Shown: positions 1 through 64,000, numbered from the stretch's first letter. The stretch: DNA of 64,000 nucleotides from Thermodesulfobacteriota bacterium (GCA_963675595.2 CAXXLZ010000001.1:1120001-1184000), one strand, 5' to 3'. Notes: generated by a model not told the origin, from the sequence alone. Program-made: numbers and translations.

Positions 1-68
1 CCGATGACCGTATCCAGACTATGCGTGGTTTTGAGCTCACGCTCCGCTTTGGAGAACAGCTTGGGCAT
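1..68 (-). CDS. Bactofilin/polymer-forming cytoskeletal protein, 5' part only (runs off window)
   Basis: ATG at 68 reads MPKLFSKAERELKTTHSLDTVIG; DTVIG resembles the start of a bactofilin domain; lies directly downstream of an M23 peptidase, a known conserved pairing. Confidence 0.6.
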   Translation of the reverse strand, partial: MPKLFSKAERELKTTHSLDTVI

Positions 69-116
69 GAGGGATATTCCCGGGATCGCGTGAGACATAA
101 GTCAAAAGGGAGGTGC

Positions 117-1199
117 TCACCTCAGGTTGGACAAGTGGGTTTCGTCGCCCCCTCCGCCCACGTGCAAATACATGGGAGCGAGGGTATGATTGCGGAATGT
201 GAAGTCCCAGATGTAGCCCGTGGGATCTTTGTAGTGTTTGTTCTCAATGACCGAATAATGCAGGTGCGTTCCCGTGCTTCGGCCCGTATTGCCCATGTAG
301 CCGATGACCTGTCCGCGCTTGACGAATTGTCTTTTCTTCACGTTGACTTTGTTGAGATGCCCGTAAAGCGTTTCGATGCCGGACCCGTGATTGATTCTGA
401 CCATCCTGCCCATGAATCGGTCGGTCTTGGTTTCCACCACTCTGCCGTCGGCGGGCGCGAGAATCTCGTCATTGAGGGCGCCGGCCACGTCCAGACCGTT
501 GTGGTAGGCTCTTTGCCCGGTAAAGGGGTCTCTCCGCCATCCGAAACCCGACGAAACCCACAAGGCGTCTCCCCGCACGGGAAGGATGGACGGCATCTTC
601 TTGAATCGGGCTTGCTGTTCGTCGAGAAAATCGAGGACTTCTTCGGTGCGTTCGTCAATAAGGCCGGCATAACGGTAGAGACTGTCCGTTTCCCGATCAG
701 CGGAGGGAACGTACCATGTGGGTCCGCCTGAATCGAGGCCGGCGGGCATGGTGGCCGCGGGGGGCATACCGCCCTGGTGTGAATCCCGAAGCGGCGTGAA
801 TTCGTGGGTTTCCAGCCCCAGGTATTGTCTTATGCGGATGTCGAACTCGTTGATCTCATCCAACTTGACCCTGATTCTGTCGAAACGATCCGAGAGCTCG
901 TCGATTTTCCTTTGTCGTTCCTCGAGATCGGCCTCTTTGCTGGAAATGATCCGATCTTGGTTTTCGAGTTGGCTTTTCAATGAATGGTTCAACTGACTCA
1001 GGTGCCGGCTGCGTGCATGCGACACATACACCACAACGCCGAAGGTCAGCGACAGACTCAACCAGACACCCAATCCCACGACGAGCCATTTGGGAACCGA
1101 GATTGTCCGCGTCGTTCGGTTCGGGCCCCCTACCAGCAGTACGGTGATCTTCACGGCTCTTCCCCTGGTGTGCTCAGCAGGTGTTGACTCGGAACGCAC
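117..1199 (-). CDS. M23 family peptidoglycan endopeptidase (TM + coiled coil + M23 domain)
   Basis: HNGLD and HLH motifs, YGHL, GNTGRSTG; N-terminal TM helix and coiled coil. Confidence 0.9.
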   Translation of the reverse strand: MRSESTPAEHTRGRAVKITVLLVGGPNRTTRTISVPKWLVVGLGVWLSLSLTFGVVVYVSHARSRHLSQLNHSLKSQLENQDRIISSKEADLEERQRKIDELSDRFDRIRVKLDEINEFDIRIRQYLGLETHEFTPLRDSHQGGMPPAATMPAGLDSGGPTWYVPSADRETDSLYRYAGLIDERTEEVLDFLDEQQARFKKMPSILPVRGDALWVSSGFGWRRDPFTGQRAYHNGLDVAGALNDEILAPADGRVVETKTDRFMGRMVRINHGSGIETLYGHLNKVNVKKRQFVKRGQVIGYMGNTGRSTGTHLHYSVIENKHYKDPTGYIWDFTFRNHTLAPMYLHVGGGGDETHLSNLR

Positions 1200-1478
1200 A
1201 ACTCATAGACCGCATTGTACGGAAACAACGGGAACTTCATGAGTGACCGGGATCGATCACGGATTCTTTCGGGGACGACTCCACGGCTTTTCGGCCGTCC
1301 GCCTGAGACGATACGCCACGACGCATCACCGAAGGCATCGGCCGTTCGGCGGATTTCCTTGACACGCCGTTGCGTTCAGGCCGTCCTCGGGCCGCACCAC
1401 AACCTGCGACTTGCTCCCAACCCGTGCCGTGTCAAAGTACCCTTGTATATTCGGTACTTAGGAAGAAACGAGATCAAT

Positions 1479-1514
1479 TTGTGACCCTATATCACAAGGG
1501 CCGGATCAAGTCAA
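1479..1514 (-). promoter_or_regulatory. sigma70-like promoter for M23 gene with overlapping palindrome
   Basis: Minus strand TTGACT-N17-TATAGG (1514-1486); palindrome TTGTGA-N7-TCACAA at 1479-1497 covers the -10. Confidence 0.5.
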
Positions 1515-1709
1515 CGGGGAAAGAGGGAGTAGGGAAGAGCGCGGACATCGGCCGGAATCGGGTTCAGGAGAGGGCCGTTCCCGCTTGCCGCCACCGGCCC
1601 GCAACCCGGCCGGCACAAAAGAGGAGAGGAGGGGCGACACGGAACAGGGCCTAAGACCGGGGCGCGGGCACCCTCGGTCCGGGGTGGGCTGGGGACACGC
1701 CCGGAAACG

Positions 1710-4700
1710 TCATCCTCCAAAGCGCCCCATCCATTGCGCCGCGTGTTCGGCCAGGTCCCGCCGGCCCAACCGGAGGAACCCGTCCCTGGATCGTTGCAGG
1801 ATTTCCAGACCTTGCTCCCGATGCCCGCCGCCGCAGAGGATCGGCCCCAGGTCCAGGCCCACGGCACAGATTCCGTCCAGGCGACCGAGTTTCATGTAGA
1901 TATGGTAGGATTCCGACAGCCGGTCATAAGCTCTTTGGTGCTCTTGTTTTTCGGCATCCATGCGGGCCATGCTCCACAGCGTGTAGGCCACGCCGTCCGG
2001 GTCGCCCAGCTCCTGGAAGACCTCAAGCCTTTCCTCATGTAGCTTGAGAGCGTCGTCCACCTCCCCTTTGGAAACCTTGATGCGAGCGATGTCGCCCAAG
2101 GTCACGGCTCTTTCTCGCCGGTCGCCCAGCTCCTGGAAGACCTCAAGCCTTTCCTCATGTAGCTTGAGAGCGTCGTCCACCTCCCCTTTGTCCACCTTGA
2201 TGCGAGCGATGTCGCCCAGGGTCACGGCTCTTGATCGCCGGTCGCCCAGCTCCTGGAATACCTCAAGCCTTTCCTCATGTAGCTTGAGAGCGTCGTCCAC
2301 CTCCCCTTTGTCCACCTTGATGCGAGCGATGTCGCCCAGGGCGATGAGTTGGTCCCTTTGGGCGCCCAAGGCGTCGAATCTTCGTTCCGCGTCCGTGAAG
2401 CTCTTCTCCGCCTCGTCCAATGCACCCTGTTGTTGCTTGAGCCGTCCCCGGGTCAACAGAATGGAGGCGTAGGTGAAATTCTCCCCGGTCTTTGCCTTTT
2501 CGTCGGGCGCTCCCAAGAGGGCGAGGGCCCGTTCCACGCAATCCGCGGCTTGTGGGACATGCCCCGTGGCCTGTAGGACCTGTCCGGCCTGGTGATAAAA
2601 GTCCGCGGTTCCTTGCGTTCCGGATTTTTCCAGCAAGGCGAGGCAGTCCACGGCAAAGGCGGACGCTTGGCGGTGTTGGAACCGGCTTTCCAGAAAACCA
2701 ATCGCGTCCGCGGCGGTGTGCGCCGCGACTTCCGCGGATTCGGCGGCGAGGGCCAATCGGGCCAACTCCCAATCCGCGGCCGGGGGGCGACGGGACCCGT
2801 CCCTTCCGCCCCAGGCCCGAAACAGGGAGCCCACCACCCGGGAAGCCAATGTTCGGACTTCGTCGTGGGACAATGGGCGTAAACGCGCCGCGACCAGGGG
2901 GTGGACCGCCGCGGCCATCTGCCCGCGGTCCACCGGGTCTTCAAACCGCGACCAGAGTCCCAGTCCGAAAATCCGAACCCCCGTGGGTTCGCCGGCGGCG
3001 TACCCGCACTCCTTAGCCACCATCTCCAGCACCTTCACAGGCACGGGGAGTTGAAACAGGGTCGAAGCCCGGAGCAGTTCCGTTTCTCCCTCGCCGAGCA
3101 AACCCAGCATGCGGTCCACGGCGAGGTTTTCGAGGAATTCCTGAAGTTCCCCGGCCCGCGGCGGCGCGCCGCCTTGAAGAAACGCCTCCATGGCCTCGAG
3201 GGTATCGTTCAATACACGGAACGTGTCCGCCGATTCTTCCGCATGCGGTCCATGCTCCTTTTGGGCCTGCAGAAACATGCGAAAGAGCAGGTCCTGCAGT
3301 CCCGGATTCCCCCGAGCCGCTGAAACGATCCGCTCGGTGATCGCGGGTTTCAGGGTTTCCGGCGCCACGCCCGCCGCCCGCGATTTGGCCTCCATCTGCT
3401 TGACACCGTCGTGGGCTTCCATGGGGTTGAGGGAGAGGGGGAAGAGGGCTTCGGCCAAGTCCTTTTCCCCATGGGGTTTCAATTGAAACGTGTAGCGGGA
3501 GGTGAAGATCAAACCCGAGCGCGTGCCGCTCCCGGCGCGTTTGAAGGCCCGGATCACGGAACGGATGGTTTCCCGGTAGTCGGGATGCACGGGGTGGGGG
3601 AAAGGGGTCTCGGTGAGCAGGGCTTGTTCGAAATCGTCGATGATCAGCAGCATCGGCGCGGGTTCCCGGCCGTCGCCTTGAGCTCGGTCACGGCAGGGTC
3701 CGGTGAGGATTTCGTGCAACGTTCGCTCAAGAGCCTCCGGATCGTCGTTCACCGAGTCCCTGTATCGCGTCGCGATATCGGCCACCGGCGCCGTGGGGAA
3801 GGCTTCGGCCACGGCGGACAGCACGGCCGGAGCATCGTATCGCCCGAACACCACCGCGGTGCGATGTCCATACAGGCCGTGCAACCGGTTGGCCACGCGG
3901 GCCGCCAGGCTGGATTTCCCCTGCCGCCCCAATCCGTGGATCAACACGCCGGCGTATTCATCCCCTTGCAGGGCTTTCAAGACCTTCTGTATCTCCCGCC
4001 TGCGGCCCACGAATTCCCATCGTCCCGCAACCGGAATCCGTCTCTGGGTGTCCAGGAATTCCTTGACTCCGCTGTCGGCTCCTCCGGGCCGCGCCATGCG
4101 GTCCCCGCCGCAAACCGGTCCCCCGCCCTTGGGTCCCAGGTAGACCCGGGCCAGGTGCCAATCCCTGGAAGGTGGGGCTTCACGCGCTTGGGCTTCGGGA
4201 GAGAGCAGCCCGTGCCGGGCGTAAGCCGTGGAAGTCTCCAGGTCGTGTTTGCGGCTCAGGGATCCGTACAATTCTTCCGCGAAACGGGTGGCCTCCGCGT
4301 CTTGCACCGTTCCGCTCCATCCCAGCACCGTCGGCACGCCTCTGCGCACCAGGTCGCAGGCAAAGGAGTTCATGACCTTGTCGCCGGTCTCGCCGGTCCT
4401 GCACGCCGAGGCGAAAAACAGGCGGGGCCCGACCTGGCCCAATTCACGGCTGAAGGCTTCCGGACCGGCGAAGTGGGGGGCCCCCTCGTCCGTTTCCAGA
4501 ATCAGCACGGGTTGTCCGTCTCTGATGTCCCCGTGACAGGAAACGTGCAGCACAAAGGGGTCGGACGCCCGCGAAAGGGTTTCCGCGAGTCCCCGAAGCG
4601 TGCCGCTTTCTTCCACGGTGAGGTCCATGCCCAGGTTTCCCGTGGCCTGAAACACGGCGCGTTCCTCGTCTTCAAAGCGCAAAGGTTGCGCCTCCGATAC

Positions 4701-5174
4701 GGAAGGGGAGGCCGCCATGAAGGCGAGGGACAGTCGTTGGGGACCGCACGGGTCCGGCTCCATCGGGTCGCCGATGCGGCGCACGGGACAGTAGAGCACA
4801 TGGCCGTCCCCCGCGAGATGGCCTTTGTGGTCGGCGGCCAGTTCCCAGGGCACTTCCAGAAAACGGAGCATGGGGTCCGTGGGGTCCCGGGGCACGCGAA
4901 ACTCCACGATGAAGGGCACGGACCGATGCTCTTTGAGTCTGGAAAATGAGTTATCGTGCCGGTCCAGCCATTGGACTATTTCCCGTCCCAAAGAGAGCAG
5001 GTCCTCGGCCGGGTCCGGCTTGAAAAGGGCCCTGCGGTAGGCGCGGATCCAGGCTTCGAATTCTTTCGGTTCGTCCGGTTGGATCGGTCGGTCCCGAAGC
5101 GTGCGGTCGCCTTCCCCGCATTCCAGGTACAGATTCCCACCGACGCTTTTCAAGAAAAAGTAAGGCCGGTCCAT
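1710..5174 (-). CDS. CHAT (caspase-like) protease - STAND P-loop NTPase - TPR protein
   Basis: CHAT motifs LEVPWE, LHVSCHG (His), FASAC (Cys); FVGR, Walker A GLGRQGKS, Walker B LLIIDDFE, FTSR, GNP; C-terminal 40-aa TPR repeats; ATG 5174 preceded by GGAG (ORF track extends to 5267). Confidence 0.88.
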   Translation of the reverse strand: MDRPYFFLKSVGGNLYLECGEGDRTLRDRPIQPDEPKEFEAWIRAYRRALFKPDPAEDLLSLGREIVQWLDRHDNSFSRLKEHRSVPFIVEFRVPRDPTDPMLRFLEVPWELAADHKGHLAGDGHVLYCPVRRIGDPMEPDPCGPQRLSLAFMAASPSVSEAQPLRFEDEERAVFQATGNLGMDLTVEESGTLRGLAETLSRASDPFVLHVSCHGDIRDGQPVLILETDEGAPHFAGPEAFSRELGQVGPRLFFASACRTGETGDKVMNSFACDLVRRGVPTVLGWSGTVQDAEATRFAEELYGSLSRKHDLETSTAYARHGLLSPEAQAREAPPSRDWHLARVYLGPKGGGPVCGGDRMARPGGADSGVKEFLDTQRRIPVAGRWEFVGRRREIQKVLKALQGDEYAGVLIHGLGRQGKSSLAARVANRLHGLYGHRTAVVFGRYDAPAVLSAVAEAFPTAPVADIATRYRDSVNDDPEALERTLHEILTGPCRDRAQGDGREPAPMLLIIDDFEQALLTETPFPHPVHPDYRETIRSVIRAFKRAGSGTRSGLIFTSRYTFQLKPHGEKDLAEALFPLSLNPMEAHDGVKQMEAKSRAAGVAPETLKPAITERIVSAARGNPGLQDLLFRMFLQAQKEHGPHAEESADTFRVLNDTLEAMEAFLQGGAPPRAGELQEFLENLAVDRMLGLLGEGETELLRASTLFQLPVPVKVLEMVAKECGYAAGEPTGVRIFGLGLWSRFEDPVDRGQMAAAVHPLVAARLRPLSHDEVRTLASRVVGSLFRAWGGRDGSRRPPAADWELARLALAAESAEVAAHTAADAIGFLESRFQHRQASAFAVDCLALLEKSGTQGTADFYHQAGQVLQATGHVPQAADCVERALALLGAPDEKAKTGENFTYASILLTRGRLKQQQGALDEAEKSFTDAERRFDALGAQRDQLIALGDIARIKVDKGEVDDALKLHEERLEVFQELGDRRSRAVTLGDIARIKVDKGEVDDALKLHEERLEVFQELGDRRERAVTLGDIARIKVSKGEVDDALKLHEERLEVFQELGDPDGVAYTLWSMARMDAEKQEHQRAYDRLSESYHIYMKLGRLDGICAVGLDLGPILCGGGHREQGLEILQRSRDGFLRLGRRDLAEHAAQWMGRFGG
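2001..2341. repeat. Tandem 120-bp repeat, about 2.8 copies, encoding TPR units
   Basis: Units 2001-2120, 2121-2240 and 2241-2341 are identical apart from a few substitutions. Confidence 0.95.
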
Positions 5175-5197
5175 GGCGCGCTCCCGTGTGGCGAGGT

Positions 5198-5617
5198 TCA
5201 GGTCTTCGAGGGGTGTGAGTCCGTCTTGTCGGACAGTTCCGCAAAGGAGGCCTTTTCGATTTCCCATTCCATCTTGCCGATGCGGAACCGGATCGTGGTA
5301 ATGCGTTTGATCTTCTTCAGGTTCCCGCCTTGTTCGAGCAGTCGTTCGAAGCGGCGTTTCTTGTCGAGACGATCCTTGATTTCAAGGGCCGTCAGCAGGG
5401 CGGCCGGAATGGCCAGAACAGCGGCGGCCAGGCTTGCCGCCGCATCGATCAGGGCCGGGTCCCACTTGGTCCCCGGTTCTCCCCGCGCGGATCCTTCGTT
5501 GTGAGTGAATCTTTCGGGCCGGGTTCCGAATTCCGCGCGGATGATCTCGGAAAGCGCATCCGCGGCTGCTTCGGCATCCTCACCAATGATCTCGATCCAG
5601 ATTTTTTCTTCGCTCAT
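5198..5617 (-). CDS. Small protein with central hydrophobic hairpin, EACC1-like partner of CHAT protein
   Basis: MSEEKIWIEIIGEDAEAAADAL...GTKWDPALIDAAASLAAAVLAIPAALLTAL...; 139 aa; stops 23 nt before the CHAT ATG; family assignment by resemblance only. Confidence 0.6.
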   Translation of the reverse strand: MSEEKIWIEIIGEDAEAAADALSEIIRAEFGTRPERFTHNEGSARGEPGTKWDPALIDAAASLAAAVLAIPAALLTALEIKDRLDKKRRFERLLEQGGNLKKIKRITTIRFRIGKMEWEIEKASFAELSDKTDSHPSKT

Positions 5618-5985
5618 GACGCGGCATCCATCGGGTTGCGGCGACGGACCGGGAAAACGGGGCTGCATTGACCGCATGGACCACGGTCCGCCCGGGTGAC
5701 AAGGTCGCCGCGGCCTCCGTGAATCGGGTTGAAGCGTAAATACGGGAGTGATGATCTTATGGGGCAATTATACAGGAACGGGGCGAAAAGAAAAGACGTG
5801 AGAGGACTCCGTATCCGTTTTCAGGGTCAGGCACGGCCAAGCCTGCCGGTTTGCGCCGGAAGGGTCCGAGGTTCCCGAGTCCCGCCGCTCGTTCGGAGGA
5901 ATCCGGGATACGCCGTTCCCCCGGCGGACCGCCCCATGTCGGGCGCGTTTGGATGGAGACGCCCAAGCCCGAAGCACCGGATGCT

Positions 5986-6852
5986 TCAGGAAAAATTGGC
6001 GTAATGATCCGGGGCTTCTCCCTCGGCCCGGATAAAGGCGCTGCGGCAGGCGCCGCATGAGGTCCCGGACCATATCTCGCTTTCCAGTTCCCGGAAAACG
6101 GTCAAATCGAATCGACACAGACCGGCCTCCAGGAAGCGACGTTCCTCTTGGTCGATGGTTGCGAGATACTGGTCGAAGCCGGTCACCGGTCCGTTGAGGC
6201 ACATGGAAACCAGGTTCACCGTATCCGCTATCTTTCGGGATCGTGATTCGACACTTTCCAGGTATTCATCGGTCATGCGGCCGCCCGAGCGCAGCGCCTC
6301 CATGAGGGTCGGCACGATGGGCTTCTCTTTCACCTCGTTGATGGTGTTTCTTTGAAGCCACCAAACGACGTTTTCGTGCCCGGCCCGATCTCCGAACTGC
6401 ACGGTCATGGGCTCATGACGTCTCTTTTTGACCGGCGCGCTTTGCCCCGCGATATGAACCATGATGGTCCTTGGATTGAACATCAGGTCCCCGACCTGCC
6501 TCAGCATGCCGTTGTCGGCGCAGTTGCCGGCGCTGAACAGGGCAAGCTCCATGATTCGGGCCAGGGTCAACCAGTAGAAATTCCCCATCCATTCACGGGA
6601 TATCCGGGGACCCCTTTTGAAAGAGGTTTTGCCGGACTTCTTGAGCGGGTGGCTCGCGCGTGTTTTTTCGGCCCCGTGAATCCCTGCGAAATTCCCATCG
6701 GTGTGCGCCGCCGCGTCCAGTTCCGCGACGCGGGCCGCCAGCCATGCTTCTTCCATCACATGGAATTGTGCGCCCCGTTCCAGTTCCCTGTGAAAAGACC
6801 GGGCCCACACGATTTCCCGGGGGATGTCGGAGAGCCTGTACAACCTGCCCAT
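5986..6852 (-). CDS. Hypothetical protein (288 aa)
   Basis: Long ORF with globular composition, ATG start, no recognised motif. Confidence 0.65.
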   Translation of the reverse strand: MGRLYRLSDIPREIVWARSFHRELERGAQFHVMEEAWLAARVAELDAAAHTDGNFAGIHGAEKTRASHPLKKSGKTSFKRGPRISREWMGNFYWLTLARIMELALFSAGNCADNGMLRQVGDLMFNPRTIMVHIAGQSAPVKKRRHEPMTVQFGDRAGHENVVWWLQRNTINEVKEKPIVPTLMEALRSGGRMTDEYLESVESRSRKIADTVNLVSMCLNGPVTGFDQYLATIDQEERRFLEAGLCRFDLTVFRELESEIWSGTSCGACRSAFIRAEGEAPDHYANFS

Positions 6853-7197
6853 ATTTCGAGATCCTTACTTATGTCAGTTTCGACATATATACAGGAACAC
6901 CGAGGCTTCGCCAACAGAGAAAATATCGGTGAAAGTTCGTGAGCGTTCAGGGGGGTTCCCTCGGGCTCCTTGCGAAAAACTTCAGGTATTTTAATTCGTT
7001 GTACGGCACATGCCGCACGTTTTGCGAATCCCGTACGCGATTCTCAGAAGCGCAACGGGGAGTCCGGAGGGCCATGGGTCCCCCGGTAGATGAATACAAG
7101 TCTCTTGTTCATCGATGTTTCTGCGAGGGCGCTCGACGCAATCCGACGGGCTACGCGCAGAACGGGCGGGGATGATGCCGGAATTGGTAATCGGCGT

Positions 7198-7977
7198 TCA
7201 GGTTTTTCGGGATTTTCGGCCCAGGCTCAGGCGCATGAAGAAGGCGCGGAGTTCCTCGTCGAACAGCCAGAAGGCCAGACCCAGGAGAACCGCCGCGGCG
7301 AAGACCACCTTCGCGGTCAAGGGTTCCGAGTCCAAACCGGCTCCGGCAAAGGTGAGCACCGCCATTCCGGGCAGGCGCCCGAGGAAGCTCACGCCCAGCA
7401 GTTTCCACAGGCTCAGGCGGGTGAGCCCGGCGATGAAACACACGGCGTCGTCGGGAAGGGCGGGAAGAAGAAAGATCATGAAGAAGTTCTCCAGTCCTCC
7501 TCCGTTGATCAGGCCGTCGAAACGGGATTGCAGGTCGGCGGGGACCAGTCGTCGGATCAGGGCCTTGCCGAACAAACGGCCCAGGACCATGGCCAGGGCG
7601 GACCCGATGGTGAGTCCCACCATGCACAGGAACAGTCCCTTCCAGAATCCGAAGAGCATGCCCCCCGCCAGACCCACGAGCTGTCCGGGGATGGGCGCCA
7701 GGAGCACTTGCAGGACCTGAAGGCCCATGAAAAGATAAGCCTCGCTTTTGCCGTAGGACCTGAGGTATTGGAGCAGTCGGTCCTTGCCGGCTGCCGGCTC
7801 TCCCCGTTCGGCGGCATGCAGCGCCTGTTGCAGAGGCTCGGGCAGGTGGGGAAACAGGAAGTGGATCGCCACGGACAGCAGCAGTGCCAGAATCAGGGCT
7901 CCGGCGAGGATCAAACCGACGGAGATCAGTTTGGACTTGAGACGCTCCTTGAAGCGTTTGCCGTAAGCGGCGGCCAC
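7198..7977 (-). CDS. TVP38/TMEM64 (DedA/VTT) family membrane protein
   Basis: LQVLLAPIPGQ, GMLFG, FLLPALPDDAVCFIAGLT, GRLPG; GTG 7977 after AAGGAGG. Confidence 0.88.
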   Translation of the reverse strand: MAAAYGKRFKERLKSKLISVGLILAGALILALLLSVAIHFLFPHLPEPLQQALHAAERGEPAAGKDRLLQYLRSYGKSEAYLFMGLQVLQVLLAPIPGQLVGLAGGMLFGFWKGLFLCMVGLTIGSALAMVLGRLFGKALIRRLVPADLQSRFDGLINGGGLENFFMIFLLPALPDDAVCFIAGLTRLSLWKLLGVSFLGRLPGMAVLTFAGAGLDSEPLTAKVVFAAAVLLGLAFWLFDEELRAFFMRLSLGRKSRKT

Positions 7978-8195
7978 GCGGGTCCTCCTTTCGGATCGGG
8001 GAGGCCATGGGAACATTCGACGAGCATCCCGCCGGGCGCCGAGGTTCCGGGGCCGCGGGGACTTATGCTCATAGCACGTCCTTGGACCGATCTCCAGGTG
8101 AAACGAGGAACTTGGGGCGGCTTGCGGGCGGTCTTAAAGGAACCGATCCGGGAAGACCCCGGAGGGGAGGGACGTTTGTTCATGGAGCGGAATGT

Positions 8196-9164
8196 ATGAC
8201 CAGGGTTTCGGGATCGAGAAACGCCCGACGGCTCATCCGCCGCACGCACCGGTTTCGCTTTGACGGACTGGTGCGGTGGAAAGGGCTGCACGATCCCTTG
8301 GACTGGGAGGAGATATTTCATCGGGCGGCCCCACGGGTGCTCGAGATCGGATTCGGTCGCGGGGACTACCTGCGATCCGCGGCGGCGGATGATCCCTCCA
8401 CGGACTTCATCGGTGTGGATACGCATTGGAGTTCGGTGATCGAGGCTCTGGCGGGTGTGGAACGGGACGACCTGGAAAACGTACGGCTCCTGCAAGGAGA
8501 CGCGCGGGTGGTGTTGAGCCGTTTGTTCGAACCCCGCTCGCTGCAGGCCGTGATCGCGTTGTTTCCGGTTCCCTGGCCCAAGGAACAAAAATCCAAGAAC
8601 CGGCTGTTTTCCGATTCCTTCCTGCGGTTGGCCAATTCCAGGCTCGTGAACGGCGGGACCCTTCGGGTGGTTACGGACTACGCGCCCTATGTAAAATGGA
8701 TTCTGAAGCAGAACCACGACACGGGATTCGTGCTGCGGCACACCCGCATAACTCGTACCTACGGCACCCGATACGAGTCCAAATATTACCAGAGGGGACA
8801 ACGGGAGTTCGACGAGCTGCTGTTTACCAAGGAAACACATCGGGACGTTCCCGTGGAGAAAGGAGTTCCGTTGGGGGAATATCGACTGGAAGGGTTCGAC
8901 CCCGACAGGTTCCGGCCCGAGGGCGGTCGATTCGGGGAGATCACCTTGGCCTTCAAGGACTTTCTGTATGATCCCGTTCGCCGCAAAGGCATGGTCCGAG
9001 TGGTGGTCGTGGAGGGTTCCCTGGTGCAGAGTATCTGGATCGAGATCGTATTCAAGGAAGGCGCGTGGCGCGTCCGTTCGACTCCGGATTGCGGAGTGGT
9101 CCCTTCGGAGGGGGTCAATCGGGCTCTGGAAATCGTGCGGGACGCCGCACAAGCCGGGGCGTGA
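8196..9164 (+). CDS. trmB: tRNA (guanine-N7)-methyltransferase with C-terminal extension
   Basis: LEIGFGRG, FPVPWPK, RL, VTD, TRYE motifs. Confidence 0.85.
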   Translation: MTRVSGSRNARRLIRRTHRFRFDGLVRWKGLHDPLDWEEIFHRAAPRVLEIGFGRGDYLRSAAADDPSTDFIGVDTHWSSVIEALAGVERDDLENVRLLQGDARVVLSRLFEPRSLQAVIALFPVPWPKEQKSKNRLFSDSFLRLANSRLVNGGTLRVVTDYAPYVKWILKQNHDTGFVLRHTRITRTYGTRYESKYYQRGQREFDELLFTKETHRDVPVEKGVPLGEYRLEGFDPDRFRPEGGRFGEITLAFKDFLYDPVRRKGMVRVVVVEGSLVQSIWIEIVFKEGAWRVRSTPDCGVVPSEGVNRALEIVRDAAQAGA

Positions 9165-9234
9165 TTGAAGAGTTTGGTTGATGTGTTCGCTGCAACCGGC
9201 AGCCGGACCACATGTTTCGAAGTTCGTGGGGCGC

Positions 9235-9282
9235 AAAAAAAGAGCCCCGCCGTGGGAAACGATTTGCCTCTTGCGGCGGGGC
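9235..9282 (-). terminator. Rho-independent terminator for SDR gene
   Basis: Stem GCCCCGCCG (9244-9252)/CGGCGGGGC (9274-9282) followed by a T-run on the minus strand. Confidence 0.6.
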
Positions 9283-9372
9283 GAAATAACCCCCCTTGCG
9301 GTTTAGGCAAGTGCTGATATAGAAAAGGTGGAAGGAGAAAAGTTTAGATAATCGGTAAGGGGGATACGCGCA

Positions 9373-10161
9373 TCAGGGTACGTACCCGTATTGGGAGAAG
9401 TGGCTGGCGCCCCCGATCTGCCCCGAAATTTCCGCGCTCGCCTCGGCCATGAGAAACAAGGCCAAAGCGGCGGATTTCTCCGGAGGGTTCAGTTCGCCTC
9501 GATCCTTGTAGCCTTCGAAGATTTCCAGGTTTTCTTCCCCTAAACGGGATACGTCCGTTGTTCGTATGGACGTCTGCATGTCGGTGTCCATCACTCCGGG
9601 GTCCAGACCGTAAACTCGAATGGCGTAGGGGGCCAGTTCCTGGGCGAGGTACAGGGTCAGGGTGTTCAAACCGCCCTTGGCCGTGCTGTAAACGGAAAAT
9701 CGGGGCAGCACGAAACGGGCGAGCCCTGAAGTGACGTTGATGATGCAGCCGCCGGCGCCGTCCATCATGGAGGAAAGGCTTTCACGGGCGCAGAAGTACG
9801 CTCCGTTGAGATCGACGTTGATGGTGTTCCGCCATTCCTCGGGATCCAGGTCCGACACGATGCCGATGGGCTGTACCGTGGCCGCGTTATTCACCAAGCC
9901 GTCGATTCGTCCCCATTCGGAATGAATGCGTTGGAAGGCGCTCCGCACGGCCGGGTAGTCGCTTACGTCGATAGGGAGAAGCAGGGGCGGGACGCCCGTG
10001 ACGTCTTGGACTTCCTTCTCGACGGAGGCCAGTTTTTCAGCGTCGCGCGCCAACAGCGCCAGACGGGCTCCCTCCCGGGCGAACGTAAGTGCCATGGCTC
10101 TACCGAATCCTCGGCTTCCGCCTGTAATCACGATACGTTTTCCCTCAAGCCTGCGCTGCAT
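9373..10161 (-). CDS. SDR family NAD(P)-dependent oxidoreductase
   Basis: TGGSRGFG, NNAA, YSTAK catalytic motif. Confidence 0.92.
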   Translation of the reverse strand: MQRRLEGKRIVITGGSRGFGRAMALTFAREGARLALLARDAEKLASVEKEVQDVTGVPPLLLPIDVSDYPAVRSAFQRIHSEWGRIDGLVNNAATVQPIGIVSDLDPEEWRNTINVDLNGAYFCARESLSSMMDGAGGCIINVTSGLARFVLPRFSVYSTAKGGLNTLTLYLAQELAPYAIRVYGLDPGVMDTDMQTSIRTTDVSRLGEENLEIFEGYKDRGELNPPEKSAALALFLMAEASAEISGQIGGASHFSQYGYVP

Positions 10162-10269
10162 GAAGCCTCCGACGGAGTCCGGGGCGTTTGCGCAATATTC
10201 CCGAGCACCTAAATCATCTTACCCCAATTCGGGGCTCACGGCAACGCGTAACTCACGGCAGGCCGGTCC

Positions 10270-10689
10270 ATGGCTTCCTATGTACTGTACCTGGAACTCG
10301 CCGTTCCCCGCACTCTGCGCGTGGGGGCCCTGGGCGACGTTGTCTTCGAGAAGGGCGGGTATCTCTACGTCGGCTCCGCCAAACGCAACCGGGACGCCCG
10401 AATCCGACGCCACCTCGCTCGCACCAAGAAGGTTCGTTGGCATGTGGATTATCTGACGGTTCTTGGCGACGTGGCCATCGAGCAGGTTTGGATTGCCGAC
10501 GGAGTGGAGGAATGCGCCGCCGTTCAGGCGTTATTGAGCGTCGACGGCGTCTCTCCCGCGGTTCGGGGCTTCGGGTCCGGGGACTGCCGTCGCTGTCCCG
10601 CGCACTTGTTGCGGGTTTCCTGCGGCGGAGCATTGCCGTGCCGAGTGCTCGACCGGCTGGGGTATGTAGCGTGGAAAGATAAGCATTGA
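10270..10689 (+). CDS. GIY-YIG nuclease family protein (DUF123-like)
   Basis: SYVL...YLYVGSA, RIRRH, WHVDYL, EC, GFGSGDCxxCxAHL. Confidence 0.8.
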   Translation: MASYVLYLELAVPRTLRVGALGDVVFEKGGYLYVGSAKRNRDARIRRHLARTKKVRWHVDYLTVLGDVAIEQVWIADGVEECAAVQALLSVDGVSPAVRGFGSGDCRRCPAHLLRVSCGGALPCRVLDRLGYVAWKDKH

Positions 10690-10690
10690 C

Positions 10691-10732
10691 GGGGGAGGAC
10701 TTTCGGGAAAGTCCTCCCCCGAACCCCCAAAG
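10691..10732 (+). repeat. REP-like palindrome
   Basis: GGGGGAGGACTTTC-GG-GAAAGTCCTCCCCC perfect 14-bp inverted repeat followed by GAACCCCCAAAG. Confidence 0.6.
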
Positions 10733-11011
10733 CACGTTGGACGGGCCTCACCACCTTCGGCGGAGAGGCTGAGGAAGAATCGGGATTCCTCACTTATTCC
10801 CAACGGTCCCTGCAGTTGCTGGATCGGCAAAGAGGCTCCCGGGTTCGGCTTCGTCCCGAAAGGGATGGAGCCCTCATACAAGGGGGGCCGGGGCGATGTC
10901 GTTCTCCCGGGGAACCAATCGAGAAGCTCCTCCCCTGAATGATTACGCGGCGGGATCCCGATGCGGGAGAATGCCCCACGGTTTACAGAGGTAGGCGTTT
11001 TTCACGGAGTT

Positions 11012-12139
11012 TCAGTTCGTGGGTTCCCCTTCACTCGGCCCTTCGTTTGAAGGGGCTTCTTCGTCGGAGGTCCCTCCTGCGGTCTTGCGTAGGACGGGCA
11101 ACGCCAGGTCGATGAGACTCTTGATGAGCGATACGATGGGAATGGCGAAAAGAACGCCCCAGAATCCCCATAGGGCGCCGCAAGCCAGGATGGCGAACAC
11201 GATGGCGGCCGGATGCACGCGAACCGAGCTTCCCAGGATCACGGGGGCCAGGATGTTCCCGTCGATGATCTGGAGGACTCCGTAGGCGATGCCCATCTTG
11301 AGCAGCTCGACGCCCCATCCCCACTGTACGTAGGCCAGGGCGAGCACGGGAATGGTGACGACCGCCACGCCGATGTAGGGAACGATGGTCGATAATCCCG
11401 TGAGTATGCCCAGCAGGACCGCGTACTGGGAACCCAGAAACCAGAACACCGCCCACGTGGCCACCGTCATGATGATGATTTCCAGTGATTTGCCCCGGAG
11501 CAGGTTGCCGATTTGACGGTCCACATCCACCAGGACGCTGAACAGGAGTTCACTGGAATTGGGTACGAACTGCCGCAGCCATTTCAGGATTTCCTTCTTG
11601 TCTTTAAGCAGGAAGAAAACCAGGAACGGGACCAAAACGAGGTAAATGGTGAGGCCCAAAATGTCGGGGATGTACATCAACGTCTTGCCGGCCAAGGAAC
11701 CCACGAAGGCCTCGAGCCTCTCCGCCAGCCTGGGGATGACCTTCTGCAGATACTGGGTTTCGGCTCCGGAGAAGTAGCGTTGCTGCAGAGAAGCGATGAG
11801 ATGCTGTGACTCGGTGACCATGGTGGGCACCTCCGACAGCAGCTGAGTGAGCTGTTTGGTGATCAACGGCATCAGCAGGATGAAGATGCCCAGGACGGAC
11901 AGGAAGAAGAGGCTGAAGACCAACGTGGCCCCCACGATACGGGGAATGCGCCTTCGCTCGAGCAGTCTTACCAGCCCGTCCAGGAGGTACGCGATAATCA
12001 CGGAAGCGAAAAAAGGAGCCAGCGCCTTTCCAAGGTAGGCGATCACCAGAACAAGGAAGGTGAGTACGGCGAACAGTATGATGAACTGCTTGTGGGGCAA
12101 CCATGCCCAACGTGGGCGAGGCTTTGCGTTATTTTCCAT
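11012..12139 (-). CDS. AI-2E family transporter (PerM-like)
   Basis: Multi-TM; IIAYLLD, FFLLKD, VPYIG, QIIDGNILAP, VHP motifs. Confidence 0.9.
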   Translation of the reverse strand: MENNAKPRPRWAWLPHKQFIILFAVLTFLVLVIAYLGKALAPFFASVIIAYLLDGLVRLLERRRIPRIVGATLVFSLFFLSVLGIFILLMPLITKQLTQLLSEVPTMVTESQHLIASLQQRYFSGAETQYLQKVIPRLAERLEAFVGSLAGKTLMYIPDILGLTIYLVLVPFLVFFLLKDKKEILKWLRQFVPNSSELLFSVLVDVDRQIGNLLRGKSLEIIIMTVATWAVFWFLGSQYAVLLGILTGLSTIVPYIGVAVVTIPVLALAYVQWGWGVELLKMGIAYGVLQIIDGNILAPVILGSSVRVHPAAIVFAILACGALWGFWGVLFAIPIVSLIKSLIDLALPVLRKTAGGTSDEEAPSNEGPSEGEPTN

Positions 12140-12433
12140 TGATGCTCCAAGGACGCGATGGAACCGGACGAACCTATCGAGCGTTTACATGAAGCTTTGG
12201 TTCATTTCAAGATCATCTCGCGGCGGTTCCTTAATCGGATCCCCCCGAGGTTGCCGCTCGTGAGCCGAGAAGGGAGACACTCCGGGGAGGTCCGGGGATG
12301 AAGTGTCGAGGAGTCCTTCATCGTATAGTGAACATGGAGTCCTTCGGCCGGGCTCAAGATCGTCGAGCAAGACGTCTCCCCGGAGGGCGAAAAGAGCCTT
12401 CTCAGGGGTCCGTGGGCGGAACCGGCCGAGATG

Positions 12434-13000
12434 TTACTTTTTCTCCCACCAATGATCATGGCCTCGAAACCACCAGTCCTTGTGGTCTCGTTCGAGAATT
12501 CTTTGGGCCAGTTCCTTGCCGTGGGTTGTCTGAAGGCGTTTCAGCAGATTGGGAATCCAGTCTTGAGCGTAGCGGTTTCCCATGTCGAGTTCCATCTTCA
12601 AAGTCAAAAGCAGGTCCAGTTGATCGGCATCGTGTGCCAGTCGGGCTTCGAGGGACTCTCCACGCTCGTATTCCTCGATGAATTCCTTGATCTCCTCACC
12701 GAAAGGAAGGTCCCGGACCATATCGTCGGTTGCTTTATTGCTTAGAGCGGTGACGTATTGCTTGTATACGTAGTTCAGGTCTCCCGTACGAGCCTCGGGC
12801 AAGTCGTGGAAGAGGGCAAGCATGAGAAGTTTCTGCGTATCTGCTTCAGGCTCCAGCCTTCCCAAAACGAAAGCAATGACAGTGGCTCTGAACGAGTGCT
12901 CGGAGACAGATTCATTCCCGCTTCCGAGAAAGCGATAACCGGACCTCGGAGTTTTATGCAGGAAACCGACTTCGAAAAGGAAATCAGCGATAGAGAACAT
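12434..13000 (-). CDS. HD domain hydrolase (YfbR/HD_3-like)
   Basis: TPRSG, ESVSEHS, FHDLPEARTGD, HDADQLD. Confidence 0.9.
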   Translation of the reverse strand: MFSIADFLFEVGFLHKTPRSGYRFLGSGNESVSEHSFRATVIAFVLGRLEPEADTQKLLMLALFHDLPEARTGDLNYVYKQYVTALSNKATDDMVRDLPFGEEIKEFIEEYERGESLEARLAHDADQLDLLLTLKMELDMGNRYAQDWIPNLLKRLQTTHGKELAQRILERDHKDWWFRGHDHWWEKK

Positions 13001-13044
13001 GGTTGGTCCTTGAAAAGCAGTTGGTTGACGTGAAGCGAAAAATA

Positions 13045-13125
13045 CTTGTAGCAGGCGGAGTAATGTAAGTCAAAGGGAGTGACACAAAAAAACAATTTGA
13101 CATGAAAATAGGGACCTGTTACGTT
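13045..13125. promoter_or_regulatory. Divergent sigma70-like promoters (HD gene; cobB)
   Basis: Minus: TTGACT-N17-TACAAG (13073-13045); plus: TTGACA (13097-13102)-N17-TACGTT (13120-13125). Confidence 0.45.
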
Positions 13126-13418
13126 GAATTTCGTAGTGTCCTATACTGATTAACGGCAACCGAGTTGTAGTATGGGATTTAAGGCTTAAAAAGGTCCCTG
13201 AATCAGTGAACTAATTTCGCTGTGAGCTGTTTGCACAGTTCTGAGCGCATTTTTTCGGATGATTGCCCCGGTCTGATGGGCGCTCAAGAACGTATTGATG
13301 CCGTCATCATGCCTTCAGCTGCCGATTGTGGCCAAACGAGCAGTTTTTCAGCGGGTCAGGACATGGCTATCCTTTCAAGCCCCAGTTTCGGCCACGGAAC
13401 GGGTCATCAGGACCCGGA

Positions 13419-14744
13419 TTATCCGGGAGACAGCCGCGAATGCACATCCACAAACGCCTCATAGGCAGGACAATGGCGACCCAGGCGCAGGATCAGCCGA
13501 CGTCCCGTCCTGATGAATCGACCCGCAATCGTCATGAGCTCCTGAATGACGGTGCGGATGCGGCGGCGTTTGGCCGGATGCCGCACCGGAGAACGGTCGC
13601 CGAGCAGTCCAAACTGACCGATAATACGCAGGATATTGTAGACCATGCCTGCGCACGTCAACACCAGGGCGTTGGTGGCGAACTTGCCCGACGGCAGCCG
13701 TTCCATATCCAGATCGGTCTTGATTTCGCTGTGAAACTGCTCGCTCGTCCCATGCTTCTCGTACAACCGGATGATCCGTTCCTCGGGCAGAACCAGGTTG
13801 GTCCACCATCCTTCCAACGTAACCTCCGGCAGCAACAGCCGTTGCCCGTGCCGATCCACGGTGCGCTCCGTCACCCGCATCACCCGCATGAATCGCATCT
13901 TCTTCCCTTGGACCTCATACGTCTCATGCACCGTCATCACGGCCACCTTCTTGCCCGGTCGCGGCACACTCACTTTGCCTTCGGCGAAGATTCGGTCCCG
14001 CCAAGCCAGAGGGTCCTCTTTCCGGGGATTCCACTTGACCACGAAGAAGACCTTCCTGTGTTGACGGAGCGCCGCCAAGGTCTCCAACGCGCAGTGGGCG
14101 GCATCGAGGCGCACCAAAAGGCTTTTTCCCGTCAACTCCCGCGCCCGTCGAATCACCCGAGCCAAGAAGGGAAGAAATCCTTTCTGACTATGTTGGCTGC
14201 CTTCACGAAGCTCAAGACCGATGCACCAACCTTCTTCGCCAAGGTACGCCGCTATGGGCGCATACCCGTCATAGCCCTGGTAGGTTCGGGAAACCCCTTC
14301 TTTCTTGGTCTCCGAGTTGTCCATGGGAAACACGTCGATATCGAGAGGAACATGTCCCATAGATCCGGCGGTAACCGGCGCCTTCACCGCTTTGAGCATC
14401 TCGATGGAACTCCCGTTGACGAGTTCCTTAAGCACCGCAGCGTTCTTGTCCAAACGCTGCCGCAAGGTCTCTTTGGACGGCACCTTCCGGATATCCAACG
14501 CCGTTTTGAACCAATCATTGCTCCGCATCCCGGCCACCGCCTCGAAATCGCTTTTGCCGATGCAAAGCAATCCCAGGTAGCTCTTCAACACATCCGAATG
14601 AGACACGCTCGGCATGCCGGGTACGGCCAAATCCGCCTTCCGACACAACTCCGTGTGGTGGTTGATCAAGAGTCCAGCCAGGGACAGTCCGGAATGCGCC
14701 GTATAGAACTCGGTCTCCGACCTTTCGATGGTAATCTTCCGCAT
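13419..14744 (-). CDS. IS1380 family DDE transposase
   Basis: TAHSGL, LDIDV, RTYQGYDGYAP, LVRLDA, YEKHGTSEQFHSEIKTD, PSGKFATN; uninterrupted. Confidence 0.92.
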   Translation of the reverse strand: MRKITIERSETEFYTAHSGLSLAGLLINHHTELCRKADLAVPGMPSVSHSDVLKSYLGLLCIGKSDFEAVAGMRSNDWFKTALDIRKVPSKETLRQRLDKNAAVLKELVNGSSIEMLKAVKAPVTAGSMGHVPLDIDVFPMDNSETKKEGVSRTYQGYDGYAPIAAYLGEEGWCIGLELREGSQHSQKGFLPFLARVIRRARELTGKSLLVRLDAAHCALETLAALRQHRKVFFVVKWNPRKEDPLAWRDRIFAEGKVSVPRPGKKVAVMTVHETYEVQGKKMRFMRVMRVTERTVDRHGQRLLLPEVTLEGWWTNLVLPEERIIRLYEKHGTSEQFHSEIKTDLDMERLPSGKFATNALVLTCAGMVYNILRIIGQFGLLGDRSPVRHPAKRRRIRTVIQELMTIAGRFIRTGRRLILRLGRHCPAYEAFVDVHSRLSPG

Positions 14745-14803
14745 AGCCTTCACCTGTTGAGTGAATCGATAACAGGCAACACTATTACAGAAATAACTCA
14801 ACC

Positions 14804-14816
14804 TATCAACTAGTTA
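14804..14816 (+). promoter_or_regulatory. IHF-like binding site near IS end
   Basis: TATCAACTAGTTA matches WATCAANNNNTTR. Confidence 0.4.
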
Positions 14817-14906
14817 CGCGATAAGTTCCAGAAATCGCATAGTCGTCGCTTCACGGATTCAGGAGGTCCGCAAAGGATTCATTCAACGGCCTCAAGAACG
14901 ACCGGT

Positions 14907-15656
14907 ATGACGACTAGGGAACGGATTCGGCGATTATGCGACATGATTGCCTCCGCGCGCGGCATCGCGGCGCTCACCGGTGCGGGCGTTTCCGTGGAGA
15001 GCGGGATTCCGGATTTTCGGGGTGCGCGAGGATTGTGGCGTAAGTACGACCCCATGGAGTATGCTCACATCGATGCTTTGCTGTCGGACCCGGACAAGGT
15101 CTGGAAGATGCTCGTTGAGATGGACCGACTGATCTCTTCAGCCAAGCCCAATCCGGCCCACTATGCCCTGTCGAGACTTGAGTCTTTGGTATCCTTCCAA
15201 GCCGTGATCACTCAGAACGTGGACAACCTGCATCAGGAAGCCGGCAGTAAGCGGGTGATCGAGTTTCACGGCAACAGCGCGCGCATGCGGTGCATGGGGT
15301 GCGAGGGCGTGTTCTCGAGGGAACGGGTGAAGCTGCTCCGGATTCCCCCCATGTGTGAGTGCGGAGGGCTGATTCGTCCGGACGTGGTGTTTTTCGGGGA
15401 GCCGATCCCCATGCAGGCTTACGTCGAGGCTTGCGCCGAAGCAGAGAGTTGCGATGTCATGCTGGTGATCGGGACGTCCGCCACCGTGGCGCCTGCGAGT
15501 GAAATTCCCCGGCTGGCCAAACGGAGCGGGGCCAAAGTGGTGGAAATCAATCCCGAGGCGACTCATTTGACTTCCGAGATATCGGACCTTTCGATCCATG
15601 ATTCCGCGAGTGTGGTCCTACCTGCGGTGGTGGAAGCCCTTGAGGGCGTGAGGTAG
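14907..15656 (+). CDS. cobB: NAD-dependent protein deacylase (sirtuin)
   Basis: TGAGVSVESGIPDFRG, TQNVDNLH, HG, Zn cysteines, RPDVVFFGE, GTS. Confidence 0.93.
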   Translation: MTTRERIRRLCDMIASARGIAALTGAGVSVESGIPDFRGARGLWRKYDPMEYAHIDALLSDPDKVWKMLVEMDRLISSAKPNPAHYALSRLESLVSFQAVITQNVDNLHQEAGSKRVIEFHGNSARMRCMGCEGVFSRERVKLLRIPPMCECGGLIRPDVVFFGEPIPMQAYVEACAEAESCDVMLVIGTSATVAPASEIPRLAKRSGAKVVEINPEATHLTSEISDLSIHDSASVVLPAVVEALEGVR

Positions 15657-15663
15657 TTCATCG

Positions 15664-15692
15664 TTGACTTCGTCACGGACGGTGAGTATTTT
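15664..15692 (+). promoter_or_regulatory. sigma70-like promoter of tol-pal operon
   Basis: TTGACT-N17-TATTTT. Confidence 0.4.
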
Positions 15693-15801
15693 GCCGACGG
15701 GTCGATTTCTTCTCTAAACCTAAGTCCTTCATGACGGTTCGATATTACCAACCGTTAACCGAATCAGGGTCCATTGCCTGGTCCCGACGGGTTTACATCC
15801 A

Positions 15802-16575
15802 ATGCCGATTTTCAACTTGATTACTCCTCGTGTTCAAACGGGTCTTGACGTGGGGCTGGAGACGGACGTGGTGCAGATGGTTGTGCACGCGGGCCCCATG
15901 GTGAAGTTTATTCTTTTCATACTGCTTCTGTTTTCGGTGGTTAGCTGGGGCATCATTTTGTATAAGGCTAGAAGCATCCGTCGCGCGCAGATCGAGAATA
16001 AAATATTCTTGGAGTTGTTCTGGGCCGGCGGGAGTATGTCCAACATTTATAAAGAGAGCAGGCAGCTGGAACGAAGTCCGCTTGCCGCGTTGTATCGCTC
16101 GGGTTTCATGGAACTCAGCAAGGTGAAGAAAGATCAGAGCCGCACCTCTCCCGGGTTTGAAGGAGCCGGAGAGAGTCCCCGACCCGCGGATTCCATCGGA
16201 GTGGATAACACACGGCGAGCCCTCCACAGGGGTAAGCTCTCCCAGATGTCTCGGTTGGGCAAAGCCCTCAGTTTTCTCGCCACCACGGGCAACACCGCAC
16301 CTTTCATCGGGCTCTTCGGCACGGTGTGGGGCATTATGGCGTCTTTCCGGGGAATCGGGTTGAAAGGTTCCGCCAACTTGGCGGTTGTGGCACCGGGCAT
16401 TTCCGAGGCGCTCGTCGCCACGGCTGCGGGTCTGGCGGCCGCGATTCCGGCAGTGGTTTTTTTCAATCATTTCAACAGCAAACTCGGGTACATGGACGCG
16501 GAGATGGACAACTTCATCCTGGACTTCCTTAATATTCTTGAACGGGAGGCCGCGAGGAGGACTCCGGAGGTCTAG
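15802..16575 (+). CDS. tolQ: Tol-Pal system protein TolQ
   Basis: FLATTGNTAPFIGLFGTVWGIM, VAPGISEALVATAAGL; operon context; true start may be slightly downstream. Confidence 0.93.
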   Translation: MPIFNLITPRVQTGLDVGLETDVVQMVVHAGPMVKFILFILLLFSVVSWGIILYKARSIRRAQIENKIFLELFWAGGSMSNIYKESRQLERSPLAALYRSGFMELSKVKKDQSRTSPGFEGAGESPRPADSIGVDNTRRALHRGKLSQMSRLGKALSFLATTGNTAPFIGLFGTVWGIMASFRGIGLKGSANLAVVAPGISEALVATAAGLAAAIPAVVFFNHFNSKLGYMDAEMDNFILDFLNILEREAARRTPEV

Positions 16576-16607
16576 TCCCACGGACTCGAGGGAAGCGAAT
16601 TCAGGCA

Positions 16608-17018
16608 ATGGTTACGGGCGGCAACAAAAGATATATGAGCGAAATCAACGTGACGCCGTTGGTCGACGTCATGTTGGTTCTGCTGATCATTTTCATGGTT
16701 ACGGCTCCCATGATGAAGCACGGAATGGACGTGTCTCTGCCGCAGACATCGGCCCAGACCATTCCGAGCGAAGAAGAACGTTTGGTCATCACCGTAAACC
16801 GCGACGGCAAGATATTCATCGACGATTTCGAGACGGACCTGGACTCCTTGAAGCAAAAGCTTGAGTACATCTACCAAACCCAAGAACATCGTGAAGCGTT
16901 TCTGAGAGCGGATGAGACCATTCCTTACGGGTTTGTGGCGAGGGTCATGGCGGAGGTGAAAGCGGCCGGGATCACCAAGCTGGGCATGGTGACCGAACCC
17001 TTGTCCGATAAGAAATGA
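16608..17018 (+). CDS. tolR: TolR
   Basis: SEINVTPLVDVMLVLLIIFMVTAP. Confidence 0.93.
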   Translation: MVTGGNKRYMSEINVTPLVDVMLVLLIIFMVTAPMMKHGMDVSLPQTSAQTIPSEEERLVITVNRDGKIFIDDFETDLDSLKQKLEYIYQTQEHREAFLRADETIPYGFVARVMAEVKAAGITKLGMVTEPLSDKK

Positions 17019-18112
17019 GATATCGAGCCAACTCCTATCCGGACCCCGCCGGCGAAAAACTCCTGAACTGGATGATTCTCATCTCGTTCGGGCTGCACAT
17101 AGTGTTGTTTCTCGTATTGCTTCTGACTCCCGGTTTCAATTCCGGTTCCAGGACAATTGCCCCTGTTTACACCGTGGATTTGGTGAGCATTGCCGCGCTG
17201 AGCGGTGGGGGAGCTCCCGCTGTGAAGCCGGCGCCTCAGCCGAAAGAGATCAAGACCATCGTACCGTTGCGGCAGGCCGAGAAAATTCGGATTTCAGCCC
17301 CTCCGGAAACCGTGGACGCGAAAACGAAGGAGGAAGTGGTTGAGGAATTGCCGGTGTTGACTCCGGAACCGGTCGTGAAGGTCAAGATGGCGGCGGCCCC
17401 GAAAATTCCGTCCATCGATTCGGCACTCAAGAAGATCGAAAAGAAGAAGGTAGTCGAAAAGGCGAAGATCGAAGAGACACGCCAAGAGCAGCTTCGCCGT
17501 GCTCGGGAAGACGCGCTGAAGGCGGAGGAAGAGGCGCGCAGGCAGAGAGCCGAACAGGCGCGAATCGCGCAAGAGGAAGCGCAGCGGAAACGGGTGCGGG
17601 AGCAGGCGGCCCGAAGGGCTGCTGCGGCCCGTGCCGAGAAAGAGCGTCGGGAAAGGGCAAACCTTCAGCAGGCCTTGAGTAGTGTGGAAGCGTCGGTTCG
17701 AGAGACGCAAGAGGAATCTCTGAACCAGGCTCTTCAGGAGGTTGCCGAGGGCCATGCCGGGGGAGGGGTCGCCGGAGAGGACTTGGGCGGCGACGCCGGC
17801 GGCGCTCCCGTGGGGCTCCGCCTTCAAATCTACAAGACGAACATTTGGAACAAAGTCCGGAACAACTGGTCTTATCCCGAGATTTTTGGGCGTGGTAACA
17901 GCCCGGAGGCTTTGGTTCGATTGAGAGTGCGTAACGATGGATCCATTGTCCGGTTCGGCCTGGTCAAGAAGTCGGGAAATCCGGTATTCGATCAGTCGGT
18001 GCTTCGGGCGGTGCAGCTTTCCGATCCGCTGCCGCCCTTTCCGGAAGGCTATGTCAAATCATACGAAGAAATTGAGTTGAGATTCAGCCTGAGCGATCTT
18101 GCCACGGGCTGA
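17015..18112 (+). CDS. tolA: TolA
   Basis: N-terminal TM with SxxLH, helical E/A/R-rich linker, TonB_C-like C-terminus (SGNxxFD). Confidence 0.88.
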   Translation: MRYRANSYPDPAGEKLLNWMILISFGLHIVLFLVLLLTPGFNSGSRTIAPVYTVDLVSIAALSGGGAPAVKPAPQPKEIKTIVPLRQAEKIRISAPPETVDAKTKEEVVEELPVLTPEPVVKVKMAAAPKIPSIDSALKKIEKKKVVEKAKIEETRQEQLRRAREDALKAEEEARRQRAEQARIAQEEAQRKRVREQAARRAAAARAEKERRERANLQQALSSVEASVRETQEESLNQALQEVAEGHAGGGVAGEDLGGDAGGAPVGLRLQIYKTNIWNKVRNNWSYPEIFGRGNSPEALVRLRVRNDGSIVRFGLVKKSGNPVFDQSVLRAVQLSDPLPPFPEGYVKSYEEIELRFSLSDLATG

Positions 18113-18146
18113 CCTCCAAACCATTTGGAAGGAAGATTAGCAGGCC

Positions 18147-19481
18147 ATGATGATTTCAAGGCGAGTATTCTTTGCGGTTCTCGTGTTTGCATTGGGCATG
18201 AGCTGGTCGTCGATCTTTCCGACGCAACAGGCTTTCGGTGCGATTCGTATCGACATCAATTCTCCCGGTCTCACGAAGTACCCCATTGCGGTTCCCGAAT
18301 TCAAAACCGCCTCGAAATCCGTCGAGGAAAGCGATCTAGCCCGGTCGCTCCCCGAGGAATTGACACATGATTTGGACTACACGGGCTACTTCCGAGTGCT
18401 GAAGCCGGAAGCGTCGCTGCAGGATGTCTCTCTGACGGGAATCACCAAGAAGGACATTCAATTCAGGGCGTGGTCCATCATGGGGGCCGAAATGCTTGTC
18501 ACCGGGGGCATTCGGGTGATGGGACGGGAGCTGGAGTTGGAACTCAGGCTGTTCGACGTCATCCGTGGAGAACGCCTTCTGGGCAAGAAATACACGGGCG
18601 ACCTGAACACGGCCGAGTTGATGATTCACCGATTCGGGAATGAGATGATTTCGCTGCTCACGGGATTCAAGGGATACTTCGGGTCCAGGATCGCGTTTGT
18701 GAGGGGAACGGGGAGGACGAAGGAAATATACCAGATGAATTTCGACGGCAGAAAACCACGACCTTTGACCAACTACGGGTCTTTGTCTCTGACCCCCAGG
18801 TGGTCTCCTGACGGGAACTGGCTTGCTTTTATTTCGTATAAGGAGGGAACTCCTGAGATTTTTCTGCGTTCCATGTCTTCCGATTTGCTGAAACGCATCT
18901 CGCTCCGCAAGGGACTGAACATTTCTCCGGCATGGGCTCCGGACGGCCGCAGGCTCGCGGTGACCGTAACGGATAAGGGGCGCGAGAACATCTTTTTGGT
19001 GGATATGGACGGCAACGTGGAAGGCGCCGTGACCGATCGATGGGGGATCAATGTGTCGGCGACCTGGAGTCCGGACGGTGACGACATCGCTTTTGTATCC
19101 AATCGTGCAGGAAAACCTCAGATTTACGTGAAGAACCTCAAAAACAACGATACCCGGTTGCTGACTTTGGAAGGAAAACAGAATTTGGACCCGGCGTGGT
19201 CTCCCAGAGGGGATCGTATCGCTTTTGTGCGGAACGTGGACGGGGATTTCCACATCTTCACCATGAACCCTAAGGGAGAAGACGTTCAACGGCTCACGTA
19301 CAGCGGAGGTTTGAACCTTTCTCCCGCTTGGTCTCCGGATGGGACCATGATCGCTTTTTCTTCGGATCGTGATGGAGAACTGGCGATTTATGTGATGAAC
19401 GCCAACGGGGTGAACCAGAGGCGACTCACCTTCATGAAGGGCACCCAGGAAAGCCCTTCCTGGTCTTCCGTCGGCTTCTGA
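18147..19481 (+). CDS. tolB: TolB beta-propeller protein
   Basis: Signal peptide, PIAVPEF, multiple WSPDG repeats. Confidence 0.93.
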   Translation: MMISRRVFFAVLVFALGMSWSSIFPTQQAFGAIRIDINSPGLTKYPIAVPEFKTASKSVEESDLARSLPEELTHDLDYTGYFRVLKPEASLQDVSLTGITKKDIQFRAWSIMGAEMLVTGGIRVMGRELELELRLFDVIRGERLLGKKYTGDLNTAELMIHRFGNEMISLLTGFKGYFGSRIAFVRGTGRTKEIYQMNFDGRKPRPLTNYGSLSLTPRWSPDGNWLAFISYKEGTPEIFLRSMSSDLLKRISLRKGLNISPAWAPDGRRLAVTVTDKGRENIFLVDMDGNVEGAVTDRWGINVSATWSPDGDDIAFVSNRAGKPQIYVKNLKNNDTRLLTLEGKQNLDPAWSPRGDRIAFVRNVDGDFHIFTMNPKGEDVQRLTYSGGLNLSPAWSPDGTMIAFSSDRDGELAIYVMNANGVNQRRLTFMKGTQESPSWSSVGF

Positions 19482-19565
19482 CCGGAGTGGGATCGTCGGA
19501 CGGCAATTAAGGAACCGGTTTCGGATTTAAGTCATTTCGATTGTCAGGCCTGAAAGGAGAGGGAA

Positions 19566-20525
19566 ATGAGGAAGCAAGGTTTATTGACTTGGGCTTTGAT
19601 TCTTGTTTGCTTGATGAGCCTTACCATGTTCCTCGCATGTTCGAAAGAAGCGTTCAAGGAAACACCAGGAGTGCCGCAACTCAAAGGGTTGGGGTCGGAA
19701 GAGATGGAGGCCGAGCGTGTGGAGGCCCCGGATGCGGTTTCCATGGTGGCGCAGGCTGAAGAAGGAAAGGATTCGGAGGCTGCGGCGGCTGAGGCTGAAG
19801 CCCGGCTTCTGTCCGATGAGGAGGCCGCCAAGCAGGCTGAGCTGGAAGCGCAGCGCAAGGCCGAGGAAGAAGCGGCCCGTGCCGCCGAGATGGAAGCGCA
19901 ACGACTGGCGGAAGAGGAACGTCAGGCCGCTCTGCGTGAGAAGGCGTTGGCGGAACAGGCTGAACGGGAGCGAATCGCACGGGAATCGGCGGAAAGCGCT
20001 CGAGAGGCCGAACGGATGGCCCGAGAAGCCGAGCGGATGGCGCAGGAAGCGGAAGAAATGGCCGTTAAGGAGGAGCCTGCCGGTGGAGACACCATGATGA
20101 TGGCGCGTGCCGAAACCGAGGCGGCGGCTGAGGGAGAGGCGTCCAAAGCGGCACAGGCGGAACCGGAAAAAGTTCCTGAAACCGTACGCACCGGGATCGA
20201 GGACGAGAAGGTCTACTTCGACTTCGATTCCTCGGCTTTGACCGAGACCGCCAAGTCCGTACTTCAGCGCAAGGCGGAGTTTCTGAAAGAGCGTGCCGAA
20301 ACAGACGTACTGATTGAAGGTCATTGCGACGAGAGGGGCAGTGTCGAGTACAACTTGGCCTTGGGACAAAGACGAGCGGAAAGCGTCAAACGTTACCTGG
20401 TTCTGCTGGGAATTTCATCGGAACGTCTCCGCACCATCAGCTATGGAAAGGAACGGCCTGCAGATCCGCGCCATACGGAAGAAGCCTGGGCAAAGAACCG
20501 CAGAGCCGAGTTCGTCATTGATTGA
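19566..20525 (+). CDS. pal: Peptidoglycan-associated lipoprotein Pal with long helical linker
   Basis: Lipobox FLAC; VYFDFD, EGHCDERGS.EYNLALGQRRA, SYGKERP, NRRAEF. Confidence 0.9.
   Translation: MRKQGLLTWALILVCLMSLTMFLACSKEAFKETPGVPQLKGLGSEEMEAERVEAPDAVSMVAQAEEGKDSEAAAAEAEARLLSDEEAAKQAELEAQRKAEEEAARAAEMEAQRLAEEERQAALREKALAEQAERERIARESAESAREAERMAREAERMAQEAEEMAVKEEPAGGDTMMMARAETEAAAEGEASKAAQAEPEKVPETVRTGIEDEKVYFDFDSSALTETAKSVLQRKAEFLKERAETDVLIEGHCDERGSVEYNLALGQRRAESVKRYLVLLGISSERLRTISYGKERPADPRHTEEAWAKNRRAEFVID
20001..20063 (+). repeat. 3 x 21-bp imperfect tandem repeat within pal (REAERMA)
   Basis: cgagaggccgaacggatggcc / cgagaagccgagcggatggcg / caggaagcggaagaaatggcc. Confidence 0.75.
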
Positions 20526-20598
20526 TCGATCCAACCAAGAATGGCGAGGGGCCGCACGAATGGACGGGGGCTCCTCGGACCACCATAGGGAAAAGCCA

Positions 20599-22002
20599 AT
20601 GTCGGCACGCAGTTTATCTCGGACTCTATTTGGTCTGCTGATGATTGCGGCGATCTCCGCCTCTTTCGTCGGCTGCGTCGCATCCGAATCGAACGTGAAA
20701 GACGTTCGCGACGATATGGACGACAGGATCTCGAATCTGGCCATCGAGGTGGATCGCCTCAAACAGGAAAGTCGTTCGACTTCTCGCCTCGATCCCGCCA
20801 AGACGTTGGCTCCCATCCAGGAGAAGATAGAAGCGAACCGGGCGAGTGCGGAGACTCTGGACTCCCGTTTGCGCACTCTGGAGCTCCAGGTGGAAAGCCA
20901 TTCTTCGGACTTGGGCATCGCAAACGAGAATCTTTCGAGCCAGGCGGCGAATCTCAAGGCTCTGAACACGAACATCGAGGCGGTGAACAAGAACATTGAA
21001 ACGGTGAACGGCAAATTAGGGCAACTTTCTTCGGATCTGGCCGATGTCGCCGCTCGGCAGGTGGAAGGGAACATCAAGCTGGACACGGTCGGCAAGAGTC
21101 GGGACAAGGTTGAGGCGTCTTTAGAGGAAATACGCGGGCGACAGGCTGAACTGCAGGTCGATCTGGACGACGTTCAGGTTCAAAGTCGTCAACGAGGCGG
21201 AGAACTGGAAAAGGAGATCGTCCAACTTCAAAGAGACCTTCAAGAGTTGCGGAAGATGCTCGGGGAGATGGATTCCAGAGACACTTCCGGGCTCGAGAGA
21301 GCTCAAGACGAAACGGATCGTAAGTTGGTCAAGGTCGGTGAGAATGTGTCCAAACTTGGTGATCGTCTGAGCAAAGTGGAAGCGGCGCTCCTGGCCATGG
21401 CCAAAGTGCGGCAGAGCAGTGCGGCAGGGTCCGCGATTTCGGTGCCGAGTCCGGCCGCTCCTTCGGTGGTCGCGCCGGTTCCCGCGGCTCCATCGACCCC
21501 TACGCCCTCTCCGGCTCTCACCGCGAGGTCTTCCGAACCCGTCGCTCCGCCAAAGCCGACGGCGGTTGAGGAACCTGTGAAGGCCGTGACTCCACGGTCC
21601 GATGAAACAGCCGACGCCACGGAAATCACGGACCCGAACGAGCTGTATAAGACGGCCATGAACCTCTTTAGAGAGAAACGTTACAAAGAGGCGAGAAGCC
21701 TTTTTTCAACGTTTGTCGGCAAGTACCCCAACCATCCGGTAGCTGATAATGCCCAGTTCTGGGTGGGAGAGACCTATTTCAAAGAAGGCTCTTTCGAGGA
21801 TTCCATCCTTGAATACCAGAAAGTGATCCAGCGATACGCCACGGGCAATAAGGTCCCGGATGCTTTGCTGAAACAGGCAATGGCTTTTCAGCGGTTGGGG
21901 GACAATACGAGCGCACGCATCCTGTACCAGAAGCTGGAAAAAGACTATGCCGAGAGCCCTCAAGCCGGTACGGCCATGAATGAACTCATGAAGATGAAGT
22001 AG
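20599..22002 (+). CDS. cpoB: Tol-Pal protein CpoB/YbgF, long coiled-coil lipoprotein form
   Basis: Lipobox-like FVGC, long coiled coil, Pro/Ala linker, TPR with NAQFWVGE and KVPDALLK. Confidence 0.85.
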   Translation: MSARSLSRTLFGLLMIAAISASFVGCVASESNVKDVRDDMDDRISNLAIEVDRLKQESRSTSRLDPAKTLAPIQEKIEANRASAETLDSRLRTLELQVESHSSDLGIANENLSSQAANLKALNTNIEAVNKNIETVNGKLGQLSSDLADVAARQVEGNIKLDTVGKSRDKVEASLEEIRGRQAELQVDLDDVQVQSRQRGGELEKEIVQLQRDLQELRKMLGEMDSRDTSGLERAQDETDRKLVKVGENVSKLGDRLSKVEAALLAMAKVRQSSAAGSAISVPSPAAPSVVAPVPAAPSTPTPSPALTARSSEPVAPPKPTAVEEPVKAVTPRSDETADATEITDPNELYKTAMNLFREKRYKEARSLFSTFVGKYPNHPVADNAQFWVGETYFKEGSFEDSILEYQKVIQRYATGNKVPDALLKQAMAFQRLGDNTSARILYQKLEKDYAESPQAGTAMNELMKMK

Positions 22003-22029
22003 GCGGGGATACGGCGTACGTGACTGAAC

Positions 22030-22066
22030 GGCCGGGAGAACGGCGAACTCCCGGCCCTTCTTATTT
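22030..22066 (+). terminator. Probable terminator after cpoB
   Basis: GGCCGGGAG-N9-CTCCCGGCC followed by CTTCTTATTT. Confidence 0.5.
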
Positions 22067-22117
22067 CCCGGTTGACGGCCGGAAGCCGGGGTGCCGGTTT
22101 TCCGTAGGTGAATCGAA

Positions 22118-22309
22118 ATGACTCGTTTTTTCCTTTGCGCCCTAGGCCTTATGTTGATTTTTGAGGGCTTGCCTTATTTCGCGGTTCCGCACCGACTGAA
22201 ACCGTGGCTCGCGAAAATGTCGGAATTGGATACGGCTACCTTGCGTATGCTGGGGATTGCCGGTATGAGCATAGGTATGCTGCTCGTTTACCTCTTTCGT
22301 CCCATCTGA
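22118..22309 (+). CDS. DUF2065 family small membrane protein
   Basis: ALGLMLIFEGLPYFAVP ... LRMLG. Confidence 0.8.
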   Translation: MTRFFLCALGLMLIFEGLPYFAVPHRLKPWLAKMSELDTATLRMLGIAGMSIGMLLVYLFRPI

Positions 22310-22367
22310 GCGCACTCCGAAAACAATTGACTAATCGGTCTCTTTCCGTTTATGGTTCCCGAGCTTT

Positions 22368-24547
<2,180 letters not shown>

Positions 24548-24548
24548 C

Positions 24549-24932
24549 TTGTTGGCACTAGCTTGGGCAGTCGATGGTGGGGGGGCCGGGTCGGGCGGAT
24601 CCGGGTTTACGGCGTTTATACCACTCGTTTTGATGTTCGCCATTTTCTACTTTCTGTTGATCAGGCCTCAGCAGAAGAGGCAGAAACAGCACAAAAGCTT
24701 GTTGGCGAATCTGAGAAGGGGCGATAGCGTAATTACCCAGGGCGGTATTCATGGGAAGATTACCGGTCTCACGGAATCCGTGATTACTCTGGAGATCGCA
24801 CCGGGCGTTCGAGTGCGCGTATCGAGGAGCTTTGTCACCGGACTGAATACTCCGCAACAGGCCCCGCAAGCCGCTCCCCCGAAAGAAAAGGGAAAAGATT
24901 CGAAAGAGGAAAAGAAAGAAGCCGAAGGCTGA
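24549..24932 (+). CDS. yajC: Preprotein translocase subunit YajC
   Basis: FYFLLIRPQQKR, GDSVITQGGIHG; TTG start after GGAGG. Confidence 0.9.
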   Translation: MLALAWAVDGGGAGSGGSGFTAFIPLVLMFAIFYFLLIRPQQKRQKQHKSLLANLRRGDSVITQGGIHGKITGLTESVITLEIAPGVRVRVSRSFVTGLNTPQQAPQAAPPKEKGKDSKEEKKEAEG

Positions 24933-25279
24933 TTTCGATACCGAGGCGCCGAGGCAATCGGGAGTGCGACAGTCGGAAAAGCTGCTTTTCTTGCTGTGTG
25001 GAAACGAAAGCCCGGCCCTTTCTTTTTCTCCCGCGAGGATTCCCATAAGGGGTGAGATTCTCCGGTACCGGTTGTCAAGGTGCTGAAGAATACGCCGGAA
25101 CGTGGAGAAATCGCGGATCTCGGCAAGCCGCAAGCGTTCGAAACGGACTCTGCCGTGCGCACGGGCGGCTGCTCGTGCGCGTGTATCCGTCGCTTGCCGG
25201 GATTCTCCGCAGCCCTCCAGGGCGCTTTTCGAGTTACGCCCGGCACCCTCATAGAAGCTGAGATAGAAAGGAGCATTAC

Positions 25280-26881
25280 GTGAAAGGCAGTCTAGGCTGG
25301 AGGGGAATCATTGTACTGGCTGTGCTGGTCCTGTCTCTAGTGTACCTAACGCCTTCGATGGTTGGGGAGCCCCCCCTTTGGTGGAGTAATCTGCTCCCTT
25401 CCGACCAGGTGCAACTCGGCCTTGACCTGCAGGGCGGGATGCATCTTGTCCTCGAGGTGGAGGCAAGCAAGGCGGTGGAATCCCAGCTTGATATTTTGAG
25501 TGAGGAGATCAAGCGTTCGTTGCGCGATGAACGGGTATGGGTATCCAAGACGCGGGTGGTGGCTCCCGATGGGTTGGAGATTGACTTGAAACAGCCCGAA
25601 GGAGAGGAGAATCTTCAGAAGCTGCTTGAAAAAGAGTATCCGGACTTGTCGGTCGTCCGATCGGAACCGTTTGAAGACGGATTGAAGATTGTACTCCAAA
25701 TGGCGGCTGAGGAAGTGAAACGGGTCAAACAGTTCGCGGTTTCCCAAGCTTTGGAGACGATCCGAAACCGTGTGGACCAATTCGGAGTAAGTGAGCCGGA
25801 CATACGGCCCCAAGGCGAAGACAGGATCCTCATCCAATTGCCGGGAATCAGTGACCCCGATCGCGCCATGAAACTGATCGGAAAAACGGCGCTCCTGGAA
25901 TTCAAACTGGTGGACGACACGGCGGACTTGAGAAAAGCGGAAGCGGGCGATTTGCCTCCGGGGCGACAGTTGCTTTACGAGGTCCAGGTGGATCGGGAGA
26001 CGGGGCGCAAGAGCCGGATTCCCTATGTTGTCGAAAAGCGAGCCGTGCTCACGGGGCAGTATGTATCCGACGCGCGTGTGCAGATCGATAATCAGTTCAA
26101 CGAGCCTTATGTCACGTTGAAGTTCAATTCGAAGGGAGCACGAATTTTTGAACGTGTAACCGGCGACAATGTCAAGAAAAGGCTCGCCATCGTGCTGGAC
26201 AACGTAATCAATTCGGCGCCGGTTATCCAGGAACGAATCCCCGGTGGTGAAGCCCGAATTACGGGAAGTTATACCATGGAAGAGGCCAGGGACCTGGCAA
26301 TCGTTCTGAGGGCGGGTGCCTTGCCGGCACCGGTGAAGGTGCTGGAAGAACGGACGGTTGGTCCGTCTCTGGGGAAGGATTCCATACGAAAGGGCTTCCT
26401 TTCGATGATTATCGGCGGTATCATAGTAATTTTGCTGATGGCCGCCTACTATCGGTTGGGCGGACTCATCGCGGACTTCGCGCTGTTGTTGAACGTGGTG
26501 CTCATTATGGCCGCGTTGGCCGCTTTCGGAGCCACCTTGACCCTCCCGGGCATCGCGGGCATCATACTGACAATCGGTATGGCCGTTGACGCCAACGTAC
26601 TGATCTTTGAACGAATACGCGAGGAACTCAGACTGGGCAAGACGCCGAGGGCTGCTGTGGAAGGCGGTTTCGGCAAGGCCATAGTCACGATTCTCGACGC
26701 CAACGTGACGACCTTGATCGCCGCCTTGGTGCTCTTTCAGTTCGGAACCGGGCCCATCAGGGGGTTCGCGGTGACCTTGAGTATCGGTATTGTTGCCAGC
26801 ATGTTCACCGCCATCTTCGTTTCTAGATTGATTTTCGACTATCTCCTGCTGAAAGTGCAGATGAAACAGATTCCCGTGTGA
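25280..26881 (+). CDS. secD: Protein translocase subunit SecD
   Basis: LGLDLQGG, IRNRVDQFGVSEP, LRAGALPAP, GMAVDANVLIFERIREE. Confidence 0.96.
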   Translation: MKGSLGWRGIIVLAVLVLSLVYLTPSMVGEPPLWWSNLLPSDQVQLGLDLQGGMHLVLEVEASKAVESQLDILSEEIKRSLRDERVWVSKTRVVAPDGLEIDLKQPEGEENLQKLLEKEYPDLSVVRSEPFEDGLKIVLQMAAEEVKRVKQFAVSQALETIRNRVDQFGVSEPDIRPQGEDRILIQLPGISDPDRAMKLIGKTALLEFKLVDDTADLRKAEAGDLPPGRQLLYEVQVDRETGRKSRIPYVVEKRAVLTGQYVSDARVQIDNQFNEPYVTLKFNSKGARIFERVTGDNVKKRLAIVLDNVINSAPVIQERIPGGEARITGSYTMEEARDLAIVLRAGALPAPVKVLEERTVGPSLGKDSIRKGFLSMIIGGIIVILLMAAYYRLGGLIADFALLLNVVLIMAALAAFGATLTLPGIAGIILTIGMAVDANVLIFERIREELRLGKTPRAAVEGGFGKAIVTILDANVTTLIAALVLFQFGTGPIRGFAVTLSIGIVASMFTAIFVSRLIFDYLLLKVQMKQIPV

Positions 26882-26893
26882 CAAGGAGCTCCT

Positions 26894-27961
26894 ATGGAAT
26901 TATTGAAGCCGGGCCTTAATATCGATTTCGTGGGGAAGCGGAAGATCGCGTATTTCCTGTCCGGGGCTTTGATATTGATCACCATCGTTTCGCTGGTTAT
27001 AAAAGGTGGACCCGATTACGGCATTGATTTCGTCGGAGGGGTTCTCGCGCAGGTCAAACTTTCGAAAGATGTCTCGACCGGAAAGATTCGCGAGGCTCTT
27101 GAGCAGGGCGGAATCAAGAAAGCCACGGTTCAGGATTTCAGCATCGAAGCGGGAGCTGAGTATCTCATCCGGATTGATCAGGAAGGGATAGAGCTGACGG
27201 GTTTCCGGAACAACCTCGAAAACCTGCTGAAAAATGCTCTAGGAGACAATAACGTCGAGGTTCGCCGCATCGAAATGGTGGGTCCCAAGGTTGGACACGA
27301 TTTACGCCAGAAGGCATTGTTTGCGATCTTCTACGCGTTGTTGTTCATCGCCATCTATATTTCGGGTCGATTCGAACTGAAATGGACCATGAGCATCATC
27401 ATGGCCCTCGCTCTGATGTTCGCGGTATACGTGGCTTCACTGGCGGGCATCAGTGTGACGTGGTTGATTATCCTGGCTTTGCTGATTACTCTTGTACTAT
27501 GCTGGATATTGAACCTTAAATTCGCACTGGGCGCGATCGTGGCTCTATTGCACGACGTCACGATTACGTTGGGAGCGTTTTCCTTGTTCAACAAAGAGAT
27601 CACCTTGCCCATTGTTGCGGCGCTCCTCACCATCATCGGGTACTCGTTGAACGATACGATTATCGTTTTTGACCGGATTCGCGAAAACCTCAGAAAGGGG
27701 AGGCGAACGGACCTGGGCAAAACGATAAACACGAGCATTAATGAAACCCTGTCGAGAACCATCATGACCTCCGGCACCACGTTGATCGTTGTGGCGGCGC
27801 TGTTTATTTTCGGCGGGGGAGTCATTCATGATTTCGCATTTGCATTGTTGATAGGCATCGTAGTGGGAACTTACTCGTCGATATACGTGGCTAGTCCGAT
27901 TCTATTGTCGATGCCGAATAACCAGGCCCGGCAGGGCGTTCGAACGAAATCCAAGAAATGA
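26894..27961 (+). CDS. secF: Protein translocase subunit SecF (with extra TM insertion)
   Basis: [44 protein letters not shown]. Confidence 0.95.
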
Positions 27962-28011
27962 TTCTTCGTCGTAAGTCGATACCTATCCCATAGAGAGGGC
28001 CGGCGCCGCTC

Positions 28012-29160
28012 ATGGTCGTGTCCCTCTCCATCTCGGAAGACCTACTTTGCTGCCTGGCCCTCCACTTGACACCGGGTATGGGCCACGTCACCTGCAAGCG
28101 ACTGCTCGAAACGTTTGAGTCGCCCTCGGCCGTCTGTAATGCTTCGGACCTTGAACTGATGAAGGTGGGGCGGGTGCGTTCCGAATTGGTCCGAAGCCTA
28201 CGGAATACGGTGAAGGATCCAAGGATACCCAAAGAGGTCGACCGTGTTAAAGCCTTCCGTGCCGGCTTGATCGGTATGCATGAGAACAATTATCCTGCGC
28301 TGCTGAGGGAAATCCATGATCCACCGATCCTGCTTTACACGCAAGGCGATCTGATGCCGCAGGATGAGTACTCGGTGGCGGTGGTGGGCACACGCACACC
28401 TACACGGTACGGTCTGGAAGTTACGCGCAGGCTTTGTGCCGGATTGGCGGAGTATGGAGTCACTGTGGTCAGCGGGCTTGCCCGTGGGATCGACGGCAAG
28501 GCTCACAGGGCTTGTTTGGACAGCGGCGGAAGGACCATTGCCGTGTTAGGGTCGGGATTGGATGTGGTGTACCCGCGGGAACACGAGACTCTTTGTCGGG
28601 AGGTTTCAAAGAGAGGTGCCGTGGTGAGCGAATTCCCCATGGGTACCGGGCCGAAGGGGGCGCATTTTCCTAAACGCAACCGGATCATCAGTGGTCTTTC
28701 TCTCGGTACGGTGGTGGTCGAAGCCGCGGAGAGGAGCGGCTCCCTGATTACCGCTCAAATGGCGCTTGATCAGAACCGCGAGGTTTTCGCAGTGCCTGGG
28801 TCCACCGGCTCCATGTTCAGCCGAGGAACGAATCGCCTCATCAAGCAAGGGGCCAAGTTGGTGGAAACGGCTGATGATATTATTGAAGAACTCCGCCGGC
28901 CCGGACCGCGTAAACCGTCCCAACAGAGTTTTTCCTGGAAGGATGAAAAGGCGGATCAAGAGGCGAACATTTTCCTGTCGAACCTCCCACCGGAGGAACG
29001 TTTGGTCTATGACGTAATGGCCTCCGATCCCATACATGTGGATGAAATTGTACGACTGTCCGGACTTGCGGCGGGAGCTGTGGCGGCTCATCTGCTTTCG
29101 CTCGAGCTGAAGAGTCTGGTTGAGCAGGTTTCCGGAAATACCTATTCAAGGAAAAGATAG
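28012..29160 (+). CDS. dprA: DNA-processing protein DprA
   Basis: YPALLREIHDPP, VVGTR, VSGLARGID, FPKRNRIISGLS, SGSLITA. Confidence 0.95.
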   Translation: MVVSLSISEDLLCCLALHLTPGMGHVTCKRLLETFESPSAVCNASDLELMKVGRVRSELVRSLRNTVKDPRIPKEVDRVKAFRAGLIGMHENNYPALLREIHDPPILLYTQGDLMPQDEYSVAVVGTRTPTRYGLEVTRRLCAGLAEYGVTVVSGLARGIDGKAHRACLDSGGRTIAVLGSGLDVVYPREHETLCREVSKRGAVVSEFPMGTGPKGAHFPKRNRIISGLSLGTVVVEAAERSGSLITAQMALDQNREVFAVPGSTGSMFSRGTNRLIKQGAKLVETADDIIEELRRPGPRKPSQQSFSWKDEKADQEANIFLSNLPPEERLVYDVMASDPIHVDEIVRLSGLAAGAVAAHLLSLELKSLVEQVSGNTYSRKR

Positions 29161-29161
29161 T

Positions 29162-31552
29162 ATGCCCAAGTCGTTGGTTATCGTTGAGTCACCCACCAAG
29201 GCGGCCACCATCAAGAAATATCTGGGTCCCGAGTTCGAGGTGAAGGCATCGGTGGGACATATTATGGACTTGCCGGGCAGCAAGCTCGGCGTGGACGTCG
29301 GTGGGGACTTCACTCCCCAATATCAAGTGATACCGGGAAAAGAAAAAGTCATCAGCGAACTGAAGAAAGCCGCTAAAAACGCGAAGGCCGTCTACCTTGC
29401 GCCTGACCCTGATCGCGAAGGAGAGGCCATCGCATGGCACATTGCCGACACCTTGGGAAAGAAAGAGGGCATGTACCGGGTCTTGTTTCACGAGCTGACC
29501 CAACGAGGGATCAGCCAGGCCATGGAATCGCCCGGAATCCTGGATCGAAACAAATATGAATCTCAGGTGGCTCGGCGCGTTCTGGACAGACTGGTCGGGT
29601 ACCATCTGAGTCCTTTGCTTTGGAAGAAGCTGCGCTACGGTTTGAGCGCCGGCCGTGTCCAGTCCGTGGCCTTACGTTTGATTGTCGACAGGGAACGGGA
29701 AATTCAGGCCTTCATTCCCGAAGAATACTGGTCCATCACCGCCCACCTCGATGGCCCGACTCCGCCGACGGTGGAAGCGCGCCTGGTGCGTCACAAAAAC
29801 AATTCCCTGAAGATTGAGAATGAGGAACAGTCGGACGCCGTGTTGGCCGACCTCAAAGGCTGTGAGTATCGGGTTCATGCCATCACAAAAAAGAAGCAAA
29901 ACAGGAAACCGGTGGCCCCGTTCACCACAAGCACGCTTCAGCAGGAAGCGGTCCGGAAGCTGCGCTTCAGCACCAAGAAAACCAATATGCTTGCCCAAAG
30001 ACTCTATGAAGGGGTCGAATTGGGTAACGAGGGACAAATCGGTCTGGTGACCTACATCAGGACGGATTCGACCAGACTTTCGCCCGAAGCTCAGGCCGAG
30101 GCCAGGACATTCATTGAAGGGCAGTACGGCAAAGACTACGTGCCCAACAAACCGCCGGTATACAAGAATCGAAAACACACCCAGGATGCCCATGAGGCCA
30201 TTCGTCCCACGGATCCCATGCGAACGCCCGACATGGTCAAAGCGCATCTTGACGAGGACCTGTTCAAGCTCTACGAATTGATCTGGAAGCGTTTTGTGGC
30301 CAGTCAGATGAAGCCGGCCGTAATCGATTTGACTTCCGTGGACATTGCGGCGGGTGACTACGTCTTTCGCGCCGGCGGGTCCGTGGTTCGCTTTCCCGGT
30401 TACATGGCGGTGTACACGGAAGGCCGGGATGAAGTCTCCGAAGACGACGACAACCGCAGACTTCCCGCCCTGGAAGAAGGAGAGGTGCTGAATCTGCAGA
30501 AGATCGTGCCCCTTCAACACTTTACCAAGGCTCCGCCGCGATACGGCGAAGCCTCTTTGGTCAAAGAGCTGGAGGAGAAGGGAATCGGTCGGCCCAGCAC
30601 ATACGCTGCGATTCTTTCCAACATTCAGGAAAGAAATTATGTCGAAAGGCAGAAGGCACAATTCAGACCGACGGAATTGGGCTATCTGACCAACGATTTG
30701 TTGGTGGACAGCTTCCCGGACATCATGAACGTTCGCTTCACCGCCCGGATGGAAGACCAACTAGATCAGGTGGAAGAGGGCAAGGTGAAGTGGAACGAAC
30801 TCCTTCAAGCCTTTTACGAGCCCTTTGAGAAGGATCTGGAGGCCGCGGAAAAGAAGAAGAAACGAGGCGCTCCTTCGGGCGTGATCTGCGAACTCTGCGG
30901 TAAGGAAATGGAAATCAAGATAGGCAAGGCCGGTTCCTTTCTTGCCTGTCCAGGATACCCGGACTGCAGGAATACCAAGAACTTCAGCCGTGATGAAAAG
31001 GGACAGGTGGTTGTCGTCGAAGAGGAAGAAGTGCAGGCCGAGGAGAAGTGTCCCGAGTGCGGCAGCGACATGGTGGTAAAAAGGGGACGCTACGGGGCGT
31101 TTCTTGCCTGCAGCAAATATCCTGAATGCAAAACCACCCTTCCATTAAACAAAGACGGCAAAGCCGCCAAGGAGCCGCCTGAGGAAACGGACGAAGTTTG
31201 CGATCGATGCGGCGCTCCCATGGTGATCAAGACGAGCAGGTTCGGAAGTCGTTTTCTTGCATGCTCGGCCTATCCGAAGTGTAAGAACACCAAACCCATA
31301 GGTTTGGGACTTCCGTGTCCGGTAGAAGGTTGCGACGGTGAGCTAAGCGAACGAAGATCCCGTAAAGGGCTCTTCTACGGGTGCACAAAATACCCTGAAT
31401 GCAAGTTCGCCACTTGGAGCAAGCCGGTTGCCGAGCGGTGCCCTGAATGCAACTCGCCGATTCTTATTGAGAAATTTTCCAAGAAGAAAGGCCCCTATCT
31501 GGCCTGTCCCAGAAAAGAGTGTGGTTATACCAGGACGTTGCCCCAAGAGTGA
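29162..31552 (+). CDS. topA: DNA topoisomerase I
   Basis: LVIVESP, DPDREGE, SAGRVQS, TYIRTDS, GIGRPSTY, C-terminal Zn ribbons. Confidence 0.96.
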   Translation: MPKSLVIVESPTKAATIKKYLGPEFEVKASVGHIMDLPGSKLGVDVGGDFTPQYQVIPGKEKVISELKKAAKNAKAVYLAPDPDREGEAIAWHIADTLGKKEGMYRVLFHELTQRGISQAMESPGILDRNKYESQVARRVLDRLVGYHLSPLLWKKLRYGLSAGRVQSVALRLIVDREREIQAFIPEEYWSITAHLDGPTPPTVEARLVRHKNNSLKIENEEQSDAVLADLKGCEYRVHAITKKKQNRKPVAPFTTSTLQQEAVRKLRFSTKKTNMLAQRLYEGVELGNEGQIGLVTYIRTDSTRLSPEAQAEARTFIEGQYGKDYVPNKPPVYKNRKHTQDAHEAIRPTDPMRTPDMVKAHLDEDLFKLYELIWKRFVASQMKPAVIDLTSVDIAAGDYVFRAGGSVVRFPGYMAVYTEGRDEVSEDDDNRRLPALEEGEVLNLQKIVPLQHFTKAPPRYGEASLVKELEEKGIGRPSTYAAILSNIQERNYVERQKAQFRPTELGYLTNDLLVDSFPDIMNVRFTARMEDQLDQVEEGKVKWNELLQAFYEPFEKDLEAAEKKKKRGAPSGVICELCGKEMEIKIGKAGSFLACPGYPDCRNTKNFSRDEKGQVVVVEEEEVQAEEKCPECGSDMVVKRGRYGAFLACSKYPECKTTLPLNKDGKAAKEPPEETDEVCDRCGAPMVIKTSRFGSRFLACSAYPKCKNTKPIGLGLPCPVEGCDGELSERRSRKGLFYGCTKYPECKFATWSKPVAERCPECNSPILIEKFSKKKGPYLACPRKECGYTRTLPQE

Positions 31553-31892
31553 TGGATATGGGGGCGCTTCGAAGGGTAGAGCCCGGCCGGGTGTTTTTCC
31601 TCGGCGGTCCGGAATTTTGAGGACTCGTCCGCATGCCGTCGGGTGACTTCACGGGACCCGGCCTCGGCTTCTCCTTGTTGTGGCAACGGGCCTTTCGCAG
31701 CGGGCCGTAGGGAAGGGGAGTCCCATCGCGGTTCGCCTGGACGAGTGAAGGGGCCCAAACCCACTGTGACTTGTAGGGTGCTCCACCCCGTTCAGGCGCC
31801 GGAACGCCTTCCCGATCGTGAGGTACCCGCCGCCCCCAGCCTCGCCTCGAACCATTGAGAAACTAAACGAAAATGAACAAACGAGTTTTTGG

Positions 31893-33203
31893 ATGAAGTC
31901 CCAAACGGTCACTGTCATCGGAGGAGGATTGGCGGGCTCGGAGGCGGCGTGGCAGGCTGCGGAAATGGGCGTCCCCGTCAGACTCTTCGAGATGAAACCC
32001 CACAGATTCTCGCCGGCGCATCAGTCTCACCTGCTGGCGGAATTGGTCTGCTCCAATTCCTTCAGGTCCAATGTGCCCACGTCGGCCGTCGGCCTACTCA
32101 AAGAAGAGCTTCGGGAACTGGGATCCCTTATCCTAAAAATTGCCGACGCCGCCCGAGTACCTGCAGGCAGAGCGCTTTCCGTGGATCGGGAGGAATTCAG
32201 CCGTGAGATAACGCGGACTTTGGAAAGCAGGCGTGAAATCGAGATCATCCGCCGGGAAGTGGGTGAAATCGTCGAGGGGGAAGTGACCGTGATCGCCACC
32301 GGTCCTTTGACCTCCGAGCCCATGCTGGAGGCCCTCCGGGCTCTTGCCGAGCCGCCCAATCTTTACTTCTACGATGCCATCGCACCCATTGTTTACGCGG
32401 ACTCCGTGGATTACTCCAAGGTCTTCAAAGCCTCTCGGTATGAAGAAGGGGAAGGCGATTACATCAACTGTCCCCTCACGGAGGCTCAATACCGGGCCTT
32501 TCTAGAGGCTTTGCTTGCCGCCGAACAGGTCCCTCTGCACGATTTCGAAGACCCCAGATTCTTCGAAGGGTGTTTGCCCATTGAGGTGCCTGCGTCACGG
32601 GGAGTGATGACCTTGGCGTTCGGTCCCATGAAGCCCGTGGGACTGATCGATCCCCGGACCGGACAACGTCCTTATGCGGTGGTTCAGCTCAGGCCTGAGA
32701 ACCGGGAGGGGTCATTATTCAACATGGTGGGATTTCAGACCAAGTTGAAACAAGGCGAGCAGGAAAGAGTGTTTCGGATGATTCCGGGTTTGGAAAACGC
32801 GCGTTTTGCGCGGTTGGGCGGAGTACACCGGAACACCTTTGTTCACGGTCCTAAATGTCTTACCAATACGCTTCAGCTCAAGAATTTCGGCAACGTTCTT
32901 CTTGCCGGACAAATCACCGGAGTTGAAGGCTACGTGGAGTCCACCGCCATGGGACTGCTGGCCGGAGTCAACGCCGCCCGCCTGCACCTGGGGCGACCTC
33001 TCGTGGTTCCCCCCGCCGAAACCGCAATAGGAGCCTTGGTCGGTCACGTGTCCGGCTCCTCCAGTTCCCATTTTCAGCCCATGAATGTCAATTTCGGACT
33101 CTTCCCTCCTCTCGGGCGACGAACTCCCAAAAAGGAACGAGGGTCGGCATACCGCGAGAGGGCTCTACGCAGCCTGGAGGACTGGAAGAGGTCCGCTCTG
33201 TGA
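31893..33203 (+). CDS. trmFO: tRNA (uracil-54) methyltransferase TrmFO
   Basis: [51 protein letters not shown]. Confidence 0.95.
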
Positions 33204-34126
33204 CCCCGCTCGGGGACTTCATCATGCATCGGGGAGCCCTGGGCGACTGGATCTTGTCTTTGCCTTTGCTCGAAGCGTTGGGTATGCGGTCTGAGAACGC
33301 ACCCACCACCATGGCCGTTAAAAGAGCTTTCATTCCCTTGCTGGAAGGTGTTGAGGCTAAGTTTGTGGGCCTTGATTCGGAGGACTACAGGCTTTCCGCC
33401 TTATGGAGGGAAGGGGGAGCGGAATTAGGCGGTTTGGGACCTTTCAAGCGGGTCTGCGTCTTCGGCCGGCAGGCCGATTCTCTGCTTCTCGAGAATCTAT
33501 CGGCTTGGAGCGAAGAACCTCCTCTGTTTGTTTCAACCTTTCCTGAAGAGGGGCGAAGAATTCACGTCCTGGACCATCAACAGGAAATTATGGAGCGGGT
33601 GGGCTTGGAGCCGGTGGTTCGGCGTCCGAGAATTCTTCCTCCACGTCACCGACTTGACGAGGCGGGAAGGCTTCTCGCCTCCTTGGGAGTGAACGGACGC
33701 CCCATCGCCGTGCATATGGGGAGCGGGGGGGTTCGAAAAAACTGGCCTCCGGAGTGCTTCGAAGCGATGATCCGTACTATCGAGAATCAAGGCCTGGGGG
33801 ATGTGGTCTTGATCGAGGGGCCTGCGGAGCGCTCAAACCATCCGATCCCGGAGGGAGTTCGACGTTTGAGCAATCTTCCTCTGCACCTCCTGGCCGCAGT
33901 GTTGACGGAAAGTTGCTGCTATATAGGGAATGATTCCGGAGTGACACATCTGGCGGCCGCGGTGGGAACACGCACCTTCGCCGTGTTCGGGCCGACGGAC
34001 CCACGCGTGTGGGCCCCACGAGGGTCCCATGTGACCGTGTTGGGCGGTTCGGATTCCGGAGGTTTCCCACTCAAGGAGCAGGTTGTCCGTGAAGTGGGAG
34101 CGAGTGTTTCTCCCCGTTCAATGTGA
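33200..34126 (+). CDS. Glycosyltransferase family 9 (heptosyltransferase-like)
   Basis: [32 protein letters not shown]. Confidence 0.88.
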
Positions 34127-34553
34127 TCGTGTAATCCCCTTTGCTCTCGTCGTACTCCATGAGCCCCGCCAGAGAATAGTACGCCGGCCGGAGAAATCTT
34201 GCCGGCAGAGCGCCTTGTCTCACCATGGCATACAAGACGTTTTCCTTACCGATCCAAAGAGAATCGGTGTCCAGAACCTCTTCAGTGTCGTCGTTTAGAT
34301 AAACCGTGACGACTTCTTTACCATCCGCCTTGGTGACTTCGATATGCCGAATGACCAGGGGCGTGTCTTCCACGTCCACTTCGCACAGCCGACCCGCCCA
34401 TCGGATCAGATACCGACCTTGCTCGTCTCTGAAGAGATGCTTGTAGAATTCAAGCACAAACTCGCGATGAATCATGGGGCTTCCACGATGGTACCAATTT
34501 CCGTTTTTATCTATGGTAATCAAACACTTGGGTGTTTCTTCCGCAGAGTTCAT
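34071..34553 (-). CDS. DUF1285-like protein
   Basis: IDKNGNWYHRG, VDVEDTP, LNDDTEE, ARFLRPAYY. Confidence 0.7.
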   Translation of the reverse strand: MNSAEETPKCLITIDKNGNWYHRGSPMIHREFVLEFYKHLFRDEQGRYLIRWAGRLCEVDVEDTPLVIRHIEVTKADGKEVVTVYLNDDTEEVLDTDSLWIGKENVLYAMVRQGALPARFLRPAYYSLAGLMEYDESKGDYTITLNGEKHSLPLHGQPAP

Positions 34554-34754
34554 GGAATCATTTCCCTTAAAAGGAGGAAAGGTCCGAAAGACTTGGGCCC
34601 TGTAGGCACGGAAACGGCGCAAGACTCCGCCGGTGCGCCGAGCAAACGGATGCAACTCGCACTTCGGAGCGACGGAATAGGGAAGAGTCGGGCCGACTCT
34701 CTATGACTCGCCGTTGACATTGGTCACTCCGCCTTGCCGGTATGGCCGGACGGC

Positions 34755-35204
34755 TCAGAACAGCCTTCCGCTATCGAGCAGGAAAGTCACCGGCCCGTCG
34801 TTGATTAGGTGGACATCCATCATGGCCTGAAAGCGGCCGGTATCTACGCGAATGCCCTTTCCTTTCATGCCGTCGACGAAGTATTGATAAAGCCGCTCGG
34901 CTTCGTCCGGCGGCGCGGCCTGGGTGAAGGAAGGCCTCCGCCCTTTACGGCAGTCTCCCCAAAGGGTGAATTGGGAAACCACCAATGCCGAAAGGTTGCG
35001 ATCCAGCAGTGAGTGGTTCATCTTTCCGTCGTCGTCTTCAAATATGCGTAAATGGATTGTTTTTTCCACAAGATAGTCGGCATCCTTTTCAGTGTCGTCG
35101 CGGCCGATTCCCAGAAAGATGAGGAGACCCGAACCAATGCGCCCGACGCATTCTTCCTTCACCATTACCCAGGCGTTCTCCACTCTTTGCAGCACAGCCC
35201 TCAT
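34755..35204 (-). CDS. dtd: D-aminoacyl-tRNA deacylase
   Basis: [29 protein letters not shown]. Confidence 0.95.
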
Positions 35205-35372
35205 GTCGGTCCTCCCGTCGGATCTTCGGAATTCGTCTCCGACCGTTCCTTTGCCGTGGTCAACGTTTTCGTGCCTGTTTAGCCATTTTGCCTCGAAGAC
35301 ACAAGCGGTTTTCGACATTGGGACTGCGACCAAACGCTTGAGAAGCCATGGATCCACTCATAGAATGCGGCC

Positions 35373-36716
35373 ATGAACACACCCCTCATTCTGTTGGTCA
35401 ATCCTTGGATCTACGATTTCGCCGCGTATGACCTCTGGGCGAAGCCTCTGGGACTTCTGTATCTCGCGGGAATCCTCCGTTCGCGGGGCTTTCGACTCCG
35501 TTACTGGGACGGCATGGATCCCTTTTCCTTTCCACACGACGGATCTCACCCCACCATGCGGGCATACGGCACGGGGAAGTTCCTTCGGGAAGAGGTGGCT
35601 CCGCCGAAACCTTTGAGCTCGATTGGGAGACGCTACTTCCGCTACGGTTTCTCTCCACAGGTATTTCAAGATTTTCTGGAATCGTTGCGCATCGACCCAC
35701 CGGATGCCGTTTTTGTGACTTCCATCATGACGTATTGGTATCCGGGCGTTTTTGAAGCCATTGGAATGATACGGAAGGTCTTTCCAAAGGTCCCGGTGCT
35801 TCTGGGAGGCATCTACGCCACGTTGTGCACGGAGCATGCCCTGAAAGGGGCGCAGGCGGATCGGGTGGTCAGGGGTCCGGGTGAGAGCGAGGTCCTGAAA
35901 TACTTAGACTCATCTCTTAAGTTATCACCTGAACCACCTGAAAATGAAGAACTATTTTCAGTGTACCCATCGCTCGATTTGATTTGCCGTCCCCGGTACA
36001 TTTGCATGCTCACCAGCCGAGGCTGCCCTTATCATTGTCACTATTGCGCCTCCAAAGAGCTTTTCTCCGGGTTTCTGGAGCGGGAACCGGAACAAATCTA
36101 TGGGGAGCTGAATTACTGGGTGAAGACCCTCGGCGTGACGGACGTGGCGTTCTACGACGACGCTCTTTTGGTCAACGGCAAGAGCAGGATCGAGCCTTTT
36201 CTAAGTCGGGTGGCGGCCGAAGGACCCCGAGTGCGATTCCATGCGCCCAACGGCATGCACTTGAACCGAATCACTCCGCCTCTGGCTCGAATGCTCATGA
36301 AATCCGGATTCGAGACGCTGAGGTTCGGGTATGAGTCATCGGATCACGATTGGCACGCCCGGACCGGCGGGAAATTAAGGAGCGGAGACTTAGGGCGGAG
36401 CCTGGGATACTTGAAGAGTGCCGGCTTTGGTCGGGAGCAGTTGGGGTTCTATATTCTTATGGGGTTGCCGGGTCAGTCGCCGCGACAGGTGGAGGCAAGT
36501 ATCAGGGATATCAAAGAAGCCGGGGGGTCGCCCATGACCGCCGAGTATTCCCCCATTCCGGGCTCCGCCATGTGGGCCGAGGCTCTTAAAACCGCAAGAT
36601 ACGACATTGAAGCGGAACCTCTGTTCCATAACAACACGTTGATGTCCTGTGCGGCCTCCGGGTTCACCCCGGACAGAATTCGGGAACTCAAGAACTTGAA
36701 AAAGGGTGTCACCTGA
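35373..36716 (+). CDS. B12-binding domain radical SAM protein
   Basis: KPLGLLY, GGIYATL, TSRGCPYHCHYC (CxxxCxxC). Confidence 0.9.
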   Translation: MNTPLILLVNPWIYDFAAYDLWAKPLGLLYLAGILRSRGFRLRYWDGMDPFSFPHDGSHPTMRAYGTGKFLREEVAPPKPLSSIGRRYFRYGFSPQVFQDFLESLRIDPPDAVFVTSIMTYWYPGVFEAIGMIRKVFPKVPVLLGGIYATLCTEHALKGAQADRVVRGPGESEVLKYLDSSLKLSPEPPENEELFSVYPSLDLICRPRYICMLTSRGCPYHCHYCASKELFSGFLEREPEQIYGELNYWVKTLGVTDVAFYDDALLVNGKSRIEPFLSRVAAEGPRVRFHAPNGMHLNRITPPLARMLMKSGFETLRFGYESSDHDWHARTGGKLRSGDLGRSLGYLKSAGFGREQLGFYILMGLPGQSPRQVEASIRDIKEAGGSPMTAEYSPIPGSAMWAEALKTARYDIEAEPLFHNNTLMSCAASGFTPDRIRELKNLKKGVT

Positions 36717-36947
36717 GGGCCGCGAACTCGCTGAGCGATGGATCGAAAGCGGTCTCCTGGAGATGAAGTCGCTTTGCACCGGACAGGTAAAAGGGCGGTG
36801 AAGAACCGAACATTTGCTCGGCCGCCCGGACGTTTCGGATTTGCCGGAGATTCGAAGATCGCTGACAAGCGCGGTGGCGAAAGTGTTTTCGCTCTCACGC
36901 GCACCGGTTGGGGTAACCGGCTGCGGTGCGAGCGGGACGGAGGTTGG

Positions 36948-37184
36948 CTACCAAAGATAGAAGTCGTACAGGTCCCAGTGATCCTCTCTGCTGCACAAAA
37001 TGTCGGGAGGGTCGTAGCTCCTGATGAAGGGGCAGGACTTGCCGCAGGAAAAAGTCCTCCATTTGTTCCGTACGGCTTGGTCGAGACACTGATCGTAGGC
37101 GATGCAATAAAGGTTGCGCCTGCCGCTTCGCGCCTCGGGAGCCGGGATCGGCCATCGTCTTCGGATGGGGACGCAGGCGGAAAT
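36948..37184 (-). CDS. Small Cys-rich protein (start uncertain)
   Basis: RNLYCIAYDQCLDQAVRNKWRTFSCGKSCP; strong AAGGAGGT SD 7 nt before in-frame ATT at 37184; alternative ATG at 37268. Confidence 0.55.
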   Translation of the reverse strand: MSACVPIRRRWPIPAPEARSGRRNLYCIAYDQCLDQAVRNKWRTFSCGKSCPFIRSYDPPDILCSREDHWDLYDFYLW

Positions 37185-37379
37185 AGGAACCACCTCCTTT
37201 GGGGGAAAAAAGGTGAGGTCATTGGTTTTCCCACAAAGTCTGATACACCTATGATAGGATACTGGCATGAAATCGGTGTGACGTCAATGAGTAATTTTCT
37301 TGCCCTTCCGCCGGGCCCTGTTCGGTAAGCGCTTTCTTTCATTCACCTTCGGTGGATCCCCCCGAAATTTCGCCTCGGT

Positions 37380-38153
37380 TCAACCGAATTTCACCCCGAA
37401 AAAACGCTCCGTGTTCGACTTGCTTACCCGGGCCGCTTCCTCAACCGAACATCCGTAGATTTCCGCAACCAGACGCAAGGTGTCGAGCACGTTCACGGGG
37501 CGTGACGGCCCTTGCCCGAAGTCCACGGGGGCATCTGTCTCCAACAATAGCGCTTCCCGCGGAGCCCGTCGCACCGCCTCGCGATGCGCTTCGCTATAAG
37601 CCAGAGCGGGGGTCGCGGAAATGAAATAGCCTTCATCGAGCAGTGCCGCCAACACGTCTGAAGGGCCGGAATACCAATGAAATACGGCCTTCCTGATCGC
37701 CGATTCACGCAGCATCTCCAGACATCGCGCATGAGAATATCTTGAGTGAACGATCACCGGTTTCCCGAAACGGCGAGCGGACTCCAACAACCGGCTGAAG
37801 ACCTGTTTCTGTAGGGCCTTCGTCGCATGGTATTTGTAATCCAAACCCACTTCCCCCAACGCTAGAGCGGAGGGAAGTCGTTGAATGAGGCGTTCCGTTT
37901 CGTATTCCCAGGATTCCGGTTTAACCATCCATGGATGCAGCCCCACAGCGACGTGCACAAATCCGGGGTGCTTCTCCGCAAGTTCCATGATCCTGCGGTT
38001 GCCCACTTCCTCCATTCCGACTCCGACAACAGCCGCAACACCCGCCTTGCGTGCCTCCTCAAGGTGTTGCTCCACTTCGGGAATGCGATCCAGATGGACG
38101 TGACCGTCCACGATCCCCAAACCAGTTCCCCCGTCATTTGCCGTAATCTCCAA
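37380..38153 (-). CDS. tatD: TatD family hydrolase
   Basis: DGHVH, GLHP, GEVGLD, HSR, FHW, LETDAP; TTG start after AAGGAG. Confidence 0.9.
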   Translation of the reverse strand: MEITANDGGTGLGIVDGHVHLDRIPEVEQHLEEARKAGVAAVVGVGMEEVGNRRIMELAEKHPGFVHVAVGLHPWMVKPESWEYETERLIQRLPSALALGEVGLDYKYHATKALQKQVFSRLLESARRFGKPVIVHSRYSHARCLEMLRESAIRKAVFHWYSGPSDVLAALLDEGYFISATPALAYSEAHREAVRRAPREALLLETDAPVDFGQGPSRPVNVLDTLRLVAEIYGCSVEEAARVSKSNTERFFGVKFG

Positions 38154-38398
38154 ACCGGACTCCTTTATGGATCGTGAGTTACCCTCCTTTTTTCGATTCA
38201 CTGCGCCCGTCGGACCGGAATGCGGAAAGAAGGATGGAGGACTTCATAGCGCGCTGCGGCGCCCATGTTACGGGCATCATACCGAATCGGCACAATTCTG
38301 AAAATCAGGAATGGTCCCGGCGGGAGTGGGAGGCGACCGTGCGGAAGAATAGGGGAATTATTCGGTGTTTGGGCCTTGGTAGGCAGGGATGCGGGAGT

Positions 38399-39187
38399 TC
38401 ACAGATACCGCTTGCCCATGCCCTTCATGTTGATCCGATAGCCGATGTTTGCTTGGGAAACCGGCGTGTCCTTCAATTCAAAAGGCCCGCGTTTCGCTTG
38501 AAAGCGAGCGTTTTCCGAGCCGGCGTCCTCCACGGAATAAGAGGTTTGGATGAAACCGGGGTCCGGCGAGTCTTCTTTCTTGGTATGCAGGAGAGTCAGC
38601 AGGGTAAAGGCGGTTGCCGTGCGCCCGTTGTCCATTTCGAGAAAAGCCCGACGACTTTCTTGGGCCACGGAGAAGCGAAAGCTTTTGTTTCCCTGGTCGG
38701 AACCGGCGGCATTCATACCCCGGGTGATGTCCAAAGTGACGTTGGACACCGTCACCAAGTCCCGTGCTTCTTTCAGCGCTTCTTCTTGCTCCTCGGTCCT
38801 GGGGAAGACTTCATTGAGCGCGGTGAGAGGATCGTCGCTGTTGTCGGCGTCGCCCGACATTGTTCCGGATATGAGCGCTTCTAAGAGCCCTTCGGAAATG
38901 CCCCGTATCAGGTCTTCCCCGCCGGAGGACGGCTCTTTGGCCTTCAGCTCACGGAGCGCTCTGAGCAGTTCCTCAAAGTCGGAAGGTTGAGAGACGTCGT
39001 CCGGGGCGGACACCGGGGGCTTACTGTTTTGCGAATCGGTTGTCGGACCCGCCGATAGGCTGACCCGGTCTTTCGGACCCGTCGAGGCGTCATCCGGGGT
39101 CTGCTTCACCGGCCTTTCGGCCTCACCCGTGATCGAAGGGGTCTCTCTCCCCGTGAAGAGCTGCTGCAATAGGTTGACGGGATCCAT
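38399..39187 (-). CDS. Hypothetical low-complexity protein (262 aa)
   Basis: ATG 39187 after GGAAAGGA; DRVSLS motif; C-terminal IGYRINMKG; sigma28 promoter upstream. Confidence 0.65.
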   Translation of the reverse strand: MDPVNLLQQLFTGRETPSITGEAERPVKQTPDDASTGPKDRVSLSAGPTTDSQNSKPPVSAPDDVSQPSDFEELLRALRELKAKEPSSGGEDLIRGISEGLLEALISGTMSGDADNSDDPLTALNEVFPRTEEQEEALKEARDLVTVSNVTLDITRGMNAAGSDQGNKSFRFSVAQESRRAFLEMDNGRTATAFTLLTLLHTKKEDSPDPGFIQTSYSVEDAGSENARFQAKRGPFELKDTPVSQANIGYRINMKGMGKRYL

Positions 39188-39250
39188 GGTCCTTTCCGTG
39201 AATAGGCGATGAACTTCTTCGCCTTGCATGGAGGAAAGCGCTTGGTTCAA

Positions 39251-39277
39251 TTATCGGCATGAGGGTGCAATACTTGA
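39251..39277 (-). promoter_or_regulatory. sigma28 (FliA) promoter
   Basis: TCAAG-N14-GCCGATAA on the minus strand. Confidence 0.75.
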
Positions 39278-39383
39278 GGCAATAACACGGAGGCTGCAGG
39301 AGAACTCAGCGGAGAATTACCTGGAATCCATAGGACCGAGAGAATAGGGATGGTAGAAGCATCGTCGACTTCCGAAACAACAG

Positions 39384-39920
39384 CTATCCCCCTTTGATTT
39401 GGGAACCGGTCCCCCCTCCAAACATAGAGGCGGCTTCTCCGGTGGGATCGGAAGCCTGTGTGACGGCATTGGCCGCTTGGGTTGCCGCGGCTTCGTCTTC
39501 CCCGTTCCCCTCTCCACGGGGATCTTCCGAATGCTCTCCGGATGCCGAAGGATCAAAGAAAGAAGTCGCTACCGCGTGTTTGGGAACCAAGGGAGAGTCG
39601 GACATGTCGAGGTCGGCACCGGTGTCCCCCGAGGTGACGGGGTGGACGTCGTTTTGGAAGCTCGAGCCGCCGAGCGCCAGCTCAAGATTGAAAGTCATGT
39701 TCTCGAATTGAGTCGATGTAAACTGGGACTTCCGAATTTCGTCAAGGACGGCAAGATACAAGGCTTCTTCAATGGCTTCTTTACGGGACTCGTTCCCATT
39801 GGAGGAAGAAAGGCTCACCACGTCCTCCGGGGGAGCTTCCCCGGCGGAGACGGTCGTCGTCGATTGGGGCTGCAGCGGCGCGGCCGGAGGCGCCCCTCGC
39901 CTGATTTCGGTGAGTTCCAT
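39384..39920 (-). CDS. Hypothetical low-complexity protein (178 aa)
   Basis: ATG 39920 after AGGGAG; DVVSLS motif; acidic S/T/A-rich; C-terminal GGTGSQIKG. Confidence 0.6.
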   Translation of the reverse strand: MELTEIRRGAPPAAPLQPQSTTTVSAGEAPPEDVVSLSSSNGNESRKEAIEEALYLAVLDEIRKSQFTSTQFENMTFNLELALGGSSFQNDVHPVTSGDTGADLDMSDSPLVPKHAVATSFFDPSASGEHSEDPRGEGNGEDEAAATQAANAVTQASDPTGEAASMFGGGTGSQIKGG

Positions 39921-40234
39921 GTTTATCTCCCTGATTCGGTGGACTTTGAGCCGTTCGCCTTCAACAGGTACCGAGATGCCTCGGAAGGAAAACCCATGAA
40001 ATGATTCCATCGAAATAGAACTTCACATAAAGATACATCGGCCTGTGTGAGATTGTCAAATATCTACGGTTTGAGAACGAGAAACGGAAGAGAGAGGGCC
40101 GACTTGACCTGCCGAACGGGAGAGGGTGATCAGAAAAACCAGGTTTGGCAAAGCGCGGAGATGCCGGCTTGCGGAGATTTTGAGGGTATCACCCGCCCGG
40201 ATTCCGTGTGTGATCTTCCTGACTCCCGGCGGTG

Positions 40235-40266
40235 AAAAAAAGGGACCCCTATAAGGGGCCCCTTTT
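40235..40266 (-). terminator. Terminator of fhs (potentially bidirectional)
   Basis: A7-GGGACCCCT-ATA-AGGGGCCCC-TTTT. Confidence 0.7.
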
Positions 40267-40308
40267 ATGTTCGAGTGCGAAATCTCGTTTGTTTCGTTCA
40301 GATTCCGC

Positions 40309-42072
40309 TTAGAACAGGCCTTTGACCTTCCCGGCGTCCACGTCCACGTCCACGCGACGGAAGGCGGGGTCGGAAGCTGTTCCGGGCATCAGGGTAATGG
40401 CACCGGCCACCGGCACCACGAACCCGGCGCCGCCGTAGGTCAGGATATCTCTCACGAACAACCGCCAGTTCTTGGGCACGCCCTTGATGGCGGGATTGTC
40501 GCTGAGGGAGAGGTGAGTCTTGACCATGCAGGTTCCCAACTTGGAAAGGACGGGGTCCTTTTCGATCTTTTCCGCTCTCGCGGCGGCGGCGGGGGAGTAA
40601 TCCACGCCGTCGGCGCCGTACACCTTGGTGGCCATCAGTTCAAGGCGCTGACGCAGGGGAAGTTCCAGGTCGTACAGGAACTTGAAGTTGTTTTCTTCCT
40701 TGCACGCGTCCACAACCGCATCGGCGAATTCGAGTGCGCCGTCGCCGCCCTTTTCCCAGTGACGGCTGAGGGCCACGCGGGCGCCTGCCGCTTCGGCGAT
40801 ACGGCGTACGGCCTTAATTTCGTTGTCCGTATCGGTGTAGAAGGCGTTGATGCACACCACGGGATTGATCCCGGCGGTCTTGACGGTGTTGATGTGGTGC
40901 ACCAAGTTGGCGCAACCGGCTTCCACCCAACCCACGTTTTCGCTGCTGTACTCTTGAGGCATGGGACGGCCGGGAACCGGGATGGGGGCGCCGCCGTGGC
41001 ACTTGAGGGCCCGGATGGTGGCGACGATCACCGCACAATGGGGCTTGAGGCCGCTGAAACGGCATTTGAGGTTCCAGAACTTCTCAAAACCGATATCCGC
41101 TCCGAATCCGGATTCCGTCACATGGTAATCGCTCAGTTTCAAGGCCACGCGGTCGGCGATGATGGAGCTTTGACCGATGGCGATGTTGGCGAAGGGACCG
41201 GCGTGCACGAATACCGGCTGACCTTCCAAAGACTGAAGCAGGTTGGGATTGAGGGCTTCAAGCATCCAGGCGGTCATGGCGCCGTCGACTTCCAGGTCGC
41301 CCGTGGTGACCGGGTCGCCCTTCTTGTTGTAAGCCACTACGATCTTGCCCATACGTTCCCGCATGTCCTTGAGATCGCGTGCCACTGCGAGGATGGCCAT
41401 GATTTCGGAGGAGACGGCGATACCGAACTTGGACTGCATCATGAAGCCGTCCATCTTGCCGCCCATACCGATGATGATGTTCCGGAGAGCCTGTGCGCAA
41501 AAGTCGATGATCCAGCCCATTTCGACGTTTCTGGGATCGATGTTCAGTCTGGGCTGGTTCCGCTTGGCCCACTGTTCGTCGTCATAGTTGGATTCGTGCT
41601 GCATCCTGGCGGTGAGAGCGACCATGGCCAGGTTGTGAGCGTTCATGATGGCATTGATGTCGCCGGTAAGACCGAGGGAGAAGGGGGTCAACGGGATGCA
41701 CTGCGCCAAACCGCCGCCCGCGGCACTGCCCTTGATGTTCATGGTGGGACCGCCGGAAGGTTGCCGAATGGCCGCGGTCACGTTCATGCCGCGCTTTCCG
41801 AGGCCCTGGACGAGGCCCATGGTCGAGGTGGACTTGCCTTCGCCCAGCGGGGTCGGGGTGATCGCGGTGACGTCGATGTACTTGCCGTCAGGCCGATCTT
41901 TGAGGCGTTCGAGGACCTTCTTGAAATCCACTTTGGCCACATAATGACCGTGGGGAAGAAGCTCTTCCTTGTCGAGCCCCAGCTCTTCCGCGAGCTGGTC
42001 GACTTTCTTCATCCGGGACTCCGCCTCTTCTGCAATTTCCCAGTCCGCATGTTTGGTTGGATCCAGCGCCAT
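40309..42072 (-). CDS. fhs: Formate-tetrahydrofolate ligase
   Basis: [51 protein letters not shown]. Confidence 0.96.
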
Positions 42073-42264
42073 AAATGCTCCTCCTTACGATGTCTTTTCT
42101 CCTGGTGGTTGTTACACGCGCAAATTGCATTAATTTGCTAAAATCATCACAAGAACGCCCGAGAACAGACGTCTCCTGTCGGGGACTGACGCCTTCCTCG
42201 TAGCATGGGTTCTTTTCTTTAACAATTTCGGGATTATCCAACGACAATATCCCAAATTTGCCGA

Positions 42265-42369
42265 ACTATATCCAAAGAACCTTTTTTTTGTCAAGTGAAA
42301 AGCGGAACGAGACTTGCTCTGGGGGCGCAATTACCCGCGGTTGACACGAGGCATTCCGCCTCCTATAAA
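42265..42369. promoter_or_regulatory. Divergent sigma70 promoters for fhs and ABC operon
   Basis: Minus: TTGACA-N18-TATAGT (42294-42265); plus: TTGACA-N17-TATAAA (42341-42369). Confidence 0.6.
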
Positions 42370-42484
42370 TAGTTTTCATTCGGTGCCCCCAACCCATTGG
42401 TTTCAAAGCTTATCCCGCACTGGAATCCGAGGCGACCGGCGAAAACGCTTCTCCAATTCCATTGCTCGGTCTCCGGTAGCCCTT

Positions 42485-44251
42485 ATGCCTTTCTCAAATC
42501 GCCTTCTGAAAAACCTTTCCCCTCTCAAACGCTATTTCCTTGAGAACCGGAAGAGGATTGTAATCGGTCTTTTCTGCCTACTGGCAGTAGATATTCTGCA
42601 ACTCTTTATTCCCAGAATCATCAAGCGGGCTGTGGACGGCCTGACTCTCGGTACGATCGAAGCCGGCGATTTGCTTGCCTATGCTCTCGTCGTTGTCGCC
42701 ATCGCCCTGGTCGTGGGGCTGTTTCGCTATATATGGCGCCGACTTCTCTTCGGCCACTCCCGGATCGTGGAAAGAGACCTGCGCCGGCGGCTTTACGCCC
42801 ACATGCAAAGTCTCTCCATGGGATATTACCAGCAAGCCCGAACGGGTGAGCTCATGGCGCACGCCATAAACGACATGGATGCCGTGCGCTTCGCTGTCGG
42901 AATGGGCGTAGTGGCCCTTAACGACGGAGTGATTCTTGGGCTCGCCACGATAGGGTTCATGTTCTACATCAATGCGAAACTTACGCTCATCTCTTTGATC
43001 CCAATGCCTTTCATCGTGCTGGCCAGCAGGATACTCACCCGCAAAATGCATAGTCATTTTCAAAAAGTGCAACAGATATTCGGAGAGCTTACCGAACAGG
43101 CGCGGGAAGCCTTTTCAGGCATCAGGATGGTACAGGCCTATGGGCTGGAAGCCTGGCAAAAACGTAGGATGACCGATTTGGGCGAGCGTTATGTCCACGA
43201 GAACGTCCAATTGGGACGAGTCATGGCCCTGTTTTCTCCCATGATGCTGCTTTTGACGAATTTGAGCCTCACCATTGTCCTATGGTGGGGGGGAGGCATG
43301 ACCATTCTCGGGGATACGAGCACCGGGGATTTCGTGGCTTTTATCAGCTACCTGAATCTCCTCACGTGGCCGATGATGGCCTTGGGTTGGGTTACCAATC
43401 TGGTCCAACGAGGATCGGTTTCCATGGCCAGGATCAACCGGATTCTGAAAGAGTCGCCGGACGTTGCCGACTCGCCGGATGCGGTGAGCCTGGAAAGAGT
43501 TCGGGGGGCATTTCGACTGGCGGAGGTGGCCCTCAAGTATCCCCATGAAGGTCGCTGGGTTCTGAAAGGGCTTTCCATCGCGCTTGAACCGGGTGAGACA
43601 ACGGCCTTGGTAGGACGGACGGGCTGCGGAAAAACCACATTTGTCCGCCTGCTTACTCGTTTGCTCGATCCCACGGACGGAGTCGTTATGCTGGATGGAA
43701 CACCGATCCGCGAGTTGCGTCTGGCGTCCCTCAGGGCCTCCGTGGGAACCGTACCCCAGGAGCCCGGTTTGTTCTCCGATTCGCTGTTCAACAATCTCGT
43801 AATGGGAAGAGAGGCGGAAGCCGTCGAGGAGCGTGCTTTCGAATGCCTGCGGGTCGCGGAACTGGAAGAGGAAACGAAATCTTTCCCGCAGGGAATTCAC
43901 ACCTTGGTGGGAGAGCGAGGGATCACTCTGTCGGGCGGACAGCGGCAGAGACTGGCTCTGGCACGCGCGCTCTTCTCGGATCCGCCCATCCTCATCGTAG
44001 ACAACGGACTCTCCATGGTCGACGCGGGAACGGAACAGCGCATTTTAGACAACCTGTTCCAAACGAGGAAGGGAAGAACCAATCTGCTGATCTCCCATCG
44101 GGTGGCCACGATACGTCGTGCTCACCGGATATTGGTGCTCGAAGGGGGACGTATTCGGGAACGGGGTACTCACGAAGAGTTGATGGCCGGCGGTGGAATT
44201 TATCCCCGCATCTATGAAGAGGCGTTGCTGGCGGAAAGGCTCGAAGGCTGA
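42485..44251 (+). CDS. ABC exporter ATP-binding/permease subunit (MdlA/YheI-like)
   Basis: TM domain; GRTGCGKT, LSGGQRQR; degenerate Walker B (LIVDN). Confidence 0.9.
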   Translation: MPFSNRLLKNLSPLKRYFLENRKRIVIGLFCLLAVDILQLFIPRIIKRAVDGLTLGTIEAGDLLAYALVVVAIALVVGLFRYIWRRLLFGHSRIVERDLRRRLYAHMQSLSMGYYQQARTGELMAHAINDMDAVRFAVGMGVVALNDGVILGLATIGFMFYINAKLTLISLIPMPFIVLASRILTRKMHSHFQKVQQIFGELTEQAREAFSGIRMVQAYGLEAWQKRRMTDLGERYVHENVQLGRVMALFSPMMLLLTNLSLTIVLWWGGGMTILGDTSTGDFVAFISYLNLLTWPMMALGWVTNLVQRGSVSMARINRILKESPDVADSPDAVSLERVRGAFRLAEVALKYPHEGRWVLKGLSIALEPGETTALVGRTGCGKTTFVRLLTRLLDPTDGVVMLDGTPIRELRLASLRASVGTVPQEPGLFSDSLFNNLVMGREAEAVEERAFECLRVAELEEETKSFPQGIHTLVGERGITLSGGQRQRLALARALFSDPPILIVDNGLSMVDAGTEQRILDNLFQTRKGRTNLLISHRVATIRRAHRILVLEGGRIRERGTHEELMAGGGIYPRIYEEALLAERLEG

Positions 44252-44255
44252 CCAG

Positions 44256-46349
44256 GTGCATACGGGTTACGGATATTCCGAAGAGGCGGATCGGGGCAAA
44301 CTCCGAAACTTGTTCCTGTTGCGCAGGTTGGCGCCTTACGTATTGCCCTATGGAAGGATGGTCGTAGCGATCCTGCTCCTGACACTGCTGGGCACGGGAT
44401 TCGAGTTGGTCCCTCCCTATCTCACCAAAGTCGCCATCGACCGTTATATCCTGCCGACCTTCCATCGTGTCTCCTTGGACAAAAGGTCCCTCGTGGAATC
44501 TCCGGAGCTTCTTCATCATTACGAGGCGTTGCTGAAGGACCGACGCTATCTTTCCAACCAGGAGATAAGGAAGATCGATCCCGCCCACCTCAGGCTCCTC
44601 AAACAGGCCGGTGTGATCGGGGAAGAGCGCTATTATCGATGCCGGGACAGCGAGATGACGGAAGCTCTTGCAGCCCGTTTTCCGGGAAAGTTCGACCCGG
44701 TGGGCGGATATTCCTACATAGATTATGGGAGTTTCGACGAGCTGCCGGCGTCCGAAATCAGGGACCTGAGAAAAGACGATTTCCGGGGCGTGAGTATCGT
44801 GGCATTGCTTTTCCTCACCGCCCTCGGGTTTTCCTTCCTGTCTCACTACGGTTCCATCTACGCATTGGAATGGACTTCCCACAATATCATGCAGGACATG
44901 CGCGTTGAACTTTTTGCTCACCTGACCCGGCAGGGCGTGCCTTTTTTCGATCGCAACCAGGTGGGAAGATTGGTGACGCGCGCCACCAATGATGTGCAGA
45001 ATCTCAACGAACTGTTCAAATCCGTTATTCTCGCCGTCTTCAAAGACGTCTTCGTCATAGCGGGGGTCGTCTTCGTCCTGTATCGATTGAACTCCTCCCT
45101 CGCCATGGTCTGTTTCACCTTGATCCCTTTTATCCTGATCCTGACCCTGCTTTTTGCATGGCTGGCCCGCGAGGCTTTCCGGGAAATCCGCGTGCAGGTG
45201 GCCAAGCTGAACGGATTTTTCCAAGAGAGTTTCGCCAACATGACCGTGATCCAGCTCTTTGTGCGGGAACTTCATCGCCTGTCTTTGTTCGAAAACGTGA
45301 ACCAAGACAACTTTCGAGCGGGGATGAGGCAGATTACGATATTTGCCGTTTTCCTTCCGGCCATAGAGCTTTTGGCGGCTCTGGCGGTGGCCCTCGTAAT
45401 CTGGTACGGGGGAGGGGAGGTGGTGAGGGAACGGATTTCCTTGGGGGTTCTAGTGGCCTTTATCGGATATGTCCAGTTGTTCTTCAGACCTATTCGAGAG
45501 ATTTCCGAGAAGTTCAATATCATGCAGTCGGCTTTGGCCAGCACGGAGAGAATCTTTCAGCTCCTGGACCATGACGAAAGTCCCCGGCGGAGAGGGAAGG
45601 AACACGGACCCGACCGACTACGCGGCCATGTGGTTTTCCGGGAGGTGCACTTCGCCTATCGTGAGGGTGAGCCCGTGTTGGAGGACATCAATTTCGAGGC
45701 GCTGCCCGGTGAGACGGTGGCTCTGGTAGGTGCCACCGGAGCGGGGAAGACAACTCTCATTCATTTGCTGGAGAGGTTTTACGAGCCTTCTCGGGGAAAT
45801 ATTCTCATCGACGATGTGGACCTGCGGGACTGGGATCTAGAGCGTCTGCGGAGATCCATCGGGCTCGTGATGCAGGATACGGTACTCTTTTCGGGTAGCG
45901 TGCTGGACAACATGCGCATGGACAGGGAAGAGCTGTCCACGGACGAGGTACGCGATTTGATGCGGCGGATTCAAGCGGACGACCTGTTCGCGGCACTGCC
46001 GGGAGGGTATGATCACGAGGTGGGGGAGGGGGGAGCCGTCCTCTCCGTGGGAGAAAGGCAACTGATCGCGTTTGCCAGGGTCTTGGTCCATGACCCCGAA
46101 ATCCTGATCTTGGACGAGGCCACCGCCCATGTGGATCCCCAAACGGAGCGCGTCATCCAAGAGGCCATGAGCCGTCTCATCAAAGGGCGCACCACCTTCG
46201 TCATTGCCCATCGCCTATCCACCATACGCCATGCCGACCGGATTCTGGTGATGAGGAAAGGTCGGATCGTGGAGTCCGGCAAGCACGACGAGCTCATGGC
46301 GTTCGGCGGCCTTTACTATGACCTCAACCGATATCGGGAAGCCCAGTGA
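44256..46349 (+). CDS. ABC exporter ATP-binding/permease subunit (MdlB/YheH-like)
   Basis: GATGAGKT, LSVGERQ, LILDEAT, IAHRLST; extracytoplasmic insertion after TM1. Confidence 0.9.
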   Translation: MHTGYGYSEEADRGKLRNLFLLRRLAPYVLPYGRMVVAILLLTLLGTGFELVPPYLTKVAIDRYILPTFHRVSLDKRSLVESPELLHHYEALLKDRRYLSNQEIRKIDPAHLRLLKQAGVIGEERYYRCRDSEMTEALAARFPGKFDPVGGYSYIDYGSFDELPASEIRDLRKDDFRGVSIVALLFLTALGFSFLSHYGSIYALEWTSHNIMQDMRVELFAHLTRQGVPFFDRNQVGRLVTRATNDVQNLNELFKSVILAVFKDVFVIAGVVFVLYRLNSSLAMVCFTLIPFILILTLLFAWLAREAFREIRVQVAKLNGFFQESFANMTVIQLFVRELHRLSLFENVNQDNFRAGMRQITIFAVFLPAIELLAALAVALVIWYGGGEVVRERISLGVLVAFIGYVQLFFRPIREISEKFNIMQSALASTERIFQLLDHDESPRRRGKEHGPDRLRGHVVFREVHFAYREGEPVLEDINFEALPGETVALVGATGAGKTTLIHLLERFYEPSRGNILIDDVDLRDWDLERLRRSIGLVMQDTVLFSGSVLDNMRMDREELSTDEVRDLMRRIQADDLFAALPGGYDHEVGEGGAVLSVGERQLIAFARVLVHDPEILILDEATAHVDPQTERVIQEAMSRLIKGRTTFVIAHRLSTIRHADRILVMRKGRIVESGKHDELMAFGGLYYDLNRYREAQ

Positions 46350-47374
46350 TCGATTCCGACTTTCGCGCTTTTCTCCTTCGTCGATTTCCTCTTCCTTTCG
46401 GGATCGCCCCCTTGAAAGGCGACGGATCGGACCGGGCTTTTTACAGAGTCCTGAGCCGAGGAGGATCCAGGGTGGCGCTGGACCACTCGGTGAACCTCCG
46501 CGAAGCGGCCTCCTACCATCACATCGGTACCCATCTATTGCGTTGCGGGATTCCGGTTCCCGAAATTGCGGCTTTCGAAGATGATCGTTTCTTCATTCTG
46601 GAAGACCTGGGAGACGAGGATCTGTATCGATACCGGCACAAGTCCGCCGAGATCGAAGGAGACGTTATGGACCTCTATAGGGAGGCCCTTGACGTTCTTG
46701 TCGGGCTTCGGCTCCGGGCGACGAAGTCTTTTCGGAGTGAATGGTGCCTGGAAGAATCGGTGTATACGGGTGACTTTGCATATCGCAGGGAGAGCTGCTA
46801 TTTTCTGGACTGTTTTGTCGGAGAGTATATGGGGCTTCGGGTTTCCGGAGACACTCGCAAAGAACTGAAAGATATTGCGTCGAGGATCGATGCCGTCCCA
46901 ACGGACACCTTGATCCATCGAGACTACCAGTCCAGGAACCTGATGGTTCGAGGCGACCGTTGTTTCGTCATCGACTTTCAGGGAGCGAGGTTCGGCCCCG
47001 GCCTGTATGATGCGGCGTCTCTGCTGTATGATCCTTACGTACGGCTCCCTCGTTCCGTGAGGGAAACCCTGCTGGATTATCATTTGGCCGCATTGTGCGG
47101 GCCGAAGTCCGAGAGGGTTTTTCCCCTTAGAACCGAATTCCATTTGCTGGCCTTTCACCGTCTTATGCAGGCGCTGGGCGCGTTTGCATTCCTGGGGCTG
47201 CGGAAAGGAAAGCAAGGGTTCTTGGAGCATGTGCCGGCCGCGTTGGTTCATCTTGCAGAAGTCTGGCATGATATAGGAATCCGAGGGTATCCCGGGGTGG
47301 ATCACTTGATCCGGGAGCTGGGGGACGATGGTGTGGTCGGGTCGAAAGGCGGAGTTGAACCGTCGATTCGATGA
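46346..47374 (+). CDS. Aminoglycoside phosphotransferase family kinase (AmgK-like)
   Basis: GDGSDRAFYR, LEDLGD, HRDYQSRN, IDFQGA, YDAASLL. Confidence 0.82.
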   Translation: MIDSDFRAFLLRRFPLPFGIAPLKGDGSDRAFYRVLSRGGSRVALDHSVNLREAASYHHIGTHLLRCGIPVPEIAAFEDDRFFILEDLGDEDLYRYRHKSAEIEGDVMDLYREALDVLVGLRLRATKSFRSEWCLEESVYTGDFAYRRESCYFLDCFVGEYMGLRVSGDTRKELKDIASRIDAVPTDTLIHRDYQSRNLMVRGDRCFVIDFQGARFGPGLYDAASLLYDPYVRLPRSVRETLLDYHLAALCGPKSERVFPLRTEFHLLAFHRLMQALGAFAFLGLRKGKQGFLEHVPAALVHLAEVWHDIGIRGYPGVDHLIRELGDDGVVGSKGGVEPSIR

Positions 47375-47485
47375 GCTTTTTCGCATGGGGTTTGTGCTCC
47401 GATCGGGATAAACTACTCGATAGCACTGAAAAATGTTGACCTCTTGGGCTTTTCGGCTATGATTAGGACTTTTGTGAGGCGGATC

Positions 47486-48052
47486 ATGGCAGCCGACGCA
47501 ACGGAAGAAATCATCCTCTCGGCGGAAGACATTGAAAACCTGGTTACGGACTTGGCTCTGCGGATCAAGGACGTCTACGGGGAGATGGATAGTTTTGTAC
47601 TGGTGGGCATTCGGACCGGCGGTGCCTTCCTGGCCCAGCGTTTGCGGGAAAAACTCGAGAGCCTGATTTCGAGAACGGTTCCCACGGGAATCATCGACAT
47701 TACCATGTACCGGGACGATTGGACCCGGATCGGCAATGCTCCCATCGTGGGAAAGACGGAACTCTTTTTTCCTCTGAACGACGCGGATATCCTGTTGGTG
47801 GACGATGTGATCTTCACCGGTCGAACCATCCGAGCCGCCATGGAGGCGCTGATCGATTTCGGTCGACCTCGGAGCATACAGGTGGCGGTCCTGGTGGACC
47901 GTGGCGGAAGAGAGCTCCCCATTACCGCCAATTTCGTGGGAATTCACCGGCAAGCGCTGCCGGGCGAATCCATAAACGTATATCTCAAAGAAAAAGGTGG
48001 CGTGGACCGCGCCGTGTTGGCTAAAAGGAAGAAGGAAGATCCGGATGGGTGA
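47486..48052 (+). CDS. pyrR: PyrR / uracil phosphoribosyltransferase
   Basis: GIRTGG, DITMYRDD, VDDVIFTGRTIRAA, DRGGRELPI. Confidence 0.93.
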   Translation: MAADATEEIILSAEDIENLVTDLALRIKDVYGEMDSFVLVGIRTGGAFLAQRLREKLESLISRTVPTGIIDITMYRDDWTRIGNAPIVGKTELFFPLNDADILLVDDVIFTGRTIRAAMEALIDFGRPRSIQVAVLVDRGGRELPITANFVGIHRQALPGESINVYLKEKGGVDRAVLAKRKKEDPDG

Positions 48053-48305
48053 AGGCGCCTGTTCGGAATAATTGGATCGGCGGTGTCTCGCCGGGTCGTT
48101 TTGAGGCCTGAGAGCGTTGCCTGAATCCGTCGATTTCGGGGCTTTACTTCCGGAAAGTCGGAGCCCTGAATTCGATGAACACGGGAAGAGGATCGGAGGC
48201 GGGTTCGGATTCTCTATCTTTGTGAAAATTGGAACCCGCATTCCCGGACAAACCGACCGGAAATCAAGTCCAAAGGACCGACAACTCTATTCGGGAGAAC
48301 AGCTC

Positions 48306-48743
48306 ATGAGCGAACCTCAGTGGCAACCCAGGATCGTTGCCTTCCTCTGCAATTGGTGCAGTTACGGGGCCGCTGACCTGGCAGGAATCGGTCGCATGCA
48401 ATATCCGTCGGAACTGCGGGTCATTCGCGTACCGTGCTCCGGCAGGATAAGCCCCAAGTTCATCCTCAGCGCCTTCCGTCGAGGAGCCGACGGAATCTGG
48501 GTCTCCGGTTGACACCCCGGCGACTGTCACTATATCGAAGGCAATTTCTATGCGCGCAGGAAATTCGCCCTGCTCAAGAATTTGCTGGAGTATATTGGCA
48601 TCGAGCCCGGGAGGCTCCATTTTTCCTGGATATCTTCTGCGGAATCCACCAAGTTTCAAAAGGTCGCCACGGAGGTCAGCGAGGCCGTGCGCGCTCTAGG
48701 GCCGGCCGACAGGTTGATCAAAGAGCTGGCCGAGGTGGCATAA
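48306..48743 (+). CDS. mvhD: MvhD/FlxD-like [2Fe-2S] subunit, selenoprotein (in-frame TGA 48510-48512)
   Basis: [15 protein letters not shown], then [16 protein letters not shown] where the family has GCHPGDCHY; the frame continues MvhD-like (WISSAE) to TAA 48741-48743. Confidence 0.9.
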
Positions 48744-49694
48744 ATGATCGAGTATACGGATAAAATAAGAGAAATCGCAAAGCGGTTGCTCGAGTCCGGG
48801 CAGGTGGACATGTTCATCGGTTTCCGCAAGGGCACGGTTCCCATGATGAACGAACCTATCATGATCAGGAAGCCCGAAGACGCGGACTTGCTGCATTGGG
48901 ACTCGAACTGCGGCATTAACTTGGCCAACTATCTTCCCAAAAGGACGGAGCGCATCGGAATTGTAGCCAAAGGGTGCGACTCCAGGAACATCGTCAACCA
49001 CGTGGTGGAAAACCAGATCACCAGAGAGCAGCTGGTAATCGTGGGAATTCCCTGTACCGGAATGATCGATCGGCGGAAGATCGCCGATTCGGCGGGCGGC
49101 CGAGAAGTTGTCGAGGTTGCTGAAAAGGGTGACGAAATCACGGCTTCAGGAAAAGACTTCAAGGAGTCTTTCAAGAAGAAAGATGTGCTCCAGGACAATT
49201 GCGCTATTTGCATCCATCGCAATCCGGTGATCTACGACGAGCTGGTAGCCCCGGAGGTGGAAGAGCAAAAGGACGTGGATCGCTACGAGGACATTCGAGC
49301 GGTGGAGGCCATGACGGCCGACCAGAAGTGGGCGCATTTCCAGGAGCTCATTAGCCCCTGCATTCGGTGCTACGCCTGCCGCAACGCCTGTCCCTTGTGT
49401 TACTGTCCCGTTTGTTTCGTCGACGAAAGCAGGCCCCAGTGGGTGGGCAAAAGCATCGACAAAACCGACACGCTGACTTTTCATTTCCTTCGGGCCTATC
49501 ATTGCGCGGGGAGATGCACTGACTGCGGCGCCTGTGAGCGGGCCTGCCCGGTGGGAATCAAGGTGAGGCAGTTCACCAAGAAACTCGAGAAGGACGTCAA
49601 GGAGCTGTACGACTGGGAAACCGGCCTGACATTGGAAGAGAGGCCTCCCCTGGACCGCTACCGTCCCGATGATCCGGATGAATTCGTCAAATGA
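48744..49694 (+). CDS. 4Fe-4S dicluster protein (FlxC-like)
   Basis: AKGCD, CIRCYACRNACPLCYC, CTDCGACERACP. Confidence 0.82.
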   Translation: MIEYTDKIREIAKRLLESGQVDMFIGFRKGTVPMMNEPIMIRKPEDADLLHWDSNCGINLANYLPKRTERIGIVAKGCDSRNIVNHVVENQITREQLVIVGIPCTGMIDRRKIADSAGGREVVEVAEKGDEITASGKDFKESFKKKDVLQDNCAICIHRNPVIYDELVAPEVEEQKDVDRYEDIRAVEAMTADQKWAHFQELISPCIRCYACRNACPLCYCPVCFVDESRPQWVGKSIDKTDTLTFHFLRAYHCAGRCTDCGACERACPVGIKVRQFTKKLEKDVKELYDWETGLTLEERPPLDRYRPDDPDEFVK

Positions 49695-49710
49695 TTTTAA
49701 GGGATTGATC

Positions 49711-50769
49711 ATGAAATCGATCGTCGTTTCCAAAGATCGTTTCCGATCGGTGCTCGATGCTTTTTCACGGGACTATGAGGTGTTGGTTCCCGTGAAGGAG
49801 GAGGAGTACTTCGCGTTCAAGAAGTTGGAGGAAGGAGTCGATCCCGACTTCAAGTTTCAAAACACGCGTCTCTCCCCCAAGCAGCTGATGCAGCCCCAAT
49901 CGGAAAAGATGTTTGCCTATACGCTGGAGCCTGAGGCGGAAGACGCCGGAATCCTCAGTGAGATTCCCGGAGAGGTACCGGAAAGGCTCGTCGTGGGCAT
50001 CAGACCTTGCGATGCCCTGGCTGTGCAATTGGTGAAAAAGAACTTCGAAACTCCTGAATACCAGGATCCTTTTTGGCTGCAACGGTACGAGAAGACTCTT
50101 TTCGTGGGTTTCGCCTGTAACGACCCGTGCGCAACCTGTTTCTGCACGAGCGTGGGCTGCGGCCCCTTCCACGAAGCCGGTCTGGACGTGCTCATGGTCG
50201 ATCTGGGGGACCGCTTTCTCCTGAAGTCGTTAACCGACAAAGGGAAGGGCTTGGTCGAGAAGGCCGGAGGCGAAGCCGCCAAAGACAAGGATGAAAAGGC
50301 CCTGAACAAAGCCCGGGAAGAGGCGGAGAAGAAGATCACCTGCACCGTTCCCACGGACAAGCTGGCCGACCAGCGGCTGAACGATTTGTTTGATGCCGAT
50401 TTCTGGGAAGAAGTGGCTTTCGCCTGCATCAACTGCGGGACCTGTACGTTTTTGTGTCCCACCTGCTGGTGTTTCGACATCCAGGACGAAGTGAGCCGAA
50501 ACAACGGAATCAGACTTCGAAATTGGGATTCCTGTATGTTTCCTTTGTTCACCCTTCACGGATCCGGTCACAATCCCAGGGATCACAAATCTCAAAGAGT
50601 CCGTCAGCGTTTCATGCACAAGCTCAAGTACTACATCGACAAGTACGGCGGCGGGCCGGCATGCGTGGGTTGTGGACGTTGCGTCCAATTCTGCCCCGTG
50701 AACATCGACATCCGCCGGGTGTTTGAGAAGATGAACTCCTGGGCGTCTCCGGAACGCAAGTCGGCCTGA
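49711..50769 (+). CDS. 4Fe-4S dicluster protein (FlxB/AsrA-like)
   Basis: GIRPCD, CINCGTCTFLCPTCWCF, WDSC, CVGCGRCVQFCP. Confidence 0.85.
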   Translation: MKSIVVSKDRFRSVLDAFSRDYEVLVPVKEEEYFAFKKLEEGVDPDFKFQNTRLSPKQLMQPQSEKMFAYTLEPEAEDAGILSEIPGEVPERLVVGIRPCDALAVQLVKKNFETPEYQDPFWLQRYEKTLFVGFACNDPCATCFCTSVGCGPFHEAGLDVLMVDLGDRFLLKSLTDKGKGLVEKAGGEAAKDKDEKALNKAREEAEKKITCTVPTDKLADQRLNDLFDADFWEEVAFACINCGTCTFLCPTCWCFDIQDEVSRNNGIRLRNWDSCMFPLFTLHGSGHNPRDHKSQRVRQRFMHKLKYYIDKYGGGPACVGCGRCVQFCPVNIDIRRVFEKMNSWASPERKSA

Positions 50770-50786
50770 CAGAAAGGGGTACTGCA

Positions 50787-51629
50787 TTGAAGAATCCGTA
50801 CTTACCCTATCCGGTCCGTATTATCGATATCATTACCGAAACGGAAGACAAGAACCTTAAGACCTTCAAATTCGAGTTCCTGCGCCCTGAAGACGAGGCC
50901 GCTTTCCAATATACACCGGGCCAGTTCGCCGAGCTTTCGGTAGCCGGCAAGGGCGAGATCCCCATCGGCATCGCCTCTTCCCCCACGGAAAAAGGTTTTG
51001 TGATGTTTACCGTGAACAAGGTGGGATTGGTAACGACCTTCCTTCACGATATGGCCGTAGGGGACATCATGGGAATCCGGGGACCTTTGGGGAACTGGTA
51101 TCCTTGGGAGCGCATGGAGGGAAAGAACGTGGTGATCGTCGGTGGTGGATTCGCCTTTACCACGTTGCGATCAAGCATCGTCTATATGTTGGACCCGGCA
51201 AACCGGAGCAAGTATGGCGATATCCACGTGATCTACGGCGCCCGGTCTCCGGGGATGCTGTTGTACAGGGAAGAGCTGGCGGCTTGGGAGCAACGGGACG
51301 ACATTCACATGCACATCACCGTGGACCGGACCGACGACCCGGACTGGAAATACAACGTGGGGTTCGTCCCGGCCATTACGGAGCAGAAGGCTCCGGGAGC
51401 GGACAACGCTTTGGCCCTGGTTTGCGGCCCGCCCATTATGATCAAGTTCACCCAGCCGGTGCTCAGCAAACTCGGTTTCGAAGCGAACCAGATCATCATG
51501 AGCCTGGAAATGCGCATGAAATGCGGCATTGGAATCTGCGGACGCTGCAACATCGGAGACAAACTGGTGTGCAAGGACGGTCCGGTGTTCACGTTGGAAG
51601 AACTCAACGAGATGCCCAAGGAATACTGA
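50787..51629 (+). CDS. FAD/NAD(P)-binding 2Fe-2S subunit (FlxA/AsrB-like)
   Basis: PGQF, IRGPLGN, CGPPIM, MKCGIGICGRC, CKDGPVF; TTG start. Confidence 0.88.
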   Translation: MKNPYLPYPVRIIDIITETEDKNLKTFKFEFLRPEDEAAFQYTPGQFAELSVAGKGEIPIGIASSPTEKGFVMFTVNKVGLVTTFLHDMAVGDIMGIRGPLGNWYPWERMEGKNVVIVGGGFAFTTLRSSIVYMLDPANRSKYGDIHVIYGARSPGMLLYREELAAWEQRDDIHMHITVDRTDDPDWKYNVGFVPAITEQKAPGADNALALVCGPPIMIKFTQPVLSKLGFEANQIIMSLEMRMKCGIGICGRCNIGDKLVCKDGPVFTLEELNEMPKEY

Positions 51630-51661
51630 CCGCCGCGACGAAATACAGAGGCATGGGCGAT

Positions 51662-52204
51662 ATGGGAGAGATCAAGAGCACGCTTGATTTGGTGCTTGAG
51701 AAGACCAAACACCTCCGCCCGGATGAAGGGGAACTACGCCGGCTTCGTCTCGAAGAGGCAAAAAGTAAGGCAAGGGGACTGACCCGAAAATATCTGGACG
51801 GTCAAGTCCCCTTCCATCGTTTTCGCGAAGAGCTGTCCGGGCTGGGAGATGCGGGAATTCGGGAGGGGGTGGACCGTGTTCTGGAAACCGTGGGACCCGA
51901 CTCGATGCCCCCCGACCTGTTGGATGACCTGCTTTCCTGGACGAATGCCGCTGAGGAAATTCACGAGATTCGCCGCTTGTTCGACCAATACGGCGAGGAT
52001 CGTATCGCCGCGAAAGAGCATTTCGGCGGGCGGATTCTCAGAAGCCTCCAGGCTGAGCGTATTTCCGGTACTGCGGTGATCCCCAATGTAGATGCGGACC
52101 CGGAGTACGAATTAAGACTCGAAGAGTTGCACCAACGGCTCTCGGATCGCCTGCGGGCCTCCAAAGAAGCGCTCCGAAAGTCCCTCCTGCTTGCCCGCTC
52201 CTGA
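51662..52204 (+). CDS. Conserved-looking hypothetical protein
   Basis: MGEIKSTLDLVLEKT N-terminus, ISGTAVIPN; helical. Confidence 0.65.
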   Translation: MGEIKSTLDLVLEKTKHLRPDEGELRRLRLEEAKSKARGLTRKYLDGQVPFHRFREELSGLGDAGIREGVDRVLETVGPDSMPPDLLDDLLSWTNAAEEIHEIRRLFDQYGEDRIAAKEHFGGRILRSLQAERISGTAVIPNVDADPEYELRLEELHQRLSDRLRASKEALRKSLLLARS

Positions 52205-52323
52205 ACCTTGTCGCTCCAAGTCGGCGGTGAAGTTCTCATCAGAAAAAACAACCCCGCCGGAGACTCCTTCTTTACGTCGCTACGAGTCTCGACGGGGCCG
52301 AAGTCTCTTCGGAGACCGCTATA

Positions 52324-52527
52324 CTATCCTTCCAGATCCTTAAGGGCGACCCTCAGGCAATCCGTTACCTGGTCGTTGAGCTGGACGATCTTACGAATCT
52401 GTTCCGCCGCGGCTTTCTTTCCCGCTTCCTCGAGTTGCTCGGCGAAAAGTTCGTATTCCTCTCCATGGTGATCATTGTGGGTCATCCAGTGGCTGATGCG
52501 AATTTTGGCTTTTTCCAGAGTGTCCAC
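52324..52527 (-). CDS. Small His-motif helical protein
   Basis: HWMTHNDHHGEEY; GTG start after GAGGAGG. Confidence 0.7.
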   Translation of the reverse strand: MDTLEKAKIRISHWMTHNDHHGEEYELFAEQLEEAGKKAAAEQIRKIVQLNDQVTDCLRVALKDLEG

Positions 52528-52554
52528 GGTGTCCTCCTCAAAAGGTGAGAAGTT

Positions 52555-53220
52555 CTACATCATGGTGAAGAGCATGCTCTGCACCTCGGCGTAATTCTCC
52601 CTTACAGCTCCCAGACCGCTCACCGGCTCCCCGTGCCCGGGCAGAATCCATTCACAGTCGAGTTCCGCGACCTTGGCGATGCTCTCCCGCAGCAGCTTCG
52701 TGCTGCCTTCCGGAAAATCGGTCCGTCCCACTCCCTGTTTGAAAAGCAGGTCCCCGGTAATGAGAGCCTTCATGGATGGGAGATGGTAGCAGACGGACCC
52801 GGGAGAGTGGCCGGGCGTGTGAATGACTTCCAACGTCATGGAACCCAGGTTCAGGAGACCTTCCCGAAGCAGAAAGGAGGGTTGGAATTCGGGTGGAGAG
52901 CCTCCCATGGCTTCATAGAACGCTCCCCCGGTCCCTTTGAGGTAGGCCGACTCCGCCTCGTGAAGGGCGGTTTTGGGCTTCCCCTTGGGCCATGCCGCTG
53001 CGCCTTCCAGATGGTCCGGATGGCAGTGGGTGAGGAGTATCAAATCGATGCTCTCGGGTGGAAAACCGTCCTGCCGCATTTCTTCGATCCGAGCTGAAAG
53101 AAGATGCTCGTGACCCGGGTCGATGACCGTTCGGAGGTCGCCGTCGATGAGATAGGCGTTGCAGTTGTTCTCCGTGAGGCCGGTCCACGGGTACCAGTAG
53201 ATGTTTCCGGCCAGATGCAT
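52555..53220 (-). CDS. MBL-fold metallo-hydrolase
   Basis: IDPG, THCHPDH, HTPGHS, TGDLLF, PGHG. Confidence 0.92.
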   Translation of the reverse strand: MHLAGNIYWYPWTGLTENNCNAYLIDGDLRTVIDPGHEHLLSARIEEMRQDGFPPESIDLILLTHCHPDHLEGAAAWPKGKPKTALHEAESAYLKGTGGAFYEAMGGSPPEFQPSFLLREGLLNLGSMTLEVIHTPGHSPGSVCYHLPSMKALITGDLLFKQGVGRTDFPEGSTKLLRESIAKVAELDCEWILPGHGEPVSGLGAVRENYAEVQSMLFTMM

Positions 53221-53320
53221 CACGTTCTCCTCGCGTTGAGCGGTAATGGGTATCACCGGGCCTGTTTCGGCAGACCCTGTCAAGCCCCCAGTTTTTGGTC
53301 CAGGAGTTATGAGAGTTTTA

Positions 53321-54223
53321 TCATGACTCGCGGTTTTCCATCCCCGGCCCTTGGGGCCTCGGCGAAGCCGAGCTGAGCGAGGCGGAGTCGAGGCCCCAAG
53401 GGCTCGCCGCGAACTGGGCCGGGGTCATGTAATTCAATGCACTGTGCGGTCTTTCCTCGTTATAGGCTTTCCGCCATTTGGCGGCCAGAGTCTGCGCTTC
53501 CTTGATGTTGTTGAAAATTTCCATGTTCAAGAATTCATCCCGAAAACGGCTGTTGAAACTTTCCACGTACCCGTTCTGCCAAGGGGCTCCCGGCTCGACG
53601 AAAAGGGTTCCCACTCCCAGGTCTTTCAGCCAGTTTCTCACCTTTTGGGCTATAAATTCGGGACCGTTATCCGATCGAATGCCCGTTGGAACTCCCCGCT
53701 CGCCCATCAATCGGCTCAGCTCGTTCAAAACGTCTTCACCCGTAATGGAGCGGTTGATCCTCAGGGCCAGGTTTTCCCGAGTAAACTCGTCGACAATGGC
53801 CAAGCACTTGAACTGACGGCCGTCGACCAAGCGGTCATGAATGAAATCCAACGTCCAGACATCATTTGCAAAAGCCGCCTTACGCTTGTTGCACGCATTG
53901 GCATCAACTCCCAGGAAGCGTTTCTTCTTGGCTTTTCGAGGTACCTTGAATCCTTCCTCTTTCCAAAGTCTATGAATTCGCTTGTAGTTTACCGCCCACC
54001 CCGCATCACGCAGCAGCCGAGTGATCCTACGGCATCCAAAACGGGGATGTTCTCCAACCAACCGGTGAAGAGCCTTGATCAGTTCCACCTCATCGTCCCG
54101 TTCCTTCGGCTCATAACGTTGGGTGGATCGGTGTTGACCGGCTACGCGGCAGGCCCGACGCTCTGAAGCGGCATGTTCACTTCGAACATAATCAACCGCT
54201 TTCCTACGACGCGCCGGGCTTAG
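53321..54223 (-). CDS. IS3 transposase OrfB (integrase core), reached by -1 frameshift
   Basis: Frame open from LSPARRRKAV; WTLDF, VDEFTRE, RSDNGPEF, PWQNGYVESFN, YNEERPHSAL. Confidence 0.9.
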   Translation of the reverse strand, partial: LSPARRRKAVDYVRSEHAASERRACRVAGQHRSTQRYEPKERDDEVELIKALHRLVGEHPRFGCRRITRLLRDAGWAVNYKRIHRLWKEEGFKVPRKAKKKRFLGVDANACNKRKAAFANDVWTLDFIHDRLVDGRQFKCLAIVDEFTRENLALRINRSITGEDVLNELSRLMGERGVPTGIRSDNGPEFIAQKVRNWLKDLGVGTLFVEPGAPWQNGYVESFNSRFRDEFLNMEIFNNIKEAQTLAAKWRKAYNEERPHSALNYMTPAQFAASPWGLDSASLSSASPRPQGPGMENRES

Positions 54224-54501
54224 AAGTTTCCCTCCGCAAGATCCTTCAGCATTGCCTTGTCCAACATCAGATCGGCGACCAGCTTTTTTAAGCGTGCATT
54301 TTCCTTTTCCAGTTCTTTTAGCCGTTTGGCCTCCTCAGCCTTCATCCCCCCATACTGGTTTCGCCACCGGTGGTACGTCGCCTCGCTCACCTCCAGCGAT
54401 TGGCAAACCTGCGCTATCGTCTGCCCTGCCGTCAGACGACGGTCCGCGTCTTCAAGTTTCCGGATGATTTGCTCCGCGCTGTGTCTCTTTCTCTTGGCCA
54501 T
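54220..54501 (-). CDS. IS3 transposase OrfA
   Basis: HTH and leucine zipper (RLKELEKENARLKK); ends with slippery G GGA AAC at 54232-54226. Confidence 0.9.
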   Translation of the reverse strand: MAKRKRHSAEQIIRKLEDADRRLTAGQTIAQVCQSLEVSEATYHRWRNQYGGMKAEEAKRLKELEKENARLKKLVADLMLDKAMLKDLAEGNF

Positions 54502-54903
54502 GCAAAAAGTCTCCTTCCGTTCTTTGGGCATTCAGACTCTCATTATACATGGACCAATTATCGGGGGGCATTCCAACCCGAAGCCCTTTTCTATCCACCC
54601 CGCAGCCCCGTGTCAATGCCGGCGTCATGGACATGGGATGATGCGAGTGTTCGGCGGAGGGGATCGAGCGGCTATCGGAAGACATCAACTCAATTAGTGA
54701 AACTATTCGGTAAATTTTGATGTAATTTCAGAAAACTACCTTGCATAGGCATATAATCTATGACATATAATATATATTTAGCCTTATTGTCGTATTATGG
54801 ATGATCAGCATGATTTGAAGCTGTAATCCCACAGCGCACGGGGCGATGAGAATGGAGAAGAATGGGCCTGACCAATAGATGAAGAGTGAAAGGAGAAATT
54901 CAT

Positions 54904-55440
54904 ATGAACAAACGAGTAACGGTTGCCGTGCTGATGCTGCTGGTCCTGTTTTCGTGCGCTCACACGAAGTACTTTCTTGAGCCCGTAAATTTCAAACACA
55001 ACTACCCGGCTGCGGTTCCGCCGGGCTCATTAGGGAGAATCTATTTGCAGGATGTAACCATCGGTGCCAATTCCGATCGTTTCGTCAAGCGAGAGCTTAC
55101 GAGGGAAAATTTTCTGGACGCATTGGAAACCGTGCTGTACGCCGTTGGCTATGAAGTGGTTGATGAGCCGGTGGCCCCGGATACGGCGCACCTGAGAGCG
55201 AAACTCTACACGGTTTCGAACAGGGGCGGCTGTAGCGGCGGCTGGAATACCTCACGACTGGATATCGTAATAACTCAAGCGAATGAGGTGGTGTTTCAAA
55301 AAGGTTATACCAACAAACGACGGGGACGAAGTGGGTCCAGGGCGTATACCGCGGCTGTTCGCGCATGTCTTGATCAGTTTTGGAAAGATCTATCTTCACC
55401 GAGGCGGATACGACAATTGAATAATGGTATTATGGGATAA
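54904..55440 (+). CDS. Hypothetical lipoprotein
   Basis: SD AAGGAG; MNKR + hydrophobic core + LFSC lipobox. Confidence 0.75.
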   Translation: MNKRVTVAVLMLLVLFSCAHTKYFLEPVNFKHNYPAAVPPGSLGRIYLQDVTIGANSDRFVKRELTRENFLDALETVLYAVGYEVVDEPVAPDTAHLRAKLYTVSNRGGCSGGWNTSRLDIVITQANEVVFQKGYTNKRRGRSGSRAYTAAVRACLDQFWKDLSSPRRIRQLNNGIMG

Positions 55441-55445
55441 TAGGG

Positions 55446-56813
55446 CTAGTACGACCTAAGGTCAATGCGTTCCTTATTGTAAAATATGTATGAACGATCC
55501 GCTAGGACTTTTCCGGATATGTCGTCATTTGTATAAGAGCTAATGGAGTCTTTCGTTAGGTAGAACTCGTATATGGCGACATTTCTGTTGTTATCGGTCA
55601 CAAAGTTCATGTCGGTTGCTGCAACCTGGAATGAAATACCAACCACAGGAATACATTCGAATGCATCCTGAAAGAACCTGATTCCTTTTCGGACAATTTT
55701 ATCAAATAGATATCTGGAAATTTTATACTGATCGTTGAATTTTATATTCACGTTATTGAATATATTTGTATACGACAAATTGAATTTCATAAACGGCATA
55801 TTTTTGAAATTTTTGGAACTTACCGATAATATTCGACAATCGTGAATATCCATAAAATATTCGATGCCGATCCCTTTGTTCTGAATGTAACAATAAACGT
55901 CATCCTTTGCAGTACGTTCGATTAAATTTGACAGCTTTTCATGTCTGCTTCTGTGCTCCTCGTACAGGCTCTCCAACACATTGTTTGCAGCGACTATTTG
56001 TGTGTAAATATCTCGTACGCTTAAGTAGGCCGGATTATTAGTTGGGAGCCAATTGACGAGATAAGAGGTGATTGATCTCGAAAGGGCCGGCAGATTAACG
56101 GCCATTCTATTATCGTTGGTGTCCGAGTAGGACAGCGTGACGGATTCCGGTTTGTCGGTCGGTAAGAACTTGATCAGTACTTCATCCGTCCCGTAGTCGA
56201 GATGTTCATCCTTGGCTATATTCTCATAGGTATATCGGAATTTTATACATATTTCCCGATTGGGGGCCTTCAAATAGGAAGATGATATTTCTGCATTAAG
56301 GAATTGGCAGTACCTGGTTAGCCTGGTGCACTTAACAACGGATAATTGATATGGAATAGTATTTACTCTTCCTTCCGCGTGGATCCTATCCACTAAGTAG
56401 CGGACGGCCATTTCGAGATAGGTATTGGTATCTCTTAACAGGCTTAACTGCTTGAATCGTTGATTATTGTAGTCATCAATAGAGGCTCCATTTCTCGCCA
56501 GGAGTCTTATTTGATTCCTGAGCTCGCCGTTGTATAGGTTTTTATATTCTTCCCGCTTGCTTAGCATGCACTGCAATCCGGAGTCCCTATAAGCAGTTGC
56601 TGCATAAGGGTCCTTGTCGTTTCCAATCGAATACCGTTCCGGGTATGCACTTCTGAAGTGAGCCAACGACGATTGCTGTGACTTCAGCAGGAGTCCGTCC
56701 AGGGTTATGGACCTATCTATTGTTGTGTCTATGTCCTCGTTTTGGTGCGCACACTGAGCCGTCAAAAGAAGGATGAGAAGAAATACCGAACACTTCCATG
56801 ATGATGGGTTCAC
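55446..56813 (-). CDS. Hypothetical exported protein/lipoprotein, low GC
   Basis: 455-aa ORF, N-terminal hydrophobic signal ending TAQC, visibly AT-rich. Confidence 0.7.
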   Translation of the reverse strand: MNPSSWKCSVFLLILLLTAQCAHQNEDIDTTIDRSITLDGLLLKSQQSSLAHFRSAYPERYSIGNDKDPYAATAYRDSGLQCMLSKREEYKNLYNGELRNQIRLLARNGASIDDYNNQRFKQLSLLRDTNTYLEMAVRYLVDRIHAEGRVNTIPYQLSVVKCTRLTRYCQFLNAEISSSYLKAPNREICIKFRYTYENIAKDEHLDYGTDEVLIKFLPTDKPESVTLSYSDTNDNRMAVNLPALSRSITSYLVNWLPTNNPAYLSVRDIYTQIVAANNVLESLYEEHRSRHEKLSNLIERTAKDDVYCYIQNKGIGIEYFMDIHDCRILSVSSKNFKNMPFMKFNLSYTNIFNNVNIKFNDQYKISRYLFDKIVRKGIRFFQDAFECIPVVGISFQVAATDMNFVTDNNRNVAIYEFYLTKDSISSYTNDDISGKVLADRSYIFYNKERIDLRSY

Positions 56814-57084
56814 TCTTTTAATCCTTGCGGTTTAAGGCGGCATGATCCGGAGAAGGGGACATGCAGTCACGGTGGTTCGTTGATACGGCCGTATAGGTCC
56901 GTTTATATCGATTTTTTACTTATAATAGACCGGTTCATTTTGTCAACCAAACGGATCACGGATTGTTTCGAAGGGGGCGGGGTGGGGGACTTAATGATTA
57001 CGATCGTCGTACCCATTGAAAGTCTCGGGCGTCGTCCGTTATACTTTTCGTCGTCACCTACAAGGAACGGAAAGGAGAAGAGAA

Positions 57085-57708
57085 ATGATAGTGAAGAGTT
57101 ACAGTGTGCTCGTTCTAATCGTGAGCGTGGTTTGGATCGCGGCCTGCGCATCCACGCCGGACACGCCGGAGTTTGAAGCCCAGTTCAACCAGAAGATATT
57201 CACCAATGTCGCCACCTCTCAGCAAATGAAAGTGATCGCTCCCAGGAAGTTGGCCGAGAACTGCCGGATTGTCCGCGACCCCGCCCAGGACCTTCAAGCA
57301 TTCTCTTCCGAGTTGGACGGCAGGACGGCCGAAGTTCTCGCCGGGCGGGGCATGGGGATCATGTTGCCGATTCAGATGGACCGATTCTTCCTCAACCCCA
57401 CGGTCATGGAGGCTCTTCCGGCGGACGGTACGAGTTACGGAGTCCTCTTCAGGCTTATTGACTATAAACCCGTGATCGATGAGGAAAACATCATTCATAC
57501 GGAAGTGGTTCTGTCCGCCGACGTGTATGATCCCGCGGGAAACAGGATCGCCCGGACGGAGGCGACGGGACGCGGGGTGCGCCGCAGGGGATACCGGTTC
57601 TATGCCGCTGTGGAGCTTTCATGCGCCAATGCCCTCGCGGACGGCCTGAACCGGCTCGGGGAGCAGTTGATTTCGGGTACGGTGGTGCCGGATCAGCTTC
57701 TGCGCTGA
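57085..57708 (+). CDS. Hypothetical lipoprotein
   Basis: Signal peptide with IAAC lipobox; SD AAGGAG upstream. Confidence 0.72.
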   Translation: MIVKSYSVLVLIVSVVWIAACASTPDTPEFEAQFNQKIFTNVATSQQMKVIAPRKLAENCRIVRDPAQDLQAFSSELDGRTAEVLAGRGMGIMLPIQMDRFFLNPTVMEALPADGTSYGVLFRLIDYKPVIDEENIIHTEVVLSADVYDPAGNRIARTEATGRGVRRRGYRFYAAVELSCANALADGLNRLGEQLISGTVVPDQLLR

Positions 57709-57719
57709 GACCCTCGGCT

Positions 57720-58316
57720 TTACTTCCGCGTAAGCTGAGCCACCAGGTTGACGAACTGGGTTAACATTTCCGGAGTGTGGTGGAACGCAATGCCGGCCAG
57801 TATCTCATCCGACCGGGTCACAATGTTGCGAACCGATCCTCTCAGATCCTGGATGCTGTGCGAGCCCGGCAGTCGGATGGAGATATCCACGCTTTGTCCA
57901 ACCTCCAGTATGTCGTCCCGGGTGGCCAGAAGACAGCCCTGCAGGGAGAGGTCGCGCAACTCCCCTATGCCTTTTCCGCCCGGTGAGGTGAAGCGGATCT
58001 TCAGATGGAGCCGGTATCTTGGAAAAGACCGCAGGGACCTTCTTTCGATCTCCGTGGGATACCGAATGAACAGCACGGGGTAGGGTTTGAAGATCGTATC
58101 AATGACCCAGGAACGGAAGCCCGTGTAGACTCCCTCGTCCACGTAGCGGAAGATATAATCGCGATGCAGATGCAGAAAGACCGCTCGACCCTCATGCGTG
58201 GGTATGTCGAGGATGACGTACTGATCCTTTTTCCAGCCTCGAATGGCCGAGAAGCCTTTCTTCTTGTCCGGAGTGCCGTCCAGTTCGACGGTCACCGCAG
58301 CGTCCATTGGGAACAT
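57720..58316 (-). CDS. PilZ-domain c-di-GMP receptor (flagellar brake YcgR-like)
   Basis: RSFPR (RxxxR) and DLSLQG (DxSxxG); PilZN-like N-terminal domain. Confidence 0.85.
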   Translation of the reverse strand: MFPMDAAVTVELDGTPDKKKGFSAIRGWKKDQYVILDIPTHEGRAVFLHLHRDYIFRYVDEGVYTGFRSWVIDTIFKPYPVLFIRYPTEIERRSLRSFPRYRLHLKIRFTSPGGKGIGELRDLSLQGCLLATRDDILEVGQSVDISIRLPGSHSIQDLRGSVRNIVTRSDEILAGIAFHHTPEMLTQFVNLVAQLTRK

Positions 58317-58740
58317 GGCGGCCTCTTAACGGAATCCTAAAAGGTGATGAGTGAGGTTCGGCCCGGCTCCATCGACGGTGGGCCTCAAACGGCAGCAAGC
58401 GCCGACCGGGCTTGCAGGGCCTCCTTGAGTATAACCGAATTCCAGGGTCTGTTCGTCGAATTTCTCAGTATTCTGATTCCGTTGAATCAACGGACCGACG
58501 AGTCTTGAACGCACCAGCCGTTTTTCCCCATGGGCGGTCCGTTCCGGAATCTTTTCTTGGTGCTGTGGAATGCTCCATTCAAAAAGGGTGCCCAATAATC
58601 CATGCAGGTATGGATTGGGGTTTAGTTGCGGAATTTCTTGCTGTTTTGATCCCGCGGAAGAAACAGATGAGTGATCTGCGAGACTGGGGGGCTTCCCTCC
58701 GGAGACGCTCCGCTGTAGGCGGTGCGGCCACAATCCAAAG

Positions 58741-58783
58741 TTCCGTGGGGGCTGTGGGGTGCTTCTTTAAAAGCGCCCCACAG
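58741..58783 (-). repeat. REP-like palindrome
   Basis: CTGTGGGGTGCTT-N6-AAGCGCCCCACAG (58752-58783) followed on the minus strand by CCCCC. Confidence 0.5.
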
Positions 58784-58807
58784 TACGGAAATTTCTGCAA
58801 TCAAGCA

Positions 58808-59917
58808 CTAGTCGCGCTCCATGCCGGTGAGGCGTTCCACCAGGGTTTCGAGCGGAGTGTCCATGAGCTCGTAGAACAAGTCCTGTAATATGGAGGACCT
58901 TTGGATGCACGCTTTCCAGCGCCGGATCCTTTCCCCTGGAGCTTTGGCGAACCGAATCCAGTCTTGGCGATCGGGAAGTCTGCCTTCGGGGAGGGAGGCG
59001 ATGAGTTCCGGACCCGGGGATACGGTGATCAGCCGGCTCAGGTTCCGCAGACGGCTTTTAAGCCTGCCTGCCTTCTTATCCAGCCAAGTGGGATACAAAG
59101 GGCCTCCGTGATGGAGGAGCAACGCAGTTTCATCCGGTTGAAGAAAAGGCTCCCGATTCCAAATGTAATCGGCCAGACCGCCGTCGCAATATACTCCTCG
59201 GGGCGCCGAGGGAATGTTCCGGACGCCCGCGACCTTCAAGGGGACCGCTCCGGAAGCGACCAGCACGTGGATGATGTTCTTCTCGGTCAGAGGCACCGAG
59301 GTCCAGTTGGCCAAACGTCTTACGGGACTGTGTCGGCTCTCGAGAGTCTCGAAGGCGACGCCTCGCCAGAAGAGGCCTTGGAATCGTGGCGAAATGAAGT
59401 TGGCCGCCATAGCCGCCGCGAAGCCCGTGAAGGACAAGGCAACGTTGGGATTCCCCAGAAAGGACCCGAGCTGAGCCGCGTGGAAGCACAGCTCGTATTG
59501 CGGATGTGACGGTAACAGACGAGCCGACTCGAGGCTGAGGAACGAGCGGACTGCTCGGTAGAGGGTTTCTCGACGATCATAGGGAGATTCGTTTGCATGA
59601 AAGTGCATGTGGATATAAGCTTCGCGAAACGCCCGGAGAGCACCGGGAGGATCGTAGGAGGAGAGCGCCGCCATGCGCCACGCCCCGGCGGAGGCCCCCG
59701 TCAAAATGATCTTCCGATCGTCGGACCCGGATAGCGCTCCGTGAGCGACGGCATCGTCCACACCGGCAAAAGCGCACCAACGGGGACCCGTGGCCGAGCC
59801 CGCCACGAGGCGGATCGTTCGCGGTGTGATACCCGTATCCCGGACCCTCGGCAGGACGTCCTTTCCGGCACGAACTCGGATCAGGCTTGGGATGGATCGG
59901 GAAAGAACGTGTTTCAT
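58808..59917 (-). CDS. Patatin-like/alpha-beta hydrolase-like protein
   Basis: GASAG nucleophile elbow, ASGAVP, DGG. Confidence 0.75.
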   Translation of the reverse strand: MKHVLSRSIPSLIRVRAGKDVLPRVRDTGITPRTIRLVAGSATGPRWCAFAGVDDAVAHGALSGSDDRKIILTGASAGAWRMAALSSYDPPGALRAFREAYIHMHFHANESPYDRRETLYRAVRSFLSLESARLLPSHPQYELCFHAAQLGSFLGNPNVALSFTGFAAAMAANFISPRFQGLFWRGVAFETLESRHSPVRRLANWTSVPLTEKNIIHVLVASGAVPLKVAGVRNIPSAPRGVYCDGGLADYIWNREPFLQPDETALLLHHGGPLYPTWLDKKAGRLKSRLRNLSRLITVSPGPELIASLPEGRLPDRQDWIRFAKAPGERIRRWKACIQRSSILQDLFYELMDTPLETLVERLTGMERD

Positions 59918-60048
59918 GAGGAACCGATTTGAGGTAGCATTGCGTTCGCTGAGATTCCTTTTGACTTTGCCGCTGTTTTAATGATAATTGTATATAACTG
60001 TTATCCAATTATACACGCCATATTTTTCTTCGAGAATCAACTCATCTT

Positions 60049-61467
60049 ATGGACGAAATTTACATTCCTCCAAGAGGCAACGGAAAACGGGCTTCCTACC
60101 GGCGTAAGCGCAGACCGGGTTACGCGGTGGGATGGATACGCAACCTCTCCGTGGGCTTCGTCGTGGTGGTGCTGCTGCTTGCAGCCCGCTGGCTGGTCTC
60201 GGATACGTCGGCGATTGTCTATTCAAGCAGTCTTTTCCCGGAACCGGTTCCGGAGCCGCCCAAGGAGCTGACCCGGGAAGAGGTGGCCGGGTACTTGGCC
60301 GAGCATTTGGACCTGCTCAGAGACGAAGACGTGGTTACTGCGTTCGATGAAAAGCTGGGTAAGCTATTCCTTTACACTTCCTTGAACCTCGATCTCCAGC
60401 AGAAATTGTCGGATCTTCTGAATGCAAGCCAAGCGGTGGCCGGAGCTGCCGTCGTGGTGGACCCTTGGAGTGGGCAGGTTTTGGCTTTGTCGGATTTCGG
60501 GACCGGGGACCCTCTCCCCGTCTGGGCCAAGGCGTCTCCTGCGGCCAGCGTCTTCAAGATCGTGACCGCCGCCGCCGCCCTGGAGGAGGGTTTGCTGACC
60601 CCCGACAGTACAATCCCGTATAACGGTGCCAAATACACTTTGTATAAAGGAAACCTGAAGCAAACCGTGAACAAATATTCCCATTATGTGCATTTTGACG
60701 AAGCCTTCGGGGATTCGATCAATACGGTTTTCGGAAAGATCGGAATTCACTACACCGGATTCGACACGCTGGCTCATTACGCACAAATGCTGGGATTCGA
60801 GCGGGAATTAGAATCCGACCTGCCGCTGGAGACGAGTCATATACTCCAGGCTGAAACCGAGTTTGAAGTGGCTGAACTGGCTTCAGGCTACAACAAGAGG
60901 ACCAAGATTACTCCCGTGCATGCGGCGCTTCTGCCCGTAACCGTGCTCAATGACGGGCTGTGCCCGCCCGTGGGCGTGATCCGGGAAGTCAAAGATCCCC
61001 AGGGACGGTGCCGATACAGCTTCGATCCCGGCGGGGGGCAAAGAGCCTTGACCGAAGAAGCGGCACAGAAACTGCGCATCCTGATGCAGGCGACGATTCG
61101 GAAGGGTACCTGTGAGAAGGCGTTTCGGTACGTCCGTGCGAAAGCCGACAAGGGAACCGTGGAAGTGGGTGGGAAAACCGGTTATATCGGCAGCTTGGAC
61201 AGGACGCTTCATTACGACTGGTTCACCGGGTATGCTTTGGATCAGAAGAACGCTCGCGCTCTGTGCCTCGCCGTGCTGCTGGTACACGGGCGGAATAGGG
61301 CGGTGCGGGCGAATAGAATCGCCGCCGCTTTCATGAAGGAGTTTCTGGATTCCAGTCCGGCTTCCGAGGGTACCGCCGTCGGTTTGAAACAACAAATGGT
61401 GCCGTCCACACTCCGACACGCGAGTTTGAAATCCGCCCGGTCCCTTGATCCCTCCATAATCCGGTAG
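60049..61467 (+). CDS. Penicillin-binding transpeptidase-domain protein (PbpA-like)
   Basis: TM anchor; SVFK (SxxK), SIN (SxN), KTG. Confidence 0.88.
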   Translation: MDEIYIPPRGNGKRASYRRKRRPGYAVGWIRNLSVGFVVVVLLLAARWLVSDTSAIVYSSSLFPEPVPEPPKELTREEVAGYLAEHLDLLRDEDVVTAFDEKLGKLFLYTSLNLDLQQKLSDLLNASQAVAGAAVVVDPWSGQVLALSDFGTGDPLPVWAKASPAASVFKIVTAAAALEEGLLTPDSTIPYNGAKYTLYKGNLKQTVNKYSHYVHFDEAFGDSINTVFGKIGIHYTGFDTLAHYAQMLGFERELESDLPLETSHILQAETEFEVAELASGYNKRTKITPVHAALLPVTVLNDGLCPPVGVIREVKDPQGRCRYSFDPGGGQRALTEEAAQKLRILMQATIRKGTCEKAFRYVRAKADKGTVEVGGKTGYIGSLDRTLHYDWFTGYALDQKNARALCLAVLLVHGRNRAVRANRIAAAFMKEFLDSSPASEGTAVGLKQQMVPSTLRHASLKSARSLDPSIIR

Positions 61468-61570
61468 CCGCCGTTTCGCAAAGAGGCGGCTCCGGCGCTT
61501 CGAAGAAGCCGTCTTTGGCCGGCCCCGCCGGGTCTTTCCCATGCCGGCCGGCCCACTGTGGGCTCGGATG

Positions 61571-62311
61571 CTAAATCCTGAGCTTTGGGGACTCCCGAAA
61601 GTCCGTCGGCAGCTTGAGTATGTTTTCCGTCACGATTTCCGAGACCTGAATTTCATCCCTCCAAGAAGTGTCAATTTCGAGCAGAGCGGAGCCGCGGCCT
61701 CGGTTCAGTAGAAGAAGGGCCTCTTCGAGTCTCGCGGTCAGAAGCGTCAAGACTTGTGGATTTTCGTGGAGATGGAGCCAATGTTCCCGGGTCGTCAAAT
61801 GCACGGGGTATAATCCTTCGATCCTCTTCAGAATGCGCTGCATTGCCGTGTGAACCGGAGTTTTCAGATAGAAATAGCCGGTTCGGGGCGGGAGTCCGGT
61901 GACGGCAAAACAGACATCCAGGCGCTCCTCAAGACTCCACCGGCGGCTGAGATTAGGGTGGTAGAACTCCTGATAGACTGCGGAGTCCAGGATCGGACAA
62001 CGGGAGGAAAGCACGACCTCGGGACGGAATCTGCGGACCATCCAGGATTCGACAAAGGACAAATAGGCGATGAACAACACGCGGGTCTGACCGATCAGCA
62101 GTCTTTTTCGGGTCTGATCGACCTTCTTGAAAAGAGATTCGAAAAAATCGCCCGCCGAGGGCAGGATGGTTCTGATAGTGCCTCCTTGGCCCAGGAGGTT
62201 CGGACGACCGGGTTTGATCACCCTACGAAATGGGCACAACCCCTGTATCACTCGTAGCGTGGAAGTGCTCTTGCCCGATCCGTCAATGCCCACGATGGCG
62301 AGTCTGAGCAT
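61571..62311 (-). CDS. Thymidylate-kinase-like P-loop protein
   Basis: IVGIDGSGKST Walker A; YLKTP...QRILKR lid-like region; canonical DR motif appears as SR. Confidence 0.65.
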   Translation of the reverse strand: MLRLAIVGIDGSGKSTSTLRVIQGLCPFRRVIKPGRPNLLGQGGTIRTILPSAGDFFESLFKKVDQTRKRLLIGQTRVLFIAYLSFVESWMVRRFRPEVVLSSRCPILDSAVYQEFYHPNLSRRWSLEERLDVCFAVTGLPPRTGYFYLKTPVHTAMQRILKRIEGLYPVHLTTREHWLHLHENPQVLTLLTARLEEALLLLNRGRGSALLEIDTSWRDEIQVSEIVTENILKLPTDFRESPKLRI

Positions 62312-62318
62312 GGGGGAG

Positions 62319-62651
62319 CTATTTCTTGACCAGAGAAATCACCTTGCCGCGTCCCCGTTCAGTCGGATCGGTGGGAGGCGCGTTCACGGGGCGGAAGGGT
62401 TTGATCTTCTCCAGCCTCATGGGAATCGATTGCATGGTGAACTCTTCTCCATGAATCTGTCCGTCATCCAGAATCCAGACAATGGTCTGGAAGTCCAAGT
62501 TGTCCAAGCTCAAGGGAAGGAGTCTGACCTGCCACCAACCCGGTTTTCGGTCGGGCAGAATTTCCTCGACCCGTGCGAAGAAGCCCGGTTTAGTTTCCAC
62601 ATGAATGACGACCAGGTCGTTTTCGACGATGGGTGCCGCAGTCTCTTTCAT
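62319..62651 (-). CDS. Hypothetical protein
   Basis: FFARVEEILPDRKPGWWQV, WILD, FTM; GAGG SD. Confidence 0.7.
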   Translation of the reverse strand: MKETAAPIVENDLVVIHVETKPGFFARVEEILPDRKPGWWQVRLLPLSLDNLDFQTIVWILDDGQIHGEEFTMQSIPMRLEKIKPFRPVNAPPTDPTERGRGKVISLVKK

Positions 62652-62803
62652 CGTTTCGCCTCTCATTCGGTAATGATGCAGTCTATTCGGTACAGGCCGC
62701 GGCTTCAAAGAAAAAACGCCGAGGTGAGGCGGATGATGTGGAAACCTGCCATGGGAGGGGTGACTTCACCAAGCGAGGCATGGTATGGAATCTTTGGAAC
62801 CCG

Positions 62804-62939
62804 GATTAGCGGACTGTTGAAGAACGTGATCCGCGGCGTTGCCTTCATCCCTCGTCGCTGAGACGAACTCTGTGTACGCCTCATTCCCCGGGATTTGGAC
62901 GCCTTGCACGACACCGTTTTTCGCCGGTTTGCAGTAATC
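62804..62939. repeat. MITE/REP-like interspersed element
   Basis: Bounded by GATTA...TAATC with loose subterminal IR; core gcggcgttgccttcatccctcgtcgctg...gtacgcctcattccccgggatt...gccttgc resembles a repeat I recall from deltaproteobacterial genomes. Confidence 0.5.
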
Positions 62940-63049
62940 GGACCTTTTCGGCCGGCTGTTGGGAAGCGGAAACGATCCCTCGGATTCCCGTTGGATGTTG
63001 TGGTATTGCATGCTGTTTGGGATTTCGTTATGTAGGAATAAATACATAA

Positions 63050-63997
<948 letters not shown>

Positions 63998-64000
63998 CCG

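Follow-up and report, generated by a model that had tools for sequence, protein, structure and literature searches.

A probable EACC1-caspase-type protease-effector gene pair in a Thermodesulfobacteriota bacterium

The window analysed here, a stretch of 64,000 nucleotides from a Thermodesulfobacteriota bacterium, contains on its minus strand two neighbouring genes (Table 1) that probably form a protease-effector immune module of the EACC1-caspase type, acting through pore-forming suicide of the cell. The small gene is the upstream and the large gene the downstream partner; their products are referred to as P0002 and P0001, respectively. EACC1-caspase pairs were set out by Kaur et al. 2020 (eLife, PMC7159879), and the locus is a divergent new member of these already described systems, not a new system. 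The original prediction had not recognised the pair as characterised; it is of the kind set out by Kaur et al., with a P0002 that has diverged beyond the reach of the EACC1 model in Pfam.

The large protein and the gene starts

The CHAT-STAND-TPR architecture originally predicted for P0001 is borne out by matches above the Pfam cut-offs to CHAT, AAA_16 and TPR_12, the last in five stretches (95.4 bits against a cut-off of 30.1). All seven motifs named in that prediction are present, namely LHVSCHG (209), FASAC (254), FVGR (388), GLGRQGKS (414), IIDDFE (511), FTSR (557) and GNP (622). Both H214 and C258 are invariant in five of five aligned homologues, and G414, G416, G419, K420 and D513 are invariant across 5 sequences. 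Sequence matches of the TPR array in the PDB are to TPR proteins only. P0001 shares with Avs proteins a STAND NTPase with Walker A and Walker B motifs followed by C-terminal repeats as the putative sensor. Both AF2 models, one of them that of P0002, are of low confidence (pLDDT 58 for P0002 and 53 for the second model).

The ORFs of 1154 and 139 aa, 23 nt apart, lie where the original prediction had placed them. The GGGAG is found six bases 5′ of the large-gene ATG at 5174, and four homologues share the same aligned beginning. A longer large ORF (1710..5267, 1185 aa, from an upstream ATG) was rejected, as it would run into the small gene. The start of the small gene at 5617 is supported, because the beginnings of family members coincide with this ATG. 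Both genes are kept in related strains from other runs, where the insertions are solely in-frame (+9 and +3 nt). The tandem stretch at 2000..2359 is where the contigs of each of four other runs break.

Table 1. Features of the two-gene locus, with positions counted from the first nucleotide of the window.
Feature	Position	Strand	Basis
Small gene (P0002), 139 aa	5198..5617	-	ORF and translation, ATG 5617
P0002 residues 1-39, N-terminal beta-alpha-beta unit, proposed autoinhibitory	5501..5617	-	A1 consensus IxGxDAExAAxEL...EFG
P0002 residues 40-54, disordered linker ending K51-W-D53-P54, proposed cleavage region	5456..5500	-	conservation, pLDDT
P0002 residues 55-79, Ala/Gly-rich hydrophobic helix, invariant P71	5381..5455	-	A1 columns, hydropathy
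P0002 residues 80-122, C-terminal beta-hairpin preceded by a basic helix (D-R83-x-KKKK)	5252..5380	-	A1, AF2
23-nt spacer with ribosome-binding site GGGAG for the large gene	5175..5197	-	read from sequence
Large gene (P0001), 1154 aa + stop	1710..5174	-	ORF, ATG 5174; Pfam domains
CHAT (caspase-superfamily) protease domain, P0001 residues 107-330	4185..4856	-	Pfam PF12770, 53.2 bits vs cut-off 24
Catalytic H214	4533..4535	-	motif LHVSCHG
Catalytic C258	4401..4403	-	motif FASAC
STAND-type P-loop NTPase core, P0001 residues 387-518	3621..4016	-	Pfam AAA_16, 37.5 bits vs cut-off 32.6
Walker A GLGRQGKS	3912..3935	-	motif position
Walker B LLIIDDFE	3627..3650	-	motif position
C-terminal TPR array, P0001 residues 856-1139, proposed ligand sensor	1758..2609	-	Pfam TPR_12 and TPR_MalT
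120-nt unit in three tandem copies, 100/95/86% identical, encoding near-identical 40-aa TPR pairs	2000..2359		repeat comparison

Recurrence and surroundings of the pair

Starting from the small gene, the large gene adjoins in 5 of the 7 loci with readable context (the window, L021, L022, L023 and L024). Pfam scans of the large genes in the window, L021, L022 and L024 gave CHAT-AAA_16-TPR in all four, and L023 mirrors L022. Over its full length P0001 is 51-52% identical to the large partners in L021, L022 and L024, while the small proteins are 32-35% identical; the linked loci have no flanking gene in common otherwise. The pair is found again in a Desulfobulbus MAG, in three metagenome contigs and on an Azospirillum plasmid, with the gene order reversed there; across the loci the two genes are separated by up to 23 nt or overlap by as much as 4 nt, with both orders represented. 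One protein, P0060, is an in-frame fusion of a P0001-like C-terminus followed by the small domain (37% identity to P0001 residues 1032-1154, E 1e-18).

A search of plasmids with the CHAT domain gave 8 matching records. In the best of these, Azospirillum brasilense Sp7 p4, a member of the small family (90 bits) overlaps the 3′ end of the large gene by 4 nt. The next four records are all cyanobacterial, each with a gene of 107-111 aa directly upstream; this cyanobacterial small-gene family aligns with the P0002 family over 104 colinear columns (hhalign probability 85.5%, E 5.7e-6). The small partner is absent at the distant CHAT homologues inspected, which comprise two in G050, one in G328, the paralogue in the window's own genome and three weaker plasmid matches. 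In a further genome, G390, two members of the small family are solitary, with no CHAT neighbour, and a DUF900 alpha/beta-hydrolase gene lies ahead of a 47%-identical CHAT-AAA_16/nSTAND1 gene. Since the DUF900 protein represents another class of effectors, shown by Evans et al. to be activated by caspases, the upstream position behaves as an exchangeable effector slot. The comparative checks proposed with the original prediction were favourable to it. The nearer homologues of the large protein co-occur with the small gene, and one relative is fused to it; the pairing fails for the 47%-identical protein of G390 and for the distant ones.

Could the adjacency be incidental, the small ORF encoding an unrelated membrane protein or no functional partner at all? 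The solitary small genes of G390 and the lack of a database family for P0002 would fit such a reading. However, the pair recurs in both orders and amid differing flanks in Desulfobacterota-like genomes, in metagenomes and on an alphaproteobacterial plasmid, and once as a single in-frame chain, so that we regard coincidence as very improbable. With 57 relatives of the small ORF and further occurrences of the pair, the observation goes beyond chance.

The original prediction also held that unrelated genes lie on both sides of the pair, as the scans of flanking ORFs confirm. Downstream is an M23 peptidase gene; upstream is a 288-aa ORF with no Pfam or PADLOC match and, further upstream, genes for a Methyltransf_4 protein, SDR, AI-2E transporter, HD, Sir2, Tol-Pal, TGT and SecD. 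No Cas-protein family was matched among the flanking ORFs scanned. These housekeeping surroundings, with no defence island, would suit a module that is not antiviral and serves instead as a stress- or development-linked programmed death or signalling switch with an endogenous ligand. The same reading could draw on PADLOC 2.0, which called no Avs or other defence family and matched two generic TPR models only (its 2023 library may lack Avs12), on the viral contigs searched, in which the module was not found, and on the EACC1-protease fusions with DnaK-like chaperones for which Evans et al. raise the possibility of stress responses (bioRxiv 10.1101/2025.11.14.688446). It nevertheless appears unlikely to us. 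The occurrence is patchy, with 3 genomes among a sample of 401 from the phylum plus the Desulfobulbus MAG (G401); plasmid copies adjoin recombinase, TniQ and transposase genes; flanks differ between loci; and the sensor repeats are recently duplicated, features that together are typical of mobile defence genes. In addition, the tested relative from Ktedonobacter racemifer responds to phage tail connector proteins (Evans et al., bioRxiv 10.1101/2025.11.14.688446).

Relation of the small protein to EACC1

Computation points to a distant relation of the P0002 family to EACC1. P0002 itself has no match in Pfam, NCBIfam or PADLOC. A search of 1.8 billion library representatives yielded 57 relatives at E <= 1e-3, and these 57 family representatives make up the alignment A1. 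The 10 closest members, with P0048 excluded from the comparison, match the remaining rows of A1 at an hhalign probability of 99.9%.

The family has a common layout of an N-terminal beta-alpha-beta unit, a linker, a hydrophobic helix and, after a basic helix, a beta-hairpin at the C-terminus. The low-confidence AF2 model of P0002 places a strand at residues 6-12, a helix at 15-30 and a strand at 35-38 in the N-terminal part, and a helix at 83-103 and strands at 106-113 and 116-119 in the C-terminal half; residues 40-62 have pLDDT < 50. G12 is near-invariant, and so is the linker motif [KR]-x-D-P (D53 in 52, P54 in 49 and a Lys or Arg at position 51 in 37 of the 57 members). P71 is conserved in 57/57 and R83 in 56/57 members, and columns 62, 64, 65, 69, 72, 73 and 76 are dominated by Ala, Gly or Ser, the patch being mostly Ala, not Gly. 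Hydropathy peaks in the middle of the protein, where the Kyte-Doolittle average over 19 residues reaches its maximum of 2.15 (residues 60-78).

The EACC1 profile search suggested by the original prediction left P0002 unmatched: PF19953 gave no match to it at E <= 1, and in the whole-genome search this model was silent at the locus. Among the 57 family members, PF19953 matched two below its cut-off of 23.6 bits, P0048 (21.6 bits) and P0061 (19.2 bits). These two are 80% identical to each other, and both matches cover the equivalent of the C-terminal half, at profile positions 54-104 of 107. PF19953 did not match any of the five small proteins from plasmids, exceeded its cut-off in none of the 401 genomes of the phylum, and no bona fide PF19953 sequence was retrieved from plasmids with three small-protein queries. 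In the ESM-Atlas, the three best named clusters carry PF19953 in 22%, 50% and 88% of their members (scores 0.89, 0.89 and 0.87); these PF19953-bearing neighbours of P0002 are a lead only.

The structural layout is in line with EACC1 as well. P0002 has a single conserved hydrophobic helix with a patch of small residues and alpha+beta flanks, as seen in A1 and in the low-confidence AF2 model, and its size, helix and flanks agree with the description of EACC1 by Kaur et al. 2020 (PMC7159879). Its AF2 secondary structure also agrees, at low confidence, with the EACC1 layout given by Evans et al. (bioRxiv 10.1101/2025.11.14.688446). The sub-threshold Pfam matches, the language-model neighbours, the layout and the caspase partner point to P0002 being a divergent EACC1. 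As P0002 is unmatched and two of 57 members fall below the cut-off, we call it 'EACC1-like, divergent' and not a 'Pfam EACC1 member'; with so sparse PF19953 matches, the assignment depends on weak sequence signal together with layout and context.

The described systems resemble the window in several respects. In 'System 4' of Kaur et al. (PMC7159879), the 5′ gene specifies one conserved, small-residue-rich helix between short alpha+beta flanks, and the 3′ gene an N-terminal caspase-superfamily domain with variable C-terminal domains, including STAND NTPases and repeats. That system is mainly actinobacterial, sporadically proteobacterial and tied to a multicellular habit, whereas the window comes from the same phylum sample as the Desulfobulbus MAG; its closest relatives show reversed gene order and, in one case, fusion, neither of which is mentioned in section 33 of that paper. 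Evans et al. 2025 describe in a preprint (bioRxiv 10.1101/2025.11.14.688446) an EACC1 with caspase-Avs12 from K. racemifer, in which, as in the window, the gene of a small non-enzymatic protein directly precedes that of a STAND sensor with an N-terminal caspase-like protease. KrEACC1 is reported to be cut near Asp49 by the protease, which frees a pore-forming fragment; the C-terminal fragment is toxic alone, and liposomes leak only after cleavage. Like P0002, KrEACC1 has an N-terminal unit, a linker Asp (Asp49 in KrEACC1, D53 in P0002), a hydrophobic segment and strands at the C-terminus. Similar sizes are predicted for the N-terminal fragments (5.7 kDa in KrEACC1, 5.9 kDa in P0002), while the predicted C-terminal fragment is larger in P0002 (9.6 versus 7.1 kDa). 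Unlike KrEACC1, P0002 is not recognised by the Pfam EACC1 model.

Proposed mechanism and wider meaning

From this published relative we infer the trigger, the cleavage and its site, pore formation and a role in defence. The original prediction had put forward a similar course, with the TPRs sensing, the STAND NTPase oligomerising and the CHAT protease cutting its small hydrophobic neighbour, and experiments have shown this course for the closest described system, EACC1 plus caspase-Avs12 of K. racemifer (Evans et al.). The TPR array of P0001 would recognise a ligand from an invader, most probably a phage protein. The NTPase would then drive ATP-dependent oligomerisation, gathering and activating the N-terminal CHAT/caspase domains, which would cut P0002 within the disordered linker, close to or at the conserved K-W-D53-P54. 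Cleavage would strip the acidic N-terminal beta-alpha-beta unit, whose autoinhibitory role (residues 1-39) is proposed by analogy with the system of Evans et al., and the basic C-terminal fragment, with both helices, hydrophobic and basic, and the beta-hairpin, would oligomerise as a membrane pore and kill the infected cell, i.e. by abortive infection. Pro at P1′ is disfavoured by many proteases, among them caspases; because a Pro follows the conserved Asp, the scissile bond may lie elsewhere in the linker.

Bacterial gasdermin-protease systems and Craspase (TPR-CHAT with Csx30) share this logic: a CHAT or caspase-like protease sets free or activates an adjacent death effector by cutting off an inhibitory portion, much as is proposed for the window. 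The sensor of Craspase is a type III CRISPR complex, whereas that of the window would be the STAND NTPase. A gasdermin effector was considered and rejected: P0002 has no Pfam match at E <= 1 and therefore none to a gasdermin family, and a protein of 139 aa with one hydrophobic helix has a different layout. The caspase-activated alpha/beta-hydrolase modules (section 7 of Evans et al.) have the same protease-STAND chassis as the window and G390, but their effector is an enzyme zymogen in place of a small membrane protein; no such module is present in the window.

The roles of the two proteins could also be distributed differently, and were so in the original EACC1 model of Kaur et al. 2020 (PMC7159879). 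The small protein would be a membrane sensor or anchor that signals membrane perturbation, upon which the caspase frees the C-terminal domains of P0001 by autoproteolysis or cuts other targets. Kaur et al. proposed this because the EACC1 helix is conserved with small residues, as is also the case in the P0002 family, and the C-terminus of the large protein does vary across relatives while the small protein is constant. We nonetheless hold this arrangement to be improbable. Evans et al. (bioRxiv 10.1101/2025.11.14.688446) observed EACC1 cleavage, fragment toxicity and post-cleavage liposome leakage in the one system tested; a hydrolase effector occupies the slot beside the 47%-identical protease-STAND protein of G390, which agrees better with a slot for effectors than with one for sensors; and the C-terminus of P0001 is a TPR array, a binding module and not an effector.

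Protease gating of death effectors is widespread in bacterial immunity and has parallels in caspase-gasdermin signalling. Nothing categorically new comes from the locus, but current profile libraries (Pfam, NCBIfam and PADLOC), all without a match to P0002, appear to lack an entire branch of small EACC1-like effectors. The P0002 family offers a conserved candidate cleavage motif, and the natural variants (reversed order, fusion and hydrolase swap) help to work out protease-effector recognition. A profile from the 57-member alignment would allow such pairs to be called as defence candidates in annotation. It is possible, if rather doubtful, that the family is a separate, uncatalogued branch of EACC1-like pore effectors, with its own [KR]-x-D-P motif, perhaps a sign of another cleavage specificity, with free gene order, and with forms joining protease, sensor and effector in a single chain, to be released by cleavage in cis. 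If true, this family, together with the cyanobacterial one, would show EACC1-like effectors to extend far beyond the actinobacterial core into anaerobic Desulfobacterota-like bacteria.

The gene pair and its protease-NTPase-repeat protein

The original prediction described a 1154-aa ORF (P0001) separated by 23 nt from a 139-aa ORF (P0002), and both ORFs were found as described, with all the quoted P0001 motifs at their expected places. In the HMM search, CHAT, AAA_16 and TPR_12 each scored above the respective Pfam cut-off. All five aligned homologues share the caspase-type dyad H214/C258. Other searches with P0001 returned its repeats: PADLOC matched two generic TPR models and nothing else, NCBIfam matches were confined to the TPR region and far below cut-offs, and PDB sequence searches with P0001 or with a five-sequence profile retrieved TPR proteins only. 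The AF2 model of the CHAT domain, built on an alignment of only five sequences, has a poor pLDDT of 53. An alternative start of the large ORF at ATG 5267, which would overlap the small gene, is unsupported because four homologues begin at the position aligned with 5174.

Features of the gene pair, its two proteins and the loci compared with it
Feature	Sequence	Position	Strand	Remarks
Large ORF (P0001)	window	1710..5174	minus	1154 aa; 23 nt 3' of the small ORF
Spacer	window	5175..5197	minus	23 nt; GGGAG six bases ahead of the large-ORF ATG
Small ORF (P0002)	window	5198..5617	minus	139 aa; ATG at 5617
TPR tandem repeat	window	2000..2359		three 120-nt units (identities 100, 95 and 86%); the 40-aa repeats they encode are nearly the same
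ORF directly upstream of module	window	5986..6852	minus	288 aa; third-position G+C 0.72, gene-like
CHAT	P0001	residues 107-330		Pfam 53.2 bits, cut-off 24
AAA_16	P0001	residues 387-518		Pfam 37.5 bits, cut-off 32.6
TPR_12	P0001			five stretches; Pfam 95.4 bits, cut-off 30.1
K or R	P0002	residue 51		37/57 alignment rows
D53	P0002	residue 53		52/57 alignment rows
P54	P0002	residue 54		49/57 alignment rows
P71	P0002	residue 71		57/57 alignment rows
R83	P0002	residue 83		56/57 alignment rows
Large gene in two ORFs	L024	2140..2493, 2581..5994		N-terminal 117 aa separate
Lone small gene	L025 (G390, contig C2)	3229..3639		between HNH-like ORF (by eye) and TANGO2 gene (Pfam)
Lone small gene	L026 (G390, contig C175)	about 1084..1467		adjoins VapBC-like pair (by eye)
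CHAT-AAA_16 gene	L032 (G390, contig C47)	1..2580	minus	cut by contig end
DUF900 gene	L032 (G390, contig C47)	2960..3973	minus	337 aa; 380-nt gap to CHAT gene
CHAT-STAND-TPR paralogue	L011 (G000:C1:1546229-1549903)	3229..6903	minus	1224 aa
CHAT gene and small gene	L041 (Azospirillum brasilense Sp7 p4)	3366..9945		CHAT-AAA_16-TPR; 125-aa small protein
ParG gene	L042, L044, L045 (Nostoc plasmids)	~3680..3900		48-53 aa

The module is flanked by housekeeping genes, and PADLOC matched none of the seven window ORFs tested there. The 288-aa ORF upstream has neither a Pfam nor a PADLOC match, nor a counterpart at related loci. The G+C content is 0.59-0.68 within the module and 0.55-0.58 just outside, which faintly hints at a foreign origin. 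No direct or inverted repeats bounding the module were found, and a promoter and terminator scan gave results at chance level. At ≥90% identity, the module is also present in contigs from four public runs (three studies); the indels there are in-frame only (+9 nt at 4704 and +3 nt at 4923), and all of these contigs break at the TPR tandem repeat.

Linkage of the two genes

The context of the small gene was readable at seven loci, namely the window, L021 to L024 and two loci in the genome G390. While the small gene precedes the large one in the window, the order is reversed, with about 3 to 18 nt between the genes, in a Desulfobulbus MAG (L021, genome G401) and on three metagenome contigs (L022, L023 and L024). 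The large genes of these four loci encode 1137 to 1280 aa, and the large proteins compared with P0001 (L021, L022 and L024) are 51-52% identical to it over the whole length; the small proteins are 32-35% identical to P0002. CHAT, AAA_16 and TPR were confirmed by Pfam at L021, L022 and L024, and L023 mirrors L022. The homology of the pair is kept and no flanking ORF beyond the two genes is shared among the pair loci compared, which argues that the two genes travel as a unit. At L024, the division of the large gene suggests a frameshift or stop, or else a fault in the assembly; the small gene that follows is undamaged. The remaining two small genes, both in G390, stand alone; the one on contig C2 looks degenerate (71 bits versus 123).

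The two genes can also be joined. P0060, a 5'-truncated metagenome protein of 375 aa, carries a P0001-like C-terminus (37% identity to P0001 residues 1032-1154, E 1e-18) fused in frame to the small domain; as a single sequence, this fusion may be a sequencing error. Its TPR C-terminus has a duplicated terminal cap, and nine residues lie between the end of the P0001-like alignment and the usual start Met of the small protein.

Few genomes of the phylum sample carry the small-protein family: of 401, only the window genome (G000) and G390 gave hits at E ≤ 1e-5, besides G401, which was itself the only addition in a G401-centred search of the same sample. A locus search with a ten-sequence alignment of the family gave one genome locus and three metagenome loci, and the same alignment did not find the family in viral contigs; three small proteins had no tblastn match on plasmids.

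We also followed the linkage from the protease domain, using P0001 residues 1-375 as query (E ≤ 1e-10) against the 401 sampled genomes, four of which matched (G000, G390, G050 and G328). The G000 match is the window pair itself. G390 encodes a CHAT-AAA_16 homologue, 47% identical, whose NTPase also matches nSTAND1, and upstream of it a DUF900 alpha/beta-hydrolase; here the protease-sensor chassis is kept and the effector exchanged. No small-family member lies within 1.5 kb of the CHAT gene in G328 or at either place in G050. The window genome has a further CHAT-STAND-TPR paralogue, ~24% identical, with no small EACC1-like neighbour. The stretch ahead of CHAT (residues 1-107) was considered as a mark of partnered proteins and rejected, since the alignment of this paralogue, which has no partner, likewise begins at residue 57. 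By eye, a SWIM-like ORF and an SNF2-type helicase ORF lie upstream of the paralogue; downstream is a 204-aa ORF with hydrophobic stretches and without a PADLOC match.

Eight plasmid records matched the CHAT domain. In the best match, Azospirillum brasilense Sp7 p4, the 3' end of the CHAT gene overlaps the small gene by 4 nt, and the small protein clearly belongs to the family (90 bits). The genes on either side of the pair encode a recombinase family protein and a TniQ family protein, which suggests carriage on a mobile element. The next-best matches, four cyanobacterial plasmids, each have a gene of 107-111 aa directly upstream of the CHAT gene. None of the four small proteins matches PF19953 or the HMM of our 57-row family alignment (A1); in profile-profile comparison with A1, their profile aligned over 104 colinear columns (hhalign probability 85.5%, E 5.7e-6). 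At three of these loci, on Nostoc plasmids, the pair is preceded on its own strand, at a distance of ~120-150 nt, by a gene annotated as 'plasmid partition protein ParG', which may encode a ribbon-helix-helix regulator of the module. The three weakest plasmid matches share 23-28% identity in the CHAT core only, and neither their annotation nor their ORFs of at least 50 aa show a small neighbour. The predicted pairing therefore holds in part: nearer homologues of the large gene keep the small partner, but further out it is replaced or missing, a modular pattern as described for protease-effector systems.

The small-protein family and its relation to EACC1

No Pfam, NCBIfam or PADLOC model matched P0002. 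When 1.8 billion representative proteins were searched in full with HMMER, 57 relatives (E ≤ 1e-3) were retrieved, of 93-172 aa in all but the P0060 fragment, and P0002 with the 56 short relatives makes up the 57 rows of A1. The small ORF is a genuine and conserved gene. The A1 layout has a beta-alpha-beta unit (IxGxDAExAAxEL...EFG) in its N-terminal part and, after it, a variable linker with [KR]-x-D-P at its end; next come a hydrophobic segment rich in Ala and Gly, in which one proline is invariant, then D-R-x-KKKK and a long basic helix, and lastly two C-terminal strands. With the relative P0048 excluded, the ten closest members aligned to the other A1 rows with an hhalign probability of 99.9%. 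The AF2 model of P0002 on A1 is of low confidence (pLDDT 58); it places strands at 6-12, 35-38, 106-113 and 116-119 and helices at 15-30 and 83-103, with residues 40-62 disordered.

The EACC1 model of Pfam, PF19953, does not reach P0002, and gave nothing above cut-off in the window genome and the 401 genomes of the phylum. It scored below threshold (cut-off 23.6 bits) in two family members that are 80% identical to each other, P0048 (21.6 bits, E 2.2e-4) and P0061 (19.2), and in both the aligned part is the corresponding C-terminal half (positions 54-104 of the 107 in the profile). In the ESM Atlas, PF19953 occurs in 22%, 50% and 88% of the members of the three best named clusters (scores 0.89, 0.89 and 0.87), and these neighbours are a lead for a relation to EACC1. 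Word-based protein searches (two matches for P0002, six for A1 and two for P0048, the last being P0048 itself and P0061) gave no bridge to EACC1 because no match carried Pfam labels.

A full-text literature search for EACC1 returned papers by Kaur et al. and a preprint by Evans et al. In Kaur et al. 2020 (eLife, PMC7159879), EACC1 is a small protein built around one conserved helix in which small residues abound, with short alpha+beta elements on either side; it is encoded 5' of a gene that begins with a caspase-superfamily domain and whose C-terminal domains vary, including STAND NTPases and repeats. The window pair has the same anatomy as the system portrayed there, but P0002 falls outside strict PF19953 membership; judged by its sequence, it is best described as a divergent EACC1-like protein and not as a Pfam EACC1 member. 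In architecture, and most likely in mode of action too, the system belongs to the EACC1-caspase kind.

Proposed mechanism and novelty

The closest experimental parallel comes from Evans et al. 2025 (bioRxiv 10.1101/2025.11.14.688446), who worked on EACC1 of K. racemifer, whose gene lies upstream of one for a caspase-Avs12 fusion. Toxicity is reported to be set off there by a phage tail connector and to require the catalytic cysteine as well as EACC1. Cleavage by the protease near Asp49 is reported to split EACC1 into 5.7 and 7.1 kDa fragments, of which only the C-terminal one is toxic, and liposomes to be permeabilised only by cleaved EACC1. Section 7 of the preprint shows a second effector class, alpha/beta-hydrolases, to be activated by caspases; the hydrolase swap in G390 matches this class, which supports the reading of the gene adjoining the protease-STAND gene as an effector.

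By homology, the TPRs of P0001 would first bind a ligand, upon which the STAND NTPase would oligomerise and activate the CHAT domain. The linker of P0002 would then be cut at or near K51-W-D53-P54 with loss of the N-terminal unit, and the freed C-terminal fragment would form pores and kill the cell. A cut after D53 would yield a computed acidic N-terminal piece of 5.9 kDa (pI 4.5) and a basic C-terminal piece of 9.6 kDa (pI 9.8) that holds the hydrophobic helix. Proline at P1' is disfavoured by many proteases, hence the caveat on D53-P54 as the exact scissile bond, where a proline follows the conserved aspartate. The analysis itself speaks to anatomy and comparative linkage, and we infer every biochemical step; given the layout and partner shared with the K. 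racemifer EACC1 system, we consider the mechanism as a whole probable.

The EACC1-caspase kind of system has already been described by Kaur et al. and Evans et al., and the PSI-BLAST sets of Evans et al. 2025 may already include the P0002 branch. What may be new is the branch of divergent small proteins marked by the [KR]-x-D-P motif, the reversal of gene order and the fusion seen in relatives, and the occurrence of an EACC1-like pair in a Desulfobacterota-like lineage.
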